Assembly: GCA_951406725.2 (NCBI GenBank) | Contig: OX597815.1 | Location: forward strand, 104,284,001 to 104,348,000 | Direction of reading: 5' to 3' | DNA from: Octopus vulgaris | Taxonomy: Eukaryota | DNA length: 64,000 bases | Shown: positions 1 through 64,000 of the stretch, piece by piece | Layout: each line of letters starts with the position of its first letter | Numbering within the stretch: the stretch's first letter is position 1 | Position numbers and translations under genes: made by a program | Notes under the pieces: generated by a model | What the model was told of the DNA's origin: nothing | Seen by the model: the letters and a program-made list of their open reading frames with translations, nothing else | Database searches by the model: none

Positions 1-122
1 ACATAATTACAAATTGTTGACCTCTTCTCTATATTGCTGTTGTTCATACTACATTGACAATTTGTTGTTATTTAACCCTAAGTCAACTTTAATCCTGTTC
101 AAAGTATTTTCTCTTGAAACCA

Positions 123-300
123 GATGTGGCTATGTGGTAAGAAGCTTGCTTCCCAACCACATGGTTCCGGGTTCAGTCACACTGCATGGCACCATGGGAA
201 AGTGTCGCCTACTATAGCCTTGGACTGACCAGTCTTGTCAATGAATTTGGTAGATGGAAACTGAAAGAAACCAGTTTTGTGTGTGTGTGTGTATATACAT
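123..300 (+). mobile_element. tRNA-derived SINE (abundant family)
   Basis: A-box-like TGGCTATGTGG, B-box-like GGTTCAGTC, (GT)n tail. Related copies at ~4750-4870(+), 5010-5150(-), 13660-13790(+), 21708-21905(+), 41950-42010(-), 50840-50960(+), 54160-54250(-), 58110-58258(-). Confidence 0.8.
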
Positions 301-317
301 GTTTTGCATAAAATGTG

Positions 318-512
318 ACCTCGTGTGTACCGTTGGCGATTTTTTTTGTTTCCTCTGTCTTCCCTTCTCTGGATCTTTCCTTCTATGTTTCCGATGAAGA
401 GCTCCGCTCAAAACGTTAAACCATCCTTCTTTCCTGAGCGTCCAATAATACTATATTTGTTCCATGTCCTCGCGTTGCTGTGTTTTTTTGTGTTTTGTTG
501 TTTGGATTAACT
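318..512 (+). repeat. Interspersed repeat carrying a degenerate minimal hammerhead motif (387-421)
   Basis: GTTT-CCGATGA-A-GAGC-TCC-GCTC-AAAAC-GTT-AAAC; homologous decayed copy on - strand at ~16010-16095. Confidence 0.6.
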
Positions 513-1921
513 TTATATATATATACACACACATAGCTTAAAAATATCTCATGTTAACAAAAAATGTAATTAATAAGAAAAGAATAGTTGAATTCAATTG
601 TTCAAAATGTAATTGAATGGTTGGAGGAAGAGTTGTGATGTAACAAACGTAGTATTGTCATCTCTAAAGCAAGCTCTAGTGTTTTAGATCAAGTATGATG
701 AATTTTTTCTGCATTTTAAGTTCTTTGTTATTCTAACACTTAAAGCTGTTTAAAAAAATAATTGTTTAATTAGATACTTTGCCTCAAATTAAATATAATA
801 AATTAGACATCACTCATTCAAGTCTTAATAAAATCAAAATTTGGTACCCATCATTCCCTTGATAAATAGAATCTTTCTCCTCCCTAGTTATGATTTCTGA
901 TGACACTTCGGTTATATATTTTATGGAGAGAGTAATCTACCATAGTGATATCTCCATTGCCTTATATGTTTTTTTCTCTTTTAAGAGCACTATTTTTTTT
1001 TTCTAATTTTAAATTTCCCTGTTTATTCCTTGATTTGCATATTTCTGTATAATTCAGCTTCAGAGCAAATGGTTTTATTTAAACCTATGCATTTGATAAT
1101 TCGTCTGCTGAGTCTTTGAAATATTTTTATATACATACTTACCCCAATTATCCACATTAACAATATTTAGATCACCTTCACACAGGTCATATTTGAAAGC
1201 ATTGTGAAGAAAAAATTATGAACATACTTTAAGTTCAACAATATAATAGTCATTATTATTATTGCCTTTATTAAAAACTCAGGATCGATCTTTCCATGAA
1301 GGTATTTCTAATGAAATACACTATGCTTCTTTAAAATATTTTTGTAAATTACTAGACTTCTGATGGGTTTAGTAACATAACTAATTTTATTCATTGAAGT
1401 TGGTGTTTGGAATCTAATAAAAACATTTTGCATAAAATTATAAAGGGCAGTTTTAATTAAAATATGAATGCTTAAAAACAAGCACTTTATATTGTAAAAC
1501 CAGTGGGTTGACATAGTATGTTAAGTAGGCCAAAATAAGTTTTTTTTCTGTTCCTTGATTTCATTGCAGATTCACTACAAATTTCTGGTTAAGCTGTATA
1601 TTTTTACTTTATATATATATACTATATATATATATACACACACACACATGGTTAGACCTGTTACACTGAGACAAGTTATAGAGATGATTAGCAATGTAGT
1701 TAATTGTTTATCAGATAATTTATAATCTCTAAATTGCCATCCATATCAGCTGTCCTCCGGTTTTTAATTGTTACTCCTACCAATTTTAGTTTTTCTTACA
1801 TTGTTCTTAATGTTACAGTCTATATTAGCACACGCAGTTGTGTGTTTGTGTATATATATATATATACTATGATTTCATATGTATATGAATGTCTGTTGTT
1901 ACCCTTAACAATTAATTTCAG

Positions 1922-2280
1922 TATGGGAGAAGAAACGGAGAATGCGTGAGAGTCGTGGATCGCTGTTTTCTGTTGGTGCTCATCAAATGTCATCTCTCAA
2001 GGAAAACAGTGACTATGAAGACCTGTTGAGAAAGTACCGTAGTATTCAAAAACAAATAGCCAATCTTGATGAAGAAGAGAATTTAGCTGTTCAGGATAAA
2101 TCTACTCAGTCTCCTGGCAACAAGAATTGGGACTCCTATCGAACTATTTCTGTTAGCTCCAAAGGTTCTCAATCTCATGAATCATCTTCAGAGTCTAATA
2201 AAAAAACAAAAAGTCGATGGAATCCACCAAAATCTGGGTCAGAAAGTAATGATAAGAGAGTAGTTTTTGTTAATTCTCAC
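1922..2280 (+). CDS. ZFC3H1: ZFC3H1 coding exon 1 in window (internal)
   Basis: tttcag|TA...CAC|gtaagt; WEKKRRMRES...DYEDLLRKYRSIQKQIANLDEEE. Confidence 0.85.
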
Positions 2281-3049
2281 GTAAGTTTTTATTTATCTTT
2301 TTTTCCAAGTTTTTCCAAAATATAGCTTATGAATTTTCATTTTGGACTGTCATATATTTAATCTCTAGAAATGATTGTCAACCTGACCACTGTGTACCTA
2401 TTTTAAATTTTCATGAGAAAATATTTCTGTATGTGACAATGGACCAAGATGTCTGGTGGTATAAGGTTCTTGAAAAGACCTGCTCACTTAAGTGAAACTG
2501 AGTTCTAGAAGTGCTGTGTGTTCCACCCACATGTACACCCTACCCCAACAAACCAAACTACATATCTTCCTCACATTTCCTCTTTTTCATGTCCTATGCT
2601 TATCTCTTCCTCTCTAATCCTGTACTCACTATATCATTGCTATCCTGTTGTTCCTCTACCCAGGTTTCACAGTCACTACATTCCCCACACCAACACTTTG
2701 CATTCATGTGAAGTCTCTACTTTTTACTCATGTACCTTCGGCAATACCCTACCATTTGTATTCTGATCCCTGTTAGCTATGAGTATGCCCTGGCACTTCA
2801 CCACCATCTCTCTCCTGCATTCTCATATTCTTCTACTCTTGCTCTCTCCATCTGACTGGGTAACCATGTATTTCCTCTACAGCAACATACCTGTTTCTGT
2901 CCTCGTTCTTGATCTCTTTGCCTCTCTCTGGCCAAGTAACCATATATCTTCTCTACAGCAAGGCACCTGTTTCTGTCACACTAACCTTTCATCACCTGAA
3001 ACAAGGTTGCTTCCTCCATTCTCAAAGGTTCATTGTTTTGAAAGCTACT

Positions 3050-3315
3050 TGGTGATCCTGCCAGTGTTGGTGCCATGTAAAAAAAAGTATCCGGTCCACA
3101 CTGTAAAATTACTGGCATTTGGAAGGACATTCAACTGTAAAAACCATGCCAAAACTGATATTGACTGCTGGTTCCATGTAAAAAGCACCCAGTCCACTCT
3201 ACTGGGTGGTTGGCATTAAGAAGGGCATCCAGTCATAAAAGCCATGCCAAAACAGACATTGTAGTCTTCTGCCTAGACAGTTCCACGGAAACCAGACATT
3301 AAATGATGATGATGT
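3050..3315 (+). mobile_element. RTE-LINE-related 3' tail/SINE ending in (GAT)n, with internal tandem duplication
   Basis: ggttggcattaagaagggcatccag...aaccatgcc...ttaaatgatgatgat. Other copies at ~12985-13195(+), 17470-17925(-), 22660-23000(+), 27650-27820(-), 33420-33700(-), 40450-40745(+), 57130-57320(-), 57895-58040(+). Confidence 0.75.
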
Positions 3316-4003
3316 TTTATACAGAATTTTAAAAAATTTCTTTTCCTGTGATATTTTATTGATATTAAAAGCTGGATTGTTTGATACTCTTGAAAATACT
3401 GACAACATTTATTTATTGGTTCTGCTATTTCATTTTACATTTTCCTTTTAATACATGATTAGATGGTTGTCATATATGTTTCTAGAAAGGCTGTTGACTG
3501 AATACTATGAAATCATAAATGTTTAAATAAATACAAAGTCACTTCAGCAAGCAATAAACGTATTCAAGTTGTATTATAAAAAATGTTTGTCTACTTCAGC
3601 ATGTCTTAAAATTAAATGTTGATTATGTAGTTTTAGCCCTTCTTTTTATATAACTCGAACATTAATAATAGATTCATTATCCCAAATATAGTCCCTATTT
3701 TGGCTACCAGCTACAGATTTTGTCTCTGTTATTCCTGATCTCATTTCTTCTCACATATGAATGAGAAATATAATTTCTTTAAATTGTAAGATTATGATTC
3801 AGAACTGTTATCCATTTAACTAAATGGCCGTGCTCTTGAGCTGAAACAAGTAAAAAGATAAAAGAAAACTTTAATATTTGTCATTCTTAATGTGATATGT
3901 TATTGTCAATTTTATATAAGTACTGAATTTTTGTATATTGTCTTTTTCATTTACTTTCCATTTTTTTTTAGCCATGTTTGTCTTTCCATATTTTGTTTTT
4001 CAG

Positions 4004-4196
4004 AAGGCTGAAGATGAGGATGATGAAATAGAAGAACTGCGACGCATTGCTTTAGCCTCAACATCAGAAAATAACAAACCTAAACCCTCTGTTTCAAAAT
4101 CCTCTCAGTCAAAGCCTGTTAGTCGGTCAAGATCTGAGACTTTGCGTCGGAAGACAAACTCTTCAAATAGATCGTCATATAAAAGAGAGTCAACAG
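4004..4196 (+). CDS. ZFC3H1: ZFC3H1 exon 2
   Basis: ttttcag|AAG (NAGNAG, 4007 alternative) ... AG|gtttgc; EDEDDEIEELRRIALAS; phase 0 to 1. Confidence 0.85.
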
Positions 4197-5239
4197 GTTT
4201 GCTCCCAAAACTTATTTTACCTAAAAAAATTGAAATGAAGTTTGTCTACTTTTGGCATTCCATTACTACATAGATTTCTTGGATTAGTACAATAAAAATA
4301 GCCATATATATGTATATATAAAGTGCTGGCATGGTTGTCTGGTTAAAAAGTTTACTTTGCAGTATATATATATCTTTCCAGTTCCACCCCACCCACTCTT
4401 TTATAATGTGAGAAAGCATGTAGCTCCTCTACAGCAAAAAAACCTTTTCGATTCTGGCCCCCTTCTTTCATACATCTCCTAGCATAAAGTCACCTTCTAC
4501 TGCAGTCCCTTATATATGTGTGTGATGGGGTGGCAAATCTTTGTGAGTGTTGATGCTTACATTCCCTGCTAACTTTCTGCTTTCAAAGCCTTGTGGAATA
4601 AAAAAAGTCTCTTTCCTGAAAAACATTTTAGTAACAGGAAGGGCATCTGGCTGTAAAATCTTGCCTCAAATAAATCCCTGTCCAACCTATATTGATAAAC
4701 ACATTAGACATATGAATGAGTTTATATATCCTGACGGTAACATACACCCATGTTCTTGGGTTCAGTTCCACTGCATGGCACCTTGGGCAGGTGTTCTACT
4801 ATAGCCCTGGATCAACCAAAGCTGTGTGAGTGGATTTGATAGAGGGAAACTGAAAGAAACTTATCGTGTGTGTTTTTGTATGTATCCTTGTCTAGGCATT
4901 GTGTGATAGTTTTAAGTGAGCATCATCACACAAGTGAGGTTATTCATTTTCAGTCTTCTGTAAATGCATGTCTAGCTATGGCAAAATATTACTTTGTTTG
5001 GAAACAGTTTCTGCCTACCAAATCCTCTCAGGAAACTTTGGTTGACCTGAGGTTATTGTAGAAGATACCCAAAGGCTCAAGCAGTGGAACTGAACTTGAA
5101 ATTACTTGATTGGGAAGAGAACGTCTCAACCACACAGCCATGTCTGCACTTTGTGTGTGTGTAAAATCGTGTATATATAAAATGGATCAATATAATTTTG
5201 TTGAAAGTTTGCAGAATTTTATTTACCATACTGATGTGT

Positions 5240-6300
5240 CCATCAAAGCTTGGTTCTGAACCTCTTTATTACAGTTCTGCAAATTATGAAAGAGGTGTTC
5301 ATCACCATCTGTTTGTGTGATCTCCTGTATGATGATGACCTAGTTTACATATCCAAATCAATTGAAAAATTAGGCTTAAGTTCTGATATGAAAACAGGCT
5401 CTAGAATTGAGAGACCTGAAGGTGAATTTCTAAAATATTTGATAAAGAGAGAAAACACAAATACTACCAAATGGGAAGTGATCCTGCTCAGTATGCTGAG
5501 AGTAGGTTAACAGCTCTATACTGTACTCCCAATGTAAATACACAGTGAAATTTCAGGCAGTCTGACAGAGGAAGATTTTACATGTAAGAATGGTTAGCAC
5601 TGGACACACTCAAGAAATGAAATCTTTCAGAAGGCTCACTAGAAGTTGTTGGTAGTTTTTGTTACTTCAATGATCTAATATGTTGTGGAGGTATGTTTTT
5701 ATAAAAGTACTAGTGCAGGCATATACAGCTGCATGCGTGCACACATACACGCGAGTACTGTCCAAATCTCTGACCAATCACATATAATTAGCTGGCATTC
5801 AATTGGCATATCAAGTTTCGGGCATTGTGATTGGGTTTTGGATAGAAAATTCACAAAAATGTCACTTCTATTGATTTTTTAATGGCTTTGCGGGGTGACT
5901 GGGGAAATGTAAAGATGTGCACGACCACCCTTGGATGGTTTTGAATGACCATAGAAAGTGTGAGCTCTAACTGAAAAATTGTGGATTTGCATAAAGGATA
6001 CACACACACACACACACACAGTCATTTTGCTGTTTATATATATATAGATTTTAGCTATAATAGAACTTCAAGGAAATATTACTCCTGTTGGTAACAGAAT
6101 GTGTCATGGAGGGAAGAGCAGATTGTATGATACTTGTGTATGATGTAAGATATAAATTGTAGCAAAAACTGAGCACTGAATGTAAAATATAAGCAAAAGG
6201 TGGAAAAAATGTACCCATTGCAAAGTTAAGGTGAGATACACAATGGGGTACTCATCATGCATTTGGGTCTGTATTCAGACAAACATCATAGACTTTATCT
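5240..6300 (+). mobile_element. Degenerate RTE-type LINE reverse transcriptase fragment, interrupted by an insert at ~5745-6050
   Basis: LNLFITVLQ...CDLLYDDDLV (degenerate YADD), collinear with the LINE at 45400-46900. Confidence 0.6.
5745..6050 (+). mobile_element. Non-autonomous Helitron-like (HINE/DINE-type) element
   Basis: Subterminal (CA)n followed by tttatatatatataga end, inserted within a LINE fragment. Confidence 0.45.
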
Positions 6301-7549
6301 AAAGAAAAGTTATTTAAATGGTGTAAAGTTGCTCAACAACATATTCCAATTTCTGCTGTTTGGTCTTGTGCCACCTTAACTCCAGTAGTCTTGACCCGTT
6401 CATTTCTCTTACTCTCTCAACTTGCATAGCAATTAGTATTCCCAGTCTTACCTCTCCTGAATGTTGGCCCTCTGGAATTACACTCCCAACACGTTTTTCT
6501 TGCTGCCATTGACTGGAATTTGTTCAAGAGCACTGTTAAAAAGTATTGATCTCACCAGACTTGGAGCATCTGCAAAGGCCTTGTCCTTCAGATAAACAAA
6601 TGAAAATAAGTCAGCATACATGAGCATCAAAGCACAAGTACACTGCCAGAAAAACTGAGTTTTAGCAGTATCAGTTAAAGTGTGTAAGAACAGAAACTGT
6701 CTTGGTGTAAATGTGATGTGCATTAACAATGATATTTAGGTGAAAAAAAAATGTCATGATACAAGTAGAAATGAACCTGTGAAAGAGGAATACTGAAGAA
6801 AATGTGGGCAGAAATGTTAATGTTCATGGTTGATTTTAGTTTTAATTTTAATGCTAAATTTGAGTAATGCTTCATTTATAAGTGTTGAGGGAAAGAATGA
6901 TAAGAGGTTTGTGGATCAGAGAAACTTCAAGTCAGCAAGGTTTACAAGTGAATTATCAGTGGACTAAGGTCAGTGAAAGATTGAATAATGATTTGGATGT
7001 GGTAAAGAAATCAATAGTCTCAGCAGTTTACTTTGTCTACTCCTCATCTTGCTCATGTCACTATAAATCAGTATTTATTGAGTTTGGTTTTGTTGTATTA
7101 AAACTGATATCACAGGGTTTAAGTTGGATCTGTCTTAACATTTAAGTTTCGGTTCCTCTGATCAATATTAAAACAAATTAATATGTAATTTAGTTGGGTT
7201 TTTTTTAGTGTTTGAATTGTACATTTATATTTATCAGTATCACACAGCAGAGGTAAAAGTTTTGCTTTTTGCTTCAGCTTGTTAACCACATACAATTGCA
7301 TCCTATTGTAGCCAGGGAAGCAGCATCTACATGGTCACTCACCCAGCATGGCTGGAATGCTTGTGATCATAGGCCTGCTTGTTCTGAGCTCACCTATGGC
7401 TAAAATAGTAGTAACTGCAGAGTTTGTATGCTGTTACTCATAGCAAAGTTCCCTGAAGAAATAGTGTACATGTATTAGCCTACTCCACACCCAATTATTA
7501 CTAAACATTTTCAAGAAAGATAGAATCAAAAAATAATGAGATAAATTGG

Positions 7550-9130
7550 AAAATAACTTCAGAAGATAAGAGAAGTCAATGTTATGAAATAATGAAATAT
7601 GAAACCACTTCTCTTTGCTGTAAAATAGATGAGTTCAGCGATTAATTTACAAATGAAAATAGAAATTTTACAAAAGCGGGAAGATTTTGCATTCACCATT
7701 AAAGAAAGTTATAACAAAGCTAGTAATTAAGAGCACCATTATGAAGTAAATTGCAAAATCATTTTGTGTGATTATCCATCAAAATCAGAAAACGAGTCAG
7801 CTATAATAAAACATGACTAAATAACCAACAGGTCCATAATAATGTTCAACAAAAAACTGAAACAACAGTGAAAGCTAGTTATGCTGTGTTATGGAATTTA
7901 GAATTTTTTTAATGCTAAATCCAACTTTCTGAAGAATATACCTGTAGTTATTACATTGTTAAATTTTGACCCCTTCCCCTGGTAAAAAAAAGAAATAATA
8001 ATAATTATAAATTTCAGTGACCAAGCAAACAAACTTTGTTATCACAAAATGATTCTCTCCAATCAGTATCGATGTTGCAGATAAATGCAAAATGACTTAA
8101 AGAATTTCCTGGAATTCAGTTTAGTTCTTGGTGAATCTACAGCAGACAGGGTAACCCACTGTTTATCAGGCTTCTGATGTCAGTTGTGAAAGAAAAAGCA
8201 TTGGCCACAAAAACAATATGTGCCATTGACATTAAAAAATGTGCTTGGTAGAGCCTTAAATATTGATATTCCACTGTGTAGACTCATCAGTGCTGCATCA
8301 GACAGAGCACCTGCAATAATGAAGAAAATGCAGAGTTAATTGCATTAAAGAAAAGAAATGCCTGCTTTCCAGAATTTCTCCATCTACATTCTTCAGTGTG
8401 AACAGCTTGCAGCCAAGTATTTTATATATGAAGATATAGCGCAAACTGATCTTGAAGTTGTTTATTTCTCATACTTAAAAGGAAGACCTGGCATTTCAGA
8501 AATTCTGGGGATTGAAAGCTCTAATGTAAACTCAGTGATATTTCTTTCTGTTGTGATATGGATGGAAAGTGATGAATGGATGCATGATCTGATGTTCCTT
8601 ATTCACATAATAAAACATATACAAACTCTCACCTTGGTACCCCATTGGATGTATAAGATTGTTTCCGATCTTACTCAGCTGATTTTCAGTTTTTGAAATG
8701 TTATCCAAAAAGACATCTTGTCAAGAAACTTCAGACACTTATCCAATTCTTAGTAAAGTAAACACATTCTTTGATATTGAAATAAAAGATCAGAACCCGA
8801 AAAATACTAAGGTTAAATTACAAAGATTTCTTGATAATTTCCTAGACATGTTTTATGTCTTGTTGCAGCTGAAGTCTTGCCTCACTTTTTTTCTTTTGTA
8901 AATCATGTAATCAGTGGTGAATGTCCAATTTTTAAATATCTGATTACAGAATCATAAGACGTGAATCTAAACATGATCCCCAAATTCCAGTTTACAAATG
9001 TGATCTGGGAATAAGTTCTAGATATAAAGTATCTATAATTGAAGGAAATTGTTTACACCCTACCATTTTTAGCATGACATACTGCTGTGAAATATGATGA
9101 AGCCAATTTGTACAGCTTTGACAACCTATC
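7550..9130 (+). pseudogene. Decayed hAT (GTF2IRD2/EPM2AIP1/Buster-like) transposase
   Basis: Fragmentary motifs FSLVLGEST (~8113; cf. SLALDEST), SAASDRAPAIM (~8289; cf. TDGAPAM), ILQCEQLAAK, SMTYCCE (~9071); many stops and frameshifts. Confidence 0.6.
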
Positions 9131-9144
9131 AGCCACAGTATTAA

Positions 9145-10391
9145 CCCTTTCGTTACTATATTTCTGACCAAAATACACCCCCCATGAGTTTCTATTAAAT
9201 TCTAAAATAATCATGAATCTAGACTAGTTTCATTAAACAACTGTAACCTTTTTTACTTATCAACATTTTAATGTGATATTTGGAACATAATTAAAGAAAG
9301 GGTTTTTAATTCAATTGCATAACTTTTGTCTCAAAGTGACTCTAATTACAGGTAAATCCAGGCAAACTGAGCAAAAGGTAAAAATATTTAAATTTTGTTT
9401 AAACATCACCATAGAAAATGAATTATCAGCTAATATTCATTTGGGTATGAAACAAAATTTTGATATAAAAGAATTGTACACATCACTAGATTATCAGTTG
9501 AATTTAATGCACAACAGAACAAGTGTACCATAAAGGTGAAATAAACCGAAATACTGGAATCCACCTAAATCCACTGCAAGTTTGACCAAACTAAAAAAAA
9601 ATATAGGTAAAAAAATAATATACAGCCCTGGTTATGGTATGGAAGTGATAAATTCCAGGCCACATCGTACCCTAGGCCATGCTGACTAACATTATTTTTC
9701 CTGTATAAAAACAAAATCCACAGCAGTTACCAGTATTTGCTTCACAAATTTTCCAAACTTTGATCCCCCATTTTGTGGGCTTTCGTAGCATATACTGTTT
9801 GCTTACATTCTGCGTAACAGTTTGTTTCCACAGTGATCGCTTCAAACAAGCATACTGAAAAAAATTGTTTCACTTCTTAAGAAAGACTATGGATAGACCC
9901 CATCTCCTCAGAAAAATTGCTAATAAAAACATTTTTAAAGTTTTTACTTCATTCCGATGTAAAATTGTCTTCACTGTTGCTATCACCGCTTTCGGTTTCA
10001 GATACAGAAATATCCTATTCATTCTTGTACACCACGTGCTTTTGTACCTCATTCATTCTTTTTCTCGATAACTCCATATTTTCTGTTGAAAAGCTTTTAA
10101 ATTTGGAATCACTGCTTGGTAGCATGAAACTCCTATCCATTTTCAAAGTTGAAAAAAAAAAATTGACGTGGAAAAAATCTCCCAAAATTTACTGAGTTCA
10201 GATATCACATCAAGCAATGTCGGATACAATAACTCAACTATTTACAAAGTGAAATCACATATTTTCACAAATGTACTAATGAGATTTGTGCTTAAATTCG
10301 CATTTAAATAACAATGGGTACTCTTGGCTGGCTATAGCTGGGTTGGTCTTATGAACCAAAAAGTTTTTCAGCTGGGTTAGTATCGAAAGGG
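9145..10391 (-). mobile_element. Internally deleted piggyBac element with intact ends
   Basis: TTAA at 9141-9144 and 10392-10395; TIR ccctttcgttacta / tagtatcgaaaggg (13 of 14 match); - strand remnants KWGIKVWKICEANTG and an acidic Ser-rich N-terminus. Confidence 0.88.
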
Positions 10392-11745
10392 TTAAAGATT
10401 CACTGCCAAGGTGGAGACTCACAAGACTTAAAAGCAGCAAACGTGGCTTTAATATCTTGGTAGTCATAGCAGTAGCAATCATAAAAATATTAAAGACTGT
10501 AATTTTGGAAGGTGTTATTTGATTAAAACATTTCCACTTTTTAAAAGAATATATGTATACTTTTGATTGTTGAAACAAATTTAGAAGTTGAAAGTCAATA
10601 ATAAAATTTGTAGACATTCATTTGTTAATATTTATATCTAATTTTTGTTACCAAATATTTATGCAATATGTAAATGTCTTGCAACTCTTGAGCATTTGAT
10701 GTTTAATATATGTGGCTCTTGCATTTAGTGTATTTGGCCCATAAGCAAGTGTATTGCTTATGGGTTTTCTTTTTACTTCTTCAGTTGTGATTTCAGAACT
10801 AGTAGGGCTGTTTGTGATATTTAGTCTTGATTCATATGGTTGGTTGTTCATTGTAGGCTTTGTGAATTGAGATAGATTCATGCCCCTTGAATTGTATATC
10901 TTATATGTCTATTTACATATTTCTGCACTCTTATCAATTTTAAAAGTGGAAAACTGTTGTCAGATACATTGATGCCTTGCCATTTATCAAGTTAGACTCA
11001 AATACTTACTAATTTCATCAACGAAATTTATTTTTTCAGATTTTCTGATTAATATATTTGTGCTAAAATTAGTCAAGTTGCTTAAAGAGTGACATATTTG
11101 TTATTGAAATGCTTTACTATAGAATTATTCCTTTTGTTGTACATACATTAAGTGTAACTTGCTGTAATTGGATGTTAGAAATAAGAATAACAATTACTTT
11201 GATAATCTCCAATGCAAATTAAATTATTTTATATGAAAATCCTCTCCATTTGGTTGGAAGTGGGGCAGGGCTCATGACATTATCAGGCTTTTTTGACATT
11301 CTGTTTGAAATTCTGTAGGGCAATGTTTGCAGGGAAAGAGACTTCCAGACCGTTATAGCTTTTGGAGTTAGGTTTGAGTGAAATGTTTAATGCAGTATCT
11401 GTACTGGGTTGAAGAAAGGCAAGTGAGTCAAGTCAAATTGAGTAAAGTGTGTTCGTATGTGAGTGTTTTTCAAACAGTTGAGCACTTTTCTTTTGGAGGG
11501 AGCTGAAGATGTTTGTAAGGTAACAGTAATTGTGTCCTATAGACTTCTCCATTACAGTTCTTAATTACTTTTTACAATAATAAACCTTTAGAAGCTTAAG
11601 TTTCTTAGTGCTTTCAGGGAGGTAACTGCAGTGACTATACTTTAATTCTTAACTGGTTCCTTGGTAATTATGAGATCATATTGGTGAAAGACATGGGGCT
11701 AATTTCAGGACTGTACATAAATACTACAATAATTGTTACTTTCAG

Positions 11746-11987
11746 TGTTGAGAGAACAATCCTGTAATAAAAGCGGAATCAAACGGAAACTTGGATTCCT
11801 GAAGCACCGACCAGCTTACCGTTCGTGTCGTAGAAGATTGAGTTCCAGTGAAGATAAGTCAAAATTGGTAAATAACCAACGCAGAGAGATAAATAAAATT
11901 CTTGAAGTAGATGACCCAGTTGAACAAATAGAGAGACTAGCGAAGTATCTCAGTGAAAAGAAGAAGGAATTGGCTATTAACAATAAG
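11746..11987 (+). CDS. ZFC3H1: ZFC3H1 exon 3
   Basis: ctttcag|TG ... AAG|gtgtgt; phase 1 to 0; EINKILEVDDPVEQIERL. Confidence 0.8.
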
Positions 11988-12694
11988 GTGTGTTTCATTT
12001 TCTTTCATTAAATGTACATATCCACCGCTGAGAGAAAATATAGACTTTTATTAACAATAACTGATCTTTGTTTAAACCACTTAGTGAACAATGTCTTATC
12101 CATAGCAGCTTATTACATTTGCATGAGAACATTACTCCGTCTTTCTTGTAGCTAAAAATCATTGATATATGTTTTGACTTTTAAATTTTAACTAAATTCT
12201 GGGACTTAGTTTTGATTAAGCAATATCTCTTTTCATGTATGTACTTTTATTACAATGGTGTGTACTGAATATTCCTTCCACTACCAGCATACATCTGTAA
12301 TGTATCTTACACAATTTAGACTGTAATCTTTTAAATTAAATAACTACTTTTAAAAAATAGTGTATAACCTTACACCAGCAGCATGCTAATAAATAGAATT
12401 AACAATTGCCATTGGCTGTATTCGCTATCATTTCTATAGGTAATGAAATATATACATTGTTAGCTGCCTTGGGGCTTCCTCCTTTGGTATCTTCACTTTC
12501 ATGGGTTGTTTACATTTTTTACTACTCTTGAGTGTAATGCTCCCCCTCCCTTTCTCTCTCTCTCTCCAATTTTGACATGACTTTATAAATTTTTGCATTA
12601 TGTGCAAGTAAATATTGTTTGTAAAAAACAAAAATTTCAATTAAGTAGTATGAATGTATCATTATCACTTCAATATCTTTATTTGAACATCTAG

Positions 12695-12862
12695 CCTCCA
12701 TCCTGTTTGTCCCAGCTGAATGAAACCAAAAGCGATGGTAAAACAAGTAAGGTGCTCCAAGACAACTATGAAGAGGTAGCAATGGAAATTGATTCTGATG
12801 ATGGTCTTGTTGCTGTTAATGAAATTGAAGACATTCATATACAAAGAGAGCCATCCCTTATG
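12695..12862 (+). CDS. ZFC3H1: ZFC3H1 exon 4 (GC donor)
   Basis: ctag|CCT (in-frame alternative acceptor 12716) ... ATG|gcaagt; DNYEEVAMEIDSD. Confidence 0.8.
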
Positions 12863-14303
12863 GCAAGTAAAACATTTATTTACCAAAGCAATTATTTTAG
12901 TAAACCAATATTTTACTGAGCAATTGTTTCTGTAGTAAACTAAAATATTTACCTAAGCAATTATTTACCAAACCATCTCAAGCACTTTTACATGCTGGAG
13001 CCATGTAAAAGCGCTTGTGTAGTGCCATGTAAAAGGACCCAGCACACTCTGTAAAGTGGTTGGCTTTAGGAAGGGCATTCAGCTGTAGAGACCATGCCAA
13101 ATCAGACTGTAGCCTGGTGCAGCTCTCTAGCTTGCCAGCTCTTGTCCAACTGTCCAACCTATGCCAGCTTGGATAACAGACGTTAAATGATGATGTTCTG
13201 TTTATTGTAAGTCTTAAAGTAATGTTGACAGTGTTTTTGAGTTGTTGTTGCGGTTTCATCCCAACAGCAAAAATTGTCAAACCAGTGAGGGAGCTTCTAT
13301 ATGATTACTAGAAAAACCAACAGCTACTGTCTTAAATGGATACATTGGGTCGGTGTAATCCCAGATATGTACAGGCATGATCATCATGGCAAGAATATTT
13401 TTGACCATAGGTCTGCTCAGTTAGAGCTGAAAGCTGATCTATTATTAAGCAATAGTATCAACAATAATGAAATAGAATTTAAAAGAATAAGTTGCTTGTA
13501 AGTATATTTCATATTATCTCATTTTTCAAATTAACTTTATTTTGCCTGTTGTCTATCATGTTTAGAGCTGTAATTTAAATGACTATAACAGTTAACCTCA
13601 TTATTAGACATAGTTTTAATGCTACTTAATGTATGTGCACATCTGTATGCCTGTCTTGTGGATGCTGGCATGGAAAAAAGGTAACAAAATTTGCTTTATA
13701 ATCACATGGGCAAGTGTGTTCTGTCATAAGTTTGGGTTGACCCAAGCCTTGTAAATATAATTCAGTAGAGAGAAACTTTGTGGAAGCCTGTTGATTGAAT
13801 TGTAGCTATAATCCAAGGAGCAAGCCTTGTTGTGCACTGTTTCATGAATGTGCTTCAGGATTATGTTAATTGTGTAAGTGCTTTGGTATTCATCTACTTA
13901 AACTATAATTTAGCAAGTAGGTAGTTCCAGCATCAGTTTACTTCTACATGTTAAAATTATTGCTGTTTAATCCCCTGTCATCTGTGATTGAGACTTATGG
14001 TCAAAAGCATTTTAACCATAACTATCATATTTTTGTGTTTGTCTGGTTGCTTATTATCTAATGTACCCTTTCCTTATTTAAAATGTATGGTTAGGGGGAG
14101 ATTTCGTTGCTATTTCTACAATCTGGAGCAGTCATGTAAAGACTCCATTTTTGGCTTTATAGTTGCTGTAATTATAATTGTTTCTACCACCAAAGCCTAT
14201 TTTTGCTATTCTTTGTGCAGTAAATTTATTCCCAATATAGCCTTCTGTTCTAACTTGAATTTTTGTCAGTTCTTATTCATTATTTTATTTATTTTACATA
14301 TAG

Positions 14304-14762
14304 AGTTCTATATCTGAACTGCCGCCAGTATCTAACAGAAATGGTCAAGATATGAACTTTGAAAGCAATCCCAAAAATTGGGTGACTCTAATACCACCTC
14401 CTCCTCCTCCGCCTCCGCCGCCACCTCCACCACCGCCGCCACCACCTCCACCTCTTGTTGACAAGTCTGAGAAAGTTAAGCCCAATGAACTCTCTCTCCT
14501 TGTGTCTAGTGTTGATTCCTCATCACAACTACCATACACTCTTGATCCACTTCTAAGTCCAAATGTACAACCGTTGATGTTTCACAGTCTAGTACCACCA
14601 CTTCCACCCCCTCCACCACTACCTGATGAGAAACCACCGGAGAAGCCACCTGAGCCAGACTATGAAGAAGATGAAGAGGAGGAGAAGCTGCTACGGGCAC
14701 AGTTGCTACAATCAATGGCCATACGTCGCAAAGAAAGTGTTCAGATCCCACCTAAGGCTATT
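14304..14762 (+). CDS. ZFC3H1: ZFC3H1 exon 5, proline-rich
   Basis: tatag|AGT ... ATT|gtaagt; P20 tract, PPEKPPEPDYEEDEEEEKLLRAQLLQSM. Confidence 0.88.
14394..14453 (+). repeat. Coding CCN repeat, 20 consecutive prolines
   Basis: Mixed CCA/CCT/CCG codons, no CCC. Confidence 0.95.
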
Positions 14763-15534
14763 GTAAGTTGACTTCCCTTCATTATACATTGTTTTGGCTA
14801 ACATTTACAGATTAGTCAAAATTAAAAAGGTATATGGGTGTATGTTCACTGGTGTGTGTATGTGTTTATATTTATTCCCAAGTCCCTTAATTTTAGTGCA
14901 ACTTTGTCTTTCATTCTTCTGTGGTCATTGAAGTACCAAACGAAGTTAGTGCTGGGCTGATGTGACCAGTGGATATTGGTGTTGCTCAGGATTTGTCAAG
15001 CAAGAGAATATGACTGGAAATCGTCAGTGAATCTTAGTGTTTTGTACTTTAACGATAGAGAAAGCTATAAATCTCCAATAGCCACAGTATTCCTGCCAGG
15101 CATAGCACAACTATAATGATAGAATAATTCCACTCAGAACCCATATTTAGCAGTTTATATGACATGTCTATTATCATAATAGCAAGTTAATACAATATGC
15201 ATATTATCTTTTTATTTGAAAAACAAATCTGAATTGGTGACGGGATGTGTTTCCAGCTGTAAAAATCCTACTTCCATATAAGCCATACTAGCATGGGAAA
15301 CAGTTGTTGAACGAAATGAATGAGATTCAAACATACACCTGCATGTCATCATTTTAACACCCACTTTTCTATCCTTGCATAGGTCAGCCAAGGTTCATTT
15401 AGATAGATTTTTCTACATCCATCTTCTCTTCAGCTGATCTAAATCTGTACTTGTGGTGGAATGTTTCAAATTGATCTGATTAACTACCAATGTAAATGTA
15501 TTTCAAAGAAGTTACAAGTATATATATTTTATAG

Positions 15535-15657
15535 GTTGATGATACTTCAGGGAAAGAATCGCCATTTTCTCCTAGGAGTCAGTCTCCTCACAACACTGAT
15601 ACAAACTTACCTGATAAGAAACAGCCTCCTCAGCAACAGCCGTATTGTGCTCCAAAG
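15535..15657 (+). CDS. ZFC3H1: ZFC3H1 exon 6
   Basis: tttatag|GTT ... AAG|gtatgt; 41 codons VDDTSGKESPFSPRSQSP. Confidence 0.85.
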
Positions 15658-16154
15658 GTATGTAATCTTTAAATTTATAGTTTTCTATTATCTAGTGGCT
15701 GGTGATGTTATGTACAATATATATGTTTTATTAGGTGGATACAAAGTATTGACATTATCTCCTAAAAGAAAGATAAATGGTCATAAGTTCATTATTTGTA
15801 TATATTCTGTTTTTTAGGTAGATGTTTTAATTTGTCCCTAAAATGCCCTCTACAAATGCTCTGTATGACTTTGAAAGAAATGATTTCTTTCATACCTGCA
15901 TGTTTGTTATCCACATTAAACTTTGGAAAAAGGTTTATTTTATTAGTCAGTTCAAAGAATAAACAATTAAAAACAGGAAAAAAAGGGGAAAAAATGAATG
16001 TGAGCAATATATTAATTTGATGCTTGGTGAAAGGAGAGAATTGTTAATGTTTCGAGCATGGTTCTTTGTTGGAAAGAGAAAAGTCTAAAGAGATTTCTTT
16101 TTCCATTGTCATTTATTAAATATTTTGAAGTTTAAATTTACAATATCTTTGCAG

Positions 16155-16295
16155 ATTCCGAAGCATCCTTCTGTAGTAATAAACTTGGCTGAGGATTCTA
16201 CTGATAGTGAACATGAGGCAGAAGCAGAAAGTCAAAAACAGAACATTCTGTCTGGTATTGACCAATTTCTTAAAGATGCTCGCAAATCAGTTGAG
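16155..16295 (+). CDS. ZFC3H1: ZFC3H1 exon 7
   Basis: ctttgcag|ATT ... GAG|gtgaat; IPKHPSVVINLAEDSTDSE...GIDQFLKDARKSVE. Confidence 0.88.
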
Positions 16296-16298
16296 GTG

Positions 16299-16303
<5 letters not shown>

Positions 16304-16384
<81 letters not shown>

Positions 16385-16420
16385 CCTCTCCCTCCCCCTC
16401 CCTCCCTCTCCCTCCCCTTC
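16304..16420 (+). repeat. (CT)n microsatellite plus C-rich extension, 8 nt after the exon 7 donor
   Basis: Direct reading. Confidence 0.95.
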
Positions 16421-18755
16421 ACTTTCCATTTTTGTTTCCCTGTAATTGTGTAGAAGTTGTTCTTTGATACTTTAGAATTGTCCAGCTTACTGTGTAGAGA
16501 TCACCTGCTATTAGCCTATTGTTTGAAAGCTAATGGAAACCCTCATTAACTCTTTTCCTGATCTGTTCTGGTGTATCTCTAACTGGTGCTTTCACACTGC
16601 TGAGAAGTTCCATAGAAGTAGTGTCAGTGCCTTTAACATCATTTAAATTTGATTTCTTGAATAGGAATCTTCCTAGCAGATTGCACTATCACAATAGATA
16701 TTGACAGTTCCCTGGTTACAACTTATTAACTCTAATTGCCTCAAAGTTTTGTTAAATTTACCTCGTTTTGCTTGCTGTCACCTTGAACAATGTACTCTCA
16801 TTTCTATTTAGATGATTACAACTTTCATTTGTTTTAACTCACCGTACAGAAATGTCATCTATATACAATCTTGTTATCTCATGTTAAAACTATTTCTGTG
16901 AACAGAAACCTTGAAAATATTCTTCAGTGGCGTCATAACAATCCTATCTCTTTCAACAATACAGACACAATCACTTGTTTATATCAAAGAAACAGTCAAG
17001 TACTTCATCCTCTAATTTTGGATGATATGCTGCTTATTTATGCCTTCAAAATTTACACTCCTCTCTCTCTTGGGTACTCAACATATATAGCTAAAAATAC
17101 ATTTCAAAGACTAATTTTCCTCTTCCACCACCAAAACGTATTCCTCTCATTAACAGGCCCTTACTGATATGCTCTCACCATTTAAGGACAACACTACAGC
17201 TATGCTACAATGCATTTAAAGAAGGCCAGCCAACTAAATACTAAAATCTCACTAATCAATGTTACTACACATACACCCCAACTTCTATCATTGCTAAAAT
17301 GGGCTCTTACGAGTTTCATACCAAATCCCCCGAAGCCCTTCTCTTGACATCCCCACTGTATCTTATTCCCCATGCCTTTCACTGACCTTTCAATAGTCAG
17401 ATATAAATGAAACATCACTGCCTTCAACCTCGAATCTGGAAGGGTGTTTGTGAAGATTTGGAGATGCATTTCATCATCATCATTGTTTAACAGCCGCTTT
17501 CCATGCTGGCATGGGTTAGGCAGTTTGACTGACGATTGGCAAGCCAGGAGGCTGCGCCAGGCTTCAGTCTGATCTGGCATGGTTTCTACAGCTAGATGCC
17601 CTTCCTAATGCCAACCACTCCGAGAGTGTAGTGGTTGCTTTTATGTGCTACTGGCACGGGAGCCTGACAGGTAACACTGGCATTGACCGTGCTCGAATGG
17701 TGGTTTTTACATGCCACTAGCATGAGTGCTAGTCAGGCGGCACCGGCATCGGCCACAACTACGATTTTGCTTGACTCAACACGTCTTCTCATATACAGCA
17801 TATTGCCTGACGGTTGAAGGGTGCTTTTAAATGGGCCAGTTATGCAACACTGGCATAGGCTGCACCTACAATCTTGCTGGATCTTCTTTATCACAACATA
17901 TCTCCAAAGGTCTTGGTCATTTGTCAAGCCATTAGAGGTGCTGAGGAGAAAGACATCTGGTAGAGGTCAGAGGATAAAAACTTCCGGTGGGATGGACAGG
18001 CACACCACAAATGGCAAGCACTGTGTTAGCCCTATTCCTTAGAAGGAATCAGCATGGGCAAAGCAAGTGGTTAACAAAACAGAGGGAGAGCAGTGAAAAT
18101 TTTCCAGAATTATGGTTGATCAAAAACAAGAAGATGAAGAGATGGAATTTTTGAGATTTAGAACATTTGAACATTTGCATTCTTAATGTTAACTATAGCC
18201 ATGACTATAACCCACAGAATGTAGTAAGCTAAATTTTGTGACAAAAATAGATAAACAAATGAATGAAAACAATAATTATAATTACTGTTAAGGTGAGAGA
18301 TTTGAATTGAATTGGTGCCAGGTAAATAGGTAAACTCGTTTATTATGTTCACAACTCTAGTGGTAGATTGTAATTGAAGCAGGTTTAGATTGGTGGGCAA
18401 TGAGAGTTTATAATTAGAGTAAAATGAGGAGAGAGCAGTACTGGAGTAGTGCAATTCTGTTTTCTCTATTATAGTAATTGTCATTTTTATATGGCTTCAA
18501 GTCAATACTGGCTGAGGTCATGAGATAGTTGAACAAATGATTAGGTATAACATAGAATTGTTGCTTATGAAGTGTAGTAGAAATAGCTTTTACTGTTGAA
18601 ATGGAAATATTAGCTTTGATCAGCCAAATAGCTGAAATTCTTAATAGACTTTGATAAAAAAAATGTAGCTGATATTTGTATAAAGTTGGTAGAAATTTAT
18701 TTGCTTTCAATGATCATATGTAATATTCTTTTATACCTGAAAACTGCTTTTACAG

Positions 18756-18889
18756 ACCAAGAAGAACAGTATGGAATCAAAAGACGTTAGTAACATTAAG
18801 AAAAATATCAGCCTGAATAAGCAGGAAGTAGATTTGTATACTGCAGACAGGGGCTTTCGGGAACTCGAAGAGAAATATGTTGCTCAAAG
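18756..18889 (+). CDS. ZFC3H1: ZFC3H1 exon 8
   Basis: ttttacag|ACC ... AG|gtagat; phase 0 to 2. Confidence 0.8.
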
Positions 18890-19018
18890 GTAGATTTTTA
18901 AAAATTTTTTCATTTTTCTTTACTGTTTTGAAATTTTAGTGTTGTAAACTGCATTTTCTTCTGGTGAAACAGTGCATATCTTTTGCGTGTTTATCTGAAT
19001 ATGTATTATTTGTTTCAG

Positions 19019-19193
19019 AAAACTAATGTTACAAGACCAAAGAGAATTGAAAGCTCTAGTAACCCAAGCATCAAAAGTCCTTACCAAAATCAAATCAACA
19101 GAAAAAAAGTGTGAGATTTTCAGGAAAAATCTGAAAAACTCTGATCATTTGGTTGCTATGTATCGTAAACAAGATATTAAAATTAAAGACAAG
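19019..19193 (+). CDS. ZFC3H1: ZFC3H1 exon 9 (coiled-coil)
   Basis: tgtttcag|A ... AAG|gtaaga; KLMLQDQRELKALV. Confidence 0.85.
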
Positions 19194-20784
19194 GTAAGAT
19201 TTTAAGGTTTAATTTTTTCTTTAATAAAATCTTTAAGGAACTCAAAACAAGACCACAATTACAAATGTTTTCTTTGCATGTTGTCTCCCTCCCTTCATAT
19301 AAATTGTAAAATTAAAGGTTTAGAAAGTGTGTAATGTAACACCTTGGAAAGATTTTATTCTCAAACTAGAAAACTTGTTTTAATATCTTAAGATAAATTT
19401 GTTAGTTTATATGCTATGGAAATTATATATTTATTGTATGCATGTTAGTATTATTATGTAATACCTAGACATCACAACTCTGCCATACTTGTTTGGTAAC
19501 TGAGTAAATCACCAAATGAAAATTAGATACATAATTTTAAGGTTAGTTGACTAGAATTATGGCCACAATGCAATAAGTTCAAACCTTGCTATTATTTCCC
19601 CTCAACAAAGCAATGTTGCTCAAACTGTAGGTTTCAAACTAAAGTAGTTGCCATTCTATAAATTTTGAAAATAGCACAATTTTGATTAAAAAGCAAAAAG
19701 AAATACTTATTAGCATTATATTTTAATTATTTTTCAAGCCCATGTTTCTTATGAAACCCACTGTCAGAATGTTTCAAATTTGAAAATGATCAAAAATTTA
19801 ACAGGATACAATTAAGTAAATTAGATATGTTTTCTTATACAGTGTACCAGTTTTTTTTAGTAAAAAGTGTCCCAGAAAATTGGCCTCTGCTTTATAAACA
19901 CCAGGTCAGTGTTTGCGTTACTAGCAAGTGGTGGTTTATTTGCTGCGGTGTCTCATAAAATTTACTAACAAGTATCTCTCTTACAAAGCTATTTCCCAGA
20001 GTTATTAATGTTTTCAGAAAGTATTCTTTTTACATGATATAAAATAACATATTTTACCTGTACTTGTAATCAAATTCAGTTTTGAAATAAAAATGTAATA
20101 GATTCAAGAACATTTGCTGAGTGTGAAACATTTGAATATGTCAGAAATTTTAAAAAGTGCTGTTTGTTTTGGGAAACTAGATTATTAAATTGGTTTGATA
20201 GTGCAGAAGGCTATGAATATTTGCGGGAAATGATTTTTTAAAAATGTTTTTCAAAGAAGGGCCTACCAAAGTTCAGGTGTATTTTATAAATTGTACACCT
20301 TACAAGCTGTCAAATACCCTAACTTTTTTATTATTAAGTGGCTGTTTTGCAAAATATTTCCCAAAGAGAATTGTATTATTTGGTAGTTTGCTTTTGGCTC
20401 AAATTGTACGCAAAGCAACTTGGCTCTTCTTCCTCTATTGGTCAATAAAATGATTACTAGAAGTACTGGATCCACTAATGCCATTCAAGAAAGTGACCTA
20501 GCATAGTTGCAGTCCATTGACTAAAACCAATGAAAGTAAGATTCTTATTACAAAAGATATGTTTCAGTTCAAATATGAATGCCTAGAAGGAGATAGTTTT
20601 GTATTAAAGAACTTGGTATTATGTTTATGACTAGTCTAATTGGCCTAATATTGTCATCTAGCTGTATGAAGAATTCTATTCAGATATGCAGTTCATGAAA
20701 CTTCAATTGTATACAAATGGACCTGGAGTAACAATCATATCTCTTTAATAATTGACATTTAATTTTTGCGATCTTTTACTTCAG

Positions 20785-20955
20785 ATACAACTTGTGAAGA
20801 TTCAGCTTGCTCATAATGAGTCCACGGTATTACAGTTAGAAAAGAATCTCCTACAAATTGGGAAACGTCTTTATGGTGCCTGCTACCAACCCCGTACAAT
20901 TGCTGTTGATAGTGCTGGAAACAAAAGGGTATTGCCCCTTCTTTCACATAATCAG
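20785..20955 (+). CDS. ZFC3H1: ZFC3H1 exon 10
   Basis: cttcag|ATA ... CAG|gtaagt; 57 codons. Confidence 0.87.
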
Positions 20956-21856
20956 GTAAGTCTGAATGCTGTTAAAATAATTACCTTTTGTTTTTGTTAA
21001 AATTATTACCAACACAATCTGCACAAGTATATCTTGTACCAGTTAAGGATCCTTTCATTGATCAACCTGCTAAAGATAAGGTAGATCTCCCTCAAAATAT
21101 ACATTACTTTTTAAATTGAAAGGCCACTGTATTATGTAGACTGCCCACCGACACACATACACAAGCACGCACACAGAGGAAACAAGAAGGCTGTTCCAGT
21201 TGAAATGCTAATGATCATAAGTCAGTTCAGTTTGGCTACTCTGTGCTATAACATTAACACTGTATCTCTTAAATTAGAAAATGAATTTAAAGAAGCAATT
21301 TAGAATGTCTGAAATGTGTTGTTAAATTATACTTTTGAGTACTATTAATCTCATCTTCAAAGACAAAGTATTATAATATTTACATCTAGGCTGTTTGATA
21401 GGTTTGATGTTCTAATCACTCCAGATGAACTTGAACCGGGATTCTTTATTTCAAAAATAACCCATTGAAATGTTGTGTAGGTATAGATATTAAAAATCTT
21501 TCAATATGCACTGGGTATTCTGAAGAATTATATTTTATTTAGTATGTTAATCCTTACCTAGATTAGCATATTCTTTATGCACATTTAGGTTTCTTAATAT
21601 TCCAAAAACATTTTAAGAATTTTTTTTCAATGGTTTATTTCCAGTTGTAAAGCTGTTACATAAGTGTAACAATATGAGTCTCTAAAAATTACACTCGTTT
21701 AAGATCATTGGCTGTGTGATAAGAAGCTTGTTTCCCCAAACACATAGTTCTGGTTTCAGTCCCACTGTGTGGCACCTTGGGCAAGTGTCTTCTCTTGTGG
21801 CCTTGGGCCAACCAAAGCCTTGTGAGTGGATTTCATGGACAGAAACTGAAAGAGGC

Positions 21857-21906
<50 letters not shown>

Positions 21907-22168
21907 GTGTGTCCTTCCACCATTGCTTGACAACCAATGTCCCCGTAACTCAGCAGTTCGGCAAAAGAGACCAATAGAATAAGTACCAGGCTGACAAAGA
22001 ATAAGTCCTGGGGTCAATTTGTTCTAGCATGGCTACAGTCAAATGACTGAAAAGAATAAAACATTGTTGTGATACTCATTTTTACTATATTGCTAATTTG
22101 GCATTCAATAAATATGTTTATTCTTCAAATTGGGTTGCTACTTATTGCACAAGATAATCTCTTTGCAG

Positions 22169-22540
22169 CTTAAAACAAAAATTGAGGATATTCCTCATAA
22201 AAGACAACAACTTCAACAGATGCAGCAACAGTATGCACTAATGTTGCAGAAGCTACAGACTCAAGCCAATAAGAAGATTACCAAATCATCAGTCCTTCAG
22301 CTGGAGAAAATTTCATTAGACTGTACTGAGGAAGCTGAGGCAGCCTCTCAACAAATTGCTGAGAAAATAGATTCTCGACGACGTTCAATGATTTCACTTA
22401 ACTCCAAAATGAAGCCAGAGATCATCCAGAACAAAGAAAATATTCAACCAGATATACGTGTCCCTCAGCAATTAGATAAGACAGAATATAACTTTGAAAT
22501 GCCTGAAAATTCACAGCTAGCAAACCTTAAAACGATTTTG
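22169..22540 (+). CDS. ZFC3H1: ZFC3H1 exon 11
   Basis: ctttgcag|CTT ... TTG|gtaaat; KRQQLQQMQQQYALMLQKLQ, SRRRSM. Confidence 0.85.
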
Positions 22541-23447
22541 GTAAATATCTAATGCTTGTTTTAAAGATCAATAATAACTGTTTTTCTTTTCCATATAAAA
22601 TTTAATGTATTACTTTTGAAGAATGATTCGTATAGTCAGTCTCCAGATGTTTGTTGTTCTGTGGAAGAGGTAGACCCAGGAAGACATGGGATGAGGTGGT
22701 GGTGAACTATGATCTTTAGATGTTGGGTCCCACGGAGGCGATATCAAATGATCAAGTCCTTCGGTGGTTTGCTGTACTTGAGCTGGCTTGTTAGGCCAAG
22801 TGAAATCATAGTCATTGACAGTACCAGTGACACGTAAAAAGCACCCACTACACTCTTAGAATGGTTGGCGTTAGGAAGGCTGTCCAGCTGTAGAAACCAA
22901 GCCAAAATCGAACTGAAGCCTGGTACAGCTCTCTGGTTTACCAGTTCCAGTCAAACCATATAACCCATGCCAGCATGAAAATGGGCACTAGATGATGATG
23001 ACAATACACGTATTTTCTAGTTTCACTTGTTTAATTCATATTTGTCCATCTTTTTTAACTGCATATGCATTACAAACTGATAAATAGGTAGGGTATTGCA
23101 CTGAATATTCATGCAAGTGTTTTATAGTATCTTTGTTTCTGTCTTCCACCAAGAAACTGAATTCTGTTTATCTTACTGGAGATAAAGTGGATACTCCCAT
23201 TACTTGTGATAGCCCATCACTATATTCAGTAGAAAATTTTTGTCAATTTGATACTGTAGAAATAAAGAACCAGAGTTTGCTCTAAAAAGAATCTACTTCT
23301 AAAACGTAGCTGGACTTAACAAAAATATAAAGAGCAGAAATATTGTTTGAATTATATTTTTTTGTAACCAATTCTTCCAAAGTCTTAAATATTAACCTTG
23401 AATTAGAAATTTGTTAGATTTTGCTATTTTAATTTTCTAATTTTTAG

Positions 23448-23537
23448 CATGAAAAGATGCAAAATTTAATAGAACCAGCACAATCAAAAGCTGTTTCTTG
23501 GGAAAATTTCTCTCATTTGACTCCACCTTCAGATTCT
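23448..23537 (+). CDS. ZFC3H1: ZFC3H1 exon 12
   Basis: tttttag|CAT ... TCT|gtaagt; 30 codons, frame-preserving. Confidence 0.75.
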
Positions 23538-23849
23538 GTAAGTTGCTTAATTTAATTTTACTTTAAAATATTTTCTGCCATTTTGTGCATGTGTTTTGAC
23601 AAGCTTTTTCTTCTGTCTTAAATCTCAACTTGTAAACTAATAAGATTTCTCACTTTTATGGTAAAATGTGAATTAAAAGCCCAGTAAATCATTGTAACTT
23701 GCACTGGTACACCATGACATATTTCTACTTGGTCAACCATCTAAATCAGTCATTCTTAATGGAAGCCAATATGAAAACTGAAAAGAATGGCCTTGATATA
23801 TTGTGGTGAAGTGGCACAGTTGAAAGCTGTAAGATAAGCAACGTTTTAG

Positions 23850-24676
23850 TGTTGGGGCAGAGATGTTCATCCAAAACTGAAACCATGCCAGGAAAGCCCA
23901 CGAAATGGGGGATCAAAGTTTGGAAAATTTGTGAAGCAAATACTGGGTACAGCTGTGGATTTAGTTTTTATACAGGGAAAATAATGTTAGTCAGCATGGC
24001 CTAGGGAACGATGTGGTCTGGAATTTATCACTTCCATACCATAACCAGGGCTGTATATTATTTTTTGACCGATTTCTTTAGTTTGGTCAAACTTGTAGTG
24101 GATTTAGGTGGATTCCAGTATTTCAGTTTATTTCACCTTTATGGTACACCTGTTCTGTTGTGCATTATATTCAACTGATAATCTAGTGATGTGCACAGTT
24201 CTTTTATATCAAAATGAATACCCAATTAAATATTAGCTGATGATTCATTTTCTATGGTGATGTTTAAACAAAACTTAAATACTTTTTACCTTTTGCTTAA
24301 TTTACCTGGATTTACCTGTAATTAGAGTCACTTTGAGAAAAAAGCTATTGACAAATATTACATTAATATGTTAAGTAAAAAACTTACAGTTGCTTAATGA
24401 AACTAGTCTAGATTCATGATTATTTTAGAATTTAATTGAAACTCATGAGGGGTGTATTTTGGTCAGAAATATAGTAACGAAAAGGTTAAACAGTGTCGGA
24501 TACTATAACTCAACTATTTACTAAGGAAATCATATGTTTTCATGAATGTACTAACGAGATTTGTGTTCAAATTCACATTTAAATAACAATGGGTACTCTC
24601 GGCCAGCTACAGCTGCGTTGGTCTTATGAAGCAAAAGATTTTTGGGCCAGCTAAGGCCGGGTTGGTATTAAAAGGG
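23850..24676 (+). mobile_element. Second, rearranged copy of the piggyBac element
   Basis: MPGKPTKWGIKVWKICEANTGYSCGFSFYTGK...LFFDRF; terminus plus TTAA at 24486-24489, then the other terminus plus TTAA at 24677-24680. Confidence 0.85.
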
Positions 24677-24948
24677 TTAAACTGCTTCAGATATTTAATT
24701 GATTATGTGAATAAGTTCCATTCTTGACTTACATTCTAGAAAGTTGAAAATATGCTAATGAAATAGAATTAATTTTATTATGGATTGTGTAAATGTTTAC
24801 ATATAGGTGCTAGGTGCATAAAAGCACACAGATTGCAGCAGACGAGAATTGTCTGTCATGGGTGCTGGAATTCCTATATCATGTGATTTTATTCTATTGG
24901 AAATCAACTGTGGTAGGCATTCAGTCACTACTTACACACACACACACT

Positions 24949-24990
<42 letters not shown>

Positions 24991-25066
24991 TGCAAAACCA
25001 TTGATCTATATATATAAATAAATACTATAACATATTTTTTTACAACTTTTTGTTTTCTTTCTTTAG

Positions 25067-25176
25067 ATTCCTTATCCTAAATCTGATAATCAGTCCCTGA
25101 ATAATCTCAAAATGTCCCAAGCTTTAAGATCATATAAGCCATATAAAAGTCCCTTGTTACATTTTCGAGCATATCG
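25067..25176 (+). CDS. ZFC3H1: ZFC3H1 exon 13
   Basis: ctttag|ATT ... CG|gtaagt; PYKSPLLHFRAYR. Confidence 0.9.
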
Positions 25177-26185
25177 GTAAGTATTTATTTAACAGTTGAT
25201 ATTCCCCATTTGTTATTTATTTAACTATGATAGCACTAGAATTCAGTATTTACAGATAATCTTATTCATTTATCTATTTGTCATATCTGTTTGTAGTACA
25301 TGTAAAATCTTGGTATTTGCCCTATAATTCTCAGTCTCATATGAAGAATAACTGTCTAAGCTGAAGATGCATTGGAGGAAAATTTAGAAATGACAACTAT
25401 AAAAGGGAATGATTGAAATATCTGTTTCATAAATGCTTAATTTAATTCTTGATAAGCACCTTGTGTCAACATTCACTTCCAAATCAATTGAATTTTTATA
25501 CAGTTCTTGTTTAGTTTATGTTATTAGTTATGATGAAAGAAATAGTTACGACAAAGTTTCATTAATAATAATGATAATATGGCTTGAGAGATAGGTATTG
25601 TAAAACAGATGTAAAACCTAGAATGTTGTTTAGTGTCACTGAGAAGATAAGTAGGCTACTGCAGATTAAAACAGCAGATTAGTGAGATTGATATGGCTGA
25701 CACCATGCCTAAATATTTGCGAGAAAATCTGAAGGAATGGAGTAGCAGGGTTCATATGCTTGCAACTTCATGAACATAATTAATGGATCGGATGATAGTA
25801 TACAACCAATTGCTGTGTTAGACATAACAGCAAAGAAGCAAGGTTGTTACAAGCATGTTGCATTGCAGTGTCTGTTCACTGTTCATGAGTTTAAATCAAT
25901 ATCTGGTATAGAGTTGCTTTCTTTTTATTAATCCAACATTAACTCAGTTTACCTAAATGTTGCTAAAATATTCTAGATCAATCTGGCAGAGCTCATTCTA
26001 AGTTAGTGTCTGATGAAAACAAAGAGTAGGAGTAGGTGAAAAAATAAAATAGCCAGTTTGAACTCAAACCTTAGAAATTATATTGTTGTAATACTCTGCT
26101 TGTATGAGTATTTAAGTTTGACTTATCTATTGATTTTTTATATCTATTTTAATTATTCCTCTTGTTTTTCTTTATTTTCCAACAG

Positions 26186-26317
26186 TTTCAGTCCTTTTCT
26201 TCGTACAAAAGAGAATTTGTCCCTTTCTAGCCAGAGTTTCTCTCATAAACTGAACTGCAAAAATATTCTCTGTCAGTATGATCTTCAAGGAACCTGCAAT
26301 GACCAACAGTGTAAAAG
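26186..26317 (+). CDS. ZFC3H1: ZFC3H1 exon 14 (three Cys of the CCCH finger)
   Basis: aacag|T ... AG|gtaggg; FSPFLRTKENL...CQYDLQGTCNDQQCK. Confidence 0.9.
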
Positions 26318-27455
26318 GTAGGGAATTTTTCAAAATGTGAAAGTTCACTTTGCTCCCAACTTTCAATGTTATTATTATTGTTTTAACCTGCCTGGTGTTC
26401 CTATTGGTTTCTTTTGTACAAATTTGTGTTTGTTTTAAAGTTTTAACTATTATAATTTTATGCAAGGAACTGTTTCAAACAACAGATTGATAATGAAAAC
26501 CTGAATTATTTTACTATATCCATCCAGATTATCAACCCCCCACCCCAAAATAATTGAAATACAGTGTATTTTCATTTAAAATATTGTGAAAAGGTTAATA
26601 GTGTAGTGAGTTGGTTGAAACTATAGAGCATCTTTCCATTGACTTCTTGGAGAGGCTTGAAAAGAAAATGTGAAGTACTAGGAATACTTTTATATATGAG
26701 ACACATATGAGGAATGATTAATTGTAGAGAAGGAGAGTAATAACAGCTACCTGATGGATGTCAGTAAAGAGTGGTAATAGATGAAATATTGGGTAATATA
26801 GAATGATTGGAGAAGGAGCAATGGTTGAGAGAGAAATGGATTATGGTAGCTGGGAATGAATAGGGACAGACTTAGTTCACATGATGAGACATTGTTTTCT
26901 GTTTCATAGGTGGCAGATGAAAGAAAGAGCTAGTGTTATGAGCTAATGTGTACAAGAGACCCAAATGTAGATATTTAACATCCTAACTTTCACAACCATT
27001 AGTATTGCTTTTACTACTATTTTTTCCATGTTGTCTATTTGATGGATTTCCAGCATAGCGTTTTGCTATAAATTGCAGTCATTTTTCACCTTCATGAGGT
27101 TCAGCTACTTGAGATCAATCTTCACCTCTTTTCCCTGTCATCTTTGCCTCTTCCTTCCATATGTTCCATCCGTTTGACATTTTCACTTCCTTACACATCT
27201 GATATCTAGTGTAGTCTTCTCTCTAGTACACTACACTTAATTCCTCTTATTTCCAGTTTGTCTCTTAGCTTATTTGTGCTCTGATGCTAACATAAAGAGG
27301 GAGATATAGAAGATAATTAGTGGGAATGCTTGTGGAAAAGAAGCAGTTAATTTATTTACAATTTTGAGATTTTGTGTTACAATTGTTTAGCTGTGTTTCA
27401 TGTAGTTTCGTATATTAGCGCATTCCTAACCATTTTGTATTTTTCATTTTTCAAG

Positions 27456-27577
27456 TCAACATTTGAAGGATTGTTCCATGTCAACACAGGAGATTTTACA
27501 AGATATTGTATCCTATGCTCCTGCTCTAACTGGTGCTTCTAAGGAACAATCTGGAGAAAAAATAGCTGGCCAAATTT
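27456..27577 (+). CDS. ZFC3H1: ZFC3H1 exon 15 (His of the CCCH finger)
   Basis: tttttcaag|T ... T|gtaagt; SQHLKDC...EILQDIVSY. Confidence 0.87.
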
Positions 27578-28989
27578 GTAAGTGTTATTATTTGCTTTTT
27601 TTAAAATGTCAAAAGAATCACATATTAAAACAATAAACAGTGTCATCAGTCATCATTTAACATCCATTTTCCATGCTGGCATGAGTTGGATGGTTTGACA
27701 GGAGCTGACCAGCTGAAGAGCTGCCCAGGCTTCATGTCTGTTTTGGCATGGTTTCTACAGCTGGATGCCAGCAACTTTACAGTGTACTGGGTGTGTTTAC
27801 ATGGCATATGTATGGGTGCGTTTTAGAGTTAAAAATGCCCTGTTGCATATAAAGGACACTGTTTCACTTACCTGTGTCATTACAGATATTTGTAAAATTA
27901 GTTTACTAATTATGTCTTCTGCAAATGCAGTTTATGTATCTTGAATTTTAGCCAAGTTTAATCAAATTTTATGTTAGAACATAATTTCAACATAATTTTA
28001 CTATTATTGTAAGGTTGACATTCATTTGGGGTTCAAACAATTGAATTTTTCTTTTCTTAATTTTTTTTTTAGTAATGCTTATACTATGATAGACTACACA
28101 GCTATGGCTATATCTTTTATCTAAGCTGTGTTTTACTGATAAAGTGGAAGATGAAGTAGATATAAAGTGAAACTTGTAGGAATCCAACTCACATCAATCA
28201 TGTTAATAAAATCTCTAAAAATATTTGGAATGTGGCTTTGGTTTCTTTAAAACTGATCTGGTTGAATACTGAAGGCTACTTTTACTACTGGGATAGTATT
28301 GTAATATTTTGTGATAATTTTTATCTCACTTGTAAATTTGGATCAGAACAAGATACTAAAATGTTCATGTAAAGACTGAAAACGGTTTTTTATTGACTGT
28401 CAGTATATATGGTACTCATAAAAGTATCATCAGAAATTACTTTGAAGTGATAACACTGAAGTCACCACTAAGGAAATGTGTTCAATTTCCATATCCCTTA
28501 TCTACATTTTAAGATTTAATCAATGCCCATTCCCTTTCCAAGACTGTTAATATTTGTACAGTTTGTGTTCAGAAAAATATCAGTATCGCTGAATTTCAGA
28601 AGGTTTTTCTAGAGAAGAAGAATTGTAAAAATTGGAACACGGTATGAGTAGCACGAGAAAGATAAATGGATGTGTCAAATAGGCCTAGGTGGAGGGGGTA
28701 TGGCATTAACTAGTTTGAGAAAGCAGATGCTTTTGTAGTAACTGAAGGTTATGGTGTCTGTTGGCCAAGGGTTGTGTTGATGGGTCATTGCTGTCTTCCA
28801 CATTTAGTATCTGTACAACATACAGTTTGAGGAATACATAAGTGAATATTAAAAAAGTTTTTAAAATCTAGGAATCCAGTATATAAGAACTCATTAAGGA
28901 AGTTCCTGATATGTCATTCTGCTATTGTATGTCAAGAAAAATATATTAATTACTACTCATCATTTTGTCTTGCCTTTTTTCATTTCTAG

Positions 28990-29091
28990 GTGATTATGTA
29001 GAAAATATAATGAATCAAAACCAAGGTAGAATGACTGTTGATGAATTGTGTTTACTTCAGATCAGCAAAGTAAATGAATTTGTGCATCATG
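28990..29091 (+). CDS. ZFC3H1: ZFC3H1 exon 16
   Basis: tttctag|GT ... G|gtatgt; YVENIMNQNQGRMTVDELCLL. Confidence 0.87.
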
Positions 29092-29863
29092 GTATGTTTC
29101 TTAGTCTTAATTATTTTTTCACGTTCTTGTAATTTTCTCTGACTAGTCTTGATAATATTCCTGCAAAAGTTTTATTCATTTTAGCTTATTTCCTTGTTTG
29201 AAATTAGACTAACCACTGCTCTTTTCCCCTCCAGTAACTTTTCCAGGTACTTTTTTAAGTAGAAAATGCATCTTTCTCTGTGTTTGTTTTAAATAAAGCT
29301 CAACAAAATGTGAATATTAATACAATAAAATAACAATAAAAAAGTGTGTTCTTATTTAGGCAACTTGATCTGATATTTTGAAACTGAAACATTTACATGG
29401 TGGTAGTTATTATTGTCCTTTATAACACATTTTATTTTGTAATATAGTATACTCTTAAGTGTCAATGGTTTTTGTTACGTATATACAATTTTGTCACTGA
29501 CACTATTCCATTATGCCTGAATGTAGTGGAATGGCATGTTAATTACCAGTTGTAGATGCATTACAAAATATAGTCATAGCAAATTTTAAAATGTAGTTCT
29601 CAGAATCCTAGTGATTTATGATACCTGTATAAAGACATCGTTGAAAGGAGAATCATTCTAGAAAAAATGGAGAAAATAATAAATCAAAAGTTTTTTGGAA
29701 GAAGTTATTTTTATTGCATCATTGTGGTCAATATTAAATTAATGAAGCATATTCTGTTGTGTCTGGGAAGATTCATTTTCTTTTTGTGCCTTATAACATA
29801 ACACACTCACCAGTAAAATTCCCACCTTTTTCTTATTTTTATTTTCCTAAAATTTTCGTTGTG

Positions 29864-29918
29864 TCTTGCAACCTTTTCAATAGTTTTGACTCTCAAAACT
29901 ATTGAAAAGGTTGCAAGA
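29864..29918. repeat. Perfect 26-bp inverted repeat with 3-nt loop
   Basis: tcttgcaaccttttcaatagttttga-ctc-tcaaaactattgaaaaggttgcaaga. Confidence 0.95.
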
Positions 29919-30779
29919 TGCGGAAACCGGACGTTAAACGATGATGATGATGATTAATTTTATTGTTCATGCAGCAAGACATTAATCAATTGGTCCTCTG
30001 GTCCCAGTTAAGTTGTGATATCATTTTGGGATTAATCATTTAAATTATAATGGAAAAGAGTGAATTTTTAAAACTTAAATGTGATAACACGTTGAAAGAT
30101 AAAGATTTTTCACTATGTCATTTCACACAAATAATTAGAAAAAAGCTACAATAGCTTACATAGAAGCATTACTTTAACCTGGAGAAAACACATACAATTA
30201 AATGCTTTTAAAACCTGAAGCAGATATGAGTGAAATCTGGGTGAAAAGTCAGTTAAAAGAAATCATAGGAATTCCACTTACTACTTATACAAGTTGCTCC
30301 TAATATTAAGGATTTATCATGTAACTTCACAACTGCTTGAATTGTCTTCAGAATTGTTTGGCACACAAATGGGCAAATCATCAGATGTTACTGGTCTTAC
30401 TGTGTTGCAGTTTTATACCCCATACCAGTGTATCAAAACTGAGCTCCCTACAGATAACGAATCATAATATAGCAATATCTGAAAATGCATGAAAAGCTTG
30501 TGACAACTTTTTTATCTCTGATCTCAAACTCTGCCAATTAATAGTTTATAGCCATTTATAATAGTCTATTAAAATATTATTGAAATGGTATCATGTCCCA
30601 AAATTTCAGGATTTAATTAGTTCTATGCCTACTACAAATGTGCCAAAGCTGACACCCCTGTGGTTTGTACTTTTGGATTTAGCTAATCTGAAAACACATG
30701 TAAAGCTTATGCTTGCGTCGTGAAATTACCTGTTTGGTATATGCAATGAAATAGGCTTTACATAAATATTTAAAACACT

Positions 30780-31065
30780 AACTGGCCCCGTACCATGAAT
30801 AATGACAGCTAATTGTATTTTATATGTGAATAAGGTACAAAACCAAGTTTTTAGTTTAATAATTCTTTTATTACCAAATTTTTTTTGTGAAAAATCTATC
30901 CATGACCAACATCCCTTGACTGCTTGTTTCCTTCAAAAGAATTTTAAAGTTTTCCTTACTTCTTGTATGACTTAAAGCCACATAAAGCTGGTCATGACTA
31001 AATGTGGGAGCTAGCGAGTAAATACCAAATATGCAAAGTTGAAACACTATTTTTCTTTTCAGCAT
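30780..31065 (-). pseudogene. Helitron PIF1-like helicase C-terminal remnant
   Basis: GIYSLAPTFSHDQLYVALSH resembles FSHGQLYVALSR (helicase motif VI). Confidence 0.7.
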
Positions 31066-32282
31066 TGAATGTTCACCATCCCACTTCTATTGCGTGCGCA
31101 CACACACACAAACATTCAGGGTTGAAACGCTGTTTGATTCTTTTTTTTTCACTGTAGAATTTCCATCATCCCACTACCTAGTTTGCCATTGCCTGATCTA
31201 TCATCCTTGTCTTATATGCTGTGACAGAAAAACACAAAACTATTATAGTAAATTTCCCCAAAAAGTTTCATTTTCAAGAACCTGAAAAAAAAAGAGATGG
31301 GCAGCTGCTATCCCATGGACACTATTATTCTGTGTAATTTGAAGATGACTTTTATTGCTGTTTCAAAGATCACAAATATCGCTAATTATTCATCTAGGCC
31401 TAATTAGGCAAGATTTCAACCAATTTACAAGCCATTCAAATTGTCATATTTCCTAAAATATTCATCCAAATTTCACAAATGCGTCAGAATGTTTCTTTTT
31501 GCATGCTCTCCAAGAAAAGGTACAATAGAAGTATTTTCAAGAATTCATAGTGATACCTTTTTTTAGCCTTAATTTTATGTAGCTGGACAGGTCTTTTCAA
31601 GCACAGCAAATCACTAATTTTCTCAGTTCTTTGTCATCTCCTCTTTGAGGCTCAACATCTGAAGATCATTTTTCATTACTTCATTCCATGTCTTCCTCTT
31701 CCACAAGTTCCCTCCACATTTAGAAATCAGCCTTTTATGTGAATAGTATTTTCTGTTTATACAACAATAATTAATTGAATAGTGAGATTGATAACAATTC
31801 AGCTCTTGAAAATTTGCAGAAAAAAAAGAAAATTGTCAGTCACTCCATTAGCTTTTCTTTCATTTTACTACCTTTTCCAAATAAATGTAATTTATTTTAC
31901 TATAATCATGTTATCAATTTAAAAACCTTTTAGGGTTTGCATATTTTATAAGAAAATTAAGGGTTCAGCAGGGTAAGGAAATAATAAAAAGTTTGAAAGT
32001 CACTGCTTTGTATATGTATGCACGCACATACATTATTACCACAAAAGTATGTATCAATGTGTGTCTTGAATACTTATTAATATTGTGTTAAGTATCAAAT
32101 AGTCTCCTATTCAATGGATTAAGTGAAGATATATTGATTGGTGATGAGAAATCTTGTATATTTTGTGTTGAGAGAGGGAGTAGGAGACAGGATGTATGCT
32201 AGAATGGATGATGGGTGAGAAAGTGTTGTGAGAGAAAGTAATAAAGTTTAGTCAAAATAAAGATAGAGAGCATGCACATTAA

Positions 32283-32503
32283 TCCGTTAGCATTCAGATT
32301 ACTCTCTCAAATGTAATGTTTATTTATTCACATTATTTTGAGTTAATCATGCATTAACTTGAGCTAAGATATTTCCATGATGTGATTGCTTAGCTTTAGA
32401 AAAAATATTGTAGGATAGGTATGAGAGGCCAGATGTGGCTAGTTTTAACATAAAAACTGGTAGAATATTTAGACCAGATATGGCTGGTTTGAATGCTAAT
32501 GGG
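32283..32503. mobile_element. piggyBac-type MITE
   Basis: TTAA-tccgttagcattc ... gaatgctaatggg-TTAA. Confidence 0.7.
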
Positions 32504-32656
32504 TTAATGCTGATCGCCAGTCACATAATTCGTTGATTTAAAAGCTACTGTCTTAAGCAGTAACCTCTGCATGGTTACTATAAAAAATAGCAGCCAAATC
32601 TCTCAAGTAACATTTAACTATCTTCAAAAAAATGAAAGGACATATCCTATAATTTA

Positions 32657-33096
32657 CAGTTCTATATTTAAGAGATGAGGAATTATGTACATTATTTACA
32701 TTTGATGGATATTGTCCTCATCTTGTTTGTTGTTAACGCAACATTTCGGCTGATACACCCCTCCAGCCTTCATCAAGTATCTTGGGGAAATTTTGAACCT
32801 GGGTTCTCGTTCCTAAGGTATTTTTCGATGTTATTATTATTATACAGGTCACTGCCTGGAATCGAACTCGGAATCTTGATGTTAGTAGCCTGTGCTCTTA
32901 ACCACTATGCCATATTCCCATGGGCAGTTATGGAGTGAAGTTTTAGGGCTTATAAGTCTAATAAGGAAGGATAGGTAAATATTAGATTTGTAAGCCAAAA
33001 AAATGCACTCCATAATTGTCCACAGGTATATGGCGTAGTGCTTAAGAGTGCGGGCTACTAACCCCAAGATTCCGAATTCAATTCCAGGCAGTGGCA

Positions 33097-33139
<43 letters not shown>

Positions 33140-33289
33140 TAATAATATTAATAACATCAATAAAAAATACCTTAGGAATGAGAACCCAAGTTCGAAATTT
33201 CCCCAAGACACCTGATGAAGACTGGAGGGTATATCAGCCAAAACGTGTTAACAAACAAGATGAGGACAAATATCTGTCAAATGTAAATA
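32657..33289. mobile_element. Foldback element; each arm has a tRNA-like head, (AAT)n and a hammerhead-like motif
   Basis: Arms 32657-32963 and 32980-33289 are inverted copies around a 16-nt spacer; left end is TA|CAGT, right end truncated. Confidence 0.8.
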
Positions 33290-33699
33290 TATGCTATATT
33301 GATATACTATACTTGAAAACAAAGCATGATGGTCATGGTTGGAACCCTTTTGATCTTAGGTCTGCTAAATAAGGGTTGGATTGAGTTTAAATAACTACAA
33401 AAGTACAAGATACCTGACGACGACGATGATGATGATGATCATCATCGTCGTTTAACGTCTGCTTTCCATGCCGGCATGGATTGGATGGTTTGACTGAGGG
33501 CTGGCGAGCCAGAAGGCTGCACCAGGCTCCAATCTGATCTGGCAGGATTTCTATAGCTAGATGCCCTTCCTAATGCCAACCACTCCGACAGTGTAGTGGG
33601 TCCTTTTTACATGCCACCGGCACGGGAGCCAGTCAGGCCGCACTGGCAATGATCACACTCAAATGGTGCTTTTAACATGCCACTGGCATGGGTGCTAAT

Positions 33700-34220
33700 C
33701 AAGCAGTACTGTCATCGACCATGACAGTGGTTTCACTTGCCTCAACAGGTCTTTGCAAGCACAGTTTATTGCCCAATGATAGGCCATGGTTATGGTCTCA
33801 CTTGGCTTGCCAGGTCTTCTCAAGTACAGTATATCTCCAAAGGTCATTATCATTGCCTCAGCGCGGCCCAATGTTTGAAGGTCATGCTTCACCACCTCAT
33901 CCCAGGTCTTCTTGGGTCTACCTCTTCCACAGGTTCCCTCTATTGCTAGGATGAAACACTTTTTCACACAGCTGTCCTCATCCATTCACAACACATGACC
34001 ATACCAGTGCAGTTGTCTCTCTTGCATGCCACATCTGATGCTTTTTAAGTCCAACTAGTCCCTCAGGGCACTTACACTCTGTCGTGTATGCACACTGACA
34101 TTACACATCCAGCTGAGCATACTGGCTTCATTCCTTGCAAGTTTATGCATGTCCTCAGCAGTCATGGCCTGTGTTTCACTGCCATGTATCATGGCTGTTT
34201 GCACACATGCATCATAGTGT
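33700..34220 (-). mobile_element. RTE-type LINE 3' portion
   Basis: EGTCGRGRPKKTWDEVVKHDL, a typical RTE C-terminal motif, contiguous with the (GAT)n tail at ~33420. Confidence 0.75.
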
Positions 34221-34234
34221 TAAGAGTATTGCTT

Positions 34235-35105
34235 TTATACAATTTTGAAAATATAACAAATCAGTAACTTATTTATGCTGGCAGTGAAGAATTCTTGAGA
34301 GCAAGAGGTGATGAAATCACAAAAGGTTGTTTTTACCTCTTCAGATTTGAAGCCTCCTTGCAAAAAGTTGTCTAATGCCTGGAAAACGTGATAGTTGTTG
34401 CAAGGTCTGGTGACTATGGTGGATGACAGAGTACTTGCAAGTTCAGTTCCTGTAACTTGAGTAGCGTTCTTTGCGCAACATGTGGTCAAGCATTGTCTTG
34501 CAAGAGAATTGGCCTGTCTCTGTTGACCAATCTCGGTTGTTTAACTGCAAGTTCATTTCATCGTTTCATCCAATTGGCTGATGTATACATCCACTGTAAT
34601 TGATTTACCAGGTCTCATGAAGCTGTAGCAGATGACATCAGTGCTAGACCTCCACACAAACACAATTATCTTTTTTTGGTGAATATTGTTTTTTGGATTG
34701 TGTTTTGGACCTTTGTCTCTATCCAACCACCATGCAGAATGCTTGCTATTGTTGAAAAGAATCCATTTTTCATCACATGTAACAATACGATACAAAAATG
34801 GTTCGCTTTTATGCCATGACAGCAAATCGACTGGCCCCCTCCCCCCAGATTTCAGGCCTTTTACCTTTAGTAGAAAGGATTATCCATCTTGGTCTCGGGT
34901 CTACCATGGGGCTACTTTTCAGGAGTAAAGTCACCAGACCGGAACTTCTTGGCTCATTTGCCACACCTCCAGACACCTCATTGGTGTTTCAACTCATATT
35001 CATAAACAACACACATTTTTTATCTATCCATGGGTTCACAAAAATTGATTTACAAGAGAAAACTTACTATATAATCAGACACCATGAATTGCATTTTGAA
35101 AAGTG
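34235..35105 (-). pseudogene. Decayed mariner transposase
   Basis: FLYRIVTCDEKW (first Asp of DD34D), HQKKIIVFVW, PGKSITVDVYISQL, YHVFQALDNFL. Confidence 0.85.
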
Positions 35106-35772
35106 ATGTAACTTTTCAATGTTGGATAACAAAAAAATTGTCAGGATAAAACATTAGTTAACAAATGATAAATCTTGACTGCTTATTGTAGCTTCCTAAG
35201 CCGATTCAATTGATTCTAATAACTAGTCATAAATGTGGCTAGTCATGTCAATTCAGTTTGAAGATGAACCAATTACATAGTTGATTGACCTGCTAGAAAT
35301 AGCAGCCAAATCTCCAGCATATCAAGCCCCACTATCTTAAAAAAAGATTGTCACAATTGGAAGTCTTTTGGTCATATTCTTGTTGGATCAAGGCTAACCT
35401 GGGCCAAACAAGTATTAATTGACATAAAAAAAAAAGTTTAATCTTTGAGTAAAAAATAAACTATTCAGATAATAATTGGGGTACATTAATAGGTACTTAT
35501 TGAAAATATTAACTAAATTACACACTTAAACATGATTTGTACTTTATATGATCAACCCCAGAGGAATGAGAGGCAAAATGACTTTGGTGAAATTTGAAAT
35601 TGGGATTTAGAGAGCTGGAACAAATACATTTCATTTCAGCCAATTCACCCAACCTTCGTTGATATAATGTTGAGATCTCTTTGCCAGGAAATCACTATAG
35701 ATATTAGCTATTATCATTCTTAAATGAATGTCTTCTCACCAGTGTAATATACAATTGGCTTTTTTTTTCCAG

Positions 35773-35895
35773 TTCCTCCACATACCATGTTTTTTGAACC
35801 ACGATGTTGGAAACCAAATCAAGAAAGTCTGCCTGATACTGTAGTTGACATTGACAAAATTTACACTCAGGAAACTGATCTCAACCCCCTCTTCA
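35773..35895 (+). CDS. ZFC3H1: ZFC3H1 exon 17
   Basis: ttttccag|TT ... A|gtgagt; PPHTMFFEPRCWKP. Confidence 0.87.
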
Positions 35896-35983
35896 GTGAG
35901 TATATATCTTGTCTTATTCTGGATATGTTACTTAATTACCAGACTTCAAATGTAGCTAATTAAATGTATCTTTGTGTTGACAG

Positions 35984-36167
35984 TGAGTTCAAAACCAGAT
36001 GTTTTGTCTGAGTGGGAAGATATAATTGAAGAACAAGATGTACGTTATTTCGATATTGGTAACAATACAGCAGCAATCCTAGATTTGGAGGCTGCTGTAC
36101 TGGAGAATCCTCAGAACGAGCAACTGTGGTTGAAACTTGCATACAAAAAGTTGTCTAGTCGAAGCAG
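35984..36167 (+). CDS. ZFC3H1: ZFC3H1 exon 18
   Basis: gacag|TG ... AG|gttagt; DVRYF...LEAAVLENPQNEQLWLKLAYK. Confidence 0.9.
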
Positions 36168-36513
36168 GTTAGTAGTTTTTCTGGAAAAGTTTAATTTTTT
36201 TTGTGAAAACAGGAACCCACCCTGCAGTAAAACAATCTTGCCTATTTTAGTTTTCATATTTTAAATAAAACCTTTTATAATTTTATCTAAGAATCATTTA
36301 TTATGTTTCAAATAGCAGATTAATAACAAACAGGTTGGTTATTTTACTAAATTGCTCAATTCCTTTATATTTCCAAAATTAATTGGGAAACATCTGTACA
36401 TTTAATTTTATGACCAAAAATGAGTTTAAAATGTTAGTTGTCAGGATTATTCTGCTGATTAATGATTCCATTTGTTTCCATATGTTCATTTTAATTATTT
36501 TTTTCTCTTTTAG

Positions 36514-36706
36514 TGATGCTGAATCAGGTCACCTAGATCAAGCTTTGAATGTATTAGCACGTGGTCTAGAAAACATGAAACAGTCTCCAGATCTCTGGCA
36601 ATATTATTTACAGTTGTATAGTCAACATCCAGACAGCAAAAAGGACCTTGTTGATATGTGTTGTGTTGCCATTCAAAATGCTCCTTCATATACTTTATGG
36701 TGGCAG
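36514..36706 (+). CDS. ZFC3H1: ZFC3H1 exon 19
   Basis: cttttag|T ... CAG|gtaaat; LDQALNVLARGLE...LWQYYLQLY. Confidence 0.9.
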
Positions 36707-37039
36707 GTAAATAAGAGAAATATATTAATTATTGGTAATGTTTTTCTGAACATCATTGACAATATAATCTATAATCTACCAGGAGGGAAGTTCACCTCAT
36801 TGGTTAATGTCCTGGTTATCCCTGATTCAGTAGTTCTTTGCTGAAAGGTGTTCAAACCTGTCCTTTCACACACACACACACAGGACTGCATTATCCTAAT
36901 GTGTTCTCCCATTAAAAAAATATGGTAGTGTGATCTGAAAGAGATTTGTTAGCTCTTTCTATCACCTTGAGTGACAACATGGAGGTGAGAAGTTCACTGT
37001 TGGTTCTAAACAGAAGCCAAATGATAAGTTTAGTTGTTA

Positions 37040-37200
37040 TCAATGTCTGGCAGAATCGTCAGCACACTGGACGATATGCTTAGCAGTATTTCGCCCGTCG
37101 ATACATTCTCAGTTCAAATTCCGCCAAGATCAACTTCACCTTTTGTCCTTTCGGGGTCAATAAATTAAGTACCAGTTGAGTACTGGGGTCGATGTAAGAA
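37040..37200 (+). mobile_element. SINE with Meta/MESC-like central domain
   Basis: gttcaaattccgcc (B-box-like) then cctttcggggtcaataaattaagtaccag; fragments at ~14905, 35490-35600(-), 38220, 49130-49200(-). Confidence 0.6.
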
Positions 37201-37505
37201 TTTGCTGTTTTTTCCTTTCTTTCTATCCAATAGCAGGAAGGCCCTACATTCATTGGTGCTTTCCTCTTCCTCCACTGACTAAGCCATATGCAAAAAAGTT
37301 AATGTGCAACATTGTCCCCTAAATGCAACAAGGCTGAAGATACAGTGAAATATATTAGCTTAAACATGACTTCATTGTATTCACATGGATTCACCTCATA
37401 AGCATGTAATGTTAAAATTTGATGTTTTAGTTGTTAAGGAGAAATAATTCACTGGTAATGTCACTTTTGTAAAATGAATAATTGCACTTTGTATATATTT
37501 TCTAG

Positions 37506-37685
37506 TACCTCTGTGCTACGGAAAACTATTTCAGTAAGATTGAAATATGTAAGCAGATGCACCAATATTTAAAGAAGCAGGAGCCCAGTGAAGTAGTATC
37601 ACAACATATCACTGAAGTTTCACTATACCGATTGGGTATTACAGTTGTTAGTAATCGCTTCAAAACTGGATTGTTGTTTTTCAAG
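37506..37685 (+). CDS. ZFC3H1: ZFC3H1 exon 20
   Basis: ttttctag|TAC ... AAG|gtaaga; 60 codons. Confidence 0.87.
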
Positions 37686-38851
37686 GTAAGAAAAAATGTT
37701 TTTGGAAATATCTACTGTGATTGTGGAATTTTACTGAGTTTAGAGGATGCTTTCACTCTAAGGCTGCGAAGTTATGGTACTTGATTGCTGACCACATTGT
37801 CCAAAAGAAAAATTTTATTGCCATTTTGTATGAAACCTAATGCCATTTATTTTAGTTTAGTTTGCCTAACTGATTTAAAACGAAAAAAAAAAAATAGAGA
37901 AGGAAATAAAAACAGGTTCCACTCCTATTTCATGGCTAAGTTGTTTAGAGGTATGAATGGCATCAAGCTGGGAAGACAATTGTTTCAACAAATTTGCTGT
38001 TGGATGTCTTTGAAATAATGGTATTGAAGGTGCCTTTAAAATTGTCTAAATCTTTATAAGGTTTGCTTCATTGCCATCTCTACCATAACCTCCACCAACT
38101 AGCACCACCATTAACGTCATCATGCTTTTGGTTAACTTTTTGCTATTATGATTTGATACTTTACAAAATGATAACTGTACAAGTAACTTTTACGTTTATT
38201 TACCATCCACGAAGGTAACTTGATTCCATCCTATTTCGGTTGGTAAAATAGAATACTAGTCAAGTAATGTGTTGATTTAATCAGCTGATACTGCCTCCCA
38301 GATTTCAATGAAGAGATTGTAACTTAGGGTCTTGGATGAAATGTCTTAGTATTTATCTTTTAAGAGTATTTCACAGTATTCCTCTGAGGCGCTGCAGCCC
38401 CAAATATAATCTTTGGAAGACAAGATGATGGAACAATTCCATGCAAGTTTGTCATTATGCTCAGTGCAAATTTAAAGTAGAAGTTCTGTGATTAATAAAC
38501 CTGGAGACAAATAGTGATGAGGGTGATGTTTAAAGGTGATATAAATACTGCTCAGAGATCATTTACCTGTCTGATTAGACTCAGGCATTATTTTCTATTC
38601 AGCTATATCATAAAATAAAAACGAGGTGTGTTGAGGTTCTGTAAAATCATACAATCTTTTGACATTTTGTATAATAATGATATTCGACTGGTTTATTTCA
38701 ATATATAAAATGAATTGAACTTAATTTTAGCTACAAAGTAATGAAGAATAATTCAATGAAATGAACATTTGTATTATTGATTAAACGCCCTTATTTAGAC
38801 TTGTGAAGATGGAGTTGCTAATAAAATTACTGGTGGCATTTCTAGATATTT

Positions 38852-39768
38852 ACAGGTATCTAAGGCTGACTATTAAGGAGTGATGCTAGAACTGTGAAAT
38901 CTTCTGTGCATTAATTTAGCAGGAAAGAAATAATACAGTTATTAATAAGAGTTGAAATTGACACCTGACTATTCAAAGAAGACTTCAAAAGTAACTTGTA
39001 TCGAATTCTCTTGAAAATGGACAAAATTTGGCATTGTGGTGTTATCAAGTACCTGCAGAAAAAGGGTTTGGCTCCAAGGACATTTATGCTGATATGGTTG
39101 CTACATTAGTGGATGCTGCTCCAGCTTTATCAACAGTGCAAGAGCGAGGAGCTGAATTTAGAGTGGGAAGGGAAATTCCTGAATATGACCTCATGTCTGG
39201 ACGTCCGGCAATTGCCACCACCGAGCAAACATTGATCATGTTTTCCACTTGGTGATGGATGACAGGCAACTGACTTTAAATCAAATAACCAATGCTATTA
39301 GCATATCCCATGAGAGAGTTGAGAATATTCTGCACAATGAACTTGGCATGATGAAGGTTTCTGCTCAGTGGGTGTCACATCTTCTCATACCTGATCAAAA
39401 ATGCAGGGTTTTGTTTCATCAGGACATTGCTTCAGCATGTGTCCTTTCAGTGGCTGTTGTGCATGACTGTGACTAAACTAGTTGATCAGCTTTTCTATTT
39501 TCCTGATTTGGCACCATCTGACTCTCATCTGTTCCCCAATATGACAAACTTGACTGGGAACCAGTATCACAGTGATGATGAGGTCATGTCTGCTGTTGAC
39601 TTTGTTTTAGCAACAGGATGAAAGCTTCTTCACCAATGGATCCAAGCTCTGCAATATTGATGGAAGAAATGTGTGAACCACAAGGGGTACTATGTTGGAA
39701 AATAAACCTCATTTGGTTACATTCCATGAGAGTATCTTGATCAGCCTATGGATTTTCAGCCAACCCCT
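38852..39768 (+). pseudogene. Internally deleted mariner element
   Basis: SGRPAIATT, KVSAQWVSHLL (cf. WVPHEL), VLFHQD, YFPDLAPSDSHLFP (cf. YSPDLAPSD); 3' end ttcagccaacccc-TA. Confidence 0.85.
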
Positions 39769-41087
39769 ATAATTACCATTTCTAATTGTTTGATACTATT
39801 AATAAACAGGTCAACTCTTGACCCTTCCTACATAATTACCTGTAAAAAATTTTTGCAGTGTACAACTTAACATTATTGTTTCCACACATATACCTCTTTT
39901 TATCAACTACTTAATATTTCATGACAAACATTAATAGTTGTTATTTCAAAGTATCTTAAACTGTTTTTAAAGGGAACCCATTTGCTTCTTGGTTGAATCC
40001 TAATGGACAGTCTTCAGACTCTAGTCAAATATGACTGTACATTTGTTTCTTGTTCCATTTAATACAATTTCAATCTCATTATCTTTGTACAAATTCTTTG
40101 TCTCTGCTTTCTACTTCCTGCATAACAAACTGTATTCATAATGATTAGTTATTCTTATCAATGACCTAAGAAAACTCACATCACTAGTAAAGACAGTCAG
40201 AATTCATTAAGGCATATTTTCTGTTTCTGGATGTCCTTCCTATTGTCTTCTTTGCCTTTTTCCAAGGAAGACTTGAAATGAAACAAATGATGGTAGTATT
40301 CACTCCCAACAATCATGTGATATCAAGACACACACACACACATGGAAAAGATGGAATTCTGTTACTTTCCATCTACCAAATCTACTCTCAAAACTCTAAT
40401 ATATCCAGGGTCTATATTAAGACATTTGTTTAAGATGCCAAGCATCAAGTAAAAAGCACCATTTGAGCGTGGTCAATGCCAGTGCCACCAGCCTGGCTCC
40501 CATGCCAGTGGCACATAAAAAGCACCATATGAGCGTGGTCAATGCCAGTGATACCAGACTGGCTCCAGTGCCGGTGGCACGTAAAAAGCACCCACTATAC
40601 TCTCGGAGTGGTTGGCATTGGGAAGGGCATCCAGCTGTAGAAACATTACCAGATCAGATTGAAGCCTGGTGCAGCCTCTTAGTTTTCCAGTCCTCAGTCA
40701 AACCGTCCAACCCATGGAAAGCGGACGTTAAATGATGATGATGATATTTTAGTGTGTATACTGGAAAGTGATAGGTCTGAATGATTTTACTTCACTAAAT
40801 ATCTGTTGAGATTTGGAATTCTAATTTTTGCCCATTTTCTACATACTAGGAATTTGATAGTGTTGGCATGAATACTTTAGATGCTTGAGTACTATAATTC
40901 AATAATGCTTTAAGTGTTTCTGGTGCATGTTTGCAATTTTATCAAATGTTGAGTTTCAAGTTTTCTTTTTCCCATAATTGTTAATGAGTATCTGGTGGAT
41001 GAAGAAATCAAAACCATGGCCTAGGTAGAAAGTGCAGCTGGCTTTTGGTACAAAATAGATTTTGGGTTAATATTGTGTTAGATTGTA

Positions 41088-41123
<36 letters not shown>

Positions 41124-41354
41124 CACTCACACATGTTTCAGTCTCTAAATTTTCAATAAACATTGGAGTTAATGAATCTAATCTAAATTTTATGCTAATG
41201 AATTATATGGAGATCAATATTTTGTGAGGTTTCTATGTTTTCTTTTTTTCTTTTCCTTTTTTTTTTGTGTTGAACTGAAAATCATTTCTGTATATAATTC
41301 AGCATTCACATGATTTTGTCCACTAATCTTGTAATCTCATTTCCCATTTTGAAG

Positions 41355-41522
41355 AATCTATTGCAGACTCCCTCCTCTCATGATGAAGAATTGATGTCAA
41401 TGCTACGCCCAAGTGATCGAGCTTTGTTATGGCTCTGCTATATCTATTTACATGAATTTCAGCGGTTACCTGACCAACTATATGATTCAACAGGTCATTT
41501 TCTTGACCATTTGTTCCCTAAG
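41355..41522 (+). CDS. ZFC3H1: ZFC3H1 exon 21
   Basis: ttttgaag|AAT (in-frame alternative cag| at 41367) ... AAG|gtcagt; SDRALLWLCYIYLHEFQRLP. Confidence 0.85.
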
Positions 41523-42517
41523 GTCAGTATTATTAGTCATTGTTGACATGACTGTAATAAGGGCATATTAAAATTATCAAATTTAAAAGCTGTTAGTATT
41601 TTTGTGTTAGTTTGATATTTACATAGTTTAACAAGCTTAGCTAATCCACTATTCTATAGATATTGTTGATATGTTATGTGGTTATATATATATTCATGTG
41701 TCTGCAATATCTATAAAGGCTCAGCTATACGTATATATGCTATGTGAGAGTGTGAAGGCATGTGACCTAGTGTTGGTTTCACAGTCATAAAGTTATATTA
41801 TTTCTGGTTTGGGTAGCATGCTGTGTCCTTGACTCATAAACTTCATTTCATATTTCTTTCTACTCAGTTGAAATGTCTAGCAGCTAAATACTTGTCTTGC
41901 TCCAGCATGTCCTCTGGGTCATAGGTAGGAGGGATGAGAAAATATATTACCCTGAGGTGCCATGCAGTGGGACTGAATCCACATAATTAGGGAGCAGACT
42001 TCTTAACACACACACACATACATCAAAACTTTGCATTAAAATGGTAAATTCCTGAGATGAACTAGCTACGGTGATAATCTGTTGTACAAGTTGCAGTCAT
42101 AATAATGTGTAACTGTAGGACAATAGAAGACTTGCCATGTTTGCAATAAATGTGATAGTTGATCTCAGACTCCCAATGGTAGCAGCTCATAAACTACTGA
42201 ACTGTTTTTTTATGCTCTCTTTCAATATTTTGATTCTATTTTTTAAAATCAGTTTCTTTAATTGTTATTAAAGCATCTGAAAAGAAATTGTTATACTCGG
42301 ACACTTCACCTTGCCACATAAATATTTGGTAATTTTATTGGGTCTATTGATAACAAAACTATTCAGAACTCTTAAATCATTCAAGAATAATGTCATATTT
42401 TAAGACCCAGGATTATTTTATGTAACTGAAAGTATAGTACCTGCCCTCTTTCTTTCTTATTTTTCTCTCCCCATTTTCTTTTTCTCTCTCTTTTAAATTT
42501 TTGTTTTGTCTACCCAG

Positions 42518-42699
42518 TCTCTCCACATAGATTGGTATAGCCATTCCAAGCTGCAGTGTGATATCAAATTCTTACAGAAGCTTTATGAAGAGTGTTTGAC
42601 TTTCTGTTTACAAACTGATGGTGAAAGAACTGATGAGCATGACAAAGTGTCTTCTGAAGTTTACTGTAACTTTCTAAAACTTCTTCACAGTCAGTCCAG
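42518..42699 (+). CDS. ZFC3H1: ZFC3H1 exon 22
   Basis: long pyrimidine tract, cccag|TCT ... AG|gtataa. Confidence 0.83.
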
Positions 42700-43466
42700 G
42701 TATAATTCTTGTCTTTTCTATTCCGTTATAATTACATTTTAGAACAAATGTATATCCTATATCTTTGACAAGATCAATAACAAATGAATTAAGCTATTTT
42801 ACTTTTATAACTGATATTACAGAGTTATCGAAGCTTGAGCTGGCTGCTATTTTGTCTTAAAGAAGGAGGACAAGCTTCCCTGAACTTCTCTGGGAGGAAA
42901 TTCCAGTGGGTTACATTTCTGGGAAGAATGATCATGAAAGTGTTAAGTGCACAGCACTTACTTTTTTATTATTATTGTTTTATGTGTATGACAGCTACTT
43001 TGCAGTGGAGGGCCAGTGGATGATCAAGAATATTTCTAGGCATGAAATGTACTGAGTTTGAATTTTCACAATCCCGTATAGATGAAGTCAACATAGGAGA
43101 TCGTAAGGCCTGGCACTTTGAAGATTTTCAACGTTTTCATATCTCTTTTTCAAATCAGCACATTTATTAGGTTACATGTAGATGCCTGTATGAAGAACTT
43201 TGAGGTGTAAGGTGTGGTGGTATCTGCAGAGAAGTGTATGTAGTTAAAATTAACAGCAAGGAAGTGTGTAGGAGTATTTATAACATTTGAGAAGACCTTA
43301 TCAGCACTTGCTGCAATGTGGTTGTCTTGCAGAAAAGTTTTGTTTTTTACTTAATTAAATTGATGTGTAATCTTAGGTGAGTTTTCATCTCAAGCACAAC
43401 TAAAGGACTTTTTGATGTAAAAGACATTGTTGATGGAGAATTGGTGTGTGACCTAAGTGAAGTTTT

Positions 43467-44250
43467 GGATCTTTTCCCTTTGAACGGCAGATCGAGAAAT
43501 TAATTTTTTGCAACTAAACACTTTCAAACTTTGGACACTGGTAGAATATGTCATATAACATCTTTTACTCTTAGTGTTGTTGAGAAAAGTTTATATTTTC
43601 AAAGTTATTTTGTGTTAAAGTAGTCTTATTTCGGTAATTTCAACCAATTAATGATATGTATTCAGCTGAATAAAATTACTGCTGTCGTTTGTCAACAACT
43701 ACTATCAGCGGTGTATATTTCGTTTGTCACTGTTATTTATGACATCGTTCATGTGTTTGTACTGGTTTTAATTTTAGGGTTAGAGTTATGGAAAAAAGTG
43801 AAAAATTAAGAAATTGAAAGGGGTGGGGGCCAAAGTCTTTCTGAAAATAGTAGCTGAAAAACAGGAAAAAAAAACTAAAAGCAGTAGAAATGCACAAACG
43901 ATTATGGTGGTGTCGTGAAGTAAGCGTGCTTCAGATACACTCGTTTACTCATACGGCCGTAACTGAGATGAAATATGTCATAAATAACAGTGACAAACGA
44001 AATATTCACCGCTGGAAGTTGTTGTTGACAAACAACAGCAGTAATTTTATTCAGCTCAATAGACGTCATTGATTGGTTGAAATTACCGAAATATGACAAC
44101 TTTAACATGAAATAACTTTGAAAATACAAACTTTTCTCAACAACACTAACAGTTAAAGATGTTTTATATGACACATTCTACCAGTGTCCGAAGTTTGAAA
44201 GTATTACAAAAAATTAATTTCTAAATCTGTCGTTTAAAGGGTAAAGATCC
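43467..44250. mobile_element. MITE with ~290-bp terminal inverted repeats
   Basis: GGATC...GATCC ends; flanks gaagtttt / aaagtttt (7 of 8 match, probable 8-bp TSD); Mutator- or Merlin-like by inference. Confidence 0.85.
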
Positions 44251-44994
44251 AAAGTTTTTACTTTATCTGCTTAAGCTGTATGAACGGTTACTGAGAGGGG
44301 AGATAATCTTCAGGTGATAAGATTTCCATCAACTTTTAAGATATTGGAAGTGAAAGAACAGGAAAATAGTTAGTAAGATTCCTCTTATTGAAAATAGGAA
44401 GCACTTATTCACATTTTTAGTACATTGAGATAGATCCCTGTAGAGAAGAAAATTGAAGAATTTGGTAGTTGTGATCTAATATTCAATATACTGTTTTAGG
44501 GTAATAGAAGAGACACTCAAGACTGCTTACATTGTTGGATTGGTGTGGCTAGAGTAGTACTCACTTCATGACTGGCTACATGGTGGTGAAACAGGTGGAA
44601 TGTAGTAACAGTTTTTATCCTGTTCAGTGGAAGTGGTTACATATGGAACTATTTTTGTTGCGGAGTGATTGATTGGAAGATTCACGGAGGTGGTTTTAAA
44701 GTCTAACAGTGAAATTATTTTGCATTTTTGGAAATCGTTAAAGTTTGCATCTATTTTGATTGAGGATCACTGACCTTTTCTTAATGCAATATGAAATGGA
44801 AATTCAGATATTTAGCCAGTTTATTTCCCCAAGGAATGTGAGTTACCATCATTCCAAAGAATCTGTTTGACTAAAGATAAAAGGTAAGTTTCTATTCTAA
44901 GTTACCTTCAGTAGACATATATCCATTGTATCATTGCTTTTTATTCCAAAGAATGTATTTCTATAATAGATTTGTTTATAAATGTTATTTTCAG

Positions 44995-45115
44995 AATGGA
45001 TGAAGCCCTTTCTATAGGGCGTGAAGTGTTAATGAAGTGGCCACACTTGGATGACATTTGGCTCTCAATGGCTGAATTTTATTCAGCAGACAAGAACGTT
45101 ACTGCTGTTTGGCAG
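44995..45115 (+). CDS. ZFC3H1: ZFC3H1 exon 23
   Basis: ttttcag|A ... CAG|gtttgt; MDEALSIGREVLMKWP. Confidence 0.85.
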
Positions 45116-45399
45116 GTTTGTGTTAAATTACGCATATCTATTATACTAGACATTTCTATTCCTCACTATAACCATGCTAAAAATTGTGGTTTTCCTTAAA
45201 TTTAAAAAGTATATATTGAATAATGTAGGTCTAAGCACACTGTCTAGGGATCAGACCTGGTGGTTCAAAATTGTAGTTGATGCACATGACGGGAATGGTG
45301 AGTTGGGATGGAATATTTCTACAGTACAATTTATGAGGACCACAAATCAGAGCTGTGACTGATGGAAGATTCGTACCAGATGGAAAGTAATATGGTGCT

Positions 45400-46900
45400 G
45401 GAGATAAAGCTATGAAATGGGGCTGGAGAGACTGGAAAAAAGGCTGAAGCTAAGTACATCATCTAGAAAAGAAGCTAAAAATTGAATATACTTAACAAGC
45501 AGAGAAACGGAAAGTTATAGGTTTGCACAAGTACTCCAACATGAGGATCAGGTGTGAGATATTCTGAATTGCAAAGCATTGTACAAGAGAGAATTGAGAA
45601 ATGTGTACACAAGAATGGTACTCTTGCCTATTGATACCAGAATGAATGAGGTATGGAAATGCTGTTATAAACGATTGTACAGAGTCAGTTAGGTTGTATA
45701 GAAAAGTGCCATGGCAAATGACAGACATAAGTGTTGTCATCACCTATTAAAAAGGAAAAAGAGATGCACTAGAGAAAGGTAACAGCAGAGGCTTTGAGTT
45801 GTTGGTCCAAGTTATGAAAGTTATGGAAAAAGAGCATTGACCTAGATAAAATGCAGTTTGGCTTTGAACCAAGAAGAAGTAGTACCAAAGCCATTTTCCT
45901 AAGGCAATTGAGAGAGAAATACATAATTAGAAGTAAGCCCTATATCTTAGCATTTGTCTATCTCATGAAAGCCTCTAGTAGGGTCTGTACTCTGGCATGT
46001 GGTAGTCTCTGATAGCAAGGAGTAGATAAATGGCTTGTGAAGGCTGCAGAAGCCAAGTGTAAAGTGAAATTAGCAAGTTGAGAGGCAAGAATGAATTCAG
46101 ATAAATTTAGCAAGCAGGTAGCAGTCTATCAGAGCTAAGAGTCAGCCTCTCCTATTTATTATTGTCGTCCAGGCTATAACAGTTAATTTTATGACCAGCT
46201 GTCCTTGGGAACTTGTATGTTGATGGCTTAGTTTTTGCAGCAGAATCTATTAGAAATTTAGTGAAAACAATTCAGATATGGGAGCCAAGCTTAAGACTGA
46301 ATGGCCTCAGTAAGCAAAGTAGGAAAGGTGTGGTGCTGCTACTATCACAAGAATGGGTGTATTTGATGTGCAGAAAAAGATTAGGTAGAAATCCTTTAAG
46401 ATGTGCCCAGTGTAAACTATAGACATACAAAAGATGTCATGGAGTCGCAGGCAAGTTGGCAGAGAAAGTTGACTTTGTATATGGCAGATGCACAGGAACA
46501 ATTAGCAGTAAGAATACATATAAATTTCTTCAAATGCATGTAAGGCTCACGTGGAGTAGCTAATAGCTTCTTTTACCTAAGGGACCTAATTAGCAGTGAA
46601 GTTTGGTATTCTGAAAACGTAACTAGAGTAAGAATATGTTGGAAAAAGTTCAGGAGCTATTTCATCTGCTAGCTACATTGAATTTCCCTCTTTCTCTCCA
46701 GAATAAATTGGAGGTTGTATGATGCTTTTGTATGTAGTGTGATGCTAAGTGGTGGCATGACATGAGCCTTAAAGGTGGAAGATTTGCACCAGCTAGAAAA
46801 AAATAGTGATCATTCTCTGCTGCTTCTAAAATCTTGTGTAGGAGCAATGAACTGAAAAAAAAAATAGATATAGAAAGAATTGGGTATATTTGTATAAAAA
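45400..46900 (+). mobile_element. Degenerate RTE-type LINE RT region
   Basis: KGKRDALEKGNSRG, MQFGF, AFVYLMKA, SLLLFIIV, PWELVYVDGL; multiple stops. Confidence 0.75.
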
Positions 46901-48582
46901 AAGTTCCATCAGCTTGAAGCGGCTAGAGCCTGCAGAAGAGAGAGAAAGCTGCCTTCAAACCCATGGAATTATATAGTGAATGTTCATTTCAAGAAGATAA
47001 ACCTCACAAAGATAATAAAGAGCTATGATGAATGGTAGCATGCAACATTGCAGAAGAACCATTCATTAGTGCAAAGCAATCAAAGTGGCCATTAGAAAAA
47101 AAGTTGATCATTGATAAATAGAGTATATTTTTACATTTACTCTTTTGCCCATGGTAATCCTGTTGGTTTCCCATTCTTTAGCCTCTTTGTTATCTTATTT
47201 TCACTCAGCCTCTGTCTTACTATGCTATGCTTCCTTTATAATGGGGAATGGCATTTCATCTATCCATATTCAATCCTTCTACCATCACCCTTTATCACTC
47301 TATCTTTCCTTTATTACAGTATCTGTGTAACAAAGGATGGCATTGAACCTTTCCATATCTGTTACTCCCTGCATCACCAATATTTATTGCTGGCCATCTG
47401 TTGTTCCATGTGACTTTACATTGACATCTACTTCCCACACATTTCTGTCCATCACTTACTGCTAGCATCATCTATCTTTTTTGCAATCCTGTTATGCTGC
47501 TCATGCTGGTTTTTTTTTTCCTTTCTGTTTATCAACAACCAACAAGTAGTTATTGTCTCTCTTCCAGTACAACCTCTTTTGCCATCCTCTCAGCCCTATT
47601 ACACTCTTTCCTTCATCTCATTCATACAATCTTCTTTCAGTCTCTTGGTCTCCACACTGTCTTCCATTCACTTTTTCAATCATGTTTACTTTGAAAGAAC
47701 ATAGAACTCTTGCAATTGACAAGCTAATCTCTCTAATGCTGGTTCCATAATAACAATGTATCTTACACGCATTTTTTAAAGTGATAATGTTAGTAAGGAC
47801 ATCTAGCTGTAGAAACCATGCCAAAAATGAAAAGTATGTGTAAGATGTGGTCCTCTTACTCATCTAGGAGGACAATAACTCTGAATAGCAGCCCATGCCA
47901 TCATAGAAAATTGACATAACACAATGATCACCAGAACAACTGTTGTCATAGATCTGCTTGACCAGGGCTGAACACACACACACACGCACATGCATACTGT
48001 GATGTTCATTAATTCTGCTAGAAATAGCAGTCAAATTTCAGTCAAATCACATTAGATAGAGATGGCATGGTCATTACTGGAACACCTTTGATCAAGCTGA
48101 TCTTGGGCAACCGTATTCTAATTATTGATTATTTAACTTTTGTTGGAGTACTGACTTCAGGCTTTTGATTGAGGTGGCTGATTTCGCATTACATTTGGTA
48201 TTGATATGGTAAATAGACATTGAACTTTGTTTTATTTGAATGTTGGGGATGTGTTGATATGTTTAAAATGTGACAGGTGAAACAGCCAGGAAACCCATTG
48301 ATCAAAAGATGAAGTGAAACATCTCAATCCTTTACACAGGTATGCTAATATGAAAGTTTATCTCACTCAGCTAGAAATTGCAAACTCCACATTTTAATAG
48401 CTCTGCAATAAAATATTTGAATAATTCATAAAAAATATGAAAAATTTGTAGCATTTTTTATTGTATAAGAAAAAACAATTTCATTGAAAAAAAAAAATGA
48501 TTTTCAACTCTACTTCACTGTTTTCTTCTTTATTGTGCATTATTACAATAGTTCCTTATATTTCAATAAATGTTTTACACAG

Positions 48583-48660
48583 ATATTTGATGAGGCACTG
48601 AAAACTGGATGTTACTCAGCAAAGCTTTACTTGTATGCATCTCACATGGCATTGAGTTTG
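48583..48660 (+). CDS. ZFC3H1: ZFC3H1 exon 24
   Basis: acacag|ATA ... TTG|gtgagg; 26 codons. Confidence 0.82.
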
Positions 48661-48776
48661 GTGAGGACTTCATTTCTGTCCATCTTTTGCTTCATATACT
48701 CTTTTCTTTATAATTTTGATATTTTTTTTATCGTTTTGTTTTTGTTTTCCTATAGATTTTATTTGTTTAATTTCAG

Positions 48777-48877
48777 ACTGATTCTGAATGTGCATTAAGA
48801 TATCTGGAGCAGGCATCAATATCTTGTTTCTTGATAGACATTACTGATAGTCGTTGTGATCCAAACATTCTTTATTG
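48777..48877 (+). CDS. ZFC3H1: ZFC3H1 exon 25
   Basis: tttcag|ACT ... TG|gtaaga; phase 0 to 2. Confidence 0.83.
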
Positions 48878-51842
48878 GTAAGACATCATCATCGTCATTG
48901 TTTTAGGTTACAGGTTTTTCTAAAACCTTATATTAGATCAGTCCATGTTAATTACTCTTTGAAAAAGTCCTCCTACACAATGTAATGAAATTATCTTGTA
49001 AAATACATTTTTCAACTCTATTTTGTTTGTAACCTGTAACATTCCATTCTACCACGCATATAAAACTCAAGTAAAATAATAGCTTCTAACACAGACACAA
49101 GGTCACAAATTTGAGAGCAAGGTTTTGTCAAACTGTTCCCAATATTTAGTTAGTGTTTCAATTTTATAGACCTTAGAAGGATGAAGTTGACTTGGCAAGA
49201 AACAATACGAAACTTATTTTATCTGTTAGAGTTAATTATTACTACGGACAATATGTTGATATAAATAAGGTGTATCAATATTTTGAATTTTATGCCACTA
49301 ATTGTCCAGAAATCTCTTCAGTTTTGGAAAACTTTCTTAGGAAAGAGTATCTGTTGAAATTAAGGAAATGATTTAACGTGTTTTAATTTAATTTTAATTT
49401 TATAATATTTCTAATCATGTGTTTCAATTAAATTCTAAATTGTTAATTTAAGTCTTGTTTGTAAACAATTGTAACTTTTGGCTTATTATATCAAGTTTGT
49501 GTTTGGAACACAAAAGGTTTTCACGTAAATCTATGATGGAACTTTTATCTCAAAACTATGTACAGCTGAAAGTGAAATGTGAAATTAATTTTTTTAATAT
49601 CTTTCTATATAAAATGAATTACTAGTAAATTTTCAACTGAAATAAGTAACAAAATTGTAAAGGACATCCAAGATGTCATTAGATTTTCTGTGCAAAACAA
49701 GTACTTAATAACACCAAATAATATTTATTTAATTAAGATATATTTTAAAAAATTTGAAAATGAAATAAATTCTTAAAAAAAAAAATTCCACACAAATACC
49801 TTAGTGATGAAAATATTTACTAATTATAAACAGGTGGTCATCTTTTCAGTAACTTGAGGTAAATTATATGAAAAAAAATTGAAAACAAGTAAATTTGAGA
49901 ATATTTTGTAAAATTTAATTCTATATACAAACATTATCTTATATTTTTCTTTTGTGGAAAGCTGTAAAACATGCTTTGCTGCATATGTCAATTTTGCTGG
50001 ATGCACAGTGGAAAGTCAGTTTATTTCATATGCACTGGGAGCTTCCTTTTATTGATATAAGCATTCACAGCATACTCTTTTGTGACTTCATTGTTTCTTT
50101 ATTATCAAAGAAATAGTCCAATTCTGAGAGCTAACCCTGTTACCAGTTTTTGCTTCTATTCCTAATTATTATTTGAATAACCTGTCCTCAGTAGTGTAGC
50201 AAACTACTCAGAACAACAGACAGTCATATTGCTTCTCTATTCTTTGAAATGATGCTTCAGTTTCTAATATAATGTGCCTATTTTAAATAATGGATCGTAA
50301 TTTTCTTCCCTTTGTACTGGTGTACTGGTGTTAGTGTATTGTATGTAGAAATTTAATGTTTTAGAGAATGTGTTTAGTCATAATGCTGGAAAAACAAAGT
50401 TTTCATCAAAGGATTCATTCATTAGTGCTCTAGTAATTGATAATCCTGAGTACTTCTCATTATGATGTTTGTTGCAAAAAGTCCCTGAATTTCTTCTAGG
50501 CATAACTCAATAAACTGTCACCTTTTTTCCTTTTGTGATTAGTGTGTACAGTTATTTCAAACACTTGGATGGAAATAAACAAAAGTAAGCAGTCATTGAA
50601 TTTTGAGTCCCCAAGAAGGCTGATTGGTCCTGGGTCCTTTCAAAATCTATTCTCTTTTTGAAGTCAGTTTGTTATTATATTCCTTACTGTTGCTTTTTCT
50701 ATTAGAAATGGAATAATTCGGTACTAGTTCCACCATATCATAATTGTTGTATTTTAGAATTTCTTTTGGCCACTTCTGTCCTTGAAAATCCATCACTTTC
50801 TTGTCACTGTTTTAACTCCTGTAGATTCAGTATGCCAGAATAGTTAAGAAGTTCACTTTGCAATCAAGAAGCTGCAAGCTTGGTCCTACTGTGTGGCATC
50901 TTGAACAAGTGTCCTATACCAACATCATTTAAGTGAATTGAAAAAAAAATGGAAACTACAAGGAACTCCTTTGAATGGACTGTGCCTGTATTTCAATGGT
51001 TTTGTCACAAACTCTCACATTTATTCTGCCTTAAGATTGCATTAAGACCACATGTTTTGTGAAATAGTCAGCCACTTATTAAGTTAATGAGAAGTTGATG
51101 CAACAACTGAAAATGATGGCCAGAAATATAATTGAGATCCATTTTTTAATATTTATTCTAACTTTGAAGTGTGTATCCATTGTATAAGGAGTGGTATGTT
51201 AGAGAAGTAAAAAAAAATGTGTAAAAATAATCAGAATATCTGTTGACCATTCTATTTACTCTAACAGTGTTGGACAGTGTATGTTAAGCATTTGATTAGT
51301 CAAATCCCATTATAAATAACATGGTTAAAGAGATTTGTATCTATATGTTAATGTTTAATTAGGTGATAATTAACCAAAGATGGTCATGGGTGGGCTGGTG
51401 TTGAAAGCATAAAAATTCCTGGGGTTTTTTCTTTTGTCACTTAACCCCACCACACACATACAAAAATGAAGTAGCAATGTCCACTATTGAATTCCATGGT
51501 TACTAAAAGTTTTCCAGTATTCAGAAATATTTGTAAATCTCTTAGAATTTTTGGCTTTCAGCATGGGGTTCTTGAAATCTGGCACTTCATCTGCAAGCAA
51601 GATGCTAGTCTTCTGCTCTCTACATAGTTCTAAGTCCAAAATTTTTGATATCCTCATTTTCAGCATCTTCTTTGTGTTTTAATTAGTCTTCATTGATATA
51701 CTGATGGTAACAAAATATATGACTAGTAATGCACAGTTTGTCATCTTAAAAGAGTTTTCCACATAGCTAATTACTTCTACTTTCTCATGAGAATGTCTTG
51801 ATTGTTTCTATGTTTAAAATGTCTTTTTTTTTAATTCCCTAG

Positions 51843-51953
51843 CTGTCTACTTCGTCAGACCATCCCTCTTGACTATAAAATACCTGATTATTGTGAAAAT
51901 ATTTCTCCAGAAGTTCTTCAAAAGAATCAGTTATATTTCTGGCTTACTTATTG
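51843..51953 (+). CDS. ZFC3H1: ZFC3H1 exon 26
   Basis: ccctag|C ... TG|gtatgt; NQLYFWLTYC. Confidence 0.87.
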
Positions 51954-52080
51954 GTATGTACTCAGTCATTATGTTTCTCATGTTTGTTAATTTCTTTCTT
52001 TGATGAAATACCTTTTTAAAATAATTTCCAAGTACAAAATTTCTCACTCGTTTTTTTTTTTTTTTTTTTTTTTTTGTTAG

Positions 52081-52185
52081 TTTATTATTGGAGTTACAAA
52101 GTGATTATAGTCAAGCGATTGAAGGATATGAAACTGCTTTGTCCGCTATGAAATCAACATCTGACATTGCTCAAGTTTGGCTACA
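52081..52185 (+). CDS. ZFC3H1: ZFC3H1 exon 27
   Basis: poly-T tract gttag|T ... CA|gtaagt; AIEGYETALSAM...QVWL. Confidence 0.88.
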
Positions 52186-54421
52186 GTAAGTTCTCTTTTC
52201 TTCTTTCTGATAATTGATAATTTTTTCTGTATCTTAGAGTTGGAAAGTGCTACATGCCTGTAGCACTTTTCCAATGGTTCTGGGGCAAATGGTGAGGGAA
52301 AAGAAGTAAAAACTACAATTAAATATGAAATGCATCCAAGGACCAAGTTGAAATGTTAAACCGAGTGATTGGTTAGGATTCTAACTTTATTGCTTGTTCA
52401 TTAGATTATTCAAGATTTACTATTCTTGTTGGATGGAAATGTAATTTTTATCATTTTAATGTCTTACAAAAGTTTCCTTGGATTGGATAGGTTTGGTGTA
52501 CAACATATCATTTATCTCAATCTCACTTCATCTTTACCTTATGGCTAGGTACCTTGAGATAAAACTTTACTGCTTTCTATCTTTCACAATGAGTACATAG
52601 TACACTTTTACTCAACATTCCTTGGCCATATAGAAAATAGGTTGCAGAGAGGTTATATATTTCCCTTATTTTCTATAGATCTCCAAATGTGTGAACCTCT
52701 TCCAACCTGGTTTTGCTATAATTTGAAGCAATTATGTTTTCTTCAAAAGATAGACAGCAATGAATTCAAACAAAAAGAAGTCTAAGATGACTGGATTAGT
52801 AAAAATAGGGTTTGCATAAAATTGCTTATACATATATTTGTGAATATAAGTTCAAACATGTAGAAACAGCTTTATGCATATGTTCTTGACTTTAAACGTT
52901 TGTGTTATGTGGTGAGAGGAGATAGCAGCCGAGACAAATGAAAAGGTAAAATGTGTTTAATCTGAAGAAAATAGCAGAAAATAGAATTTGTGAATTGACA
53001 TCTTGTTGAGCTTTAATGTGAGTGAACAAGTGGTCAATTCTTTAAAATGATGCTGCTCTACTGTATGATGCTTGGAAAACCAAATCAAAGACTTACTACT
53101 ATCCTGTTTATGTGAGACAAAGTGTTCCACTTCATATATCCAAAATGACTGCCAGAATATTGTAGTCTTTTTTTTTTTTAACACTTATCCCTCTACTTTT
53201 GTTGTGGCATCACTTCTCACAATTAGATTAAAGATCACCCAATGGTAGAAATTATTACTTTAACGGTTTCCACATTACTATCCAACTTAACAGAAATATC
53301 TGCACAAGGTGACCTGAACATTTGTATAGGCAAGACCAAAGTTAAACAACTTTGTTACCACAGAAAAACCAGTTTATATTAAGGATGATTCACTTGAGGA
53401 AAATCCAAGCTTTACATACTCAGGTAACCTCAACCATTCAGGCAGTGCTGATGCTGGCAAGAAAGCCAGGATTGTCAAAGCATGAATTCTGTTCCTTCTG
53501 TTGAATGACATCTGTAAGTTAAGACTAATTCCCAGGAACACGAAGAGCTATGTCTTCAATTCAAATGTGGAGACATGCAGATATATCAAAATCAGTCTTA
53601 AAAACAACCAGACCTTCAGCTACTGCCACTGAATATATTAAGAATCTATTAGCCAAAGAAAATCAATGATAAATCCTTATGAGAGCATACCAAACAGACT
53701 ATTAACATGGAGATCAAACGAAGAATATAGCACAGGATTACATATACATTCAGAAGACCCTGGCAGAACATTGCCTGTTAGTTTTTCAAATAGAATCTCC
53801 GTAGGAAGCAAGGAAACCATAAAGATCTGGATGTAGTAGGAAGCAATTAGCAAGGAAGATCCAGGACAGGGATGACTGGAGAAACCAAGAACCATGGTGA
53901 AGATGAACTGATAGAAAACATTGGATCTGAGTTGTGTTATAGAAAGTAAATATTTTCTCTCAACATACTCGATGCTATCATTGTTTTAATATCCGCTATT
54001 CCATGCTTGCATGGGTCAGACGAAGTTTAAAGCAGATTTTTAACTGCAGGTGGCCTTTTTTATAGCCAACCTTTTCTTGTTTTTAAGCAAGGTAATATGT
54101 TCACACAAAATGTCGGAAATGAATGATACTGCTTATTTGACATTGACATGAATCATGTCAGGGCTATAGAAGATATTTGTCCCCAGTACTATACCAGGGG
54201 AATGAACCCGAAACCATGTAGTTAGGAAGTAAACTTAGCCACACGGCCATACCTGTGCTGATTTCAATATATCTAAACATATTAAACATAAAACTTTTTA
54301 TTCGTCTCTGGAAGTTATTAATATCACCTATCATATCTAAGTAGAAGAGAGGAGTTGATTGCTGCTGATCTGGAGATAAACAAACTGAGAATGTAAATAA
54401 AATTTTACTTCTATTTTTCAG

Positions 54422-54679
54422 TTACTTGAACTATCAAATTCGCCAAGCAGCTCATGAAAGAAGCAGTGCTGCTGATAAACTTCAAAGCCTGGTTATTCGT
54501 AGCTTGACTTGCCTTCCAAGTCGAGTGGAGACCTCTACTTCTCGATACTGGCATGACCACCAGCATCATAACAAAATCATTGATCTTTATATTAACTGTC
54601 TGGAATCAACTGAACAGAAGATGGCTGCTTATGATAAATTCCTTACTATCATGCCTAACAATATTGAACTCATACTCAG
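54422..54679 (+). CDS. ZFC3H1: ZFC3H1 exon 28
   Basis: ttttcag|T ... AG|gtaatg; LVIRSLTCLPSR...HNKIIDLYINCL. Confidence 0.88.
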
Positions 54680-54845
54680 GTAATGTCCATTTCATTTATA
54701 TATGTATATATATAAATATGTGCACTTTATGAATATACTTGAAAATTCTTTATAGTATACAAGAAATAATATTCATATTCAAAATATTTCTACTTGATTT
54801 TGTAAATTTTTGCAAATTATTCTCTCTTTTCATCCTTTTAACCAG

Positions 54846-54947
54846 AGCTGTTGACCTGGCTGTGAGCTGTAATGATATGTGGAGAGCTTTATCATTTTGT
54901 CAAACTGGGGTCCATGAAAAACTTCCTTGTATCAGTTTGTGGAACAA
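54846..54947 (+). CDS. ZFC3H1: ZFC3H1 exon 29
   Basis: accag|A ... AA|gtaaga; KLPCISLWNK. Confidence 0.85.
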
Positions 54948-55369
54948 GTAAGAAACCTATTTAACCATTTATTCACTGGTTATTCCTTATATTATTATAA
55001 AAACCAGTACTATGATGGTAGTTAACCAATGTGAAATGATCACATTTTAACATCAAGGGAACTGGAAGTCGGGGTTTAGTTGAAAATTTTTTCTGTAAAG
55101 CTGAAGCCAGTTTTATAGGCTTTGATTGCATTAAGTATTGTATGATTTTTAAATGTATTCTTATAGCCAATTTTTTAATTTGGACTTGTTTACTGTTTTA
55201 TCTTAATACTATTGTCAGTAAGGGTGATTTTTCTATGATTTATTTATCCCTTCTCAGTGAAAGACAATTTCTCAAAAGAAATACATTTTGATTGTTGTGT
55301 AATATGTTATTGAGAATAGACATTTGAAATGTGAATTATCTTTACTAATATTGTGCTGTTTACTTTCAG

Positions 55370-55409
55370 AGTAACTGCATTGACAGTCCTTAGATGTAGC
55401 CAGATTGAG
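55370..55409 (+). CDS. ZFC3H1: ZFC3H1 exon 30 (40-nt small exon)
   Basis: ctttcag|A ... GAG|gttagt; required to convert phase 2 to phase 0. Confidence 0.8.
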
Positions 55410-58400
55410 GTTAGTAATTTCTCAACGTAACTCTGTTTCCTTACACTAGAGTAGGTTAGTGCCAAATATGAAAAAAAAAATGTTACTGTGATATAGATTT
55501 AATATACCTATATTGATGATAATAATGAGAATCTGTAATATAGGCACAGTTTTATATTTGTAGAGAGAAAAAGAAATTGAATAATTACTAAGCAAGTACT
55601 TATAATTTTGCTTTTCTGGAGCAGACTCCTTGGAGATCTTTTTGATCTTTGTCAGTATTTTAGATTTCCTCTTTAAATTTATTAATTGAATTATCAAAGT
55701 AATTGTATATACTTGTGTTTGTAGAATATTTATGTAAATATAAAATATGACCCTTTTTTATTATTATTAGACTATCAGTTTTTCAGTATTTTTATGAAGC
55801 ATTCTTGTTAAATCTTAGTAATATCTGGTCTTGTGTTCTTGATTTGCAATCATTTTGTAGTATTTAAGTTTTTATTGTAATGGTTTCAAATAATTTGATA
55901 AAGAAATAGCTAAAAAAATCTCTTTGATTCGATTCTTTAACTGAAATTTAAATTAGTTTATTATTTCATCTCCACTGAACTCACACTTACTACTAATTAT
56001 ACTTCACAAAATTTCAATGAGATGAAAATTAAATGTTCAAAAACATGTGGATATTGAATTTGTGTGAGTTTTGTGGCTTCCTTCTTCAGATCTTATTAAT
56101 CACAACAGACTGAAGAAAACTGTTTCTAGACACAACTTGCTGTTTTGTTGAATTTTTTTTTCCTGTTTTATGTTTGTTGTTTATTTTATATGTTAATTTA
56201 TCCCAAGTTTCAAGTGTAATAGGGAATGGAAGCATGATGTCTTACCAATCAGCTGTCACAGCAGATTTTCTCTGCATTGGCTATGGAAAAATCTACATCC
56301 CAAAAGAATAGGCTTCTTCAGAACCAGCTTTGACCTACTTGTTGATTCCCTCTGCTGTTAAACATGCACACTCAAACACACCCATTTTATACTGCATTAA
56401 CCTATATTCCTCCAGATAATCCATTCTGTATATTAGCAAAGATTCACTCAGCGAAACTTTTTTTTACCTTTGATATGGATGTACTATCACTTTTCTGACC
56501 TTTCTACCACAACTGTAACAATCCCTAGTTTTCGAACTGGCAAATTATCCCCACCTACATCCAAGCCCACTTAATTCACCCAACTCCAATTCTTGTCATC
56601 TCTGTGTGTCACCCATAAATTCTTAGGCTCTCTCATCTTCCCAGAATTACAACCAAATGAAGCCACTTCTCAAAATACAGCCAACACCAATACAATGTCA
56701 GTTAATTCCCCAACTTCCTTATAAAACTTTAAGTGACTCAAGAGCCTAGAGTTTTGTGCATGATACTTATTAAAACTTTAATAAGTGCCTGGCACAGCTG
56801 TCTATTCTTAAGTTATTTATGTAGCTTCATAGCATTAGAAATATGTATGTCCTACTTGGTGTATTGAATTCCATTTCTCCTGTTAAGAAGTTTTAAAGCA
56901 TTCTGGTTAGATCATATCAGGGTCACCAGTAGAAAATAATGTATAGGCTGTCAAAGATTACAGCAATTTCTTCATTTTCCACATTTCAGTTGTAGTGTAG
57001 ACCTTATCTGGTCTTAGTGAGTACAATAATTCAAAGTAATATAATCCCAGTTAAATAACATGTTCTTATAAAGACCATAAAACTACAGGTTTGAAAATTA
57101 CAATGTTTGTAAGAGAAAGGTTTATTTAAATCATCATCATCGAATATTTGTTTTCTAAGCTAGCATAGGTTGGATAGTTTGACAGGCTCTGATGAGCTGC
57201 AGGTCTGTGTCAGGCTTCAATATCTACTCTGGCACAGTTTCTATGGCTAGATGCCCTTCTTGATGCTAACCACTTTACAGAATGTACTGGGTACTTTCTT
57301 TCATGACTCTGGCACTGAGGTCACCACGCAACTTAAAATAAAGGGGGGAAAAAAACCTTGATTGAGTGAGAATGTATTTGGGAGGAGTGGAGGTGGCTTT
57401 ATGCCTGGCATTGAAGGCTGAAGTATGATAGAGAGAGAGAGGGAGAGAGAGTGAGAAGCACAGGTGTTTGCAAAATCAATTGGGTAGTTGTATGTTGTAG
57501 AAAATGTATTATATGTAGTGCTTGTGAATTATAGTTGTTTTTGGAATGTTACACTAATTAGTGACTAATATCTGTGGTGAAAACAGAGAGAAAAAATACC
57601 TTTAATGGAAAGCTGCAGGAAATGAGATAATACAAATTGTTATTCTTTCAACTTAAAATGTCTAATATGGCTGACTGAAAAGATTGTCAGTGACACTGAC
57701 AATCTGATTATAGAACATTATCATCATCATTTTACTGTCCACTTTTCCATACTAGCACAAGTCAGACAATTGGTTGAAACAGATTTTCTATGACCAGATA
57801 CTACCCTCTCTTGTTTCTGTGAAAGTTTATATTTCCCCATAGCCAGGCAATTGAAAGGAATGACATTAGTTGGGTGGTGACACTTATTTACTATTGGCGT
57901 TAGGCAGGGCATCCAGTCGTAGAAACACTGCCAGATCTGACTGGGCCTGATGAAGCCTTCTGGCTTCACAGACCCCAGTTGAACCGTCCAACCCATGCTA
58001 GCATGGAAAACGGACGCTAAACGATGATGATGATGATGATGTGGAAGTTAAGACAAGGAGACACAAATATTCATTCAAACACGCATATACACATTTTATA
58101 AAATGGACTCCTGTCTGTTTTCATCTACAAAATCCTCTCACAAGGCTTTAGCTGGCCTTGGGGTATAGTAGAAGACACTTGCCCCAAAGTGCCACCCAAT
58201 GAGACTGAATGCAAAACCATATGGTTGGGAAGCAAATTTCTTAACCACAGGCATGCCTGTGTAGCTATAATTATTGCAGCTTTCATTTCTTGTGGCTGTA
58301 AAGGTGTTGATTTCTGATTGCAATGCTTTGCATAATAATTTGTTGGAGGATGTGTCACTTTTAACAACTGCTGAAGCTACAAATAGCATGTTGATTGTAA

Positions 58401-59481
58401 AATAAAATAAAAATGGCTTAAGTTTTGATAACGTTCTTCTCACTGCAGAGTTGGAGTGGACTAAACGGCAAGAACTAATTAATGAAAGCTACTGCTTTTA
58501 AAGATACTTAGGATTACTTTTATCTATTTCTTCCCGGAATGAAACTTGGCACATAAGCTTTAATTATTTTACACTGACAACCAACAATTACCAGCACCAT
58601 ATATATAGCTAGCATTTCTTTTATGAAGAGGAGGAGGGCAGCACCAATAACCATAAGGTCAATGTTGGAAAAGGGAAGAAGAAACTATGATTTGATGCTT
58701 ATTGAAGTAAGAAGATCAAACACCTAACATATGTACATTTAAATAACTGCAACCATTTGGTTAATTTATTTTGCATTACCATCATGTTCCTGCAGAATAT
58801 GCTGACACTGCACTGCTTCCGCTGAGACATTACTAAAGTGAAAGGAAAACTTGGAAAAGAATTAAGAATATAGGAAACCATTTAAACCTGATTTTCAGCA
58901 CAGTTTTATATGATAGCCCTAACAGCATCTAGTATAGTTGGATGATGGAGAGTAGATTGTTAGTATTGCTAAATTATATCCAGATTGGCTGTTCTTGTGT
59001 ATAACTTGGAATTTTATTAGTCTTTCTTGAACTATAAAATCCTGTTATACACTCTAACTTAATCATGATCATGATCAGTAATGAGATAATGTTATTGTTT
59101 TTTTGTAAATCTGGTAAACTGTTGTCATATCTGAGATAGTATTAGATATGCTGCACCAAGATTAAGCCGAGTTAGCAAATAATAAATTTTTGTATTTATC
59201 TAAATATATAACAATCGCTTAACAATGCACCATTTAAAGATTATTTGCTACTCTTCTGAGTATCTTCCATGTCTCTGTTCTCTACAAATGAATTCTTGGT
59301 AGACTTTTTCTAAAGTGAGTTATTTAGCCTTGTAACTTAAGTCTCTGGTCTAAACATTTATTAAATGAAACCAAATGAGCTCAGACATTATTTTGTCTCT
59401 TTTCTTTCAATATTCATGTATAATATATATTCAGTATTTGAATTTTCTCCATGGATCAGTCATTATCCACTCTGCTTGCAG

Positions 59482-59544
59482 GTGCAACAATTATTTATCA
59501 AAGCTGTCCGAGTGCTACCCTATGCTGTATCATTGTGGAAACAT
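59482..59544 (+). CDS. ZFC3H1: ZFC3H1 exon 31
   Basis: ttgcag|GTG ... CAT|gtaaca; VQQLFIKAVRVLPYAVSLWKH. Confidence 0.85.
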
Positions 59545-60212
59545 GTAACAAAGATTTTTATCAATTTTTAACCCTCTCCCTCCATTCAGTAGTCCTCAGT
59601 CTAGTTTAGTTGGTTGGTGGGGACATGTATATAGTTATTAAATTATTTTGTCTTGCTAAAAGCTAGTTATTATTGATACCAACCAGTATTAAATTCTTCA
59701 TTACTCACCTTTTTTTTTTCTAATAAATTCTTTTGGACAAAAATAAATTAAATTTACAAATAACATTTAAAAAAAAATTAGCTTATGTATTTCGTTTGTA
59801 GAAACCAGTTAGCTTTTATTTCCATTTTCATTCTCTTTTAAATAAACCAATCCATTTTTGCAATTTCATTTTCCTTGTATTTCCTCCTTGATGAATGTTC
59901 TTTACCAAGTCTGATTAAGTAATGGTTTTAAGTTACCAATCTTTGTATATATCTTAGTTATATATACTTGACACTGAATCACCATTGTATGTTGACATAT
60001 TTTTCTTGAATTGTGTTTTTTCTCAACTTAAAATTTGTATATTTATATTTGTCCAACTTCTTTGATTATTGAAACCAAAACTTTCTTTAGATCAGTGATT
60101 TAAAGTATTGTACTTCTTTTTTTTACTAGTTAATATGTAAGGTCAAAAGAAAAAGCAGCTACAGTGTAGTTTATCTTAAGAGTCGGCCATTCTATCAGCA
60201 GAGAAAATAGTA

Positions 60213-60253
<41 letters not shown>

Positions 60254-60759
60254 AAATTATTATTTGAGGGAATAAAATTTATTTATTTACTTTATTTATT
60301 TATTCACTTTAATTTTCTAGATGGTGTAATTTAATTGTTCATTTTGAATTGATAAAAGGTGTTTTTTTTTCTAATTTTATATATATATATATATTGGTAA
60401 AAACGGTAAAATAACAAAAGAAAGAAAGAGACCTCAATATTATGTAAATAGAGGAATTTGTATGTATCTGTAAATATATGTGACAATTATCCGGCCAGAT
60501 AACTGAAGAGATGGTGGTGTGGATTTCCACCTTGGCATCCGAAACTCAGAGTTTTATCTTGGCTACTGAATAATTGTCACATATTATATTTACAGATATA
60601 TATATTTTAATTATATATTTCTGAACTTAGAGTCCAAGATACTTTAGTAAATATATAATTGTAGATATCTGTTGATAACCATTGTTTTAGTTCCTTTTCT
60701 TCATTATCTTATTCTCACTTTATATTTTTTTCATTTTCTGTTTATTTATCTTTATCTAG

Positions 60760-60873
60760 TTCCTGTTGTTCGAAGTGACTATTGGAGCCAAGTCCAATGT
60801 GCTGCAGATTATCCAGCGTTGTCAGCAGCTTGGACTCAATATTGATGGCTTTGTGAAGACAATTTCCAGGTGA
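60760..60873 (+). CDS. ZFC3H1: ZFC3H1 terminal coding exon
   Basis: tttatctag|TTC ... FLLFEVTIGAKSNVLQIIQRCQQLGLNIDGFVKTISR TGA. Confidence 0.88.
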   Translation, partial: FLLFEVTIGAKSNVLQIIQRCQQLGLNIDGFVKTISR

Positions 60874-60880
60874 CAGGCAG

Positions 60881-60897
60881 TAAATAAATAAATAAAA
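60881..60897 (+). promoter_or_regulatory. Overlapping AATAAA polyadenylation-signal candidates just after the stop codon (another at ~61328)
   Basis: taaataaataaataaaa; actual cleavage site not determinable from DNA. Confidence 0.35.
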
Positions 60898-61925
60898 GAT
60901 AAACTTTTACTTCCTACTTTGAAAACCACAGCAAACTGAGATTAGAGAATCTGGAAGTATTTTAGCTTTCAGCAACATTACTAGTTGGATCTTTATGCTT
61001 TCTTTTCTGGCACTTTACTAATGTGACTGGTTAAGGAAAGCAAGTATATTTGTATAAATTTTGAAAGCAAACCCTTTTAGTAATATTTAAAAAGTTAATG
61101 TTTGACATCCATCACAGTATTACTGTGTTGGTAAAGCTAAACAAATCTCAGTTTTTCTGTTATATGGGTCTATTATGGCCACTGGTATTCACTACAGGCT
61201 AGTTACTACTACTGCTACAACAAGCTGAATTCATTCCTGGTCTCTTGCTGTCACTGCTGAATAGTGCTGGTAATGTTACTAAACCACAGTAAGTATTATG
61301 TTCCTCTACTTCCTTTACTTCAAAAAGAATAAAAGAAAAGAAAATGCAAGATGCTGTTTACTCAAAATCCAAGTAGATCTAACAGCATCCATGTATTTCA
61401 TGTATAGGATTAATTTCTCCCTTCTTTGCAGATTATCTGATGTTGTCTTTTAAACTCTAATGATTAATTGCTCAATGTCTGGAAAGATGAATATTGAATA
61501 CTTGAAATATTTGGCAATATTTACCAAATTCTGTGTATGAGTATGATTGCAATGCAATGGCAACTACTTAACATAAAAAACAAATTTCACTTGTTGAGTA
61601 TGAATACATTCTCTTGTGCAAAAGATAAAATGACTGCGTGTGGATGCCTGAGTGTATGTATTTGAAAGTTGGACCTGATGAAGCTAACTATATGTAAATG
61701 GTTGAACTTTCATTGTTGAACTTTAGCTGTCTTCTTGCTATATTGTAGTTGCTTCTCGGTTTCATAGTTAACTACTCAATAACCTCATCAAGAGTTTCAT
61801 GATTTTTTTTATATATATATTAATGCCCTAATCAAATTTCTATTCTCAGGTTTTAATTAAAAATTTTCACTGTAAATAATCTTTGATAAAAAAGGCTGTG
61901 AATGAACTTACAGGATATATATATT

Positions 61926-61956
<31 letters not shown>

Positions 61957-62369
61957 CATATACATAAATCATTGTTTAGAAAATGAAACCGTACCTATAT
62001 TATATTTCAAAAAAGAAAAAAAAATACATTGCAACAAATTATGAACCAAAAGAAATGTTATATATTGAGATTTGAAAAAGAAAGGAAAATTCTAAGAAGA
62101 AAAAAGAAAACAAAAAGAAACTGGCATTAAATTTCTGAGATTTTTGAGCATTATCAAATGACCAACAGTGCTGATCATTACTGGTTCCAGATTGTTGAAT
62201 ATACTTGGTCATTTCTCTGACTGACTTGATGAAAGAAAGATAAACAAAAGCATCTAATATCAGTTTGACATAATGCCAATCTACCTCAATGAAGGCCCAC
62301 TTCACACGGATAACTGTTCTTGAAGCAGAGTAGGAGAAGTACTTGCTCTTTCTTTTACTCTCTGTCTGC

Positions 62370-62372
<3 letters not shown>

Positions 62373-62406
<34 letters not shown>

Positions 62407-62420
62407 CACACACACACACT
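62373..62420 (+). repeat. (CT)n(CA)n compound microsatellite
   Basis: Direct reading. Confidence 0.9.
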
Positions 62421-62999
62421 CACCTCCCTAAGTCAGAATGTTTTCATATACTGTATATGGCCCCTAAATTAAGATCTTATTTTCTTTGTGATCTTTTGGA
62501 AATATCTTTATTGTCATTATTGCCCCTCTATATTCTAAATTCATATGGCTATACCTATCTTAGGTCTTATCCCTAGTGTAAATGATATGAAATGGAAAAC
62601 AATTTAAGTTGTTCAAAGTTTTAACAAATTATGTCAGGTTTTCTTAGAGATATCCTAGCTTTATTATTATTGGCAGTTTATCTGCAAATCTTTTTTTTTT
62701 TCTCTTTATTTTATTTTATTTTTTTTTTATTAACTTGTCTTTAACAGCCATTATAATCATTCTCTGACTTATCCCTGCAGTTTATCTCTACATATAGTCT
62801 TTATCATCTTATCCATTTCACAACCTTCTACGATGTGGTTTGATATTCTGCCTCACTCTTCTACGAGTTCATATATGATATTATTGGTAGTGCAACAGTC
62901 CCAGTCACACTCATTTTAATGGTATAATGGATACTTTGACATTTTTTTTCTCAATCTTTATCTATTACTCTCCTACTCTGCATATATGAAGATTCATAC

Positions 63000-63015
63000 A
63001 TATGTGAGTGTGTGC

Positions 63016-63088
<73 letters not shown>

Positions 63089-63125
63089 GTGTGTGTGTTT
63101 GTATATGTATACATATGTATATACT
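63000..63125 (+). repeat. (TA)n/(TG)n compound microsatellite
   Basis: Direct reading. Confidence 0.9.
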
Positions 63126-63224
63126 TATAACAACCAGTAAAAATATTTGCATCATAAAAAAATCTTGTTTGTTATTATTTACTTATTACATGGTTTGTGT
63201 TCATCATCAATATTAATATATTAA

Positions 63225-63429
63225 CCCTTTTAATACCAGCTCAGTTGAGACTGCCGCAAGTTGTCTGATGTAAACTTCCTATTTAAAAATAATCTAAATT
63301 AAAATTTTCCATCAAAGTTTATGTTCCAAATACCATCTTAATGAGTTATTTTACTAAATATTTCATTATTTTCAAAATTTATTGAAACCAAGGCAGTGTA
63401 TTTCAACAAAAATCTGGCAACAAAAGGGG
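63225..63429. mobile_element. piggyBac-derived MITE related to the 9145-10391 element ends
   Basis: TTAA-cccttttaatacc ... gcaacaaaagggg-TTAT; subterminal aattgaaac...gtgtattt similarity. Confidence 0.65.
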
Positions 63430-64000
63430 TTATTATTGTTTCGTAAAGATTTTGTTTCTTAGTCCCATAAATGACTTTTTGGAGCTTTTAGAAGTGGATA
63501 ATGCTTTTGAGTGGGTTGGGTGGGGTCATCATAAATAGATATTTTGTCTTTAGTGTAGATCAGTATGCTAGTAATCAATCAATCCTAAGAGACAAAATAT
63601 CTATTTAAGCTGACACTCAGTAGCATTGAACCTGAAAGTGACAGTTATGAAATGAACTTCACCCCACAGCCAAACTTGCATCCATGATTTGAAATAATGC
63701 CCCTATGGTTCAGCCTGTATTTGTTATAAGAAAGACTCAAACTGAAAGTAATGTAACAAAACAAGTTTATTTTAATTAACAATATTACCATCACATGTTT
63801 CAGATATTTACTTAAATTTTCCTGCTGTAGTATACAAATACTTAGAAAAACAAAGTTTGTACATGAACAAATAATGTGTCAAGAAGTACTCCTGGTTGAT
63901 TTAGTTGATCTGCCTAGGATGATGTCCTTAATGATTGCAATATCTAATATATTACAGTTTACTTAAATGCTATGTTCTATAGAAAAAAAATTAGTTGATA

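What the first reader, a model, noticed from the sequence alone, without database searches (positions are those of the whole stretch)
32657..33289. Foldback element with back-to-back tRNA-promoter / (AAT)n / hammerhead cassettes
Seen: two ~310-bp inverted arms around a 16-nt spacer (32964-32979). Read outward from the centre, each arm has an A box (TGGCATAGTGGT on - at 32901-32912; TGGCGTAGTG at 33031), a B box (GAGTTCGATTCC on - at 32858-32869), an (AAT)n tract and a hammerhead-like motif. Merging the arms gives GACAC-CTGATGA-A-GGCTG-loop-CAGCC-GAAAC-GTT-GTGTT: stem I GACAC/GUGUU, stem II GGCUG/CAGCC, palindromic AACGUU in place of stem III. No T4 Pol III terminator lies between promoter and motif on either arm. 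Established: minimal type-I hammerheads with palindromic stem III occur in Penelope-like elements and retrozymes and cleave as dimers. Inference: a Pol III-driven, ribozyme-terminated retroelement packaged as a foldback whose left end (TA|CAGT) looks Tc1/MITE-like. Divergent transcripts could supply both halves of a dimeric ribozyme. Both copies here carry core substitutions (TTGATGA/GAAAT on the left; AAAAC and a 3-nt loss on the right), so they are probably inactive.
Basis: partly seen in the sequence, partly recalled or inferred. Interest (0 to 1): 0.8.

Follow-up and report, generated by a model that had tools for sequence, protein, structure and literature searches.

The report
Octopus tRNA-headed Penelope-type parasite element
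This is one decayed, head-to-head insertion of a very abundant octopus repeat that joins a tRNA-like promoter head to a hammerhead-ribozyme end, and its insertion marks suggest it is likely copied by Penelope-like retrotransposons rather than by the LINEs that normally move such short elements.

Summary
In detail: two 85%-identical inverted arms, each with A/B boxes, (AAT)n and a hammerhead-like motif. Reads from four public runs show a very high-copy octopus family whose majority letters restore an intact minimal type I hammerhead and B box.

The insertion carries Penelope-like element (PLE) marks: a 33-nt tail on one arm only, head-to-head joins with variable break points at other loci, depth falling from 3' to 5', and a degenerate 11-12-bp target duplication. 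The Tc1/MITE reading fails. The central 16 nt is shared with other copies and is probably the 5' end of the longer arm.

Best reading: a non-autonomous, SINE-like element with a tRNA-derived head, mobilised by PLE enzymes. Not shown: Pol III transcription, ribozyme cleavage (no RNA-end pile-up), the partner PLE (not found), and the idea that the two arms supply one ribozyme dimer. Ten literature searches found no tRNA-headed PLE-dependent SINE, but the family may be one of the octopus SINEs named in 1994, which I could not read. New variant of a known kind.

The parts
32643..32654 (+). Left copy of a degenerate target-site duplication (12 nt)
   Evidence: 10 of 12 match to 33290-33300; equal or better score in 20 of 2000 and 11 of 2000 random draws
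32655..32687 (-). 33-nt one-sided 'tail' at the 3' end of the left arm; pairs back on the body through a 9-bp stem
   Evidence: Absent from right arm; family ends with unlike flanks at 32655/32657 and at ~32688/33289; 9-nt inverted repeat 32673-32681/32715-32723; fold z only -1.8
32688..32739 (-). 3' body downstream of the predicted ribozyme cut (cut between 32740 and 32739)
   Evidence: Sequence; high depth; cut position inferred from hammerhead numbering
32735..32781 (-). Minimal type I hammerhead, left copy, with changes at core positions 3 and 15.2 and in stem I
   Evidence: Majority letters at 32776, 32779, 32743, 32738 restore core and stems; stem II forms in the fold
32782..32830 (-). 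Linker between (AAT)n and hammerhead
   Evidence: High depth in all four runs
32831..32843 (-). Short (AAT)n tract, left arm
   Evidence: Sequence; length variation seen as loose ends
32847..32919 (-). tRNA-like head, left arm; A box 32912-32901, B box 32869-32858
   Evidence: Top hit of a tRNA profile, envelope 32919-32847, E 3e-6 (partly circular); boxes
32920..32963 (-). Upstream leader, left arm, 5'-truncated at 32963; ends in a short hairpin with the head
   Evidence: Lower depth than head; majority letters at 32916 and 32920
32964..32979 (+). Central 16 nt, probably the 5' end of the longer (right) arm rather than a private spacer
   Evidence: Depth 116k (X1) and 83k (X5) at 32976 vs 52-57 for locus-specific contigs; a contig of another locus runs 32962-33079 with 15 unaligned letters to the left
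32980..33023 (+). Upstream leader, right arm
   Evidence: Inverse of 32920-32963
33024..33097 (+). tRNA-like head, right arm; A box from 33031, decayed B box 33074-33085
   Evidence: Second hit of the tRNA profile, E 9e-4; majority letters at 33041, 33076, 33080 restore the boxes
33099..33154 (+). Expanded (AAT)n tract, right arm
   Evidence: Sequence; 45-nt gap in arm alignment
33207..33249 (+). Minimal type I hammerhead, right copy, with a change at core position 12, a stem II change and losses around the cut site
   Evidence: Core starts at 33212; majority letters at 33221, 33240 and insertions behind 33245-33249
33250..33289 (+). 3' body of the right arm, ending without the tail
   Evidence: Loose ends at 33289 in all four runs
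33290..33300 (+). Right copy of the degenerate target-site duplication (11 nt)

Best explanation
This is a decayed head-to-head insertion of a very high-copy octopus repeat made of a tRNA-like head, an (AAT)n tract and a hammerhead-bearing 3' end, likely transcribed by RNA polymerase III from its A/B boxes and likely copied into the genome in trans by a Penelope-like element's reverse transcriptase/endonuclease. Shown: the anatomy, the intact majority motifs, the one-sided 33-nt tail, variable head-to-head joins, 3'-to-5' loss of depth and a probable 11-12-bp duplication. Inferred steps: (1) a PLE end landed in the (AAT)n behind a tRNA-derived sequence; (2) Pol III reads from the head through the ribozyme and tail to a T-run in the flank; (3) the PLE protein binds the 3' module, nicks AT-rich DNA and starts reverse transcription at two internal sites that define the tailed and tail-less ends; (4) the two cDNAs, one or both 5'-truncated, join head to head. 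The hammerhead is a retained part of the PLE end that would cleave only as a dimer or with protein help and may not be needed for insertion.
For: Family-wide join of head and 3' module: both arms have it, RNA depth does not drop across the left (AAT)n (1533 at 32809, 1578 at 32844 in X23), and a contig from another locus spans 32780-32907. Majority letters give the min-HHR features listed in PMC4209133: bulged base after position 9, G10.1-C11.1, palindromic 15.2-16.2. One-sided 30-40-bp tail and an adjacent inverted 5'-truncated copy are PLE hallmarks (PMC8557442; PMC3846280; PMC11167929). Tailed vs tail-less loose ends, my sums of the listed rows: 1627 vs 1658 (X23), 1422 vs 952 (X24), 595 vs 302 (X1), 378 vs 307 (X5); only 24 of 1899 rows were shown. 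Twelve distinct head-to-head joins among the rows shown have arm lengths from 24 to 238 nt; 8 of 12 have one arm ending at the head's 5' end (binomial 1.5e-4, window chosen after seeing the data). Folded RNA depth falls 4329, 3575, 2855, 2097, 1914, 403 from 3' body to leader (X23). Duplication chance 0.5-1%. Head motifs hit tRNA genes in 88 of 89 and 127 of 133 loci.
Against: No autonomous PLE sharing the 3' module was found: peptide searches returned only octopus gene models that contain the repeat, short unnamed ORFs and two repetitive proteins, none with an RT annotation, and no genome was held. No pile-up of RNA ends anywhere (table 6). This copy carries 44 nt of leader in both arms plus 16 more, too far upstream for a Pol III start from these boxes; the leader has about a fifth of the head's depth in RNA (403/1914; 243/1446) and about 2% in X1 contigs. 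ARAGORN and Rfam do not call the heads, and a profile built only from tRNA 5' halves did not rank either head in its top 8; the 3'-half profile ranked them 1st and 4th at E 1.2 and 8.5. DNA contig depth is not monotonic along the unit and is distorted by window-specific mismatches. Only 15 of 586 joint rows and 12 of 410 linker rows were visible.
Confidence: 0.62

Rival explanations
1. A non-autonomous PLE derivative (solo pseudo-LTR) in which the tRNA-like head is a captured passenger; templates come from Pol II or read-through transcripts, not from the A/B boxes.
For: Leader and central 16 nt are copied in a subfamily; RNA reads are unstranded and 79-80% run on into unlike sequence, as expected for copies embedded in host transcripts; solo pLTRs capture unrelated DNA in rotifers (PMC3846280); pLTR 5' palindromes are known and the head hairpin could itself cause break points there.
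Against: A and B boxes are intact in the majority while the cloverleaf is not; 8 of 12 shown joins end at the head's 5' end and depth drops about five-fold in RNA just upstream of it.
Confidence: 0.25
2. An ordinary LINE-mobilised tRNA SINE; two copies inserted back to back or inverted by twin priming, and the hammerhead-like motif is incidental.
For: Octopus genomes are SINE-rich; window copies of the motif are not above chance on their own; arms differ by 15%.
Against: The simple repeat is internal, not terminal; two fixed 3' ends 33 nt apart; one duplication flanks the whole pair; majority letters restore every min-HHR feature; twin priming gives complementary parts of one copy, not two copies of the same 3' end (own knowledge).
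Confidence: 0.06
3. A Tc1-type MITE or foldback DNA transposon whose long inverted arms move as one unit with a TA duplication.
For: Long inverted arms; left end reads TA-CAGT; central 16 nt shared with other copies.
Against: Right end lacks the matching terminus; no TA duplication; break points vary; depth is far from flat across the element.
Confidence: 0.03
4. The pair is a functional unit selected so that divergent Pol III transcripts from the two arms form a dimeric ribozyme.
For: Geometry allows divergent transcription; min-HHRs cleave weakly as dimers and not as monomers.
Against: Many joins leave one arm without head or without ribozyme; no RNA-end pile-up; ribozyme mutants did not affect insertion by the anole PLE in vitro; opposite-strand min-HHR pairs 100-700 bp apart were already noted in Schistosoma, in a passage relating most motifs to truncated PLEs.
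Confidence: 0.04

Closest known systems
Insertion units of endonuclease-positive Penelope-like elements (Penelope/Poseidon, Neptune, Nematis) with min-HHR in the pseudo-LTR (PMC4209133, PMC8557442, PMC3846280, PMC11167929)
   Same: Minimal type I hammerhead, one-sided 30-40-bp tail, adjacent inverted 5'-truncated copy, AT-rich target, ~10-bp duplication
   Different: No RT-endonuclease ORF; a tRNA-like head with A/B boxes is fixed upstream; partner element not identified
Schistosoma SINE-like hammerhead retroposons (Sm/Sj alpha; seen through the review PMC6765202)
   Same: Pol III-type promoter followed by a hammerhead, high copy number
   Different: Those are often tandem and carry a hammerhead shown to cleave; this family shows head-to-head pairs, a minimal hammerhead and a PLE tail. 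Whether the schistosome elements have PLE marks was not checked
Animal non-LTR retrozymes (PMC7229834; bioRxiv 10.64898/2026.07.22.740005)
   Same: Non-coding, ~300 bp, type I hammerhead, proposed PLE dependence
   Different: Defined by head-to-tail tandem units and circular RNA; no tandem here; the preprint has no mention of tRNA or promoter
tRNA-derived SINEs of Octopus, OK/OR1/OR2 (Ohshima and Okada 1994; paper not held)
   Same: Same host genus; tRNA-derived; from recall they derive from tRNA-Arg and OR2 is about 270 nt, close to the 265 nt from head to tail end here; 8 of the 10 best-scoring prokaryotic or viral tRNAs were Arg
   Different: OR2 is listed as a CORE SINE; no sequence was available, so identity is untested; no hammerhead or PLE link appears in the passages read
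Helenus and Ajax, small-RNA-derived non-autonomous LTR retrotransposons (PMC10886601; title, abstract start and two passages seen)
   Same: Small-RNA-like module inside a non-autonomous element that is not LINE-dependent
   Different: LTR machinery there; PLE marks here

Membership tests
PLE-mobilised element | Inverted 5'-truncated copy adjacent to the 5' end | tested here: met
   This locus and 12 joins with variable break points among the rows shown
PLE-mobilised element | 30-40-bp tail at one end only | tested here: met
   33 nt at 32655-32687; two classes of family end
PLE-mobilised element | Minimal type I hammerhead near the 3' end | tested here: met
   Met for the family majority; both window copies carry core changes; no Rfam hit
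PLE-mobilised element | Target duplication around the whole unit | tested here: inconclusive
   10 of 12 match, chance 0.5-1%; one locus only
PLE-mobilised element | 3' end shared with an autonomous PLE of the same genome | tested here: inconclusive
   Peptide searches found no RT-bearing protein; weak test; no genome held
Autonomous PLE | RT plus GIY-YIG ORF | tested here: not met
   No such ORF in the element
tRNA-derived SINE | tRNA-related head with A and B boxes | tested here: met
   one independent half-profile test failed
tRNA-derived SINE | Short, non-coding, dispersed, high copy | tested here: met
   Depth of millions vs 52-57 for locus-specific contigs; unlike flanks
tRNA-derived SINE | Transcribed by RNA polymerase III | not testable with these tools
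   RNA runs unstranded, no end pile-up
tRNA-derived SINE | LINE-type 3' end (A tail or terminal simple repeat) | tested here: not met
   (AAT)n is internal; ends are two fixed positions
Non-LTR retrozyme | Head-to-tail tandem units | tested here: not met
   None at this locus; no unit-length head-to-tail joint among the 15 of 586 rows shown
Non-LTR retrozyme | Self-cleavage and circular RNA | not testable with these tools
   Needs assay or dedicated library
Tc1/mariner MITE | TA duplication and matching termini | tested here: not met
Octopus OK/OR1/OR2 SINEs | Sequence identity with the published consensus | not testable with these tools
   Paper not held; no repeat library available

The most novel reading that the evidence does not exclude
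One of the dominant SINE families of octopuses is a Penelope-dependent SINE: a Pol III-driven tRNA head grafted onto a PLE ribozyme end, a third route for small-RNA-derived mobile elements beside LINE- and LTR-dependent ones. Because each PLE-type insertion tends to be a self-contained hairpin, this family would be a major source of the long double-stranded RNA behind octopus hyper-editing.
Probability: 0.4. Interest if true: 0.75.

Novelty: new variant of a known kind. Interest (0 to 1): 0.55.

Why it matters
SINEs are normally paired with LINEs by their 3' tails. A very abundant tRNA-headed family with PLE marks would extend SINE parasitism to Penelope-like enzymes and could explain part of the 893 'unclassified SINE' families among recently active O. 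vulgaris repeats. Tens of thousands of short insertions would also be a natural data set for open PLE questions: how tails and head-to-head inversions arise and whether the hammerhead is used. Octopus has an exceptionally high share of loci able to form long dsRNA and very strong hyper-editing, and its repeats were left out of that analysis (PMC5625713); ready-made hairpins from this family are a testable source. Repeat-derived peptide also appears in four octopus gene models, so the family affects annotation.

Tried and rejected
No whole genome was held. Exact 20-mer scans of viral, prokaryotic and metagenome contigs: 0 matches each. Peptide scan of metagenome contigs: 1 weak locus of 56 candidates, not used. 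No further copy in the window. Rfam: no tRNA or hammerhead at gathering or E up to 10. ARAGORN: none. Phage BLAST with the heads: 6 and 2 records at chance level, 2 of them on tRNA-Gln. Single-strand folds of hammerheads and heads were not better than shuffles (z -0.5 to +2.1), as expected for decayed copies. The open frame across the 3' module found no PLE protein; the shark AHNAK and one repetitive ENA hit were set aside as compositional. Parent tRNA not settled: Arg leads among prokaryotic and viral tRNAs but Met scored highest, and no eukaryotic set was available. Joins near the predicted cut (4 of 12, p 0.025; one with known linker letters ends within 1 nt of it) were not accepted as evidence of cleavage: window-specific mismatches and a local near-palindrome can place breaks there. 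Earlier-findings look-ups by sequence, place and two word sets returned nothing. Lunse et al. 2017 and Ohshima and Okada 1994 were not held; supplements of the bioRxiv preprint were not seen and could list cephalopod elements.

Full report
Observation. The element spans 32655-33289. Two inverted arms surround 32964-32979 and are identical at 224 of 264 aligned positions, with 29 of 40 differences being transitions. Read outward, each arm has a leader, a tRNA-like head with A and B boxes, an (AAT)n tract, a linker, a hammerhead-like motif and a 3' body. Neither unit contains T4. The arms are unequal in content: the left has 33 extra bases at its outer end, the right has about 45 more bases of AAT. 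No other copy lies in the window.

Host and setting. An open frame across the 3' module matches gene models of Octopus sinensis and O. bimaculoides, so the host is very likely an octopus. The element lies between exon-like ORFs of a plus-strand gene, one of which resembles HAT-repeat proteins; the intronic position is inferred and the name ZFC3H1 is my recall.

The family. With no genome held I laid two DNA runs (X1, X5; two different organisms) and two raw RNA runs (X23, X24; one study) on 32550-33400. They gave 46,900, 36,720, 10,252 and 8,414 laid records. Summed depth over both arms is 2-7 million in X1 against 52-57 for locus-specific contigs; the tool warns that depth is no copy number, so I take only the order of magnitude, tens of thousands of arms. 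Flanks are unlike between copies (agreement 0.40-0.54). One X5 contig spans the right junction (33257-33399), suggesting the insertion predates the split of the two organisms.

Hammerhead. The window copies alone prove nothing: a descriptor loose enough to catch them has 11 hits in the window and Rfam has none. The read majority restores the core at every changed position listed: 32776, 32779, 32738, 33221 and 33240, and 32743 in 74% and 70% of DNA depth but only about half of RNA reads. The result has a 5-bp stem I, a bulged A after position 9, a 5-bp stem II opening with G10.1-C11.1, and a palindrome across 15.2-16.2 with no stem III. These are the features given for PLE min-HHRs in PMC4209133 (first half of the text read). 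Cleavage is not shown: no place had a pile-up of RNA ends, though fragmented unstranded libraries are a weak test, and the anole PLE study also found no reads ending at its cut site.

PLE marks. Copies end at two places 33 nt apart: 32655/32657 and the equivalent of 32688/33289. My sums of the listed loose ends give tailed vs tail-less counts of 1627 vs 1658, 1422 vs 952, 595 vs 302 and 378 vs 307, from 24 of 1899 rows shown. A 30-40-bp tail on one end and an adjacent inverted 5'-truncated copy are described as typical of PLE insertions (PMC8557442, passages; PMC3846280, passages), and the tail corresponds to two internal start sites of reverse transcription in vitro (PMC11167929, first half read). 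Among the rows shown (15 of 586 joints, 12 of 410 linkers) I found 12 distinct head-to-head joins, with arm lengths from 24 to 238 nt; the other rows were arm switches or small indels and were left out. RNA depth folded over both arms falls from 4329 to 403 (X23) and 3417 to 243 (X24) from 3' body to leader, as 5' truncation predicts; DNA contig depth is not monotonic. A 12/11-nt duplication flanks the whole pair, 10 of 12 matching, reached in 20 of 2000 and 11 of 2000 random draws. Together these exclude a TA-duplicating MITE.

Head. Patterns taken from the head's 5' and 3' halves hit ARAGORN-called tRNA genes in 88 of 89 and 127 of 133 loci. A profile of the first set ranks the two heads first and second in the window with envelopes 32919-32847 and 33024-33097; this is partly circular. 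Of the two independent half-profile tests, one ranked the heads 1st and 4th at weak E-values and the other missed them. Majority letters restore the right A and B boxes. Eight of the ten best-scoring tRNAs were Arg, the top one Met, so the parent is unsettled. The head-to-module join is family-wide: depth does not fall across the left (AAT)n and a contig from another locus spans it. This rules out the one-off fusion that an earlier scan report (e1-7811937) found in another genome.

Pol III or passenger. Eight of 12 joins have one arm ending at the head's 5' end (p 1.5e-4, window chosen afterwards), and depth drops just upstream, which fits templates starting at the head. Against this, the present copy has 44 nt of leader in both arms and a central 16 nt that other copies share (depth 116k and 83k at 32976). 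One contig from another locus links that segment to the right leader and has unaligned letters to its left, so it is probably the 5' end of a longer variant. Such templates must start upstream of any Pol III start from these boxes. The leader has a TATA-like stretch 32-38 nt before the head, so leader-bearing copies could be source genes (inference only).

Mechanism. Most likely a PLE end inserted into the (AAT)n behind a tRNA-derived sequence (PLEs favour microsatellites and the anole enzyme cuts at ATT), giving a short unit with its own promoter and the PLE's binding and priming signals. PLE protein then copied it in trans, leaving tailed and tail-less arms head to head. PLE dependence I put near 0.87; Pol III drive given that, near 0.7. 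The partner element was not found, which is the main gap.

Novelty. Ten searches of the held library found no tRNA-headed, PLE-dependent SINE and no hammerhead in an octopus SINE. Close precedents exist: Pol III plus hammerhead elements in Schistosoma (review passages), retrozymes as PLE derivatives (passages; preprint part 1 of 5 and passages), non-autonomous Chlamys and butterfly Penelope elements, and small-RNA-bearing non-autonomous LTR elements. Octopus SINEs were named in 1994; that paper was not held, later papers list OR2 as a CORE SINE, and repeat libraries could not be searched, so the sequence itself may be catalogued. Recent octopus repeat surveys (passages; one supplement searched) list many unclassified SINEs; the O. 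vulgaris paper and its supplement have no mention of ribozymes. Unchecked notes from this scan describe tRNA-bearing PLE-type elements without a ribozyme in other animals; these are leads, not support.

Verdict. Real, a decayed copy of a major repeat family, best read as a tRNA-headed non-autonomous element moved by Penelope-like enzymes. New variant of a known kind; interest 0.55.

Noticed in passing
window 43464-44253: A second, unrelated foldback: ~290-bp arms 88% identical around a 215-nt centre; no tRNA boxes found there by my pattern; possibly a MITE or another PLE-type pair.
   Followed up: partly
window 33432-33940 and copies near 3070, 13022, 17471, 22819, 27630, 40446, 57130, 57894: A different abundant repeat family with 70-80% identical copies in both orientations, one starting about 140 nt right of the element.
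   Followed up: no
window 32550-33400, RNA runs X23 and X24: A-to-G differences at 26 and 30 places in RNA vs 12 and 12 in DNA runs, while T-to-C stays at 10-13. Could be A-to-I editing of hairpins, but C-to-T and G-to-A also rise and no matched DNA exists.
   Followed up: no
window 32926, RNA runs: 365 and 294 reads continue from the head into a short perfect inverted copy of the head and then other sequence (agreement 0.84-0.87); probably one or a few highly expressed loci.
   Followed up: partly
window 33178-33372 (+): One reading frame is open across linker, hammerhead and 3' body; the same peptide starts or lies in four octopus gene models (P0002, P0004, P0023, P0026), either exonised repeat or annotation error.
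   Followed up: partly
window 9127-9791 and 23885-24681: A ~670-bp repeat pair 87% identical in opposite orientation, 14 kb apart.
   Followed up: no
window 1909-36844 (+): Exon-like ORFs of a large gene with a proline-rich stretch and HAT/TPR-like repeats; ZFC3H1-like by recall.
   Followed up: partly
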